DNA from: Saccostrea echinata
Taxonomy: Eukaryota
Reading direction: 5' to 3'
NCBI RefSeq assembly: GCF_033153115.1
Contig: NW_026889758.1
Coordinates: forward strand, 46,314,001-46,378,000
Length of the DNA: 64,000 nt
Each line of letters starts with the position of its first letter. The stretch's first letter is position 1. A model generated the notes under the pieces. That model had not been told where the DNA came from, did not search any database, and was given only the letters and a program-made list of their open reading frames with translations. Positions 1-64,000 of this stretch are shown one piece after another. The position numbers and the translations under genes are program-made.

Positions 1-572
1 GTACACATAAGCTTCTTGCCGATTTAATCCACGCCAAGCAAACATTTCGGGTGTTGACTACTGACAGATGCGGAGGAGAGGATGACATTTTTTTTTCTTT
101 TCCTACTGCGGATCCTGTAGAATTTTCGATTCATTTGAAAATACCCTGAGAACCATCACGAGAGATTCCAACAAATCTGATTAACAATGGATCTTAACAT
201 TTATGTAACACAGTTCTCCCATCTAGTCAGAAACTTCAAAATGAAAAATATGAAGATAAAACGAACAGTGTTTGAACATTTTTGTATATTTTTCTCTTTG
301 GCAGACAATAAGATGAAGATCCATAAAGCGTATATTATTTTATTTTAAGTATCAGTTTTCATTCGAACGAACGACTCGTCTACAGGTTTGTAGAGAGTCT
401 TTTTCAATAATGTTGACATTTATTCTTATTTGTATTCACTATGACCTTTAAAATTTCAGTCATCAGTTTGATGGATATTGAAAGTGGAAGTGGATGAAGG
501 AACGTTTTCTGCTTTATTATTTTATTCAAGATATTTTTAAAATATAAAATGAAAACAAAAAATTAAAAAAAT

Positions 573-812
573 AAACACTGGAAAGAAATAAACTAGATAT
601 AAAGATGTGGTAAATAAATAATAATAATTAAAAAAAAAAAACCCACGCATTTTGCGTGTGAAAATCTGATGTATTCATTTAAAAACATCACAAAATAAAC
701 ACTGGAAAGAAATAAACTAGATATAAAGATGTGGTAAATAAATAATAATAATAATAAAAAAAAACCCACGCATTTTGCGTGTGAAAATCTGATGTATTCA
801 TTTAAAAACATC
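573..812. repeat. Tandem duplication of a ~120 bp unit (mirrored at ~7368-7612)
   Basis: aaacactggaaagaaataaactag...tttaaaaacatca occurs twice in tandem. Confidence 0.9.
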
Positions 813-854
813 AAAAAATCAATGCATAAATAAGAAAAAAAAATGAATCCAAGC

Positions 855-3564
855 TTATTGACTTTGTATTGCCATTTCTTTTTTACAGTCTCTCGGTTTT
901 ACAACAATGTTTACGGCGAATGTCTCCACGTTATCTTCTTCTTTAGAAGTTGCTTTCGGGTCTTCATTCAGATATGTTTGAGTTTTAATTTCACTCATCA
1001 CTTTCTCTAAATGACACCATTTTGTGAGTCCTCTCTTTGCGACTTTTTCATTAACTTGTCGTCCTGAACATGACACGACAACCAGCAACGATTACCGTGC
1101 CAGTTACATCCGTGAAACTGGACATACGGCGTTTTTAGCGACGTCATAGCCCTCAACCGGAAAGCGTCCGATTTTCTTTTTCTTTTCCAAATATCAGCTG
1201 CTTGTGAGGAATGGTGTGCTGACCATTGTGGTTCAGCCAGTCCATCAAACAATAAGCAAGAGAGTAACGATCGCGTTCTGGTGGTTTCAATTTACTTTCT
1301 ACTCGACGAGACACGAAAGAACCCACAAGCATTTTTTCTCAAAGCACTGATACATTGATTGGCATCTAAATCAATTATTGTACTACAACTTCTTTTTTTA
1401 GAGGTTGGGATTTCATCTAAATGTTTAAACATGATTCTAAATCCCTTGAATTAGGTTTTGCTTTTATCGTATCCATATACGTCGTTGGCCTGAACAAAAG
1501 ATGCAAAACTAGCCCCTCCTTTCTACTGTCAAAAACTACCCCTCTTTTCTACTGTCAATCTGCATGCAAGACCGACTCCGAAATGCTGCATGTAAAGAAT
1601 CGAAAGAACGTCCTGTGCGGAAGATTCGACTTTAAAGGTTATTGTACCAAACCAGGAAATCGGGACAGTATGTCATATTTTTTTCCTCCCACACTCCGTA
1701 ACAAAGGGTGTATTTTTCGTAATATTTGGACATTTTAAAGAGGGAAAAATAACTTCATGTAGAGGAAGGTTGAAGTAGTTAAATTTTTCAATAGACACTA
1801 AACATTTAATAAAGGAAAAAGCTGTTACATTCCTGCCCGTCGAAAGGACACAAAAACCCCGAATAATTGAAGGTGGAACTCAGATACTGAGTAGTATTTT
1901 AAAAATGTAAACACAGGAGTACATACGCAGGCATAAGCATTATTTTATTTTTACGGTTAATAAGCCATGATATTTCAAACCTAGCGCGAGATCCTTGACG
2001 AGTTAGCTTTTGAATAAATTAATGTCATATGCGGCCTAACTGAAAGGAATGCGAATGATTTGTTTCGGTATTCTTTCGTTTTCAACTTTAATTTTCTGAG
2101 TATTTTCTCCCTTTATCAATCATTTTTTTAATCTTCGTCGTCATGTTCAAGGCATTCAGCCATGACTTTGTTCACATTGTCGACGAAAACAGGGTATCAA
2201 GGGCCTCGAACACGTAGATAATTTCTGCTTTTGCACTATTAGCTATCATTGTCATGTATTAGAGCATGATCCTGACCAAAGTGTTGTTAACTGGTTTTAT
2301 GGTATAACTTGGATCGGTGTATCCATCTATGTTAGAACAGACGTCAACAGTGATGGGAATATGAGTATCTGTTTGTTGCTTAGATCCAGAGCTTTATTGT
2401 TTATAGATCCTAGCATACTCTCAAAGTCAAACACTAAAAAACACTAGTATATTCTTTCGTTCTCGGGAACGTATACACCGAATTGATTTAATCTATCAAA
2501 TACAGACATTGGGGAATACTGAAACACACCTTCATATTTTTCCTTCCTTTTTTTTTTTTTTTTGGTCCGAACACACTGATGTTGTTTCATATTTTTTTTA
2601 TAATAATTGAAATGATGATAAATATGTTTTGCACTGGAATTTAATTTGGTATTAGAATTAAAATTCGAGATGTAAGACAGATGATTTCGAATAGATTTAA
2701 TTTAAACCTGCTTGAAAATTTACCTAGCGATTTGTAGACAGACTGTGTCGATTGTTCAGAGAAAAGACATTTACGTTAAAATTGAAGCATGTTTCATATC
2801 AAACGAATTTCTTTTGAGGTAATGCATCGTAAAAGTTTTAGTCTTTTTTAGTGAGCTTTTTAAAAAAAAAAAAATAAGGCACAATGTTGAATCAAATTAT
2901 TTACACGAGATTCTGAGTCACTGTGATAGTAGCTTTGAGGAAGCACTATACATCGTAACGCACAAGATTAAATATCTGTATATCCTCGACCTTTCTGGTC
3001 CTTTGTCAACTTAACAATGGATTTTGATCGACTAATGTTGTGAAGTAGAATTACGTCCGTATTTTCAAATACAAGATTAAGTTGATTTATGAAAGTGCGT
3101 GCATTGGTTACTAAATATGGCTTCCATTTTATGTAATTAGAATTATTAAGTCGTCGCATGTGCTACTGCAGGCAATTTAAATGTTCGCGCCGCGACACTT
3201 AAAAAGTCTCTGAAAAATCCTTGATTATGATGGGGTTTGAAATACCTATATTCTTTTGTTTCACTTTGTAACAATACGTGTTCAAATTCTGAATTTAATC
3301 TGAACGCTCTACTTTGACTATAATTCATGTTGTTTGCTGCTGGCATGCTTTCCCCAACAGAAAACAATATCTTTGGAGAAATTATACACACTACAAACAT
3401 TTCTCTCTTGGTGACGTCTTAAAATGATCGGGACAATAAGTTTTTTTTTTTATATCCTTCAATTTATCATCAACGCTTCCACCTTCTTCCAACGGAGGAA
3501 TCCCGTTCCCCCATGGTATGACTTGCAACTGTCCCCTCTCTCCTACTTGAAAATGTTCATTCAT
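855..3564 (-). pseudogene. Inverted duplicate of the pPolB pseudogene
   Basis: Mirror of 4616-7325. Confidence 0.8.
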
Positions 3565-3566
3565 CT

Positions 3567-3932
3567 GGGTGAAATTAAAATCAAATCAAGATTTTTTTTT
3601 TAATTTCAATAGATCTTTGTCAAGAATTATTTTTTTATTATTCTGAAAAGCAAAAATTAGTTGCTTCAGAATTGAAATGTAAAAATCAGACTTTAAAAGG
3701 AAAGAAATGTTTTTAAAAAGTGTTAGTTATAACATTTCTTTTTCATTAATTTTATTTTGTATCTTTTAGTTTTTTTTTTATAAGCAAATAAATATATTTA
3801 CAGTAAAAGATACAAAATATTACAATTCTGAAGCAACTAATATTTGCTTTTCAGGATAATAAAAAAATAATTCTTGACAAAGATCTATTGAAATTAAAAA
3901 AAAAAAATCTTGATTTGATTTTAATTTCACCC
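3567..3932. repeat. Nested hairpin in the palindrome spacer (arms 3567-3674 / 3823-3932)
   Basis: gggtgaaattaaaatcaaatcaag...gcttcagaattg versus caattctgaagc...cttgatttgattttaatttcaccc. A smaller inner IR (tattttgtatctttta / taaaagatacaaaata) is also present. Confidence 0.92.
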
Positions 3933-4226
3933 AATTCAGAGGCATTTTTCAAGATTGTGTTTGTGTGTGTTTTTAAAGAAAAATCAGTAGAGATCCGGTG
4001 GTATTCACAGTGGGGTATTTAATTAATTCTCTTTTAAATTAACCCCTCTATTTTTAAGCAAACAATTTTAGATAATTTTTTTTTTTTCATTATACAGAAC
4101 AATCATTTTCATTCGTGACGCAGTCACAGGTCAGCTGAAAATCAAAGTGAGTTAGACATTTGTTTTATTTTATTTTCAAATTTTATAAATGAGCTATGCT
4201 TCGTATATTTATTTTCCAACTTACCA

Positions 4227-4447
4227 TAGTGTAGATTCCTTATTTTACGCGAGTACTTAATATCGCGAAATGGTCCAAGGGCGTCAAATCGCGAGAACAA
4301 TAATTCGCGAATGGGTGATTTATCTAGAGAGTTTACATACATTAAAGCACCATAAAAATAAAAGTGGGTAATTTTATTTCGCGAGTGGTGCTTCTCGCGT
4401 AATTACGCGATAATTTATTCCTCGCGTATATTTAGGAATTTACAGTA
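4227..4447. mobile_element. MITE with TA-flanked TIRs
   Basis: tagtgtagattcct...tacgcgag versus ctcgcgta...aggaatttacagta, with internal cgcga repeats. Confidence 0.7.
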
Positions 4448-4607
4448 TTTAAAAATTTGAAGCTCTTTCTTCATACATTGAAATATTTAAGAAAGAAGTT
4501 TAACTTTTCATTTATTTTTTTGAATTCTATTTTTTTTTTCGATGATTCAAGAACCGATTAAACGTTGTACATGTAGAACTTGTAATAAGAGATTTGACTG
4601 GACTCTG

Positions 4608-7600
4608 TTCACCAGATGAATGAACATTTTCAAGTAGGAGAGAGGGGACAGTTGCAAGTCATACCATGGGGGAACGGGATTCCTTTGTTGGAAGAAGGTG
4701 GAAGCGTTGATGATAAATTGAAGGATATATATATATATAAAAAACTTATTGTCCCGATCATTTTAAGACGTCACCAAGAGGGAAATGTTTGTAGTGTGTA
4801 TAATTTCTCCAAAGATATTGTTTTCTGTTGGGGAAAGCATGCCAGCAGCAAACAACATGAATTATAGTCAAAGTAGAGCGTTCAGATTAAATTCAGAATT
4901 TGAACACGTATTGTTACAAAGTGAAACAAAAGAATATAGGTATTTCAAACCCCATCATAATCAAGGATTTTTCAGAGACTTTTTAAGTGTCGCGGCGCGA
5001 ACATAAATTGCCTGCAGTAGCACATGCGACGACTTAATAATTCTAATTACATAAAATGGAAGCCATATTTAGTAACCAATGCACGCACTTTCATAAATCA
5101 ACTTAATCTTGTATTTGAAAATACGGACGTAATTCTACTTCACAACATTAGTCGATCAAAATCCATTGTTAAGTTGACAAAGGACCAGAAAGGTCGAGGA
5201 TATACAGATATTTAATCTTGTGCGTTACGATGTATAGTGCTTCCTCAAAGCTACTATCACAGTGACTCAGAATCTCGTGTAAATAATTTGATTCAACATT
5301 GTGCCTTATTTTTTTTTTTAAAAAGCTCACCAAAAAAAACTAAAACTTTTACGATGCATTACCTCAAAAGAAATTCGTTTGATATGAAACATGCTTCAAT
5401 TTTAACGTAAATGTCTTTTCTCTGAACAATCGACACAGTCTGTCTACAAATCGCTAGGTAAATTTTCAAGCAGGTTTAAATTAAATCTATTCGAAATCAT
5501 CTGTCTTACATCTCGAATTTTAATTCTAATACCAAATTAAATTCCAGTGCAAACATATTTATCATCATTTCAATTATTATAAAAAAAATATGAAACAACA
5601 TCAGTGTGTTCGGACCAAAAAAAAAAAAAAAAGGAAGGAAAAATATGAAGGTGTGTTTCAGTATTCCCCAATGTCTGTATTTGATAGATTAAATCAATTC
5701 GGTGTATACGTTCCCGAGAACGAAAGAATATACTAGTGTTTTTTAGTGTTTGACTTTGAGAGTATGCTAGGATCTATAAACAATAAAGCTCTGGATCTAA
5801 GCAACAAACAGATACTCATATTCCCATCACTGTTGACGTCTGTTCTAACATAGATGGATACACCGATCCAAGTTATACCATAAAACCAGTTAACAACACT
5901 TTGGTCAGGATCATGCTCTAATACATGACAATGATAGCTAATAGTGCAAAAGCAGAAATTATCTACGTGTTCGAGGCCCTTGATACCCTGTTTTCGTCGA
6001 CAATGTGAACAAAGTCATGGCTGAATGCCTTGAACATGACGACGAAGATTAAAAAAATGATTGATAAAGGGAGAAAATACTCAGAAAATTAAAGTTGAAA
6101 ACGAAAGAATACCGAAACAAATCATTCGCATTCCTTTCAGTTAGGCCGCATATGACATTAATTTATTCAAAAGCTAACTCGTCAAGGATCTCGCGCTAGG
6201 TTTGAAATATCATGGCTTATTAACCGTAAAAATAAAATAATGCTTATGCCTGCGTATGTACTCCTGTGTTTACATTTTTAAAATACTACTCAGTATCTGA
6301 GTTCCACCTTCAATTATTCGGGGTTTTTGTGTCCTTTCGACGGGCAGGAATGTAACAGCTTTTTCCTTTATTAAATGTTTAGTGTCTATTGAAAAATTTA
6401 ACTACTTCAACCTTCCTCTACATGAAGTTATTTTTCCCTCTTTAAAATGTCCAAATATTACGAAAAATACACCCTTTGTTACGGAGTGTGGGAGGAAAAA
6501 AATATGACATACTGTCCCGATTTCCTGGTTTGGTACAATAACCTTTAAAGTCGAATCTTCCGCACAGGACGTTCTTTCGATTCTTTACATGCAGCATTTC
6601 GGAGTCGGTCTTGCATGCAGATTGACAGTAGAAAAGAGGGGTAGTTTTTGACAGTAGAAAGGAGGGGCTAGTTTTGCATCTTTTGTTCAGGCCAACGACG
6701 TATATGGATACGATAAAAGCAAAACCTAATTCAAGGGATTTAGAATCATGTTTAAACATTTAGATGAAATCCCAACCTCTAAAAAAAGAAGTTGTAGTAC
6801 AATAATTGATTTAGATGCCAATCAATGTATCAGTGCTTTGAGAAAAAATGCTTGTGGGTTCTTTCGTGTCTCGTCGAGTAGAAAGTAAATTGAAACCACC
6901 AGAACGCGATCGTTACTCTCTTGCTTATTGTTTGATGGACTGGCTGAACCACAATGGTCAGCACACCATTCCTCACAAGCAGCTGATATTTGGAAAAGAA
7001 AAAGAAAATCGGACGCTTTCCGGTTGAGGGCTATGACGTCGCTAAAAACGCCGTATGTCCAGTTTCACGGATGTAACTGGCACGGTAATCGTTGCTGGTT
7101 GTCGTGTCATGTTCAGGACGACAAGTTAATGAAAAAGTCGCAAAGAGAGGACTCACAAAATGGTGTCATTTAGAGAAAGTGATGAGTGAAATTAAAACTC
7201 AAACATATCTGAATGAAGACCCGAAAGCAACTTCTAAAGAAGAAGATAACGTGGAGACATTCGCCGTAAACATTGTTGTAAAACCGAGAGACTGTAAAAA
7301 AGAAATGGCAATACAAAGTCAATAAGCTTGGATTCATTTTTTTTTCTTATTTATGCATTGATTTTTTGATGTTTTTAAATGAATACATCAGATTTTCACA
7401 CGCAAAATGCGTGGGTTTTTTTTTATTATTATTATTATTTATTTACCACATCTTTATATCTAGTTTATTTCTTTCCAGTGTTTATTTTGTGATGTTTTTA
7501 AATGAATACATCAGATTTTCACACGCAAAATGCGTGGGTTTTTTTTTTTTTAATTATTATTATTTATTTACCACATCTTTATATCTAGTTTATTTCTTTC

Positions 7601-8180
7601 CAGTGTTTATTTTTTTAATTTTTTGTTTTCATTTTATATTTTAAAAATATCTTGAATAAAATAATAAAGCAGAAAACGTTCCTTCATCCACTTCCACTTT
7701 CAATATCCATCAAACTGATGACTGAAATTTTAAAGGTCATAGTGAATACAAATAAGAATAAATGTCAACATTATTGAAAAAGACTCTCTACAAACCTGTA
7801 GACGAGTCGTTCGTTCGAATGAAAACTGATACTTAAAATAAAATAATATACGCTTTATGGATCTTCATCTTATTGTCTGCCAAAGAGAAAAATATACAAA
7901 AATGTTCAAACACTGTTCGTTTTATCTTCATATTTTTCATTTTGAAGTTTCTGACTAGATGGGAGAACTGTGTTACATAAATGTTAAGATCCATTGTTAA
8001 TCAGATTTGTTGGAATCTCTCGTGATGGTTCTCAGGGTATTTTCAAATGAATCGAAAATTCTACAGGATCCGCAGTAGGAAAAGAAAAAAAAATGTCATC
8101 CTCTCCTCCGCATCTGTCAGTAGTCAACACCCGAAATGTTTGCTTGGCGTGGATTAAATCGGCAAGAAGCTTATGTGTAC
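4608..8180. repeat. Right arm of the inverted repeat
   Basis: Reverse complement of 1-3574. The few differences seen are mostly in the inner ~1 kb and in homopolymer lengths. Confidence 0.98.
4616..7325 (+). pseudogene. Polinton-type protein-primed DNA polymerase B, frameshifted and truncated
   Basis: Colinear motifs across frames: ETKEYRYFKPHHN; KWKPYLVTN...KSIVKLTKD...CALRC; VFDRLNQFGVYVPENERIY*CFLVFDFESML (Exo I-like); HIPITVDVCSNIDGY; TQYLSSTFNYSGFL; DFLVWYNNL; KIGRFPVEGYD...QFHGCNWHG. Confidence 0.8.
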
Positions 8181-8398
8181 ACACGATTTGAGCTCGACAA
8201 TTCATAGTGTTTCATGTAAAGTACAACCTGTGGAAATTTGTCATATATTATTACGCTAACCTCTTCGGTAATGGTACATCAGAAGTAGTATAATATCTGT
8301 GTGGGGCGTTCAAACAACATATTCTTTTGCTGTCCGAAAGCAAGAGAAAGACAAAAGAAGGATTATCCGGATTAGTGGTAAAGAGGGTTAGTTTGTGT

Positions 8399-9001
8399 TT
8401 ATTCACTACGATAGCGGCAAACGGGGCAGGATTGAATTCTTATGATTTGCATGTATTTCTTACATTGTAGACAGCAGGGATATTGATGACAGCGTTGACA
8501 AATCCAGGAACTTTTTGTATTGTCTTTCAAACAGATAAAACAATTATCAATTTGAATAGACCTTTTCTTGATGACCCATTTAGGGATCCATACACGTGAA
8601 CAGTGTTCGTAGAAGTTTCCAAGTTCAACATGACAACAGTCATCGTCTCTGTCTCCTGATCTGAGATACTGTTTCATGATTGTATGACCATTGCAATAGC
8701 GCTCCTGGTATATTTCTACCTCAAACATCCACAATGGTGCAAAAAATTTCCAAACTGTGCCCCTATTCCTCCTTTTTCTTAATCTCATATATCCCTTCGC
8801 TATTATTTCCCCTGAAGATTGAAGGTAATATCTCCAAATGATATATTGAATGATCGCCATATCATATTCGTACAGATCATGCATATCTCTCCTAAATGTT
8901 TCTTCTAGGACCCGATCTCTCAATTCGTATATAAAACACCAGTTTTTAAACCTCGAATCTTTATACGATTGGCTTACTAACTCTTTCCTGTCTCCATCCA
9001 T
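8399..9001 (-). CDS. 200-aa protein: CRESS-virus Rep (HUH endonuclease)-like N-terminal domain fused to a C-terminal RING-like zinc finger
   Basis: KNWCFIY (motif I-like); YIIW...SGEIIAKGYMRLRKRRNRGTVWKFF (motif II region, with the His of PHLQGY absent); KQYL...VELG; C-terminal CFIC-x10-CQRCH-x3-CCLQC-x11-CPVC. Confidence 0.65.
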   Translation of the reverse strand: MDGDRKELVSQSYKDSRFKNWCFIYELRDRVLEETFRRDMHDLYEYDMAIIQYIIWRYYLQSSGEIIAKGYMRLRKRRNRGTVWKFFAPLWMFEVEIYQERYCNGHTIMKQYLRSGDRDDDCCHVELGNFYEHCSRVWIPKWVIKKRSIQIDNCFICLKDNTKSSWICQRCHQYPCCLQCKKYMQIIRIQSCPVCRYRSE

Positions 9002-10499
9002 ATTTTCAAGGTGTCGGGGCCCTTACTCGTTTCAACTATACGAAAGAAAGTCCGTGGCGTGAACAAATGGGCAGATCCCGAATAGATCATTTCCGTGATC
9101 GACAAATGTGACGTCATACAAAGAAAATAAATATATTTGGATGCTTTTCTATCTTCGTCATCCTATGAAGAAAAGAGTTTTAAAAAAAAAACTACGTCTT
9201 TATTTGATAGCGCCTCTAATTTTGTAGAGAACAGATTCTTGTGCATATCATACGTGGAGCGATAATACAATTCTTCCCTTGTCTGCGAACCTTCCACGTC
9301 TTGAGATTTCAATACTAACTTCATTTGGTCGTACCAAGACTTGTACTTCTCATATACATGTAGAATATAAATAAAATATATTTTATTCTGCAGATAAATT
9401 TAATTGAAAGTAACAGAGAGTTTTTAAAAGTTATATCCCCCCCCCACACACACACACACAAACACACCATCCTCCCCTTTTCTTTATCATGTTTATATAA
9501 AGATGAGTCTTAAAAATTAACCGATATTAAAATCGTCGCATAATCCCATTGCAATTTATCTATCTATTTGAAAAGTTCAAACATTTGCCTCCTATTATTT
9601 TTATATGAAATTTCACACTTGGAAATGTACGTGCATCATATCGCCCATGCGATTTTGTGCGAATTTGATAACACAATTCATATCTCCTTGGTAAACAACG
9701 TTTCATCTTTCAAATATAGTTATAGACACTACCCAGTGAGTACCTTATATATCCTAAATGAATCATAATTAAGCTACACAACAATGAACATGAATAATCA
9801 TTTTATTTAATTGTTAATTACATATGTATATACATGATAACCTTTCCACGAGTTTCACGAACATGAAAATATATTTAAAGATTTTTGGATATTACACACA
9901 TTTTGATTCAGTTTTTCATCACCAGTTCCGGTGCTCTTATTGATTCGATAGGGGCAAAACAGCATGCTTAATTCATTCAAATAACCATCTATTAGATAGC
10001 AAGGTTTTGGTTCGTGATCGACATCGTTCGGTGACTGGGAGTATACGCAACGCAGCAAAGACGAGGAGGGAAGAGAGAGTGTTTTAATAAAGTTCTACTC
10101 CGCAATTTACATTTATGAAAATCCTTATTGCACTAACTATTTATTGATTTATACTTTCTTGTTTTTGCATTCATTAATTTATCATGTACATATATTAATG
10201 TCCAGATCTTTATATCTAGATGGTACTTTGTAGAAGACTTCATACTACAAATCTACTGACGTTTTAAAAAACTTTCAGATCAAATTTCGCCATTTGCTTG
10301 ATACACAACGCTTTGTCAACAATCGGCTTGTAATTTATTCGCATTCCGGTGGTGAGTTATGATGATGTAACAAAAATCATGGACTTGTGTTTGATACATA
10401 TATTTATTAGATTACATATACTTAATACGAATTTACACACAAAGTAAAAAAATTAGGTTTACAAAACATAAAAAGGTATGATTGTCACACACGATTTGT

Positions 10500-10826
10500 A
10501 CAGTTTTCACATAAAAAGAATATTTGACACATTTCGTAAGTAGTCGTTTCAACAGTTCTGGTAGTCTCCTTTTACCGTCAAGAAAATATTAGCACGGATG
10601 TGATAGTGGAGATCTTTCTTGTTCAAGGCTGCGTGGACCATATCAATTGCAAGCGTTAGACTTTTAAATAGCTGCAAGTTTAAACTGATGCCTTTCTTGG
10701 AAGGGAACTGACGATTTTCCGTTATTTCCATTCTCGTACGTCAACTCTACGTTCGCCATTGCTTAATATACACGCTAGAATGTATCACTCGTTTCTTAGA
10801 TGTAGACTCTTCGGTGTAGAAGACAT
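10500..10826 (-). pseudogene. PC4/Sub1-like ssDNA-binding protein, disrupted
   Basis: RRVDVREW / RQFPSKKGISLNLQLFKSL signature, split by a frameshift, with an upstream in-frame stop. Confidence 0.75.
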
Positions 10827-11255
10827 GTTTTGATAAGTTCTTAGCTTAATGAATGTACATATATTTAAATAGAAACTTAAAGATCTTAAATCGGAACACT
10901 TTCATTTCCAAATATTTTTCCGATTGGTTTATAACGATCAAGTGACTACATCTTATACATGTATAATAATGACCAAACGGAAGTTTGTCAAATGAAACGT
11001 GTAATAATTAAGTTTGATTTTAATCAAACAAGGATGTGAAATAATAAAATACAATCACACTTTACTCATGAACATTAATCCCTTCCGAATCATGTTTACT
11101 GCATTGATACACATCTTTTACATATTTTTAATCTAGCATGTATTTTAGATATACCTTAAATGGAAAACTCTTCTTAATTATATATAATATATTGGGGTCT
11201 GTTCTGACTTTTATTTATTTCATTTGTAATGGGACTGAATTCTATATAGTTCAAT

Positions 11256-11471
11256 TTAATATTGTTTTATCGTTAAACGTTTGAACGAGTATCTTAATCT
11301 ATATGAAACTAAATGTTTCTCAAGTATTGGTTCGAGGATTTGTGATAGATTATCGATCCGTCTCTGAATACGACATCTGTCCACAGCCCTTAACATCCAT
11401 TCTCCCTTACGATCCTCATAAGGAACGTTAATTATTGTATCATCACCTAAAAATCTAACAATCTTTTTCAT
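11256..11471 (-). CDS. 71-aa GADD34/PPP1R15 C-terminal-like (ICP34.5/DP71L-type) PP1-binding protein
   Basis: KKIVRF (RVxF-type) followed by RKGEW...AVDRCRIQRRI...ILEPIL, matching the RxGxW-RDRxRFxRRI pattern. Confidence 0.8.
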   Translation of the reverse strand: MKKIVRFLGDDTIINVPYEDRKGEWMLRAVDRCRIQRRIDNLSQILEPILEKHLVSYRLRYSFKRLTIKQY

Positions 11472-11929
11472 TGCATTATATTAATCCAGAGCTATTGGGT
11501 AGAATCTTTTGTGTTCATTCTTTTACAAAGAAAATATCAAATTTGCCTCCTCATATCAGAACATATAGAAAATATATTTTCCCCTTACTTTATTACCCTT
11601 CATACATACTCTTAGAATACATATTTATAAATTAATTCAATGAAACTTGTTCTTATAAACCCCGACGATTTAACATTGCACGACATCTGTCGAAATGGTC
11701 CCTAAAAATACCAGGTGTAAAAGTATTTTAATATGTAAATATTAATTCTATGTATTGATGAACGGAATAAATTGTTAAAAGGATTAAAACTCTCGTTTTA
11801 TTGATCTATTCATATCCGATTTTTGGCTTCCTTATCTTGTTATCCTGGTATAATACACTTGATCTATCATAGGATCCTCAAATTTGGTAGCTCCTCAAAT
11901 TAGCACGAAATGTCCCCCACTATACTACT

Positions 11930-12260
11930 GATACACATATAATTCTTCTTCAGTAGCGTCAGTTATGCTTTGTAAACCAATAATATTTCTGTCCGAGAGA
12001 AACTCTTCCAGGTCATTAATATATAAGGAAAATAAAAAAGGGGATAGATTTTCACCCTTGGCGAACACCAACATTACAGTTAAAATAATCTGTGATTGTG
12101 CCATTCAGATTTATCATAGATTTAATTCCTATATACATATTTTTGATGTAGTTAATACATTTTCCACTAACCCCACTCTTAAATAGCTTATGCCACAATC
12201 CAAATCTCCAAACCGTATCAAAAGCTTGTTTAAAATCAATGAAAGCGCAGAAAAGTTTTA
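11930..12260 (-). mobile_element. Non-LTR (RTE-X/L2-like) reverse transcriptase fragment
   Basis: CAFIDFKQAFDTVWRFGLWHKL...VGVRQG*NLSPFLFSLYINDL. Confidence 0.85.
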
Positions 12261-12261
12261 C

Positions 12262-12500
12262 CAATTCTACATAGGTGAAACGGGGACAACATTGAGAGCC
12301 AGAATCCGGGTGCATAAACAACACATTCAAGTCCCCGAGTACCGCAAGATGAAACTCAGCGAACATATAGATATATGCGGACACGGACAATTTAAAGTAT
12401 TTCCTTTTTAAAAACTTTTTAGAGACAATATAATTGAAAGAAGAGAAAAAGAAAAACATTTCATTCAAAAATTTAAACCCAGTCTTAACAGTTTGATTTA
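12262..12500 (+). mobile_element. Penelope-like GIY-YIG endonuclease C-terminal fragment
   Basis: FYIGETGTTLRARIRVHKQHI...LSEHIDIC...REEKEKHFIQKFKPSLN. Confidence 0.8.
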
Positions 12501-12799
12501 ACTTGATTTCTGACAAAACTTTCACACAGAGTATAACCTTCCCATGTTCTCAATTAGTAATATTAACACATGTTGGATTTGGTTTCAAAAGTGTGAACCT
12601 ACTGCAAGCATTTTATAGCTAGCTGTCAGATTCAATTATAGATAATGATTTTTAAAGTATTAATAGTTTTGTTAGACATTACAGTCAAGAAAACGTTATT
12701 ATGTATTTGTAAAACGTCAGAAAATAATAATGAAAGCGCTAACGTTTTAACCTGTGTTGCCTTTCTTTTTTTTAATTTTATCTATATAAAAACAGGACA

Positions 12800-13005
12800 N
12801 NNNNNNNNNNNNNNNNNNNNNNNNNNNNNNNNNNNNNNNNNNNNNNNNNNNNNNNNNNNNNNNNNNNNNNNNNNNNNNNNNNNNNNNNNNNNNNNNNNNN
12901 NNNNNNNNNNNNNNNNNNNNNNNNNNNNNNNNNNNNNNNNNNNNNNNNNNNNNNNNNNNNNNNNNNNNNNNNNNNNNNNNNNNNNNNNNNNNNNNNNNNN
13001 NNNNN
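12800..13005. other. Assembly gap
   Basis: Run of N. Confidence 1.
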
Positions 13006-13174
13006 GTACCACGATGGTATACCTCCATTGCTAGTATAGAGCTGTGCAATAGTGATGGGATATAGTTTTAAAATTATATTCCTTTTTACCTCTTGTATTT
13101 ACTTGATATTTTTCTTTTAATCAAATAAACCAAAAGCATTGATATAAAGTCATTTTGACGTTCCCTAGACTTAC

Positions 13175-13307
13175 CAGGGTGGGACAGCCCCACTACTGAT
13201 TTTGGTATATTGTTTAGTGTCCACTCGCAATCTGGATCTCCCAATTCTTGCCCATTGGTCTTACCATCGCCATCCGAATCCTTTTGACAAAGTACAGAAG
13301 TCCATGT
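13175..13307 (-). CDS. Temptin-domain gene A, exon 3
   Basis: ttcctcaag| TWTSVLCQKDSDGDGKTNGQELGDPDCEW...LSHPG |gtaagt. Downstream exons are not seen in the window. Confidence 0.9.
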
Positions 13308-13856
13308 CTTGAGGAAAAAAAGAGAGAAAAAAATGTCACCCCCTTTTTCTGATTGAGGAAAAATACATTTAAATTCAAAGAGAAACTGCCATTTTCCAGC
13401 TAAGCTGAATAGAGATTTCAAGCTTTATATCACTTAATGCGCCGAAGAAGTTGTACGAATGCCATAAAATGTCCGCAGAAGATTTATCGGTGTTTCTCTG
13501 TTCATCTACGTCTCAATATTATCATCAGATTTCATAGTCATATATTTTAATTAACGGAATTAGAAAAAAGTCACAGATCAAAACAGCTGATCGATATAAT
13601 TAATGATATTAATAGATATATGTACTGTGCATGTATTTTCATTTCTACTTTCCTTTTTCTTTTCTTTTTTTAAGATAAACTAAGAGGGTGTCATTTGCCC
13701 AAATGCTGATTACATATACAGTCCCATCAACGCTGCTTTGCTGAACAGTTTAGCGCTAATGTAGATTTCAAGATGAAATGTAAGCGAAGGCATATATTCC
13801 GTTAATATTTGATATATATGTATATTTTTGTAGGAGTTATCATATTAAACGTTTAC

Positions 13857-14046
13857 ATTTCCTTCTCTGTTGAAGTCCAGACCAAATGGATTTCGTTTGC
13901 CTCCCCCACCCTGTGCCTCGTGTCCAACACCTCCCCATGTTGTTGTCGGATCACATGGATGAGGAACATTTCGACCATTTGGAATTTTGTCGCGAAACGA
14001 ACCATAACCATCAGCAAAATTGACAACCAGCAAAACGAGAAAGGAA
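13857..14046 (-). CDS. Temptin-domain gene A, exon 2
   Basis: tttttgcag| SFLVLLVVNFADGYGSFRDKIPNGRNVPHPC...WGGVGH...GGGKRNPFGLDF...GN |gtaaac. Confidence 0.88.
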
Positions 14047-15220
14047 CTGCAAAAAGAAACGTGTTCAAGATGAAAATAGCAAAGTATTAGGTACACTGTA
14101 TTATCTTTGTCAAGATTAAAAAAAAAAATCTTCAAAAATTTCAATTTACTGCATGTACCTGGATGCGATCAGAATTTATATCTGCCCTCTTCATGGAAGA
14201 GTAATCTATAATAGGAAGGAATGCAATATAATGGGGAAATTCTTTGGGGGTCGCAATATAGTCTTCCGAAGATTTGCTGTATTGTAAATGACCTGGGGGA
14301 ATGTTTGCTTTATTGTAAGTCTTCCCCGGGGAATTTCTGCAAGGGGCAACCTTTACTCTATAATAGCGCATGGGATGGAATTAATGCGTAAGCATTGTGA
14401 GAATACCTAAATGGAAATGAATTCCTGCAGAGAGAGAATATTAAAATGGATTTCATTTGAAACATACACTTGTAAGCGTGGTCATTCACCACACCTATAT
14501 TCATTGTAGGGATGTCACATGGGTCAAACGCAGTCTATCAGTGATAAATAGTCATTAAGCATTTGCTTACTAATATCCTTGTGTGTTGCCTAATATAATA
14601 ATTATTTGACAATTTTCCCGAAAAGATCATTGAGAAATGTCTCAACATACATCAGCTGTATTTTCCTTTAGCTTGAATAAAAAATAAATGGTGCAAAATC
14701 GGTGATAATATCATCTTAAAATGCTGTAGTTTTAAAGAAAAAATTGTAAAGATTTTGATAATGTTTTGAAATATCTTTTAGATCAAATATTTTGAAGTTA
14801 AAAGGGTTTAAAGTTATGAATGAAAAATAGTGAAACAAAATTTTAATATATCGCCTCATAAAACGAAAAAAATCGATTTAGAACATATATTTTTTTTAAA
14901 CAGATTTAAATTTAAATTTAAAACACTCTTTTCTTTGCTAGTAATTTATTTTCAGATAAAATATGGTTTAAACTAAGTACACCTGTTGGAAACGATCATT
15001 TCAAGATTTTTAATTAGGATTTATTAAAATAATTCACAACATAGGAAGGTGTATACGATAATTGACAGATTCAACAAAAAAATAATCTTGTGCTTCAAAA
15101 TGCTAATGATATGAAATATGAAATATGAAATGAAATAGCAGGAAATCGAGTGGTCACCGTGGTTTCCTAGAATCTTTTGACTCAGAACCATTCATCGTAT
15201 GTATTTAGTGACAAACTTAC

Positions 15221-15261
15221 GTGAGGAGTATAAAACTACTTACCGTATATTCCACGTACAT
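15221..15261 (-). CDS. Temptin-domain gene A, predicted exon 1 (start of signal peptide)
   Basis: ATG at 15261, MYVEYTVSSFILL+AC|gtaagt. This phase-2 donor matches the next acceptor and gives a continuous hydrophobic signal peptide. Confidence 0.7.
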
Positions 15262-15319
15262 TTTAAAATTTTCTGATTCAAATGGTACATACAAGAGTAA
15301 TATCATACTCTATTTCCCT

Positions 15320-15613
15320 GTATTATTAACAACCGCCTACACCCGTACAGGTAAACTTCGGTATCTCGACATCGGATATGTCGACAACCTGGGATATGTC
15401 GACATCCTTCCGCGGTCCCGGCAGGATTTACTATATAAAAGATTTGCAAAAACTCTGATATGTCGACCTCGGTAATGTCGACAACCTGGGTTATCTCGAC
15501 GTATATTCACAGTCCCAAGAGCAAAATTTACCTGGTATATGTCGACATCGGCAATTTTCTGCTCTACTGAACCTGTTTGTCAGGTATTATTAACAACCGC
15601 CTACACCCGTACA
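15320..15613. mobile_element. Truncated MITE-like insert bracketed by a 30-bp direct repeat
   Basis: gtattattaacaaccgcctacacccgtaca at 15320-15349 and 15584-15613, with internal atgtcgac/atctcgac repeats. Confidence 0.7.
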
Positions 15614-15896
15614 TGTATTTATTTTGTGCTACCTAGTAAGGGACTGTCATCTACATCCGTATCAAATATTAAGGACATGGATTAGTACAAGTTTTGTAAC
15701 TTGTTTCCGAATTCTCGTTGTTTACTAGTAATTTTCAGTCAAAATATGGATTAAGCTACACATAGGGGCAAATAATGCAGATATCATCGACCATTTCAAG
15801 ATATTTTCATCAAAGATAAATGCTAAAGCTAGAGATCTCAATCAAGTGATCATTATGGTTAGTGAAAAACTAATGTAAGGAGTAAATTAAAACTAC

Positions 15897-16763
15897 TACC
15901 ACTTATACGAGCCTGGTCTCGGATAAGTGAGTTTATTTCAGTAACCCTTGTAATATTTATCTATTCCGGATAAGTTACGTACATTCGGATAAATATAAAT
16001 TTTCACCCTTAGTCACAAGCTATCATTCCGGATAATTTAGGTCCATTTGTATATAGTCTAATAATATTAAGTTCTTTTCTACCTCCTTTCTGGAAGAATC
16101 GATTAAACGGTAAGGTCATGGAAAATTTTTGGGAGTTAAATTGTGGCAATGTTTTAAATTTTTTAAATCAAATAAGTTGGATTTTTAGTATAACTATTGA
16201 GGTTTGTAGTTTCAAAGCAAATTAGACGTATCGATGGCGAAGTTTGACTTTGGATTTGGCCTGATTGGACTTTTTCGTAAATTGAATTGATTTTACGCGA
16301 TATTGTAATTTGTGAGACTTTACAGGTAACAGGAATATATTAAGATCAGTTTGGGGGTCAAATGATTGTGTAACTTGAGTTATTATTTTTAGGAGCGAAA
16401 TGTTAAACTTCGAGTCCATCATAGCTATAATGGGGGGGGGGGGGGGGATAATTTCATAAAACACGGAATATTCTCAGAAGCTGGGCTTACTAGAAGGATT
16501 TTAGTTTGTTTTCTACATAGATTTATCGAGCTCGAAGGAGGTATATTGATTCGCATTTTACAAAATGTAATCGTCTTTAAATCGGAGAAAGCATTCACGA
16601 GAATTTGTGCACTTTCACTTTTTTAAGTAATCAAAGTACTGTGTGTACTGAGAGGAGGTTTATTAAATTGTTTAAGTGTTATGCTCTATTTGCAGACTTG
16701 TATCATTTCATTTGTTTGTTGGTCTTTTGAAAAGGTTTGGAACAGTACTGTTTGTTATCTTTT

Positions 16764-16811
<48 letters not shown>

Positions 16812-19800
16812 AAACAAAAAGGTGTAAGGTTTTATGGATGATATTGTATGAACTGATTTTCCTATTACATAATGGGATGGGAGTTAACTTGTATATTATG
16901 TTACACAACATATGGGAGCTCATTTGGTCCACATGGTCAATTTCTGCATAAAAATCCAACTAATGAAGGCAAAATCACAGTTTATTGAAATAGGATGAAA
17001 ACATTTCTTATTAATTTTGCAAGCATTTGTCTCACAGTGAGCAGTCAAACTGCAGCAAAGCTGTGGAAAAGTATTCTTCATATGCATTAGAATAGGTAGG
17101 CAAATTTGCAGGGTTCAGACACAAGCAAGGAGCAAATTATATTGGTACAAAAGGGAGTAAGTACATAAAAAACCTTAAGTAATTGACAGTGATTACAGAT
17201 CATGTTACCATGATTATTTATTTTCAGGTACATTACCAAAAATAGGTCAACATTTTTAATTTTATTTTTTAAAGACAGCTTTATCAGTGAGTCAACAGCT
17301 GCAATGGGCACAACATTCCTTTCCATCAAAGCATGACCTTATCACTTCCCCAGTAATTCATTAGAATAGTAATTAAAGATTTGCAAAAAAGAAACAAGTA
17401 GGAAATGTTGCAGTTGTGCTAATACTAGATATAAAAGTGGAATTGGCAAATGATATAGATCCTAATCCAGCTTCAATTAATCGCAGCTATTAGATTACAT
17501 TCTAGGGAAAATTATAATTTGGTTAAGCGAGTCTTTGTGTGAAGGGTTGGGGGGCATATTTCAAATAAACTGGTAATTTTTTTAAAGGTACACTGACATT
17601 CAATTTTAAGCTAATCTGCTAAGGGATATCCAAGATATGTCCAGAAGTATGGCTTATAAAGTATACCAGTTTTTTTCCACCGCACATACCCATGGACAAA
17701 GAGTTGCAACGTACTCAAGAATTTGTTTTCTCGGATATTTTATTGTGTTTATCTATTTTATTGCGTACCTATGTCAGTGTCTAATGGGGATTTAAGCCTT
17801 GAGACTAATTTTATCATTCTGTTTATTTTTACCAAATATATGTATAATTGTGTGTAATATACAATGGTCCACGATTATACCTAAATTTCCCAGAGATAAA
17901 ACTACTCCCTTACAGATATTTTTTGAATACTCAGAACACTTAGTATCGCAATTACCTCGAATTGTATAACTTACTGCGGCTGTTTGCAATAAAGTCAAGA
18001 AACTTATAAATCTCCATTCATTTTCGGGGCATAACATGTTGTTTACATATATTGTTTACGCTAGTGACAATTGAATGATACGAACAATAAGTATGCCGAA
18101 GGTACAATGTAATGCCGATGGTTGCACTTCAGAAAGCAAGTCAAAGTATTCGGAATATTTAGACTTCCAAAATAACATTTATCAGAAAGAAAATGATTAA
18201 ACTTATTATTAGAATAGTCTACTTAGCGGGAAATATCCACAAAAAATTAACACAAGAGAGCTAGCATTTTAATTTCGTAGCGTGGTGCAACGAACATTTA
18301 GCTAGGTATTTCACCAGGGCTTCTTTCTTATATATGTCCCTTAAAAATCTGCAGTGATCGATCTCATAGTGTAGTCAATAGCTATAGCACATTGTCCTCA
18401 GCTATTAATCAACGTTTCCTACCTTCAACGCAAAAGAGTTTCATTACGTTAAGTAATAGCGATATAAAGTATTCTTCCTTTTGTTTGAAATAGGTTTAAC
18501 TACCCTTATGGCATGAGGTTATATAAAAACTAAAATTATTCGTACTTTAAAACACTTAATAGGTGATGATTAAATTAATAAGCCTTGGCAGTTATTTTTA
18601 ATTAAAACAGTTTAACGATTCGAATGTAGTTGCAAGTACTTCCATGACCAGTCATAAAACGTGTTTATCCTTTTTTCAGAGAAACTTCGAGCAGGTTTAG
18701 TCAGTATTGGATACGGCATATCATACCCATATGTTTTATTATTTGTAGAATACAAAATTTAAATCTCATTCACTACAATTGGGGAGCAACCGCTAAAGCA
18801 CATTTGCCACCAACATGCAGGGGGGTTATTTTAGCTTTGAAACGCTGGCTATAAAATGTACATGTTTAGGCATCCATTAAGTAGTTGTTACAAGGCTCAC
18901 ATATTTTTACTTTCTTTCATTTCAATGATTTATTTTTTTTTTTAATTTTACTATGGATTATAGTTGTTTGATAAATTGTGAAGAGGAAATATGATTTATG
19001 CAGCTGGGGAAATGAGAAGGGGGGGGGGGAGGGTTAAGGGCACAAATATTGTTTTTAAAAGTATTCTAAGTTGAGAGGTGACGTAAATATCTCGTTTTTG
19101 TTCAATTTGGGTCTGATACACTCCACACTTTTTAGTACAACTATAACCAATACTTGCAAAGATAGTTTAAATTTTTATAAAAGCCATAAAAATGCGTAAC
19201 AGGAGTAACAACCTAGTAGGTAAGTAATACGATAAAATAAACCAACGGGACAGGGAATAGAGTGCAGGTATGGATCCACAATTTTAGATTAAACGGGGAG
19301 TTATTTTATTCTCACAAGTCCATAATTGCATTTCAAGACATTTCTTAAAACAATTATAACGGAATAGGTGAATGACCGTTGACGATTTAAATTCATATTT
19401 TGTTTTAATGCATTGAATAGTAATTGACTGATAAGTCACTTGTTTTATAAGTTGTATTGGTGAATGAGCAGGCCCTGGTCGACGGTGACCATTTGCGTTG
19501 AGGTACTGCCGCCGTCACCATGGTTCTTGGCACCCCCATTGGTGGCGGTTGCAGTTCCATTCTTACTCGTGGTAGACACGAGTATTCATGGCCCTTGCAA
19601 GTGGCGTATTCCGTCGCACCTCAACGCAACTGGAGGAGTGCAACACATATTCTTACGCTCATTCCATTGTTTATCCTATTGCACATGTAAATTGAAATTC
19701 AGGATTTGAATTTGTGCATTGGCTTGTAATTGACAAGCAGTTGACTTGATTGATATTGAATTGATTGATTGAATGATGATTGATTGATTGAACTTGATTG

Positions 19801-21098
19801 ATTATTGATTTATTGATTGAACTTGATTTATAATTGAATTGGTGACGTTCATGCACTTGTGACCTACCCAGTGCATGATCCGCCCGATTTGGGTCGTCAC
19901 ATTTGTTGTATTGATTGTTGATTGTGGGGCAGCCCTGTGGTAGCCCCAGCAAATTGATCACCGCGGCCAGAAGCGCCAAATTAAACAAGCAAAATAATAT
20001 CAGTTGTTTGTTTGATTAATAGGGAATCTGCAATAATACCACTTATACGAGCCTGGTCTCGGATAAGTGAGTTTATTTCAGTAACCCTTGTAATATTTAT
20101 CTATTCCGGATAAGTTACGTACATTCGGATAAATATAAATTTTCACCCTTAGTCACAAGCTATCATTCCGGATAATTTAGGTCCATTTGTATATAGTCTA
20201 ATAATATTAAGTTCTTTTCTACCTCCTTTCTGGAAGAATCGATTAAACGGTAAGGTCATGGAAAATTTTTGGGAGTTAAATTGTGGCAATGTTTTAAATT
20301 TTACCCACCCACCCTCCTCTTGTTTTTAGAACAAATACTGCTGCTTTTTGTTATGTCATTGTAGCTGAAGACTGCCTGCTTCGCCCAGCTTCCACAACAG
20401 CCTATGTCGCGGTGGTGGATTATGTGTGTTCGGATATTATATGTACGTAGGGACGGCTTGCTTGATCCAGCACCTACATCAGCCTATGTGCCGATGGTGA
20501 ATTTTGTGTGTTTGCTCATTCCGTAAATACAGCCTGATTGGTCCAGCGTCCACATCAGCCTATGTCAAGGTGGTGAATTCTGTGTGTTTACGTATTCCGT
20601 GATGACTGCCTGCTTGATACAGCGTCCACTTCAACCGATGTCGCGGTGGTAATTCTGTGTGTTTGCGTATTCCGTCGCACCTCAACGCAACTGGAGGAGT
20701 GCAACACATATTCTTACGCTCATTCCATTGTTTATCCTATTGCACATGTAAATTGAAATTCAGGATTTGAATTTGTGCATTGGCTTGTAATTGACAAGCA
20801 GTTGACTTGATTGATATTGAATTGATTGATTGAATGATGATTGATTGATTGAACTTGATTGATTATTGATTTATTGATTGAACTTGATTTATAATTGAAT
20901 TGGTGACGTTCATGCACTTGTGACCTACCCAGTGCATGATCCGCCCGATTTGGGTCGTCACATTTGTTGTATTGATTGTTGATTGTGGGGCAGCCCTGTG
21001 GTAGCCCCAGCAAATTGATCACCGCGGCCAGAAGCGCCAAATTAAACAAGCAAAATAATATCAGTTGTTTGTTTGATTAATAGGGAATCTGCAATAAT
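15897..21098 (+). mobile_element. Non-coding element with split direct repeats (A1..B1-A2..B2); putative non-autonomous Ngaro/DIRS-type element
   Basis: A1 15897-16162 = A2 20037-20302; B1 19604-20037 = B2 20665-21098. No recognisable ORFs. Confidence 0.75.
20366..20672 (+). repeat. Degenerate minisatellite (~4 units of ~75 bp)
   Basis: Recurring cagcctatgtc..ggtggtgaatt.tgtgtgttt..gtattccgt. Confidence 0.75.
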
Positions 21099-21552
21099 TA
21101 TCGAATATTTCACATTTGTAAACGTTCTGTGTTTTTACCCTCCTTGGATATTCTGAATGCGTGTCAAGTGTGTCTGCTATTTACAATGGGTGGTCACGTC
21201 AAATGAAAGCCATATGATTTATAACGTTAGGGTAACATTTTGCAAGCTACGCTTACCGGAAAGTTTCACTTACTTGTAAAACTAAGATTTAATTAAGATT
21301 CTGATAAGATAGAACAGCGTAATAAAGAAAACCTGTTAAATTGTATTCCAACTGTGCACTATTTTTAAACTGACCATTCCATCCCGAGCACAAGTATAAT
21401 ACTGTCCGAGTGTGAGCGGATGCTGGTAACGAGGTCATAGGAAGATGGAATCAGTGCTAAGCACTGCTTCTCTTGTGAATTATTTTTGCATTTAATGTAT
21501 TATCACGTTAAACAGTAATTAAATTAATATAAATGAGAAATTCAACAATGTA

Positions 21553-22580
21553 CGAGGGTTGTCCAAAAAGTTCGTGGACAATGGCGTTTTGTCAAAATGA
21601 ATGATTCAAGATATACTTATTGTATACCAAAATATTAGTTATGAAAATCCAAGTCAGTATAGTTTGGTTTTGATTGTTTAAACTTAATATTTTTGGTAAA
21701 AATCGCGGTCATTAAAGGTAGCCGATAGTGTGCTTGGACCAGGGTTAAAATGCCATAAACTTTTTAATAAAGTGTTCTGATTAAAATGATTATTTTCTTT
21801 ATAAAACGAATCAAAGCTTAATAAAATTTAAATGTGTCGCAAATAAAGCGGCTTTCGTCATTTTCTGATATCTTTAGTATCGCTTTCTAAATATTAGACA
21901 TTGAGAATATTAAGCGAAAACCGCAAGAAGTATGTTTCAAAAATTGACAGAAAAAGCTACGTCGGCCATCCGCACGGAACAGAGTCCAATTATACAATTA
22001 TGTTTTAATATGGTTGAAACGACGTCAGACACAAAAAATTTATTCAAGCAACTTGAAATTATTCAAATTTCGGAGACACTACAAGAAGTGGAAAATCACT
22101 TTTATTTGATGAAAATAGGATATCCCTATTCATCACGTTGTTATAAATTTAGCGCCGTCGGACTAAGCTGTGCAACCTGTGTATATGAATTGATGACGCT
22201 CGTGAATTAGCATGTATTGTTTTGAATTTTAAAAATTAAATCAATTATGGTCTGTATATAAATATTATTGCACACACTTGGCAGTGTGGCATAATAAAGA
22301 AAATTAGCGTGTGTCCATGAACATGTGATAAAAATTCAAAATCCATATTTTTGACGTTATAATGAAATTAGCGTTACGTCAGACTGGTCCGTACGGCTTG
22401 CATATACAAAGTATTTACACCTATAATGTTCATAAAATAGTGTGCATTGTTTTATTTTTTTTTTTATACATATATTTACTAAAACATGGTCTATATTAAG
22501 ATATTATCGTACACATTTGCCACTGCGGACTTAATTATGAAAATTAAGCATTTGTCCACGAACTTTTTGGACAACCCTCG
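21553..22580. mobile_element. Non-autonomous Tc1/mariner-like element
   Basis: TA|cgagggttgtccaaaaagttcgtggacaa ... ttgtccacgaactttttggacaaccctcg|TA. Confidence 0.92.
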
Positions 22581-22839
22581 TACATGCGTATATATATGAA
22601 TACCGGTCAGAATCTGCAAAGTGACTTTATATGATGAGGCCTCAGAGAGGGTTGTGTAATCCAGATAATTTACGTATCTTTTTCAACCCAGGCGAGGCGG
22701 AGCCTAGCCGTCTTGAGATTGATCAAACCGATATATTTCTTTAGACAGTCAGTAACAAACCAAAGAAGTGATTCATTTTCTCGAGGATCATAGTTTGAAA
22801 AACATAAACTTAAGACAGGTACGTAGCAACGCTGATTTT

Positions 22840-23490
22840 CATTCCTAAGTTGATTCGATATATCCCAGTGAACTCGAAATAAAAAAACTCCATTGAGTCT
22901 GACACCTCTGTTTCATATTTAGACGTGTTGCTACAGAACAAACGTTAATGACAAACTGAACAGTAAACTTTTATGATAAACGAGATGACTTCAAATGTTC
23001 TATCGTCAACTTCCCGTATTTATTTGGCAATACATGTATACCATTACCAACTGCATATGGAATTTATGTCTCCAAATTTTATGCATAAACGCCTTCAGCG
23101 TTTATGCAAATTATCACGCAAGCCAATCTATTGATCACATCATGAAACCAAAAAAAAAATAGACAGTTATTCCTTAAGAACATATTCTACGTCCGAATAA
23201 GTTTTAAAATGAGGCAGGCTATTGACAAATTTATGAGTTGATGATACAAGAATTGTCAACAATCTCGTTGAAAGTCAACATTTCGTAAATTTTATGGTCG
23301 ACACAATGACTTTTTTTTGCAGATATAATCTGAAAAAGGAGATGCAGAGGATGGCCGGTTGACAGCGGATAATTACTCCTCCATAGCGCCCGATTTCTCC
23401 TCTGTTTTCATCCGTGATGGATCTGCTCATAATTTGTACTGTTTAGATGAACTTTGAGAATGATCACTGAACAATATCCTCACCCTTCTT
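22840..23490 (+). mobile_element. Degenerate Penelope-like RT C-terminal/3' fragment
   Basis: YPSELEIK...SYLD...YDKRDDF...IVNFPYL-like traces. Related copies at ~26760-27390 and 31765-32245. Confidence 0.6.
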
Positions 23491-23719
23491 TAAAAGACTA
23501 ACTCCAAAGCTAGTGCATTGCAGCGCAGCAACAACGTGCAGTGCAGAGTTGCACTGTTCAGTAATCTTTTTGTACTTTTTATTTTATTTTTTAATTCCCC
23601 TCCACCTCCCTCCATACTCCTCTCTTACATATAATTTTTTTTATGTCATTGGTTTCATTTTTTAAAAAACTTGAGTAATGCTACTTCTGTACTTCTCTAC
23701 TCTGGATCATATTTTTTCA

Positions 23720-25240
23720 TTATGCACAATTATTGAATTGTTTAAATCATATAAAAGAAATCGCATTATGTTTTCATAGATTTTGAGAAAGCCTTTGACT
23801 CAGTCTGGCGATTAGGTCTCCGGAATAAAATTTTATTAAATAATATAGATGGCAAATGTTTTAAAGTTATAATCAATTTGTATAAGGGTATTAAATCAAG
23901 AGTAGTAGTTAATGGAGTATATCATCAGAAATGTTTACGTGTACTGTTGGAGTAAGACAAGGTGAAAATTTATCATCATTTTTATTTGCACTGTATTTGA
24001 ATGATCTTGAAGGACTTTTGTTTGACAAAAATGTGAAAGGTCTGAAAAATCTGAGAAAATTGAAGATGAACTTAATATATATCTACGGCTTTATGTTATA
24101 GTCTATGTAGACGATACTATTCTATTATCAGAATCCCCTGAAGATCTTCAGTATGATCTTGAGATGTTCTCTGAATACTGTAAAAAATGGCACTTGAAGG
24201 TTTATAGTACTAAAACACAAATTGTTATATTTGGTAAAGGTAAAGAAATACTAATACTTCATTTAATTTTGAAGGTGTTCCATTGGAGATTGTTGAAAAT
24301 TTTTAAATATTTAGGAGTAACATTTAGTAAAAGTGGATCTTTCAATTTGAATATCAAGGAAATGTATGAAAAAGCTACAAAAGCAATGTATGGTGTTCTT
24401 AGAAAATGTGGAAAACATCATCTTTCAATCGATTGTAAACTAGATATGTTTGATAAAATAGTGAAACCAATTCTGTTATACAGCTGTGAAGTATGGGGAT
24501 TTTGTAATATCTCTCTTGTTGAAAGACTTCATCTAAAATTATGTAAACATATATTAAATCTTAGGTTTTCCACACCAGATTTTATGGTATATGGAGAACT
24601 TCGTAGATATTCTTTATCTACTCAGGTCAAAACTCGTATGATTTCTTTCAGGGCAAAACTTGTTGTATCACAAGGTACTAAAATGTAATCAAAATTATTA
24701 TATGTGTTAAAAAACTATAATACACCATGGTGTAATGCTGTTAAAAATATTTTGAATGATTGTGGACTTGCTTATGTATGGCAACAAAACTCTGTTAATA
24801 TTACATGGTTAAAGAAAAAGGTGCAAAATGTTCTTGTAGATCAATTTAAATAATTGTGGAATAGTGACTTGTATATTTCCCCAAAAAGTCTTAATTATAT
24901 ATTGTTTGAAAATCATTAACTTTTAAGAAATACTTGTTGAATTTACCTTCTAAGCTTTCTAGAAAATATTGTTTTTTTAGAACTGGAAATGCAAAGCTTC
25001 CAATTGAGACAGGAAGATGGTATAATATTGTAAGAGAAAACAGAATTTGTCACCTGTGTCCATATGAGGAAATAGGAGATGATTTTCATTATTTATTTAA
25101 ATGCACTGACCCATACATTAAGAATTCTAGGCTTAAATAATTGCCGGAGTATCCTTATGTTTTTAAGTTTGAACAATCATTTAATTCAAACAGCAAAGAT
25201 CTACTGATTAAACTGTGTAAATTTATTGGGCTTATAATAT
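23720..25240 (+). mobile_element. RTE-X-like LINE, degenerate 3' part of ORF2
   Basis: FIDFEKAFDSVW, GVRQGENLS, YVDD, FKYLGVTF, KPILLYSCEVWG, LPIETGRW...RICHLC...IGDDFHYLFKC. Confidence 0.9.
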
Positions 25241-25613
25241 AACAATGAATGTGAATTACAATCATTAATGAAAATTTCATTTGTTTAGCAAGAATAATTG
25301 AGACATTAAAATTCTTGCATTGGTAGTGCATGCCACCTTTTTATCTCTTTTAAAAACGCATGTTGCCAATTTTCCTCTGACTCCCTCAATTAACCTCTCT
25401 TACATGCAACTTTGTCTTTCATTGGTTGTATTTTTGAAAATTTTCATACTGCTACTTCTGTCACTAGAGTTCATTAACTCAAATTGTATCTCTTTGCAAA
25501 GCGTAGACACAACGGTTCCGGTTTTTTGCTTTATATCATGCAAATGCCAAATACTCAGTTACTTTTATACTATAAAAGCCTTGAGAGTTGTTAAAATGAC
25601 GCGTTAATTACAG

Positions 25614-28019
25614 TTACCCCATTCATACGACACGATTTGCATACCTCAGTATATTTTACACATATGTAAATTTACTTACATGTGCAATTTTTGTCGTATG
25701 AACTGATTTGCTCATATGCAAATTATGCACAGTTGAGTAAATTTGCACCTGGTCAGGACAAGGTGTAAATTAACTTTTGCATACACGTTGTCGCAAAATA
25801 TTTGCTCCCGTGTGTAAAATTTGTCGTATGAACACGCAGCAAATTTACTTATGTAAGTTTTTCGTCATATGTATTGCATCCATTTCCGTTTTAAGTGTTG
25901 TTATGGTTATATTTACATTTCCAATGTCTTTGTCCGAGATAAAATTACAAATTATAAAAATACTTTATTTCTACATAAATCTACTGGTTTTAGGCGCGGT
26001 TAAAAAAAAATCACGTGCGGGGCGGGACAAATAGAGACAGAAGCGGGGCTATTCGCACGGGAATTTGCAGAATCAGGAGCATGTAAATATAAGGAATAAC
26101 TGTCAGATTTTTTGGATTCATGACGATGATCAATCGATTGGCTTGTATGATAATTTTATGCATAAACGCCTTCAGCGTTTATGCAAATTATCACGCAAGC
26201 CACTCGATTGATCACATCATGAATCCTAAAAATTAAACAGTTATTCCTTAAGTATATGCATTGGCATGTAAAATATCAGTCGGTAAACATGGCTGCTAGA
26301 AAGTAAAGCTCTAAAAATACGCGGATTTTCAAGGGTCAATCTTGCGCTAAGTAAACAAAAATTGAAAGTGAACTGAGTTACTGTAAGGGTAGATCTGTTG
26401 GTGTATGGCTTCAAAAGCCAAGTCTTCAAAGGGCATACGCTGTGTCGCCGAGAAGTACTACTAGCATAGTAATTTCTCCAAACTGCTTTCTCCACTCTGG
26501 AAACAAGGAACCATTATCTCCTCTGAAATAAATTTTCGAATATGTAAAAACGCGGGCATCGTGACCCTTCGTGGCAAACCTGTTTATGTCTCTAAAGATG
26601 TAGCTGTGGTCGCAAACACCCTGCAGATTCAATGAGTAGAATCCCTTCCTTTCAAGTAGACTCCGTGTGAATGCTTAGGAGCTATGATAGGAATATGCGT
26701 GCCATCAATCGCTCTACCATAGTTTAGCCCTTGATGACTTTCTTCATTCTTTCTCAGTTTTAAACTGAGGCAGGCTACTGACAGATAAGTTTATGTTACA
26801 AGGATTTCAACAACCTCGTTTCAAGTCAGCATTTGGTAAATAGATAGATTTCATATGACACATTTTCAATTCGAGTTATTTCCCTTGGTCGCCATCTTGG
26901 AGATCAAACTGGCATTTAAGCAGAAATATAAGGGCAAAAATCTTTGAATTACTAAACCTATGAACTTTGTTAACATATATTCTTAAGAAAAACTGTGTTA
27001 TCTTCGCCTCATTGTCCAGTATGAGAAGTTTAAATTGGTTGAATTATGAAGGAATCTGGCCTTGTTAGCGCCAAATATGGCGACAGACGGAAAATTACTC
27101 TATGGTCATTATAATGATCTTATTAGCAAATATAACCTATCATTGGATCATATTTTGGCTGACTTCTTTCATACCAATTGTTAGGACTTTGTTTATACTT
27201 AATTTGACTACAGAATGATCAATACATAAGGCTTATGGCGGGTGTGACCGGTCGACAGGGAATGCTTACTCCTCCTAGGCACCTGATCCCACCACCGGAA
27301 TTTCCAGGGGTCCGTGTTTATTCCCTCTTCACATATTTGTATTGTTCAAAGATTTTTGAGATCGATCACAGTTTGTTATCTTCACCCTTTTCATTCTCCT
27401 TCTGGACAATACACATATTTTTCAAGCAGATATTCCATAGTGGCCTCGTAAACTCGATGTTTGCAATCATACATGGTAGATTTTCCATACCCAAAATGAT
27501 TTCTAATCGTACGTCCCTTATCCTCTGAAGACGCTAACCAGTAGATGGTAACAGCCACCTTCTTCTTTACATCCAACGGCTCTTCCACAGTCTTTGGGTC
27601 GGGACAAAAGCATTTCCCAACTTCTCACAAAATTTTATGAAATTTATGAAATTTTATGAAATTTTCCTTAAACATTTGAAAATTCTTATACCAATCTTCG
27701 TCCTTTAAGTCATATAGAACGGTTCTGTCGTACCAATTTTTGGATCGGATTTTTCTTCTACTTTCTTTGATGAACATCCAAAAGTTAATCCTATACCTAA
27801 ATAGTAAGTTAATCCTATACCCAAATAGTAGTTTTTTCTGTGAAAATTTACAAGTCTGAAGCGGTCCATCTCCTTATTTTAAATGACAATTTGAGGATTT
27901 ACTTATGGTACATAAATCTCGTCTGAACGCATAGCAAATTAACTTTTACTTATGTGTGTAAATTTGCTCACATGTAAATTTGCACACATAAGCAAATTTT
28001 CGTCGTATAAATGGGGTAA
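25614..28019 (-). mobile_element. PIF/Harbinger transposon remnant with TIRs and nested insertions
   Basis: TIR ttaccccattcatacgac / gtcgtataaatggggtaa. Transposase fragments KVAVTIYWLASS..RTIRNHFGYGKST, GFYSLNLQGVCD, HDARVF, LLGDTAY, WLLKPY. Confidence 0.88.
26090..26251. mobile_element. Short palindromic MITE/Crypton-like insert (partial copy at ~23077-23176)
   Basis: taaggaataactgt ... acagttattcctta, with internal hairpin tgcataaacgccttcagcgtttatgca. Confidence 0.6.
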
Positions 28020-29591
28020 CTTACTGAAGTATCACGTGTTCAGGATGTTTTTCTCACTAAACAAACATTGCTAAGCAAGAATCAGTGAAATAATCAGAAG
28101 TTTTTGTACATTTTTATAGAAGTTCTTAACTCAAATAAACGGAGGCACAACTGCATCAACTTCTTGCTTTATGTCATGCAAATATTCATTTACCCTTAAT
28201 AACCAGCAAGCTTGTACGCTATAAAAACCTCTAGAAGGTCGGGGAAACTATATTCTCTTACGTCAGCATAAATTTACAGATTAAAAAAAATACAAACGCG
28301 ACTTCACACTGACTAATCGGCTAAATGAGTTGAATTACGTTATGGGTTACTAAGAGAATATCTCTGAAATTTTAAGCCAATTGTTTTACTCGTTCTATGA
28401 AGCACATTATAATTTGTTCATGCATTTCACAGATTAAGTACAGTTCTGTGTAAAAATCATGCAAAGGGTGATATATGAGGGTTCTCAGAATTTGATGATT
28501 TTCCACACATAGTTTTCTTTTGCCCTATGAAACATGTATGCAAAAGGAAAAATGTTTTGATTCACGGTTACCATGGAAACATGGGTAGAGAAATTTCCCT
28601 AGCAACCAGCCAGTTTTCAGCTTCGATGGACTAAAAAATCTCGTATCTTTCAGGCTCAAATTAAATGTAAATACTAAAAGAATTTCTTTTTCATTGCTGT
28701 TATTCTCAAGATAATGATCTTAACAGTTTTCACAATCAAAAATATAGAAATAAGATTTAAAGATATATCTGTGATAGATGTGGGAATATATGCATGTTTT
28801 TCCTTTTTGCTGACTCAGCATTTTCCTTGATTTTGGAATTATTCAATGCCTAATTACTCCAGTGATGGACCTCATACAGACATCCTGTGTATATAACATA
28901 AAAGTAGAGGATTTTGTCTTTCAGAATTTGAATTCAGAAGCGTATAATTTTTTGACATTCCTATCCGTTGCCTAGCAACAAAAATGGATGTTTTGATGAA
29001 TAAAAAGAGAAAAAAATGTAAAATGCTAACGTCATAAATCACATAATTTGTTGTCTTTGAATACTCAAAACATATTTTACAATAAATTGAACTTTTTGAG
29101 ACCTCTCTGCAAACTATGGAATGTTTTACAATTTGTAATCTCCATGGTAACAACAATTTCCCCTTAGCAACACATCAAAGAATAATAATTTTAGTATCTT
29201 CACGTACCTGTTGTTAAGGATTTTTCAAAGCATGCTGTAAAATTGTGATTAGGCAAATTTTACAATGCAATTAGCATCTTATAAAATTCTATTTTTCACT
29301 TGATTTTTCCATGGCAACGATTCTGAGCACATAGCAACCAATGTATCCTATGTAGAGTTAAGAGTCATTCTTTGTAGGAATTTCAATTGTTTTGATACTC
29401 AGAGTCAAGATTACAGGACATTGACATGTAAAATCATTGCTGGTGCAAAATATACATAAATATATACATTTGCAATCAAGATTTAAAAATTCATACGAAG
29501 AATGTTACCATGGTAACGGGTATAAACATTTTTATTTATATCATTTCAGCTTTATTTCTTCATTTTTCTTCAGAGCTTTCTAAATTAAAAA

Positions 29592-30190
29592 AACAAGATA
29601 CCCCCGTATGGAAACTTATAGCAAAGGTTAAACTTTCTCAAATGCAAATCAAATATGTTGGTACCCAAAGTAAGGTCTTGTCTCGAGGAATATACCTGTG
29701 AAATATGAGAGCCCTAGCAGCAACCATTGAATAGATATGGAAAAGGTTAAAGTTTTTCAAAAGTAAGTCAAACATCAAGGTCAAGGTCAAATGGTACAAA
29801 ATAATGGTGCCTAAGGAAAGGCCTTCTCACAAGAATTATACTGGTGAAATATGTAAGCTGAAGCACCAATCGTTCAAAAGTCATGACCAAGGTTTATGTT
29901 TTCCAAAAGAAGGTCAAACTCCAAGGTCAAGGTCAATGGATTACAATTGTTGGTTTCCAAAGAAAGGTATTGTCACAAGGATTACATATGTGAAGTATGA
30001 AATCCCTAGCACCAACGGTTCACAAGTTATGGCCAAGGTTAAAGTTTTCCAAAAGTAGGTCAAACTCCAAGGTCAAAGGGTCAAAGCTGTTGGTATCCAA
30101 AGGAAGGTCTTGTCACAAGGATTACATATGTGAAGTATGAAAGCCCTAGCACCAATTGTTCAAAAGTTATGGCCAAGGTCAAAGTTTTTC

Positions 30191-30221
<31 letters not shown>

Positions 30222-30328
30222 AAGTTGTTGCTATCCAAAAGAAGGACTTGTCGCAAGGATTACATATGTGAAGTATGAAATCCCTAGCACCAACGGTTCA
30301 CAAGTTATGGCCAAGGTTAAAGTTTCCC

Positions 30329-30359
<31 letters not shown>

Positions 30360-30860
30360 ACGGGTCAAAGTTGTTGGTATCCAAAGGAAGGTCTTTTCAC
30401 AAGGATTACATATGTGAAGTATGAAAGCCCTAGCACCAATTGTTCAAAGGGTATGGCCAAGGTCAAAGTTTTTCAAAAGTAGGTCAATCTCCAAGATCAA
30501 GGTCAAAGGATCAAAGTTGTTGGTATCCAAAGGAAGGTCTTGTCACAAGGAATACACATGTGAAGCATGAAAGTCCTTGCTCCAACTGTTCAAAAGTTAT
30601 GGCCAAGGGTTAAAGTTGGGTAAAATTGTGTAAAACTAGGTCAAACTCCAAGGTCAAAAAGTCAAATATGGTGGTACCCAAAGAAAGGTCTTGTCACAAG
30701 GAATACACATGTGAAATATGAAAACCATAGCTCCAATCAAAGCTATGGGCAATGTTCAAGTTTTTGCTGAGAAACAGACAAACATTTAAACAGACAAACA
30801 GACAGACGGACGGACAGGGCAAAAACTATATACCCCCGAATCTTCGATACGGGGGCATAA
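29592..30860 (+). mobile_element. Helentron/HINE-like element with central ~125-bp tandem array
   Basis: aacaag start; repeated caaactccaaggtcaaggtca units; (gaca)n; terminal hairpin cccccg...cggggg followed by ataaaa. Confidence 0.8.
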
Positions 30861-31764
30861 AAAAGAAATATACAAGCACGGGTTTTCATGTTTTGAAAAA
30901 AAAAATATTAATGCACTTCTTTAATTTTTATTTCATGAATGAAATAAATTCATTTTTTTTTTATTAAAGTATTTTATAAAATGAATTTTCGCATTTTGGC
31001 ATAGTTAATTTTTTGCTATGCTTGTACCAGAAAATTGAATCTGATATGGGATTACTGTGGGGCAAATTCTACTCTAGAGTCTGTTTTCCGGGGGAAAGAT
31101 TTTATTAAGGATTCTTCAAAGCATGCTGTAAAATTGTGATTAAGAAATTTTACAAAGCAATTAGCATCTTATCAAAGTTTTATTGTTTACTTGATAAACC
31201 CATGGCAACGATTCTGTGAACATAACAACCAATGTAATCTATGAAGAGTTGAGAGTCATACTCTTAAGCACTTCAACAGTTTTGTTACACAGAATCAAGA
31301 TTATGGAACATTGACAATTAAAATGATTGCTGGTAGAAAATATATATAAATGTTATACATTCTGCAATCAAGTCTTAAAACCAAAACTAAGAAACTGGTG
31401 TTAATATTTTTGCATATATAACTTCTGCCTGTAATGCGTCATTTGATTCGTTAAATTTTAGTTTAAATCATAAAACCTATGTTGCATTCGTACAATATGA
31501 CCAATATTGAAAAATCTATCAATCATCTAGACGTTACTATTAAAAATTGTACATTTTAACCTTAATTGTGATGACGGGGAATCATTTTCGATTTCATTCT
31601 CCTCTCCCTTAAAAATATATGTTTTGTTAGAATACACTAGTTTGCGACAGTTTGGTTGAATTTGACCAACGGGTTTTGTAGAAAAAAGTTGAAAAAATAA
31701 GAAATGAACAACGGGCAGACGGACAGATAAGACATAAGACAGGTGATCAGAAAAGCTCACTTTG

Positions 31765-32245
31765 TCATCTTTCCTAATTTTTGTAGTAACGTTCCAGTGT
31801 CACTTGCTTATGGTGTTTATTCGGTATTCAAGAGCTTGCTCTGAGTACGATCAATTTTTAAAGCGAGGCATGCTACTCACTGATAAGTTGATGTTACAGG
31901 GATTTCAACAACCTTATTTAAAGTTGGTATTTCGTAAATTTTATGGTCGTTATAATGATCTTGTCAGCAAATATATCCTGTCATTGGGTCGTATTTGGAT
32001 GACTTGTTTCATACCAATTGTTAGGCCTTTGTTTTTATACTGAATGGACTACGAAAAGTTCCGTCATCCTGATAAATACATAGGGCTAACGGCGGGTGTG
32101 ACCGGTCAACAGGGGATGCTTACTCCTCCTAGGCACCTGGTCCAACCTGTGTAATTTCCAGGGGTCCGTGTTTTATGCCCTCTTCACATATTTGTAATGT
32201 TTATGGATTTTATGAGATCGATCACTGTTCGTTACCTCCACCTTC
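31765..32245 (+). mobile_element. Penelope-like 3' fragment
   Basis: IRYSRACSEYDQFLKRG..L..KLMLQGF followed by the ggcgggtgtgaccggtc...ctcctaggcacctg tail shared with 27235-27390. Confidence 0.65.
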
Positions 32246-32757
32246 TGTACAGGTGAACTTACTGAAATGGTCCAATCAATGCGAAACTAGAAAATAAAAT
32301 ATGAAGAGACAAACAAAAGACCATCTGTGAATTTCTACATATGTAAATCTGAGGGCTATACATTTCTATCTTTATCATGATTGTCAAACCTAATCTTGGT
32401 CATTGGTTTAAAGAAACATAATAAACTTCAGCTAATTATCTGCAGGCATAGCAAAAGAAAAAAAAAAGATTTGAAATTTTTATTATTGAACTGAGCAGTG
32501 AATAAAAGGATTTTTTACATTCAAGGTACTAATACAAGTACTTTCATAAAAGTGGGTCAGTCAGCAATAAACTTGAATTGATTTGTCAGTCAATCAGCTC
32601 TACAGCCAAACATTTAAAAAAAGTAAATTATTAGAAATTTTTCATTTGAGCATATTTTAATATGATCTACATAAATATATTAGGCAGCAGGCATTGTCTA
32701 TAATTATAGCCTTGTTTTGACAATTAGAAACTAAGTCTAATAGCTATAACTTTTGTA

Positions 32758-34905
32758 TCAAGAGGCCCATTGGCTACATAGCTCACCTTAGCACTTGGGC
32801 TTAAGAAAAACAGAACAGAGTTCAGTATTGAAAACTTAAAGATATTGGTCCAAAATTATTTGACAAAACAAAGGCCTAACTATCTAAAGATGCTTCCATA
32901 TCTATTTACCTAATCATAGCTTTACAAGGTTTTCCCTATACATTCGATCTTCTATCGTGGTCCTCACCCTAAGCCCGGTTACATTTGATTTCGACAAACG
33001 TAAAATTTCCACTAAGGATGCTTCTGAATTAAAGTGACTAATTGTGGCTTTGCTGTTTTTAAACTTTTCTTTATATAGTAAAACATGCTTATATCGAAGT
33101 ACCAGGGATAGACAATTTTAATACATTATAAGTTTATCTTATGGGTAGTGTCCATCACATGTGTGAGATTAAACTAATTACCTTTAATCTCAAACTTGTG
33201 GTAGATACTGCCCATAAGATAAACTTATGTTTTATCCTTGCCGAATGCGTATGCTTTATAGATAGCACTTCCTGTTTTGACACAATCCCATGCTTAAGAC
33301 GTAAAATTTTCAAAACTTTTATTTTTGAAAGTTCTTGCATTTAACGTAAATGATAATGAGCAAACATTTTGTTAAAAACAAGAAAGCTCTCGTTTTACCT
33401 CAACGAAATTTCATTTTTTTTAAATTGACTACTGTAAATATGAATGTTAACCCCATTCCCCACACCACCAACACGTTCTCAAAGGAAACATTAGGCCTAT
33501 CAGTGAAGTTCGTGTTGCATGATTCATTTTACCATTCAGGAAAGTCTAGCCACTTTCATCAAGTTCGTGTTGCATGATTCATTTTACCATTCAGGAAAGT
33601 CTAGCCACTTTCATCAATACTTTCTTACATATTAAAACGTGTACAACTTCAAAATTAAATGTTTGTATAAAATGAATCTTCAACAAATTGTCACGTATCT
33701 TTTAAAAGACTCAGCAAATATAATTCCGAGATTTCATATTTTGTATAGATTTACAAAAAAACCTTCAACATTTCAACGTTAACAATGCGACGTCATCAAT
33801 TTACTCGTCGTCGATTTGGATAGAAATCAATTAACATCATTTTACAGGGATTATCTTAAATTTTTGTGAGAAAAGAAAATCTAATGAGATAACCAAAATA
33901 TCTATAATTGTGCGATTAATAAAAACTATAGCTGTGTGACGTGGTACTTGCTTTATCCATGTCGTTTAAGTTGTGTATAGTCACTCGGAAAACATCGGGA
34001 ATATACGCCATTTCAACTCATTTGATAAAGTACAGTACCAAATATTTTCTTAACCCACAGATCACTTACCTGTAAGCGTCATTTCATATATGAGCTCCTT
34101 ATCTATAAGCATGTTTTTTTCTGTATTCCTTTGTATAACTTTGATCATTGTTGTGGCTCCACACTACCCCTAAGTGTTATGATTTGAACGAACTTGAATC
34201 TGCAGCTTCTGTATTATTATGAATATAATTAATGGATTTGTGGTCCTTGAGAAGATTTTTAAAGATATTTCCCATATACTTATGTATTCCTATGTAAGAA
34301 AATTCATTGCCTAATGTGGCCCAAACTTCCTCCCTCCCCCCATCCGGTCATGCTTTGAACAAACTTGAATCTACACTACCTGAGAATGCTTCCAAATAAA
34401 TGACTAATCATGACTATACTGTTCTTGAAAAGAAAATTAAAAGAAAATCCTGTGTATTCCTATGTTAGACTTTGATCGCCTATTTTAGCCCCACTCTTCC
34501 CTTGGGGCTTATGATTCGAACAAACTTTAAACCTACCTACCTCCAAAAGTCATTTTTAACAAACTTGAATCTACACTATCTGTGAATGTTTCCATATATG
34601 ATTAATATTTTCTGACCCATTGGCTCTTCGGAAGAAGATTTTTAAAAGATGTCAATAATTTTTCACTAAATTCGTAATCATCTCCCGTTGGAAGAAAGCT
34701 TGACCCTTCATTTGGACAAACTTGAATTCCCTTAACTAAAGAACACTTTGTTGCTATTTGGTTGATATTTGCCCAGTAGTTCTTGAGAAGATGTCGAAAA
34801 TGTCGAAAAAGTTTTCAGACGGACAGACAGACGGCAGTCTGACAGATGAACAGATCGATGGACGCCGGACAAAATATGATCGGAACCTTGAGCCATCTGC
34901 TCTGG
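32758..34905 (+). mobile_element. Interrupted/degenerate HINE-like satellite-bearing element
   Basis: aagaggcccat..gctcacct head; repeated aaacttgaatctacactac units; gacagac tail. Same family as 35401-36326. Confidence 0.6.
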
Positions 34906-35400
34906 TAAGCAACAAATGGACCAAAGAAACTCGAAACCTGATTTGTAAGTCAACAATATCAAGAGACATACCAAAAATCAGCTCATTATCTACCGGTCTT
35001 GTAGAGTAAGATTTCCCCTCTAACCCCCCCGACAAAACTGGCTCAAGAGTAGGATTTCCCCCCGGAAAATTAACTCTAGAGTAGGATTCCCCCACGGATT
35101 AATGACTCTAGAGTAGGATTTTCCCCCACGAAAATCCCACATAAGATTCAATTTCCGGTACAAGCATAGGAAAAAGTGCTGAAAATTTACTATGCCAGAA
35201 TGCGAACATTCATTTTATAAAATACTTTAATTAAAAAAAATGAATTTATTTCTTTCATGAAATAATAATTAATGAAGTGCATTCATTTTTTTTTTTTTCA
35301 AAACTTGAAAACCCGTGCTTGTATATTTCTTTTTTTTTTAATTTAGAAAGATCAATGAGCTCTGAATGAAAATGAAGAAATAAAACTGAAATGATATAAA

Positions 35401-36213
35401 CAACAAGAGGTCCATGGGCCACATCGCTCACTTGAGCACTGTGGCTTCGAAAAAAAGAAAGAATCAGTTCAGTATTGAAAAGCTTTAATGAATATGTGGT
35501 CCCAACCTACCCCTAAAAAGAGGGGGGGGGGGTTATAATTTGAACAAAACTGAATCTACACTAACTAAAGATGCTTTCATATTTCTTTGACTAATTGTGA
35601 CTTTTTTCATAACAAGTTTGAACTTTCATTATGGTCCCACCCTTCCCCCGGGGGTCATGTTTTCAACAAATCTGAATCTACACTATCTGAGGATGCTTCC
35701 ATATAAATATGACTAATCATAGCTTTGCTCTTCTTGAGAACAAGATTTTTTTAAAAAAAAAATGTCCTATGTATCCCTATGCATAACTTTAATAATCAAT
35801 TGTGACCCCTAAATATCCCCAGGGGGTCATGATTTTAATCAAATATGACTCTACACTACTTTAGGATACTTCCTAATAGTTCATAACCAATGATGGCTTT
35901 GGTGTTCTTGAGAAGACTTTTCCTATATATATTTTATGTAAAATTTTGATCGTCCATTGTGGACCCACCCTAAACTCGGGGGTCAGGATTTTAACAATCT
36001 TGAATCTACACTACCTGAGAATGATTCCACATGAGTTTCATCTTTCCTTGCCCAGTGGTTCTTGAGAAGGAGATTTTTAAAAGATGCCATTAATTTTTCA
36101 CTAATTTGAAATTATCTCCCCTTGGAAGAGAGCATGGCCCTTTATTTGAACAAACTCGAATTCCCTTTACTCAAGGATACCCTGTGCCAAGTTTGGTTGA
36201 AATTGGTCCAGTA

Positions 36214-36250
<37 letters not shown>

Positions 36251-36288
36251 TCGACAACAACGACAGACAACGGACAAATTTCGATCAA

Positions 36289-36326
<38 letters not shown>
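35401..36326 (+). mobile_element. Helentron/HINE-like element with ~165-bp tandem units
   Basis: caacaagaggtccatgggccacatcgctcacttgag ... aaagctcacttgagccttcggctcaggtgagctaaaaa terminal hairpin. Confidence 0.85.
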
Positions 36327-36327
<1 letters not shown>

Positions 36328-38374
36328 TGTTTATACCCATTACCATGGTAACATTCTTAGTTTGAATTTTTGAATCTTGATTGCAAATGTATATATTTAT
36401 GTATATTTTGTACCAGCAATGATTTTACATAACAATGTTCTGTAATCTTGATTCTGAGTATCAAAACAATTGAAATTCCTACAAAGAATGACTCTTAACT
36501 CTACATAGGATACATTGGTTGCTATGTGCTAAAACTTGTTGCCATAGGAAAATCAAGTGAAAAATAGAATTTTATAAGATATTAATTGCATTGTAAAATT
36601 TGCCTTATCACAATTTTATGGCATGCTTTGAAAAATCCTTAACAACAGGTACGTGAACATGCTAAAATCGTTATTCTTTGATGTGTTGCTAAGGGGAAAT
36701 TGTTGTTACCATGGAGATTACAGATTGTAAAACATTCCAAAGTTTGCAGAGAGGTCTCAAAATTTTCAATTTATTGTAAAATTTGTTTTGAGTATTCAAA
36801 GATAACAAGTTAGGTGATTTATGACGTTAGCATTTTACATTTTTTCTCTTTTTATTCATCAAAACATCCATTTTTGTTGCTAGGCAACGGATAGGAATGT
36901 TTAAAAATTATACGCTTCTGAATTCAAATTCTAAAAGACAAAATCCTCTGCTTTTATGTTATATACACAGGATGTCTGTATGAGGTCCATCACTGGAGTA
37001 ATTAGGCATTGAATAATTCCAAAATCAAGGAAAATGCTGAGTCAGCAAAAAGGAAAAACATGCATATATTCCCACATCTATCACAGATATATCTTTAAAT
37101 CTTATTTCTATATTTTTGATTGTGAAAACTGTTAAGATCATTATCTTGAGAATAACAGCAATGAAAAAGAAATTCTTTTAGTATTTACATTTAATTTGAG
37201 CCTGAAAGATACGAGATTTTTTAGTCCATCGAAGCTGAAAACTGGCTGGTTGCTAGGGAAATTTCTCTACCCATGTTTCCATGGTAACCGTGAATCAAAA
37301 CATTTTTCCTTTTGCATACATGTTTCATAGGGCAAAAGAAAACTATGTGTGGAAAATCATCAAATTCTGAGAACCCTCATATATCACCTACATGCCTATT
37401 TTGCATGATTTTTACAAAGAACTGTACTTAAGTGCAATATGCACATTATTATTTACCATTCCCATGCTCACATTTACAAACAATTGATTTGTAAACGTCA
37501 TTTGTAAAAATCATTCTATTGTCTAAAGTGGCTTGCTAACAATTGTCTGTATTTCCATTTTGTAGTACCAGTGGAATCCTTGGACCAAAACTATTGTACT
37601 AAGATGTACAATCGTTTTATCATGTGTTGGTCATTGCGAAGTTTAAATGTTTTTATTGTGATGGTTTAGTGAAGGGATTTCAATCTATAATTTGACTCAG
37701 AATAACAACTTAGTTTCTTAATGCCCTACTCGTTAAAAATGCTCGTCAGACTGCAAAATATCCTGTAGACATCTTAGACTTACTCTAAACTTCTTTATAA
37801 AAGTGACACAGAGTTGACGATACACATATCATAACATACTTGAACATTGTAGTCTTTAATAACAAATCTAGGCCTGTCGGAAGCAATTTCAAATGGGGGC
37901 GACAAGCAAACACAAAAAAGGAAGGATCATCAGAAGTTCTTTTTTGAAATGGCACATCAGTAAATTAGCTTTGTTTCTATTGTCAGACCTGAAATACACT
38001 GGTTGAACTCGGGGGTTCGGATAAATGCAGGAAGTTTGGGAAAAAAATGATCTATCGATCGAACCAAGTTTGAAGGCCAAGGTATTTATACATTTTGAGA
38101 TATGAGGCGAAAAGTGAGGTCCTTGGTACCGTGGGACAGACTATAAACATATATTTATGAAGTGATCGCTTGTATATTTGGTTTCCAAGATCATGCTCCG
38201 CATGCATTTCCTAGCTCTAGAATATTTTTTTTGTTTGCTCTGCAAAAAAAAATGTTATGAAAAAAAATAAATAAGTAAGGTTGTGTTTGGTACTCATATA
38301 CTGTTTGTGACAGGTTTGATATTTTAGCCTCATTCGTGCAGTCATTCATAAGCTCCGCCAAAATATTATACAAT

Positions 38375-38860
38375 TATGGACTCTTTCGGTGGTGAATATG
38401 GTGAATATGGTTTGTTGTTCACCAGAAAAATATCAATATTGACCGAGGCGAAGCCATAATTGTTTTATTATATAGTCCGGATTTAAATAAATCAGACATT
38501 GAAGGCTGCGTGATGATATCACTTTCATTTACGAACTTCTGTCGTGGAAAAATAAAAAAAATGCCCAAATTACAAGTTATAGCTTCCGTGTTTTCCTTTT
38601 GCTGTTTGTAAGACATCGAAATGTTTAGAAAATAATCCTGCGATAGGCTTGGCTACTGTTTTTCCTGCTCAGATACACAGCTGGTTCTTGCCGTTGCAAC
38701 CATTGTTTACAACGTTGTTTGAGATGTTGATTGTGACGTCACAATGCCGCTGCACGCGCACCGACCCTCCGGTGAATACGGCTTCAAAACCAGTGAATAT
38801 GTAGTGTTATGAACTGTTTGCGTTTGTATAGATTATATAGGGACTATAAATAGACTATAT
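38375..38860. mobile_element. Crypton-like non-autonomous repeat (tentative)
   Basis: ggtgaata repeats and aatattgaccgaggcgaagcc hairpin remnant. Confidence 0.4.
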
Positions 38861-40017
38861 ATTAATATTTAAAATTGGTGAGATGTATCACATTGTTAAT
38901 TTTGAATTGACGGGTTGAAGTAAATACAACATTTAGAAGATGTCATGCTGTAAATTATGTATTTACTGCCACCCAGTACTTTCAAAATTTGCAACAATTG
39001 GATGAAAAGGAAGATAGAGTAGATGGTATCATAAAAAAAATATGTTTACACGTTTATTATTGGGTGCATTCACACATATACTGTATATTTTTTGATAGCA
39101 AAAAAAGTTTGCAGAAATGTTAAGCACATAGTGAAATGCAAACATATTAGTTACAATTCAAGCCTCTATTATATTTATGATAAATTATGCATATCTTTGG
39201 TCAATGAATCTTATCTAAAAAGACAGTGCGAAATATATCCGTGCGATGCTCAGAATTCTGTAAATAATTAGATGCAAACTCTAGGTAAATGCTCATCCAA
39301 TTCTGTTATTCCTTTATAAGGGAAGATGGATATTATGTACAAACTTTGTTGTTATTTACGTTACTTTGGCGTTAATGTAGTATTAAATAAATATGCATTG
39401 AAGCAAAAGTCCAGCTTCACTATAGTGTAAAAGGCTGTGTTATCTAATATTTACATTAAAATACATTTGCTGTGTTTTTCTACTTAAAAAACTTTGAAAT
39501 TGATTTGAATGCCATTTTCGTAGCTAAAGTGACATCACAATGAGTTACAGAGATGTTAAAAAATTTAATTAAATAAGGCAGCGAGAAATTCAAACATTGA
39601 GGTTTTTTTGGTGCTTTTAAAATGTAAAATGTAAATATAGCGCGCTTCATGAAATGTGTGATTTACACACCAATTACATACAAAAATTAAAAAACAATAT
39701 TATCACAGATAATTCAATTTATGCCGCTATGAGAAATCTGGTAAATTTTACACCGTCGGATAGTTATGGATTTTTAAACCAATCAAATTCTTTGTTTTTG
39801 TTGCGCCATTTCTGCAAAGCCTGTTTAGTGCAGTGAAAAATAAAAATACATTATCGTTGTGAACTAGCTAGACCCCTTGAAATAACATCGTTTTTGTGTT
39901 CTAGCAGTTCCATTCACCAGCCTACTTCACAAAAGTAGCGATATTCAAGGCAAGTAAGCTTGTAGCAGTGTTTTACATCCACGTGCTGGGTAAACCGCGT
40001 GGCCGTATACTTATAAC

Positions 40018-40674
40018 ATGGCAGGGGTGGATCCCAATTCTGTGAAAATACAGATATGTCTCCTTGGTCATTCCTTCATTCGTAGACTTTCAGAGTTTAT
40101 GGACTCTAATCCGGATTTTAAAGATCTTAATTTAGATGCAGAAAATTATGAAATAACTGTGTGTGCTAAAGGGGGACTGCGTACAGGTGGACTTCAGTGT
40201 ATGTTAAAAGGAATAACCGGGCATCCCGACATTCATTTCATACAAATAGGTGGGAATGACATTGGTTATTTATCGAATGAGAAGATCGTTATAAACATTC
40301 TCTCCTTTTCTGAGTACCTAACTCAGGGATTGGATTCAAAAAGAGTTATTATTGGCCAGCTTCTAAGAAGAGACCCATCTGTGAGCGTTGCAGGGTACAA
40401 CGATTCTGTTGTTGAAATTAACAGCCTCCTCACACAAAAGACACAGGCACATGAAAGAATATTTTTCTGGAGGCACAGAGGGTTTTGGCAAAACTTGTCA
40501 CACTTGGCAAGGGACGGTGTACACCTCGACAACCCCCCTCTGAAGCATTTGAAGCACGGGGACCCCCCTTCGCCCATGCATAAGTATTGGAGAAGTGTCA
40601 GGAATGCAGTAATTGTGCATTCCTGTCAATTAAGGCCAGTATTAGGTTTTGGTTACAACAACGAAAAACATTAA
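40018..40674 (+). CDS. SGNH/GDSL hydrolase-like ORF of the element
   Basis: LGHSF (block I), AKGG (II), QIGGND (III), DGVH (V). Confidence 0.88.
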   Translation: MAGVDPNSVKIQICLLGHSFIRRLSEFMDSNPDFKDLNLDAENYEITVCAKGGLRTGGLQCMLKGITGHPDIHFIQIGGNDIGYLSNEKIVINILSFSEYLTQGLDSKRVIIGQLLRRDPSVSVAGYNDSVVEINSLLTQKTQAHERIFFWRHRGFWQNLSHLARDGVHLDNPPLKHLKHGDPPSPMHKYWRSVRNAVIVHSCQLRPVLGFGYNNEKH

Positions 40675-40884
40675 TTGTTTGTATGTAAACATATTTGCAT
40701 ATTTGGAGCAGCTTAATTATTCTGTAATCATATGTCCTTTTGTATTTGCTGCAAACTTTTTATAAATACAGGCTAATTGGTGCAACAGGGCCAATTTTGG
40801 TAATATATATTTGTTTTACATATATGTACCTGTTACCACACCATGTGTTCTGCTTATCATGATTTGTCCTTCAATGTTGTTCAG

Positions 40885-41060
40885 TAAAGCATTGATGTAT
40901 AACTGTTCAGTATAACAGTTTTCACTCACTTGATGTTCAGTATAGCATCACCCTATAAATGCTTAGTATAGCATTATAGCATTACCCTTTATATGCTCAG
41001 TATAGCATCACCCTATAAATGCTCAGTATAGCATTATATAACTGTTTAGTATAACAGTGT
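40885..41060 (+). repeat. Short tandem repeats inside the element
   Basis: Repeated cagtatagcatcaccctataaatgct and aactgttcagtataacag. Confidence 0.7.
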
Positions 41061-41585
41061 GGTTCATTGGTGCCTTTATGGCATCACTAGTTGTTCTGTG
41101 TATATGTATAGAGATGCCCAGTATGACATCTGCATGAAGCTGTTCAGTACAACAGTCTTGCCTTTTTTAAGGGGGAGGGGTTGTATAAATGACATTACTT
41201 CGAGTCCTTTGTATACAAATGTAGATGTTTAATGGAACATCACCACCTGTCTGGTCAATAGAACAGTAAACATAAAGTAGGTGTTAAGTACACCTTCTCG
41301 TTAGGGTGGTTCATTATATCGTCTACAGTTCTGTTGTCCATATCTGCAGCCCTTGAAAATTTTTGATTGTTAACTAACATGCTAATCTGCCTATTAGTCA
41401 GGCCTTATGAATTATTTAAGATTGTAAACCAAATGGTTTATGCTTGGTGGGATTTAAACATTATTTATTACATGGGCTGTCAGACGAAATCCAAAAATTT
41501 ATACATTTTACACATTAGCTACAAGTTCATGTAGTTCTTTGTGTGATTATGGGTTCTAAATTCTTTCTAATTTAACACAGGGACA

Positions 41586-42683
41586 ATGCCAAGACAAAAA
41601 AGAGGCCTATCTCAGCCAAAAACAGCACAGCCTTCCAAACGTAAGAGGAGTGCAACAAAAAGCACACCCTGCACTGTGGTAAATGAACAACAAACTGAAA
41701 CCACCTCACCTGCAGCTATGAACACCAATGCCGTTCAGGTTGACTATGTAAAATTGGCAGCGGAGATACTCAAACAACAAAACGCTGCATCTCAACAGAC
41801 TGCACTCATTCGAGATCCATCAGACACCTCAGCTCCATCCCCTTCAGCTCCGTCTACTTTGGCTCTGTCCACTTCAGCTCCGTCCACTTTGGCTCCAGCC
41901 ACTTCGGATCAACCCCCACCGGCTACATCCTCAGCGTCACAGGCTGCGGATCTATTGTCTTTAATTGACAATGTTTTTAGTAGTAAAACAGGTGAGTCAG
42001 TAAGGGAAAAAAATCTACCCACCATCAACATTGCAGACGGCATCCCTTTAGGGGCGGGGATAAGTCAAAAAACAAAACAAAAAATATGGGACAATGAATT
42101 CATTGACCTCATGTCCCTATTACCTAACCAATTTGACGACCCTGTATCAGTTACCATTGGGGCGGGTTCCATCAACTTCCAACATGGCAACAAACCAAAA
42201 TCCCCCTTAACTATTTATCAGTGGACTGATGCCTTCCTCATATTCACCTGCATCTTTCTACAAAAACATCCCTCAGAAGCCCCCAATCTCTTAAAATACT
42301 GCAGTTTAGTTCGAGAGATTTACACTATGTCAACCGATGGGGCTTGGCGTATTTATGATGAAAATTTCCGTCGTTTAAGGCAATCAACAAATCTTCCTTG
42401 GCAAAAACCAGTGGAAGAACTGCGCATCAAAGCGCTTTCAAAATCAAAAGGTCAATATACAAATGATACTTTTCGCAAATCCAGACAGTTCAACAAAGGG
42501 GGGAAAGTCTGCTTTGCTTTCAACAGGGGGGACAAGTGTAAATCCTTCCCTTGCCAATACCCACACATCTGCCAACTATGCAAAGGATCACACGCAAAGT
42601 TCAATTGCAAGGAACTTGCCTACACCAAGCAATTCAAATCTAGCACCACATCTGCCGACACCAGTAAACCTAAAAAACCTTAA
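41586..42683 (+). CDS. Gag-like ORF1
   Basis: KIWDNEFIDL, WTDAFLIF, WRIYDENFRR, C-terminal CFAFN..C..C..H.C..C...H zinc fingers. Confidence 0.9.
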   Translation: MPRQKRGLSQPKTAQPSKRKRSATKSTPCTVVNEQQTETTSPAAMNTNAVQVDYVKLAAEILKQQNAASQQTALIRDPSDTSAPSPSAPSTLALSTSAPSTLAPATSDQPPPATSSASQAADLLSLIDNVFSSKTGESVREKNLPTINIADGIPLGAGISQKTKQKIWDNEFIDLMSLLPNQFDDPVSVTIGAGSINFQHGNKPKSPLTIYQWTDAFLIFTCIFLQKHPSEAPNLLKYCSLVREIYTMSTDGAWRIYDENFRRLRQSTNLPWQKPVEELRIKALSKSKGQYTNDTFRKSRQFNKGGKVCFAFNRGDKCKSFPCQYPHICQLCKGSHAKFNCKELAYTKQFKSSTTSADTSKPKKP

Positions 42684-44220
42684 TTCCTTTCTCTCAGGCT
42701 ATGACACACTAGCCCGCTCAAAATTAGTACAGGGTTTTTCAGAGGGTTTTCACTTAGGTTGTCAAGGTTTCCCTTCTAGTAATATCTCTAAAAATCACAA
42801 GAGCTGTGCCCAGCACCCAGAAATCATAGACTCCTTCATTCAAGAAGGCTTACAAAAAAGTAGGCTAGCTGGTCCGTTTGAATTGCCACCTTTTCCAGTA
42901 TTTAAATCCTCCCCACTGGGGGTTGTCCCAAAATCTGAACCTGGAAAATTTCGCATTATCCATGATTTATCTTATCCAAAAACAAATTCAGTTAATATGT
43001 TCATTCCTCAAGAAAACTCAAACGTAAGCTACGATTCTATTGATAAAGTTGTTGAACTTGTTCAAAAGTTTGGCACAAGAAGTTTGATGGCCAAGTCAGA
43101 CATTCAGGATGCATTTAGAATTGTGCCCATTCACCCTGCAGACTACCATCTCCTGGGTTTTTCTTGGAATGGCAAATTTTACTATGACCGTTGTCTCCCT
43201 ATGGGGGCCAGTAGTTCCTGCCAAATTTTTGAGTCCTTCAGCACTGCTTTAGAGTGGATAATGTATGCAAAATTTGGTGCTCTGGGTATGTCTCACATTT
43301 TAGATGACTTTCTCTTTGTGGGCCCACCTGATAAGTTAAATTGTCGAGATGACTTAACCAATTTCCTGTTTCTCTGTGCAAGGTTGAATGTTCCAATCAA
43401 ACTGGACAAAACAGTTCCTCCTACAACTTGTCTTACAATCTATGGTATAGAGGTTGATACAGTTTCCATGGAATGCCGTTTACCACAAGTCAAAGTAGAA
43501 AAGATTAGAAACAAACTGCATGAATTTCAGGGCAAATCTAAGACCTCCTTAAGAGAAATTCAGTCTCTTATAGGCCTCCTTAATTTTGCTTGCTCAGTTG
43601 TGGTACCAGGCCGAGCCTTTCTACGCCGCTTAATTAATCTTACCTGTAAAATTTCAAATCCCTTTCACCCCATCAACCTTAACAGTGAAGCTCAAGCTGA
43701 TATCAATATGTGGAAATTTTTTATAGATAAATTTAATGGAAAATCCATCTTTCTTTCACAATATTGGGTCACATCAGAAGACATGACACTTTTTACTGAT
43801 GCAGCAGGGTCTATTGGTTTTGCTGGGGTGTTGGGAAACAAGTGGTTTGCTCAAAAATGGCCAAAGGATCTAGAAGACTACCAAATAGCTATTAAAGAAA
43901 TATTCCCTATTGTACTTGCAATAGAGGTATGGGCCCCATTGTTAGGAAACAAAAAAATCTTATTCATGTCTGATAATCAAGCAGTGGTGGACATTATAAA
44001 CAAAACATCATCAAAAGACGCCACTCTCATGAAACTAGTCAGGCGTCTTGTTTTCTGCTGCTTGACAAATAACATATTGTTTAGAGCTAAACATATCCCT
44101 GGCAAACTTAATACTTTAGCCGACAAACTGTCTCGTTTTCAATTTCAGGAGGCTGCCAGCATTGCCCCAAATCTGTCTTCAATACAAACATTCATTCCGT
44201 CTCACTTACTAGAGATCTGA
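42463..44220 (+). CDS. Reverse transcriptase / RNase H
   Basis: SPLGVVPK, RIIHDLS, KSDIQDAFR, LPMG, HILDDFL, TDAAG, IKE, SDNQAVV, HIPGKLNTLADKLSR. Confidence 0.95.
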   Translation: MILFANPDSSTKGGKSALLSTGGTSVNPSLANTHTSANYAKDHTQSSIARNLPTPSNSNLAPHLPTPVNLKNLNSFLSGYDTLARSKLVQGFSEGFHLGCQGFPSSNISKNHKSCAQHPEIIDSFIQEGLQKSRLAGPFELPPFPVFKSSPLGVVPKSEPGKFRIIHDLSYPKTNSVNMFIPQENSNVSYDSIDKVVELVQKFGTRSLMAKSDIQDAFRIVPIHPADYHLLGFSWNGKFYYDRCLPMGASSSCQIFESFSTALEWIMYAKFGALGMSHILDDFLFVGPPDKLNCRDDLTNFLFLCARLNVPIKLDKTVPPTTCLTIYGIEVDTVSMECRLPQVKVEKIRNKLHEFQGKSKTSLREIQSLIGLLNFACSVVVPGRAFLRRLINLTCKISNPFHPINLNSEAQADINMWKFFIDKFNGKSIFLSQYWVTSEDMTLFTDAAGSIGFAGVLGNKWFAQKWPKDLEDYQIAIKEIFPIVLAIEVWAPLLGNKKILFMSDNQAVVDIINKTSSKDATLMKLVRRLVFCCLTNNILFRAKHIPGKLNTLADKLSRFQFQEAASIAPNLSSIQTFIPSHLLEI

Positions 44221-45125
44221 GTGCATCCTCCCAACATCTTCTTCAGGCTGCACTTTCAACATCTTCAAGAGTGGCATACCACAGAAGCTGGCAGCTCTTC
44301 CTCCAGTGGAAACCTTCATTCACCTCATTACCGGTGTCAGAGGTAGATTTGTGCAATTTTATTGGATATCTCTTCTCTGAGAATTATGCCCCATCCTCAG
44401 TATCTTCACATGTCTCAGCAATAGGCTACCTCCACAAAATCTGCAGCTTACCAGATCCCACTGAAAAATTCCTACCCAAAAAACTCCTGAAAGGATGCCA
44501 TGCACTAGTGCCACAGCAGGACACAAGACTTCCAATTACAACGGACATCCTGCGTAAAATTATTCAGGCTATTAACATTGTTGAACCACTCTTAGGTAAT
44601 AGGTTACTACTTAAAGCCTTCTATCTTCTGGCCTTTCAAGCTTTCTTAAGAATAGGTGAACTCGCCACTCGTTCCGCTAACTCTAATCATGTATTACAGC
44701 GTTCTGATGTTAGCTTCAGAGTCTCAAATGGCATCTTATCAGGGGTTACCATTGTTATGAAACATTTCAAGAATAACACTGAGCAGAAACCAGTTACTTT
44801 GCACCTTTCAAACAGCAGTTCCATTACCTTCTGCCCTGTTAAGGCATTGTATGATTACACTACTCACTTTGCTCACACTTCAGGGCCACTTTTTCAATTC
44901 ATGAGTGGGGAACCAGTCACACACCATTTTATAAGCCAGCAGCTATGCAAGTTAGTCTCATTCATTGGCCTTGATCCAAAACTGTACAAAGGACACAGTT
45001 TTCGAATTGGTGCAGCAACTCATGCAGCATCTCTGGGTTTCTCTGAAAACTATATTCAGAAGCTGGGTAGATGGCGCTCGAATGCAGTACGCAGGTACAT
45101 CCGCATATCTTCATTTGATATATAA
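44149..45125 (+). CDS. Tyrosine recombinase (frame open from 44112, no N-terminal ATG; start placed at predicted splice acceptor)
   Basis: FLRIGE, KHFK, CPV, HSFRIGAAT, GRWRSNAVRRY. Confidence 0.92.
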
Positions 45126-46758
45126 CCTCCCAAAATCTATTTAAATCCACACCTGAGTTCAGCATCTGGCTGCTCATTTTTTGTGGATGGCTAGCAGACC
45201 CCTTCCATTCCTGAGTCCAGCATTTGGCTGCTCATTATACCTGCATACTTTATACGAGTCCAGCTTTTTGCTACTTATCTCATTTCCCCCTTCCTTTCTG
45301 TGCTGGTCTAGCAGTTGGCTACCAGAACATAGTTTTGCCATATATTTGTTTTGCAATATTAGAATATAAATTCCTACTTCAAAACACAAGAGACATGGTC
45401 AGCAGTTGGCTGCATGTCTCATATCTATTTTCCCAATGTAATAACCTTGTAAATTTATGAATAACTAAACATTTTTGTAGTATTTTGCTTTCCCTTGCTG
45501 GCTAACCACACTCGAATAGCTTACAGTTGACAATTAATGCCCTTGTTGCTTCAGTATTTGTTATTCATCAGGAACACTTAGTCACAAAACATGTAGCCAA
45601 ATATGTGTAGTTCATGTTTTAGTACTGTTTATATACATGATGGAAAATTACTGTATAAAATTACTGTAATTTACTGTCTGGGTAAAGTTGTTTTCTTTGG
45701 ATTTTCTTTTTTCCTTGTTTGGCGTCTATCCCTCACTGCTTGAGGGCTTGTGGCGCAATTGTTTGGACGCCTCCAAGGATTAACTCATTTATGTTATTTT
45801 TTATGCATATGTATTGTACTCTGATATTTTCACTGCATGTAATTTTCTAGTCAGTCTCAGGGGGATCACACTTGTACCTATCACCTATGTACATGTTTCA
45901 TCTTGTAGTGTTTATTAGGTGATCCCCCTTAATAATTTGTTATACATTTTACTTTACATTTTACCTTATGTCATTCAAATAAATGACATAATCGACAAAA
46001 CTGTATATCTGTGTTGGGTTATTCTTTGCTGCCCTATCAGGCTAATTTCTCATAGGAGGCATAAAACAATATTATCACAGATAATTCAATTTATGCCGCT
46101 ATGAGAAATCTGGTAAATTTTACACCGTCGGATAGTTATGGATTTTTAAACCAATCAAATTCTTTGTTTTTGTTGCGCCATTTCTGCAAAGCCTGTTTAG
46201 TGCAGTGAAAAATAAAACCCACCACCCACCCTTTGCCAAAACTTGTTATATGGGTATGTATATTGTCAATAAGGCATTATGGGTTTGGTCTTGTATTTTA
46301 CATTCTAGTCATAACTGTAGTAGTTTTCAAATACCTTTTTCACATGTTCCATGTGATCGGCGCAATTGTTTGGACGCCTTCGATGTGATCGGCGCAATTG
46401 TTTGGACGCCTCCAAGGATTAACTCATTTATGTTATTTTTTATGCATATGTATTGTACTCTGATATTTTCACTGCATGTAATTTTCTAGTCAGTCTCAGG
46501 GGGATCACACTTGTACCTATCACCTATGTACATGTTTCATCTTGTAGTGTTTATTAGGTGATCCCCCTTAATAATTTGTTATACATTTTACTTTACATTT
46601 TACCTTATGTCATTCAAATAAATGACATAATCGACAAAACTGTATATCTGTGTTGGGTTATTCTTTGCTGCCCTATCAGGCTAATTTCTCATAGGAGGCA
46701 TAAAAAAACATTCCTTAGTATTTATCGACCTAAGTTCATCAAAACAAATTTTACATCC

Positions 46759-47374
46759 CTATAAACACAAAAAGATGGTGAATAAGATTGATGCCATAAG
46801 TGTTGCTGATGTTGCTGTGCTTGCTTCTGATGTTGGTTTGTAATCTTCCTTACAAGTGTCCAAACAATTAGCTTGGCAATTCTCCCGGGCAATCTCTGTG
46901 TTACATGAATCGAGAGCTGTAAACATAGAAAAACGTGTTTGCTGCCTCTTTTCCACAGCTAACTCCCGATAATAAGCCCCCACACTGCCATTTACACATG
47001 GATTTTTCATTGCTTCTGTTAAAAAGGCACGGCATTCTGGGATACATCCTGAGAGCATTTTACAGTTATCGAAGACGGCCTTTATAAAAGCGGCAGTGGC
47101 AGGATGATTATCATCGATAAACGCCGTAGTATTACAACCATTTACAATTATAACTTTATCTCCATAAGCATTTAGAGAGTTCTCGCTTATGTCTTGCCAC
47201 TGTGTACAGGTGGTCAAAGTGAGGTTTTCCATAGGGTGGTAGGTGAGAAATCCCAAACACATTTCGTCATTAGTTGCGTCACCTTTGTACACAGTTCTGT
47301 TCATGTTCATAGAGGAAAATACACACGTCGTGATTATTTCGTCCCCGGGTCTGAACTCGATAGGTGTTGTAAAT
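46759..47374 (-). CDS. Temptin + Cu type II monooxygenase (MOXD1/DBH-like) gene B, last exon
   Basis: ttgtag| FTTPIEFRPGDEIITTCVFSS...GDATNDEMCLGFLTYHP; Cys-rich region; hydrophobic C-terminus. Confidence 0.92.
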
Positions 47375-47392
47375 CTACAATGTAAAAAATAG

Positions 47393-48128
47393 TTTTTAGC
47401 TCACCTGAGCTGAAGGCTCAAATGAGCTTTTCTGATCAGACTTTGTCCGTTGTCTGTAGTCGTCGTTGTCATAAACTTTTCACATTTTCACTTTTCTCCA
47501 GAACCATTGGGCAAATAAATTTCAACCAAATTGGCACAGAGTATTCTTGGGTGAAGGGATTCAAGTTTGTTCAAAAGAAGGGTCACATCCTGTTCCAAGG
47601 GAAGAAAATTTTTAAAAGTAGTGAAAATTGGGTGCTGTAATTTAAAAATCTTCTTCTCAAGAACCACTAGGCCAGAATAGATGAAACTTACCTGAAAGCT
47701 TATTTGACATAATGAATATTCAAGATTGTTAAAATCATGACCTCCAGGAGAAGAGGCAACTATGGGCGATCAAAGTTTAACATAGAAAAACAAAATAGAA
47801 AAGTCTTCTCAAGAACAGCAAAGCCATGATTACTCATATTTATATTGAAGCTTCCTCAAGTAAGTTATATTCAACTTTGTTCAAATCATGAACACTCCCC
47901 CCCCCCCGGGGGGGGGGGTAATGTGGGGCCACGATGGGAAATCAATGCTGTATATATATTAGGAATATATAGGAAAAATCTTTTTAAAAAATCTTCTTCC
48001 CAAGAACAGCAAAGCCATGATTAGTCGAATCTATACGGAAACATCATCAGGCAGTTTAGATTCAAGTTTGTTCAAATCATAACCCTAGGAGGTAGGGTGG
48101 GCAACAATCGGCAATCAAAGTTTTACAT

Positions 48129-48185
<57 letters not shown>

Positions 48186-50431
48186 TAGAATAGCAAATCC
48201 ATGATTAGTCATATTCATATGGAAGCATCCTCAGGTAGTGTAGATTTAAGTTTGTTCAAAACATGACTCCCGTGGGTACTAAGGTGGGGCCACGATGGGG
48301 GATCAAAATTTTACAAAGTAATATATAGGGAAATCTTACAAAATGTTCTTCTAACGAACCCATGATAAGCTATATTGATATGGAAACCTCTTCAGGTACT
48401 GTAGATTCAAGTTTTTTCAAATCCAAACCCTGGGGGAAAATCTTTAAAAAGTCTTCTTTCCAGAACAAAAAAGTTATGATTAGTCATATTGATATGGAAA
48501 CATCCTAAGGTAGCGTAGAATCAAGTTTATTCAAATCATGGCCCTGGGGATAGGAAGGGAGCACATTGGCGATCAAAGTTTTACATAGGAATATTGTATA
48601 ACGGTAGAATTTTTTTTTTTGCAATTTGACCCCTGAAAGGTGGCAAATAAATTTCTTCGTTTTCAATTTCTGCCGTCGCAACATACGACAAAAATTTATT
48701 TACGGGATATGAACACTAGATTCTAAGGATTTGGCAGAACACTGCGATGTTAACGTTTTATAAATTCATTTAAAGACGAGTTAATTAAAGGTGCATGAGA
48801 ACTGGTACTAAGATCTACTACCCTTTTAGTTCTTCGTAATCTATTTTCAAATCCTTTTTTGCCCCCGTAATCGATGATTCGGGGGCATGTAGTTTTTGCC
48901 CTGTCCGTCCGTCTGTCTGTCTGTTTGTCCGCAAAAACTTTAACTTGCCCATAACTTTTGATTGGTTGAAGCTATGACTTTCATATTTCACATTCCTTTT
49001 GACAAGACGTTTCCTTGGGTACCATCATATTTGACCTTTTGACCTTGACCTTGGAGTTTGACCCACTTTTGCAAAATTTTATGAGACTTTAGGCCATAAC
49101 TTTTGAATAGTTGGTACTTGGGATTTCAAACTTCACATGTGTATTTCTTGTGACAAGTCCTTTCTTTGGACACCAAAAACGTTGACCCTTTGACCTTGAT
49201 CCTCGAGTTTGACCTACTGTTAACCTTGGCCATAACTTTTAGTTTGTGCTAGGGCTTTTCATATTTCACATGTGTATTCCTTCTGACATGACCTTCCTTA
49301 GCACACCAAAAACTTTGACCCTTTGACCTTGGAGATTGACCTACTTTAATTTTGAGAAACTTTAACCTAGGCCATAACTTTTGAACAGTTAGTGCTAGGA
49401 TTTTCATACTTCACATGTGTATTCCTTGTGACAAGACCTTCCTTTGGACACCAACAACTTTGACCCTTTGATCTTGACTTTGGAGTTTGACCTACTGTTG
49501 AAAAAACTTTAACCTTGGCCATTACTTTTGAACAGTTGGTGTTAGGGCTTTCATACTTCACATATGCATTCCTTGTGACAAGACCTTACTTTAGATACCA
49601 ACAACTTTGACCCTTTGACCTTGACCCTGGAGTTTGACTTACTTTTGAAAAACTTTAACCTTTCCCATAACTTTTGAACAGTTGATGTTATGGTTTTCAT
49701 ACTTCACATGTATATTCCTTGTGACAAGACCGTCCTTTGGATACCAACAATTTTGGCATTGACCTTGGAGTTTGAGCTACTTTTAAAAAAATTAACCTTG
49801 GCCATAACATTTGAACGTGTGGTTCTAGGGCTTTCACACTTCAGGATGATGTGTATCACTTGTGAAAAGACCTCCGTTTGGGCACCATTTTATCTTGACC
49901 TTGCCATTTTACTTAGTTTGAAAAAACTTTAACCTTTGCCATAATTTTCTAATGGTTGGTGCTAGTGCTTTCATATTTCACAGGTATATTCCTCTAGATA
50001 AGACCTTTCTTTGGGTATCAACGTTTTTGATCTCTTGACCTGGAGTTTGACTTGCGTTTGAGAAACTTTAACCCTCGCCATAAGCTGCCATACGGGTCAT
50101 CAGTGTTTCACAAACACATCTTGTTATTTCATATATCCGTAAACATAATTTTTTTTTAGAATATAGAGTAAGAAGTTATGAAATAACATTCAACCAGGTT
50201 GACTGACATAAGCACGACTTATCAGACTTGCAGGTATAAAATATATGAATCAATATTGAAGAAATATTTTGCGATTGTAATTTTTGCGGATTTGTCCTAT
50301 CCGCGAAATTCCACAAAATTGGACAACCGCAGAAAATACCCCTTGTACGGTATATACGGGGAAAATGCTGACAAAGAGCAGAAGGGCCATAGTGACTCAG
50401 GTGAGCATTGTGGGCCATGGGCCTCTTGTTT
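47393..50431 (-). mobile_element. HINE-like element with nested MITE (~48597-50352) and nested second HINE
   Basis: tttttagctcacctgagctgaaggctca hairpin end and caggtgagc...gggccatgggcctcttgtt other end; reverse of the 35401-36326 family. Confidence 0.75.
48856..50125 (-). mobile_element. HINE-like element, same family as 29592-30860
   Basis: gcccccg..cgggggca hairpin, (tgtc)n, tgaccttgaccttggagtttgac array. Confidence 0.8.
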
Positions 50432-51356
50432 AAAGATACATCTGAATGATGAATCTACTATTTGGGCCCTTTGAATTGATCATTCTGGAAAGGTACGTCT
50501 GACATTGCTTTTCCGTAACACACTACAGTAATTCTATCTCAATGACAAATATCACATATACATTTCTAGGAAGTACGTTGATAAGGGATGTGCAGTGACC
50601 TTGAGCTGAGATCAAAACAGAATATTGTTTGAATTCCTTTTCCAATGAGCTTGTATATTTTTCTCAATCTGGCCCAATTTCATTCATAATTCTTGGGTAG
50701 ATTCCTTGTCCAAGATGTAATCATTCATATCATTCATACGCGTGATTTTGATTCTATTGTCCAAAGTATATACGTATATTTTCCCCTTTTTGGCCCAAAG
50801 TCATCGTCACCCCTATGTGTCTTTTGGATAGAGATGAGCTGTGACTTGTTAATGCAAAGGTTAGGCTTATTACTTAAAACATTTTTATTATGTCATCTTT
50901 CGTGTTTATAATGCATAATTTTAAAGAAATCTTTTCTTGCATGTAAATAAAAGTTCAAAATTTAAACATCACAGACTATGTTTATAATAATTATAGTTAT
51001 ATAACAAAATAAAAAAAAATTCTGGGGACGCACAATTTTTTAATAAATAGTAAAAAATCAAATTAGAGAGTATTCATAGTTCAGTTGTCTAATTATTAAA
51101 ACTCTTTCTTTTGAATTAATTAATGGGTTTCTCTTTCTTTCTTTCTCTCTCAATAATGAAGAAAATATGAAAACATATATATTGAAAAAAAAATTAAAAG
51201 TTAAGTTTGTACAAATTCACATTTCAATATACTTGCACAGCAAATTAGATAAATTTTGTATAATTAACAAACTAGCAAATAAACGTAGTAATTACAAACT
51301 AGTAAATAAATTTTATTTAACTTAGCTGGGCGAGTAATGTGTCAGAATTACCTGGA

Positions 51357-53098
51357 CAGGGAAATACTATCTCTGTTACAACGCACTTTGAAAAGTTACG
51401 CACTTTGAAAAAAAATTCAAAGTGCTTTAAATTTAGGACCAAGTTAAAGCACTTTGAAAAAAAATTTATTTGTTTTCAAAGTGCGTTAATATCGACCATA
51501 TTAACGCACACTGAAAAAAGGTATGCGGCTTGGTCATTATTCTTGCAAATTTTAGGTATGATGAATAATTATTTGAACATGGTTGGATAACTTTTCGGTG
51601 ATGACATCATACCAGGATCTAAGATATAGACGTTTTCTTAAGGAAAGGGAGCAATTATGAACGTTCCATATAAAAAATTCTCTCTATCTCTTTCTAATTA
51701 TCTGTATATCATATTAATCTATCTATCTATAGTCAGTTGGCTTTTGTTGTTAGATCAGCGATATGGTCCCTGAGTCTCTCTTTTTTAATATAATAGAGTG
51801 CGTTATTTTCTTTTCAGGAAAGTTTATCTCAATTTTTTCATCTTATTTTACGTTAAGGTATGTCAGTCGCGATATAAGTTACATCTAGGATTTTTTGAAA
51901 AGTATATTTTAAATGATAACTCATATAGCATGACTGAAAATCGCAAAGAAAATTAGGGGTCAGTGTGCATCTTACTGAGCAACGGTATAATCAACTTGAC
52001 CTTTTTGCACTTCAATTGTAACTTTTAGGTTGATAACTTTAATCTTAATCAAATTTTACCATATGTAATCATGGTAATAAACATAATTTTCTTTCATACA
52101 AATAGCTTGAATAACATTTTTATTGAAAATTAATGCACGTACAGTATTGTGGGACCTTTTTGCAATAAAAAATATAATATTTTGGGTATTAAAATTCTAA
52201 AAAGGCAATAAAATATTTTCTTGTATCAAGATTTTTATGGCTTTAATGCTGATCAGTTGAATGTATCGTGCAATTAAAAAAAATGAAAGCAAAAGTTGGG
52301 GCCAGTGATGTAAATTCTGAGATATTGGTCAAAATATGCGATTTTAGGGTGAAAAACTGTGTAAATTTTAACTTGACTTCTTAAACATATCTTCATTTTT
52401 TGGCAAAGACTGTTGACTTAATATGTAATATTTCTTTTATAAAATATTAATTGAAAACTATATTTAATATTCCTAGCATATAATAACGAACAAAAAATGT
52501 CCGAGCATAAATATGTAGGGCTAAAGTTCCAAGATATTAAATCAAACAAATGTATAGATTTGAAGAATTTTCTTCTTAATATTCTTCCAACACAGGAAAT
52601 AGTCCTCAATAATTATATAAATCTTGTTTCTTTACATTTTCATGAACAGTTTTTAAATTGAATATTGTAGAATTTGCATTGTTTAATTCAAATATATTAT
52701 AAAAATTAAATTTTAATAAATAACTGAAGTTAGAGGTTCTGACCAATTTTTTTCTCAAAAGATGACGAGTGACATACCTTAACTCATATTTATTGAGAGA
52801 GAGTATGTCAGTGTCATACCAGTTATTTGGGTAGGAAAGATAAAGAGATGGGTTGAGGGACCTTCTACATGTCTTCTCGTTCTCGATGAGGGTAAATCAA
52901 TTCATCAGAACTTCGAAAGAAATATAACAAAATAACGCTGCCAACTACTAAAATCTAAGTCCAGACTTTTTGTTTTATACACATTTTTTCAAAGTACGTT
53001 AAGTGTCTTCATGGTAAAAAATGTTGGTACACTCTTAACGCACTTTGAAAAAAATTTTCAAAGTGCGTTGAATTTGACGCGGTATAGAATCTCCCCTA
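51357..53098. mobile_element. Degenerate TIR element with aacgcactttgaaaa subterminal repeats (hosts a nested MITE)
   Basis: Repeat clusters at 51379-51515 and 52985-53070; weak TIR agggaaatactat / atagaatctccct. Confidence 0.5.
51857..52778. mobile_element. TTAA-flanked MITE (Kolobok-like)
   Basis: TTAA|ggtatgtcagtcg ... cgagtgacatacc|TTAA. Confidence 0.85.
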
Positions 53099-54324
53099 TT
53101 TCATATAAGCTACGGAGAGCATGGATGGCCCTAGGAGATGACCTCTTTACGTTACTGTATCCCGCTAAAATAATCCCGTGCTGGTCAGCGCTATCATCCT
53201 CATTCATTCGTGATCTTCGACTGAATAATAACTAGTATAGCTTTATGTTTCAACGCATATACATGTAATGAACTATCAAATAAATCCCAACTTTTTCGAA
53301 ATGTAAATTTAAATACTTCTGGAATTGTGACCAATAATTCCAATATTAAATCAATTCAATTTAATTTATTTACTGCTTAGAAGAAACAGTATAATTATTT
53401 ATGCATAGATAGGAATGAAGCACTCAGTGTTTTTCAAAGATGGAGGGGAGGGGGGGGGGGTAGAACACCAGATTATAACTAAAACTTAGTACTGTATAAT
53501 AAACGTATAAATAAAAAGAAGAAGTTCCTGATTAACTCTGAGATGCACAATAATGGAAAAATGGGGGGGGGGGGGTTTAGAAATTTTTTTTTATAAAAGG
53601 TTTTAGGGGAAAAATAATAGGAAGAACCACCTTGCCTCGCCTAATACTACGTGTCTGATAAGAAATGAGCTGTTGCAAGTTTGGAGTCTCCTAAGATCAT
53701 GTTAGGACGGGTCTTTCAATGTCTTAACTTTAGGAGAAATCCTAAGATATGTTTTAAGTCAAGACAGATTCGATGGCCTCAGGAATAAGATATAACATAA
53801 ACACAGGTTTTCAGATTTACAAATATCGAAATGGATGAAGCTTAATTAAGAACATTTATAAAAACCTACTGTAGATATTTCTGTTGTTCATTTTTTCGAA
53901 TGAAACCATAATAGTTTCTTGTTTCTTAGAATCTACAGTCAATATCAACTTTATTAAAATCTATCTAACTCACCGAACATTTAACACCGACATTTTTTGT
54001 CCCTATTTTGATACTCTACACCTTCAAATTTGTATGCAATAAAACACATTAATTAATCGTTTATTTGAGCCAAGATTGTCTTAGTACACTTAATCAAAAG
54101 TCTCCAGGGCATGATAGCATGTGAAACGTATTTTAAACCCACATGTCAAATACATCGTACTAAGCTGTGCCAAATATCAATAGACTACGTTAAAGGATCC
54201 ATGGTCTGGAATAGCTTTTGTACCCCACATGTTAAAAATTTAAAATCTTGTTTAAAAAATAAAACAATAGATTCTGTTGTGCTGGGCACAACACTCATCT
54301 AGGTCGTAATTTCTTTTAATAAAA

Positions 54325-54475
54325 NNNNNNNNNNNNNNNNNNNNNNNNNNNNNNNNNNNNNNNNNNNNNNNNNNNNNNNNNNNNNNNNNNNNNNNNNNNN
54401 NNNNNNNNNNNNNNNNNNNNNNNNNNNNNNNNNNNNNNNNNNNNNNNNNNNNNNNNNNNNNNNNNNNNNNNNNNN
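54325..54475. other. Assembly gap
   Basis: Run of N. Confidence 1.
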
Positions 54476-54852
54476 ATCAGATTAACAAAATAATAGCTTA
54501 TCATTCTTTTGAATGCTCAATTTTTTTCTGTTTGAGCTTGGAAGAGTGATTTAATAAAACTTGAGGATGAGCATTGCATATAAATCTTATAATGATGGAC
54601 ATTCCATTATAGATAAGGAAAAAAAAATTAATTTATATAATCCCATGTTTATAACCACTATTTTGTGAAGTCCCATCTTATAAACTTTATGGGACCACCA
54701 TAGATTTTCAAAACAAATAAACGAGAAGAACACTATTGTATTATAAAGCTTTAGGTAAGGCAGTGTTATGGTACTTATAATTTTTTGAGAACATAAACGT
54801 AATTTGCTCTTTATAAATAAAGAAATGCCATTCAATGAAAAAAATGTCTTAC

Positions 54853-54949
54853 TCGAATGTTTTAGGACTATCATAACTGTAGTCGGTTTCATAAGACAAA
54901 TCCCGCAATTTCTTTCCATCCCTGTAATATTCTAACTTCATTTCCCTAC
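54853..54949 (-). CDS. Gene B exon
   Basis: tttcag| GREMKLEYYRDG...YETDYSYDSPKTF |gtaag; phases 1/2 fit both neighbours. Confidence 0.88.
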
Positions 54950-55268
54950 CTGAAATACATATTAAAGATGTACCAATAAAATATGATTGTAGGAAAAGAT
55001 TTGTGTCAATGAGATCTGTTTAAAACGCTGATCTGGAAAATTTTCGTTTGCAATTCATATTTAAAGTTCCACTCCTGAAATGGAAATATTTATTTAGTTT
55101 CTACATATTTATTTTATTTTAGCTCAGAAAAGAGTTAAATACACTGAAACGAAGAACAGTCACCTAAAATTGAAAGTCTCAAAAAAATGAAAGTTTTGAG
55201 AGTACTTAATGTGCAAATTGACATTTATTAGTTATTTCACTTTTCGGATTTCCAACGTTTCGGCATGA

Positions 55269-55312
55269 GCATCACTGAAGAGACATAATTTGTCGAAATG
55301 CGCATCTGGTGC
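55269..55312 (+). ncRNA. Minimal type I hammerhead ribozyme (Penelope/retrozyme-type)
   Basis: gcatca-CTGAAGA-gaca(taatt)tgtc-GAAA-tgcgca-TC-tggtgc: conserved core with stems I and II and a palindromic stem III. Confidence 0.8.
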
Positions 55313-56734
55313 ATCAAAATTGGTACCGTCTAAGATTTACATTAAGGACACGACATATTCAGGTCATCACCAACAAAACACAAGTTTTAATTCAATCCAA
55401 TGAAGGATTTCAAGTTTTGACAAATATTTCAGTATCTTATCTCATTGCGAGATGAAGTGACATTCACTTTTGAGATATAATCTAGGTTCAAGGTCATGGC
55501 ACATTTTTTGTCATAGATAACAAATTCTAAAGTTTGAAACTGCTCCAGTAAATGGTTCGAGATATACAGTCCGATGATATGATATGATAGACGAAGAGAC
55601 AGATGAACTGACAGACAGGCATGACATAATCAAACTGTCTTCTTTTATTGGAGATTGATAGGTAATTAACAAGAGTGATTAATGTACTTAGCAACTTTGT
55701 TTTATTAGCATTTTAAAAAGTCACGTATTTCGTCCCACGGGATGTTAATATTAGTTTTAGCCTGGTTATCTTCTATCATAAAATCGTATTCGAACCAACT
55801 TCAAAACCTCTCACTGGAATGGATTCCAACTTTACATGTCTAACGTTCTTGTCTATGACATTAAAAGCATGTCATTATCTTATTTCAAAGATCATGGTCA
55901 ACAGGAAATGAGATAATGAAATGTTGTATGGACTATAACTATTTAAACTCATTGATATGACATTATCTCGACTAAAGGTCAATATGAGTTATCATAGGTC
56001 ACTTCGAAATGAAATCTTGAAATAGTCTATCAGCTTTAACTTTGAAACTGTAGTTCGAAATAAATACCAACAAGTGCAATGCTGTTGAAGACTCACAAGT
56101 CCTTATTATCTTGACTGAATGTAATATCTTCAATGTGAAGGTCACTGGGCTTGAGATATAGAAATTTGGCCTGAGTCGCAACGTTAAGGAATCATTAAAA
56201 ATATTAAGGGGATCAATTCAAATTTAAATTTGTTGTTGGTTATCTAAAAGCGTGCCTCGACCTTGAGCCATGATTAAGTCTCAAAAATCAAGACTACTGA
56301 CAGGGATACAAATTTTGTCAAATCAGTATAACTTAGAACATTATATTAAAATAATATTCAGTGTCTAGTATATTATTAAACATTGCTTTTGCTATCCTGT
56401 AGGGCATTTTAAGGTTATATACACGTATAGTGATAGCCAGGGGTCTTAACCCCCCCCCCCCCCCAATTTTTTTCATTTTTCCAAGGAAAATATTGACTGT
56501 GTGATAAATCATAATATTATACTTTCATGTAAATTAGTTGAATCTCATTCGTCGAGAAACATTTGTTAAAAATTATTATTACCCTCTGAATGATGAAGCC
56601 ACGCCCTCCAGCGTAGCAACAGTAAACATTGCTTGACGACGGGTGATATTCCAAAAAATAGTGACTGCGCAAAATTTATGCGCACAAAGTTCACTGTTAT
56701 ATGTATTTGTATAAAACATTCAGTATAATATAAT

Positions 56735-56875
56735 AAATATTGCATGTAGATGAGTGTAGCATTGAAAATTTTCACCCCTCGAAAGCCATTGTCAACCTCG
56801 GCTGCGCCTCGGTTGACAATGGTTTTCTTGGGGTGAAAATTTTTAATGTTACACTCAACTACATGCAATATTTAT
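56735..56875. repeat. Long hairpin (Crypton-like terminal palindrome, tentative)
   Basis: aatattgcatgtag...ccattgtcaacctcggctgcgcctcggttgacaatgg...ctacatgcaatatt. Confidence 0.7.
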
Positions 56876-57051
56876 ATAATGTTTAATATTTTTTTTATTT
56901 ATATATATTGTTTGATGAAAACTGAGATAAAAAGTGAAATTTTATCTAAACAGCCATCTGCGATCGTAGACTTTGATTTAAAGTTATATTAAATAGAAAT
57001 ATAACTAAGAAGCATATATACAATTTAAGAAATAAATCGAGAAAAAAATAC

Positions 57052-57298
57052 CAAGGTAGTGCATATGATTCAGTGCACGAGTAAAGTAGACTGGTCCATT
57101 TACAATAAATCGTGAAGTGTCGGTACGGGAACAATTCGCTGTCACCACAACTCGAGGAGAGCGTGGAGGGATCCGAATGTAGTTCTGTCCAACCAGCAAA
57201 ATTCCTGTGTTATGGATTCTTCTTGTCTTAGTTAAAAATATATACATGCCAGATCCGTCCATATGGTCTGTCCTTTTATCCGGGTTATTCCAATGAAT
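57052..57298 (-). CDS. Gene B exon
   Basis: ccttag| IHWNNPD...DGSG...NHMHYLG |gtatt; contains Cu ligands. Confidence 0.92.
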
Positions 57299-57375
57299 CT
57301 AAGGGAAAACAGATATGTTTACTTGTGAATAAAGTTGAAAGTGCAGTGATTCTCCAACATGCAATAATATATATA

Positions 57376-57417
<42 letters not shown>

Positions 57418-57565
57418 AATATAAAGAAAAGATTTATAACAGTGAAATACTCTAATTTATTTATTGAACATAAGTGATATTCCGTCACATTGTGACAGAA
57501 TATCAGAAGTGCAACAAAACACTCGATTTTCTTTCCCTTATATTGTAAAAAGTACTCCCTGGCTT

Positions 57566-57618
<53 letters not shown>

Positions 57619-58104
57619 AATAAACCATCCTGACAGTGTCTAAAACTGCCAAAGTTTCTCCAAATATGTTTGTTTACAATGTTTTCAATATCACAATGCT
57701 AAGCTATAACATCTCAACCGCTCAACTATGACGTCACAGCATATGACACTGTGTTACGAAAAGAGGCAAAGTAAAATTCAAAGAAAATGTAATAAACAGA
57801 AAATTCAATATTTTGTAGTTGGATTTGGAATTTATTTCACTTCGTGAGATAAGATCTGCACTCGTGAAAATAAAAAAAAATATCCTGCCCCACTAAATTC
57901 CAAATTCAACTACAAAACATTGAATATCCTCTATATACGCAATAGACATTATCATTCTTGTATTTAAAAAAAGACAACTTTTTGGTAAGAAAAAAGGCAG
58001 CAATAAATAACAAAATGCGCATGGACCTTAATGCTCACCCGCATGTCACTATGCTTTTTTCTAAGCTTCATGTGTTCATTTTCTCTCATCATTTTTATTT
58101 TTAA

Positions 58105-59022
58105 GGCATGTCACTCGTCAGCTTTTAAGAAAAGTTCGGTCAGAACCACTAACTTCAAAACTATTCATTACAATTCAATTTTTAGAACATATTTGAATTA
58201 AACAATGCAAATTATACAATATTCAATTTAAAAACTGCTCACAAAGACATAAAGAAACAAGATTTATGGGGGACTATTTTTTGTGGAGGAAGGATATTTA
58301 GAAGAAAATTCTTCAAATCTACACATTTGTTACAATTAATATCTTGAATCTTTAGCCTCACATATTTTTACTCAGAGAATATTTCCCGTTATTATATGCT
58401 AGGAATATTAAATATAGGTTTCAATGTATACTTTAAGAACACATTTTACACATTCACTCAACAGATTTTGCCAAGAAATGAAAATATATTAAAGAAGTCA
58501 AGATAAAATTTACAGAGTTTTTTGCTCGAAAATCGCATATTTTGACCAATATCTCAAAATTTTCATCACTGACACCAGCTTTTTCTTTTATTATTTTAAA
58601 CTACATGGTACTTCCAACCAATCAGCATTAAAGTAATAAATGTTTGATACAAGAAAATGTTTTATTGCCTATTTAGATTTTTAATACCCCAAATATGATA
58701 CTTTTTAGTGCAGAAAGGTCACACAATGATTTATGCGCATTAATTTGCAGGATTTGTTCAATGATACATATTATTCAAATTATTTTACGTAAAATAAGAT
58801 CATATTTATGATTACATCTGATAAAATATGATAAGATTAAAGTTATTAACCTAAGAGTTTCAATCTAAGTGCAAAAAGGTCAAATTAATTGTACAATTGC
58901 TCAGTAAGGTGCACACTGACTCCTAATTTTCTTTGCGATTTTGAATCATGCTATATAAGTACTTATCTAAAATATACTTCTCAAAAAATCCTTGATATAA
59001 CTAATTTCACGAGTGACATACC
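58105..59022. mobile_element. Second, inverted copy of the same TTAA MITE family
   Basis: TTAA|ggcatgtcactcg ... cgagtgacatacc|TTAA; interior is a diverged reverse complement of 51857-52778. Confidence 0.85.
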
Positions 59023-59291
59023 TTAATTGAAAGATGTGATGCATCTCTCCTAATGTCTAGTTCAAAGGGGAATATTTAGACAAATCTGAATTTACAGGAG
59101 AATGTTTTAATAATAATTTAACAACCAGGAGCCTTATTTTTTTTTCTTCTTTTTTTAGAATTTTCTAATAAATAATAAGATACCTTTTGAAATTTGCAAG
59201 CTTCAAATTTTTGCTGGTTGCTAGTAACCCTGCCGCTTACTACAGTGGCAACAACAATTCAGAGGATTTAAATTTGAGTAAAAGCGTTCGT

Positions 59292-60752
59292 AACTGTACA
59301 GATTGTCGTTTTGACATACTGTCGTCGGCGACAATCTGCACCAAACCTCACTGCATATATTGTCTTCCATCGACACATATTGTCGCCGGCTGAAAAATTA
59401 TACATGTACATATTGTCGCTGGCAACATTGTGTGCCTACCTTCTCTGCAAAAATTGTGGTCCCACAGTTAGGGTTGCTTAAAGGATTTTTTTTTGTAGTT
59501 CTGTGAATATAATTGGTGTGTAAATCACACATACGTATCTCTTATGCTGTTTCATGCAGTGGGGTTGTGACGATCCATATTGTAGTCCTGTACATATTTT
59601 GTCACCACGGTGCGCGCTTATCAACGTAACATCAAAAACATAACATCATGACAGATTCTCAAAAATACACCACCTCTTCATTTCACACTCAGTCTGTGGC
59701 GCCTTACCCATTTATTTAAAAAAAAGTTTCTATACCACTTTATGCTTATTTTTTAACATTATTCGAGTTTCAAGATAATTCGTCAATGTGTTCAATGTTT
59801 TTTACCGCGTAGCTCGATCTGCTTTCACTAGTTCCGCAGCTGTGAAACGCAAATCCCTTTCCATTACGTTACTTATGGTTTTGACCAGATTTTTACAGAT
59901 ATTTTATTTCCTTGGAGGCCGTTCATCGTCCAATACAGAGTCTCTTCAGCTCAAAAAATTCCTGTGACATTAATGTATACACACTTGCACTGATAACTTT
60001 TGATATATTTTCTGCTTCCTCCACCCTTTTCTGAGTTCGTTACAGAAATGTTCTGAGTGCAACGCTAATCGCTGCTCCGCGACGTCCTGCCACGTCATCT
60101 TTTTTTCCATTTTCAAAAAGCACTACTTGTCTTCTGCAATTGATTTCTGTTCAACGAAACACTATATTACACCACAATTCGACATATGAAATTATGATGT
60201 AACAATACTCAATTTGAATACTAGTATTTGTTATTTTTTAAATTTTGTTGTAAAGTCATTTTAAATAGATATGACTATAGACATTTCATAGTGTGTTGTT
60301 TTGGGATTACATTATTAAATTTTGACATGTTGCATGACCCCATTTTTGCGTTTTTAAAAATATTTCAATAATTTTGAATTATATCATTGTATATTTAATT
60401 TTTTAAATTCAAATTATTCAGAAATATTGTTGAAATATTTCTACCGAATTTGGTGATAATATGACGTTAAATAAAAAGTTATGACAAAAGTCTATGTATT
60501 TTTTTAATGACCTTCGAATTCTTCAAAACTATACATTGGCGACACAATGTGCAAATGTTCACAATATATACATGTATTGTCGCAGACGACAATATGTGCT
60601 GATGTTTGACATTACATTTTGTCGTCCTTTTAACAGGAGAAAAAAAAAGCTCGTCGCGGCGTCGCCAGTGACAATATAAACCGATGGAATACATGTGTGC
60701 AGTTAGGGTAGATACAATTACATATTGTCGCCGGCGACAATATGTACAGAGT
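59292..60752. mobile_element. Unclassified TIR element with attgtcg..cgacaat palindromic subterminal repeats
   Basis: aactgtacagattgtcg ... cgacaatatgtacagagtt. Confidence 0.6.
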
Positions 60753-61466
60753 TCAAGTTCAATTTATTCTCTCAAACCAATTAATGGTACATGAGGTTCT
60801 ATGTACAATATATACAAAGACAATATACAAGATAAGCGTGAAATAGCAGAAATATATACAAGTAAAGTAAACAAAAGTAATTATGGAGGACAGACTTGTT
60901 CATATGCTTTAGAGATTTAATTACACAATATAATTAATACACTGGAGTAAGCAGTTGACAATAATTGAGAATTTGTTAAAATCTGGTCAATTATAATATT
61001 TTTTTGTAGATCTATGCCTTTTCCGGCATTCTGAGAAAAATTGACCATTCTAGAATATAGTGATACTCATCTGCTATTTGTCCCTCATTATAGATATTAC
61101 AAAGTCTATCATTTTTGTGAATTCCAATCCATCTCCCAGTCTCAACTGGGAGTCGATGATTTTCAGTACTAAATTTAATCAAACTTGTTTAAAGAACGAC
61201 AATATATACCGTCACAGCGTTGTATACTTAATTTTTTTTCCATTCATTTCTGAGACATACATTCTTCTTGTTTAAAGATAATCAAGAGCATTGAAAAAAA
61301 ATCGTGTAATTGTAGGAATAATATCATTAAAATACCTTTGAAACAGGGATCAAATAATAAGATTTTTAATTGACGCTAAAAACTTGTTTTTGCTCGACTG
61401 GTTTGAATTCCAGTAAAAAATGATCAAGTTATCAAGAATATAATATGCATATTGTTGCTCCAGTAC

Positions 61467-61621
61467 CTCTAATATGGCTTTCTTGTATCCATTTACTCCA
61501 ACCCTAAAACCACTGTCTTTATGAAGGCAATCACCATTAAAACCCACAGCCCAAAGCGCTATCATATCATCGCAGTTTTGCTTTTTCATGCCACAGCTCT
61601 GGGGAGTCGTTGTTGCGAATA
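61467..61621 (-). CDS. Gene B exon
   Basis: ttgcag| FATTTPQSCGM...IALWAVG...GFRVGVNGYKKAILE |gtactg. Confidence 0.88.
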
Positions 61622-62719
61622 CTGCAAGAAAGTTTATATATAAAGAGAGAGAGAGAGAGACTAATACATCTACATACCCTTTTCCATGTCATATCCTGTA
61701 CCAGCCTAAGACATAAAATATATCAGCCAGAGGGCCAAGGCTTTCTTGCTGATATTGGTCGAGGGATGATACAGAATGTGATATGGAAAAGGGTATGTTT
61801 TAGTATGTCTATTACATTACTTTGTAATAAAAAACTACACATCTCTACTTGAGCAAGTACAAAAATAAATAATCAATGGATTTCATAAGGAAAATTACAT
61901 TGATGTACATGTAAATATTTCACCTTACTTCCAATAGATCACATACACTTTACATGTTATTTGCTTCTTGACCCCCATTATCTTGCTACAAACCGCCCTG
62001 TCTTCGAATTCTCTACTCATATTTACATTCAGTGTAATTTTCGATATGAAATCCACTGGAAATCCACAACATTCAATACCCTATAACACACACAAAACTT
62101 TGTCACTGCGCGGTAGAATACACAGTAGGAACTATAATTATGCATTTTCAATACTCTAGGAACACCAACATGTATATTATTTTGACTTAATTTAATTAAA
62201 AACAAAAAAACCTATGAAAATATTAGGAAAATATAACAATTGTACGTTTAAATTTATTTTTAAATTTTTTTTTCTCGCAATATTCATTTGCGTTATTTAA
62301 GTTTCCACGTCTCAAACGTCTCTTACGTCTATTAAGCACATCAGTTCTGAATTGAAAGGCGCTAAATTCATAATAAATATTAACGAAAATAACAATTATG
62401 AAGAGACAAAATTAGAGATTGTAAAAAATAAGCATTAAATTCTTATTTATGGATGTCGTCGGTCCTATAACAGCACCTGCCGACAAATTTACTGCGCTAA
62501 CGCGGTATTCGATAAGAATTAAATGCTTAATTCATCAGATCGACTGATTTTATTTTCATTTCATTTTTATTTTTATAAATTTCTTTGCCAATGAAGACAA
62601 ACAGCCCTGCCCTACATTGTTTCAGTGAACATGGTTGTTTTGAACAACCTAAGCCCTAACAAGCGTCACGGAATGTCTGCAGAGCTAATGTTGTTCATAA
62701 CACCTTGTTCCACAGGCAC

Positions 62720-62871
62720 TTAAGACTCTAGACGAAATACAAGAACTTCTGGTTGGGGTTATAAATGTAGGATAAAACCAGAGACCTCCAAGTTTTACAT
62801 TCTGAGGTCTCTGGTTTTATGATACACTACAACTCTAACCGGAAGTTCTTATATCCCGTCTAGAGTCTTAA
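62720..62871. mobile_element. TTAA-flanked ~150 bp hairpin MITE
   Basis: ttaagactctagacg..aagaacttctggtt / aaccggaagttctt..cgtctagagtcttaa, with inner aaaaccagagacctc / gaggtctctggtttt. Confidence 0.8.
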
Positions 62872-63188
62872 AATGTATCGATGTAATTATCGAGGAATAA
62901 ATGAGTGGTTTACAATAAAGAGGCTCAACCAGAGACGTCTGAAACGATTTATTTGACAAGAAAGAAGTCTCTCGAAGCAAACGATGTCATTTTGAAGTAG
63001 GTTAATGTTTGATATATTAACAAAATACGAGTTTGAAGGGGGGGGGGGTGCCTGAAATTCGGTTAGGTACCTTGTGGAAAGAAAAGAAAGGGGGTGACCC
63101 CATATACGAAACAGGTGCGTGTGCCCTGTTCACTGAAAAACGTTGTTCATTTCTTAAATATATATGCGAGTGTGAGGGTGTGTGTGTG

Positions 63189-63190
<2 letters not shown>

Positions 63191-63253
<63 letters not shown>
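63191..63253. repeat. (GA)n microsatellite (others at ~48131, 57378, 57568)
   Basis: Direct reading. Confidence 0.95.
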
Positions 63254-63254
<1 letters not shown>

Positions 63255-63586
63255 AAGATAGATTTATAATATTTTATCATATTTGTCTTTAGATCAATAA
63301 ATTTGTACGTTGCACAATTTTGCACAAAATTTTTATCATCTTGTGGCAATAAGTGGTTGACGGGGCATGGCTTCGCTTATGTGAATGTGAATAGGGTTTG
63401 ACCTATATAAATGTAAACCAATTATGCAAACTTAAAAAATCCTAAGTACTAGGGTTCTTTTTTCATCTTCTCCACAAACTTGCAATTGTACAACAATGCC
63501 CCACCTCATACACATTAACAATGCAATATCCCCTCAGCACCTTGTTGCTCGAGGTAATATTTCTATTCTAAGGAAAAATCACTAAC

Positions 63587-63766
63587 CTGTGTCTTTACAG
63601 CCGTATAGAATCATATGATGTAACACATCGGCATTGTCAATCAAAGGCTGTGAACCAATAAGATGGTAATCTCCATCTGTGAGGAGGTCAAAGGTCATGC
63701 AGTAATAATTTGTTTCCCAAGGGGGCACTGTGGTTCTTGGAAATTTCAATGTTTGGTTAATAGTAT
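63587..63766 (-). CDS. Gene B exon
   Basis: tttcag| TINQTLKFPRTTVPPWETNYYCMTF...IDNADVLHHMILYGC |gttagt. Confidence 0.92.
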
Positions 63767-63897
63767 CTGAAAATAGAGAAATATGTTACAAGTGAAATAA
63801 AACACAATTTCCAAATATTCTAAACTTTATTGATGTTGTGAACTTTATTTTCAGAAGATACCGGTACATAAATATCTTCATACATCAGATCACAAAC

Positions 63898-63993
63898 CTT
63901 CTTCCATATCGCAGGTGAATTTTGGAGGGTCGTCACATTGCAGAAAAGCGTTCTTTCCTGTGCATTTTGGGTCACCAAGGGGTTCACATACAC
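63898..63993 (-). CDS. Gene B exon (end of temptin domain)
   Basis: tttttag| (G)VCEPLGDPKCTGKNAFLQC...FTC |gtttgt; phase-1 continuation expected after an SHPG exon. Confidence 0.85.
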
Positions 63994-64000
63994 CTAAAAA

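Follow-up and report, generated by a model that had tools for sequence, protein, structure and literature searches.

The window analysed here is a stretch of 64,000 nucleotides of the Saccostrea echinata genome (assembly GCF_033153115.1, contig NW_026889758.1, positions 46,314,001 to 46,378,000 of the forward strand), and it raises the question of what a 200-aa open reading frame on its reverse strand encodes and whose gene it is. A sequence-only reading had described a probably nuclease-dead CRESS Rep domain fused to a RING finger, intact within decayed surroundings. The ORF at 8399-9001 (-) is intronless and is the only one of at least 110 aa in positions 1-12000 of the window. Its product carries the motifs NWCF (residues 20-23), YIIW..SGE...GY (53-71) and VELG (125-128) and eight cysteines at residues 154-195, confirming the ORF and the motifs listed in that reading. 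The identical protein is encoded in the opposite arm of a palindrome, upstream of the window (G000:C9:46313180-46313782, +), where the genome search found it 9.2 kb upstream on the opposite strand. The ORF was also touched by depth-2 contigs in runs that were only guessed to be RNA, which speaks neither for nor against expression. The features of the gene are as follows:

8399-9001 (-): pseudo-Rep and RING ORF, 200 aa, from the ORF call, the genome search and the comparison of copies
8612-8953 (-): CRESS Rep endonuclease-like domain, aa 17-130, from profiles, model and Foldseek
8789-8845 (-): region of motif II (aa 53-71), aligned to viral Reps with no gap, with Y59, I67 and K69 in the E, H and Q columns
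8414-8542 (-): C8 RING, with C154, C157, C168, C171, C177, C180, C192 and C195, then R196
9109-9116 (no strand): TGACGTCA, a CRE-like putative site 115 nt before the ATG in 9/9 copies, followed by a TATA-like TATAGT at -39 before the ORF in 6/9 copies; the compared copies are 93-97% alike, so the conservation of such promoter-like signals is weak evidence
8398-8403 (-): AATAAA overlapping the stop codon of the ORF

The single 200-aa protein matched no Pfam family at E<=1, gave only weak RING matches (E about 9) among PDB sequences, and found no match among 8 candidates in the protein database, where all three of our searches covered lengths up to 350 aa. Evidence of homology therefore comes from profiles and folds, and these identify the N-terminal ~115 aa as a CRESS Rep endonuclease domain. 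When 177,635 PDB sequences were searched with a profile built from the 5 intact fused copies, two matches came out at E<=10, both of them the Rep nuclease domain of the nanovirus FBNYV (E 0.56). The one match of that profile among viral contigs was a full-length CRESS Rep that has HLQG, YCTK and a Walker A motif. An AlphaFold model built from the alignment of fused copies only was of low confidence (mean pLDDT 40; 50-60 over residues 21-80), and its order of strands and helices fits, at that confidence, the Rep HUH fold of a five-stranded sheet with three helices. With this low-confidence model, Foldseek placed CRESS Reps at all of PDB ranks 1-10 (E 4e-3 to 2e-2) and gave 44 matches at E<=1e-3 in BFVD (best E 8e-5), every named one among the matches listed being derived from a CRESS Rep. 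In VIA-align, generic ferredoxin-like folds ranked level with Reps (Z about 6), and shape alone does not separate Reps from them. In a profile of 68 viral Reps, built with the seed clade left out, the query scored 12.7 bits, above all 1000 shuffles (maximum 10.3); the paralogue at C40 exceeded 1000/1000 shuffles and that at C6 exceeded 999. Since the viral Reps had been seeded from a match to the motif I pattern, the fused-copy profile and Foldseek serve as the independent tests. Pfam PF02407 missed the query and matched one paralogue copy at 20.7 bits. Profiles, Foldseek, BFVD and the shuffle test together bore out the proposed CRESS-Rep origin of the N-terminal domain, and the Foldseek comparison suggested as a check came out in its favour, with the reservation that the model has a pLDDT of 40.

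The catalytic residues of this domain have been replaced. The metal-site Glu is the third ligand of CRESS Reps, and the E, H and Q columns are invariant in 68/68 viral Reps, where the invariance of H and Q is partly imposed by the search pattern. In an ungapped alignment the query has Y59, I67 and K69 in these columns, and E, H and Q are replaced in 5/5 intact fused copies. The replacement of the motif II His had been noticed from the sequence; the loss of Glu and Gln comes in addition. The loss of the metal site makes it a strong inference that the Rep domain is nuclease-dead. Motif I is also changed (FIYEL in the query as against FTxNN of Reps). In the motif III helix the query has Y112 without K at +3, while the paralogues have YxxK four residues earlier, so that no motif III helix Tyr is common to both subfamilies. 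The segment after motif II aligns poorly to viral Reps and the net charge of the domain is only +2; a basic patch, RLRKRRNR, directly follows motif II. The oligomerisation and SF3 helicase domains are absent, as the ORF stops after the RING and has no Walker A anywhere. The gene sits in a giant palindrome, and circovirus-like Rep nickases are replication genes in some virophages according to the available part of a preprint (bioRxiv 10.64898/2026.10.13.758929), which could point to an enzyme that still nicks, resolving the palindrome or initiating replication of the rolling-circle or hairpin kind. The replaced residues in 5/5 fused copies and the want of a common motif III Tyr stand against such an enzyme, as do elements with broken copies that still spread and the finding of no CRESS-type nonamer stem-loop in the window arm or the C40 element, against 6/6 positive CRESS controls. 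We regard an active nickase as very improbable.

An eight-cysteine RING takes up the C-terminal 43 aa; its spacing, C-x2-C-x10-C-x2-C-x5-C-x2-C-x11-C-x2-C, is that of a C8 variant. All eight cysteines, and the Arg next to the last of them, are unchanged in 16/16 aligned rows, including Maverick ORFs with unrelated N-termini, and the RING placed at the C-terminus by the earlier reading held up on these ligands. I156, P193 and R196 lie, we presume, at the positions of E2 contacts and of the 'linchpin'. The best match of the RING profile in the PDB was the MDM2 RING (E 5e-4), and zf-C3HC4_3 was found at E<=0.1 in 10/16 RING members, the query itself giving none. The RING model had a pLDDT of 74, and its VIA matches were mostly RING/U-box (top Z 4.0). 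The proposed Foldseek comparison of this domain gave a mixed answer: RING/U-box folds were among the matches, but these were weak (E about 1). More than 100 further RING matches are scattered in the genome, all those inspected lying within Mavericks, and the combination 'PxW + C8 RING' occurs behind at least 4 unrelated N-termini. The RING is a cassette common to Maverick ORFs with different N-termini. In the L034-L035 and L058 Mavericks we observed up to three C8-RING ORFs with different N-termini along with a BIR-RING (IAP) gene and an extra ORF, without a Pfam match, which we take to be macro-like.

A cassette shared in this way would also suit a Rep fold that serves as a protein-binding substrate receptor without binding DNA and is directed against a host protein of immunity or apoptosis. 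The several N-termini behind one RING, neighbouring accessory genes of host-modulating types (PP1c-binding, IAP) and the divergence of the DNA-facing Rep motifs are in line with this reading. It sits less well with the basic patch, with the motif II strand pair retained ungapped and with the PC4-like ssDNA-binding genes that adjoin. We consider it unlikely, though the least unlikely of the alternatives.

The surroundings of the ORF showed to what the gene belongs. Positions 1-8180 of the window are a near-perfect inverted repeat, and this is part of an element of 15,901 bp (G000:C9:46310029-46325929) that carries the Rep-RING gene in both arms. The two arms have a similarity of 99.5% across 5,966 bp, falling to 96.9% in the outermost 1,375 bp, and enclose a spacer of 1,034 bp. 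The left end reads AGTAGA and the right end ACTACT, with a 6-bp duplication, GATACA, at both flanks. The parts of the element in the window, and its flank, are:

1-3573 (no strand): left arm, inner part (mirror image), continuing 3.97 kb upstream of the window
3574-4607 (no strand): spacer at the palindrome centre, 1034 nt
4608-11929 (no strand): right arm of the palindromic Maverick
6889-7325 (+): probable pPolB remnant with the motif VQFHGCNWHG, mirrored at 855-1291 (-)
10558-10713 (-): broken PC4-like (ssDNA-binding) gene
11256-11471 (-): intact 71-aa ORF with a PP1c-binding region (PF10488, E 0.0017, below the cut-off)
11920-11935 (+): right terminus ..ACTACT and target duplication GATACA
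11936-12459 (-): remnant of a LINE reverse-transcriptase gene that the insertion cut in two; the other piece (..LYADDT..) is past the left end

From the end inward, each arm holds the PP1c-binding ORF, the broken PC4-like gene, the Rep-RING ORF and the probable scrap of pPolB, for which tblastn matched Maverick pPolB (E 3e-4) in a single copy, C63, and Pfam gave no match. The element contains no intact pPolB, integrase, capsid, ATPase or protease. As the element splits a LINE reverse-transcriptase gene, the insertion is real. We had considered the palindrome as a possible assembly artefact and rejected this, given the same 6 bp at both ends and flanks that are the halves of one LINE gene; different duplications at 4 loci also counter it. 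The element is a non-autonomous palindromic Maverick (Polinton), a virus-like transposon, and we infer that a helper mobilises it. No autonomous element with the internal sequence of this family was found in 7 regions, which took in 6 out of the remaining terminal matches, and an element at C33 that bears core genes has an end match of only 75% to the family. Of the description of an intact ORF within decayed surroundings, the ORF was real but the surroundings are a Maverick element and not random decay.

Some further observations concern the element and the rest of the window. The 71-aa PP1c-binding ORF, presumably GADD34/ICP34.5/DP71L-like, is intact in several copies, and two different versions of it occur in the family; in another Maverick family (L059:3739-4242) a short PP1c-binding ORF is overlapped by a second ORF in a different frame. 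The outer 1.4 kb of the arms (10563-11929 in the window, against its mirror) has a 227-bp indel at the border with the inner part, and this divergence together with the indel reads as recombination or gene conversion between copies. Positions 4400-4450, at the palindrome centre, are a piece of a high-copy short repeat (deep cover, loose ends; match at L146/L147). Elsewhere in the window, 40018-45125 (+) is a DIRS-like retroelement with a GDSL-like ORF, a gag-like ORF, RT/RNase H and a tyrosine recombinase fragment. At 46759-47310 (-) there is an exon similar to the C-terminal end of a copper type II monooxygenase (PF03712, E 2.5e-4), and the region around 13086-14168 may contain more pieces of such a gene.

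The C9 element, with C11, C30, C32, C34, C40 and C63, makes up a family of 16-18 kb, almost wholly palindromic, non-autonomous Mavericks whose spacers vary between almost nothing and 3 kb; in two copies the sequence stops at a contig break. We examined nine loci of the family, four with both ends and each of these with its own duplication, three with a single end, of which two are truncated where the contig stops, and two with none. The arms within a locus are 99.3-99.7% alike and the loci about 90-95%. As arms are far more alike within a locus than between loci, while spacers vary and copies end at contig breaks, the pattern suggests that these elements arose by snap-back and that their arms are homogenised at each copy.

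The Rep-RING gene is intact in 3/14 arm copies, that is at 2/9 loci, and is broken at seven. One stop is common to C30, C32 and C34 and one frameshift to these and C1, and at C32, C34 and C63 the lesions of the two arms are identical. Such shared lesions mean that broken versions were copied onward and that the gene was not needed in cis. "Intact" in the sequence-only reading thus describes the ORF of the window but holds at just 2/9 loci, and the 71-aa ORF is intact as well. Among close copies, 25 of 74 distinct variants were synonymous as against 25% expected from the flanking substitution spectrum, which is not significant (p=0.06). These results bear on a domesticated host restriction factor, another proposal made from the sequence. 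An ORF that is intact in both arms here and at a second locus, and that has signals resembling a promoter and a poly(A) site, might be expected of such a gene, but this ORF lies within a mobile element that has target duplications at dispersed sites, 7/9 loci are broken with one stop common to three and one frameshift to four, and selection within the family is not significant. With the gene intact at only 2/9 loci and lesions common to loci, we rejected the host gene as a candidate and hold it to be very improbable; the gene is Maverick cargo, of which broken versions were copied.

The fusion also has paralogues. A second fused subfamily, 31-36% identical and with the same two-domain layout, was represented by 3 intact copies in the same genome, so that the fused homologues asked for by the earlier reading do exist. 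One paralogue lies just inside the TIR of a full-length 19.7-kb Maverick at C40 (227-bp TIRs, duplication GCTTTG), the long ORFs of which encode pPolB (1,401 aa), integrase, capsid, a protease-like protein and ATPase; another is in a 10.7-kb derivative with the duplication CCTACC. PC4-like ssDNA-binding genes adjoin the Rep-RING gene in both subfamilies. With codon models, omega was 0.22 for the set of 5 intact fused copies (Rep part 0.19, RING 0.23) and 0.26 within the second subfamily alone. Omega=1 was rejected in 6/6 fits (2dlnL 18-78), and the proposed dN/dS check came out at about 0.2 for both domains, a deep value that synonymous saturation may have lowered. By these codon models both domains show the signature of purifying selection across Maverick lineages, and the fusion has been kept up as a gene of Mavericks. 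The copy in the window is probably decaying, in a helper-dependent derivative that does not need it in cis. Beyond this genome, the fused alignment found no fused homologue among 917 candidates in the protein database (lengths <=350 aa) and no fused gene in 359 stretches of metagenome contigs, and the ESM Atlas gave no match for the query or for the paralogue domain.

Rep-like domains also occur unfused in Mavericks of this genome. In a third Maverick family, two Rep domains stand side by side without a fusion partner (PF02407, E 8e-5 and 4e-3); these tandem, probably dead CRESS Reps lie at L059:6999-8388 and at about 60 further loci of an abundant family. PF02407 had 19 matches in the genome as against 0/14 controls, and 59 of 150 scored matches were full-length copies of one domain at >=90% identity. 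The stand-alone pseudo-Reps keep the Glu, have Arg or another residue in place of Gln and mostly Phe in the Tyr column, and gave omega values of 0.45 (20/28 sequences) and 0.54 (16/16). A mixed-alignment search (lengths <=350 aa) found 4 proteins on ENA contigs, all stand-alone pseudo-Reps and none fused, and the stand-alone profile had 0/600 matches to viral contigs. BLASTP of the query against a stand-alone pseudo-Rep found nothing (E 0.7), and the profile pair was weak (6.5%, E 0.006). In a tree with 40 of the 56 non-redundant viral Reps, fused and stand-alone domains came out on the same side (93/79), a result that carries a warning about long branches; with such branches the tree neither shows nor rejects a single Rep capture and fits one or two. 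At L059 the stand-alone pseudo-Reps lie about 0.8 kb from a RING ORF, which offers a possible route to fusion. Inverted pairs of stand-alone pseudo-Reps about 0.3 kb apart were seen at L090 and G000:C3:13654589-13655725 and are probably palindromic derivatives of that Maverick family.

A further proposal, which corresponds to the inter-virus interference suggested in the sequence-only reading, is that of an anti-CRESS weapon: the dead Rep would detect co-infecting CRESS viruses by their origin or Rep, and the RING would tag their Rep for degradation. The Rep-like domain does derive from CRESS Reps, Mavericks and CRESS viruses would share the nucleus, and the stand-alone pseudo-Reps are under selection as well (omega 0.45 and 0.54). 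A dominant-negative defence has been put forward, as a proposal only, for avipoxvirus apvReps in the part of PMC10193959 available. Against this, the oligomerisation and helicase parts are missing and the Rep-like domain sits on very long branches, which makes specific recognition of a Rep or origin doubtful. We give this proposal a low probability, and an equally low one to its extension, in which animal Mavericks would have made the replication initiator of a rival ssDNA virus into a decoy E3 that seeks out CRESS origins or Reps and destroys the replication machinery of the rival, and palindromic satellites would have spread doubled copies via the host germline.

The explanation that we prefer, tentatively and at somewhat less than even chances, is that the ORF is a Maverick accessory gene in which a dead CRESS Rep domain and a RING make a ubiquitin ligase steered by the Rep domain. 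During co-infection, a Maverick would have taken over the nuclease domain of a CRESS virus Rep; the captured Rep would have lost its helicase and catalysis and been joined to the RING cassette of the element. The dead domain may still bind single-stranded or hairpin DNA, for example the element's own displaced strands, and would bring the RING and a host E2 to the element DNA, where the ligase could ubiquitinate host proteins that sense, repair or silence it. Of the possible designs we favour, by analogy, that of p28: a targeting domain with a C-terminal RING, and hence a predicted E3 ligase. The Maverick ends, the 6-bp duplications at the 4/9 loci with both ends and the split LINE speak for this explanation, as do the homologies of both domains, the paralogue in the 19.7-kb element, the omega values, the basic patch after motif II and the PC4-like ssDNA-binding neighbours; the changed motif I, the poor alignment past motif II, the net charge of +2, the low-confidence full-length model and the weak fold matches of the RING speak against it, together with the possible saturation behind the deep omega, the non-significant selection within the window's own family and the negative searches for a fused homologue outside this genome.

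Several known systems can be set beside this gene. Like circo-, nano- and redondo-like CRESS Reps, it has the endonuclease fold, the motif I/II scaffold and the terminal E-x-G; unlike them, it is devoid of the metal ligands, a shared catalytic Tyr, the oligomerisation/SF3 helicase domain, an origin stem-loop and a capsid gene. Mavericks have ends of the (AGT)2//(ACT)2 type, a 6-bp duplication and accessory genes, according to the relevant sections of PMC8097293 and PMC6431247. The end motif and 6-bp duplication of the element in the window agree with the account in PMC8097293, and it has accessory genes, but it differs from a typical Maverick so described in having no core gene left intact and in being palindromic over nearly its whole length, with arms of 7-8.8 kb. 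A Rep-like domain in a polinton-like virus also has a parallel in the Gulliviroviridae virophages, in which, from the portion available, a circovirus Rep-like nickase is counted as a replication gene (bioRxiv 10.64898/2026.10.13.758929), whereas here the domain is likely a dead accessory with pPolB alongside. HUH genes occur in some polinton-like viruses, as far as the available text of another preprint goes (bioRxiv 10.64898/2026.06.19.733378).

Other parallels come from large DNA viruses. As described in the accessible part of PMC10193959 (Kinsella et al. 2023), the avipoxvirus apvReps are captured CRESS Reps, often of the endonuclease only, with HUH/HUQ inactivated and under purifying selection. 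They resemble the present gene in that a CRESS Rep endonuclease domain was captured by a dsDNA virus-type carrier, is dead and was selected; the present gene differs in being carried by an integrating Maverick and in having a RING joined to its dead domain, and that part of the paper names no apvRep RING fusion. HHV-6 U94 and adenovirus ORFs are likewise captured ssDNA-virus Reps with dead nuclease motifs (parts of PMC10193959 and PMC11071296), but those are parvovirus-derived, U94 keeps its helicase and the same parts mention no RING. Poxvirus p28/N1R combines a KilA-N DNA-binding domain with a C-terminal RING and has E3 activity (PMC8381512, in part). It too is a small protein with an N-terminal DNA-binding-type domain, a C-terminal RING and stand-alone versions of the N-domain, whereas its N-domain is unrelated and it belongs to a cytoplasmic virus with demonstrated E3 activity, which in our case is predicted from sequence.

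In the main texts of the literature, supplements apart, we met no Rep-RING fusion and no dead Rep in an animal Maverick, and two adintovirus papers and the Replitron paper mention no such gene in the sections available. Annotated adintovirus genomes (PMC8502044 and PMC11071296, in part) may already label genes of the Rep-RING type. The finding records a flow of genes from CRESS viruses to animal Mavericks, which implies co-infection, and brings out a modular RING family among Maverick accessory genes. The captured dead Reps of poxviruses and herpesviruses have no known function, and the ubiquitination substrates of a RING fusion would reveal what its Rep domain binds. Rep-RING is a new domain architecture among Maverick accessory genes and a variant of the known theme of the captured, dead Rep.
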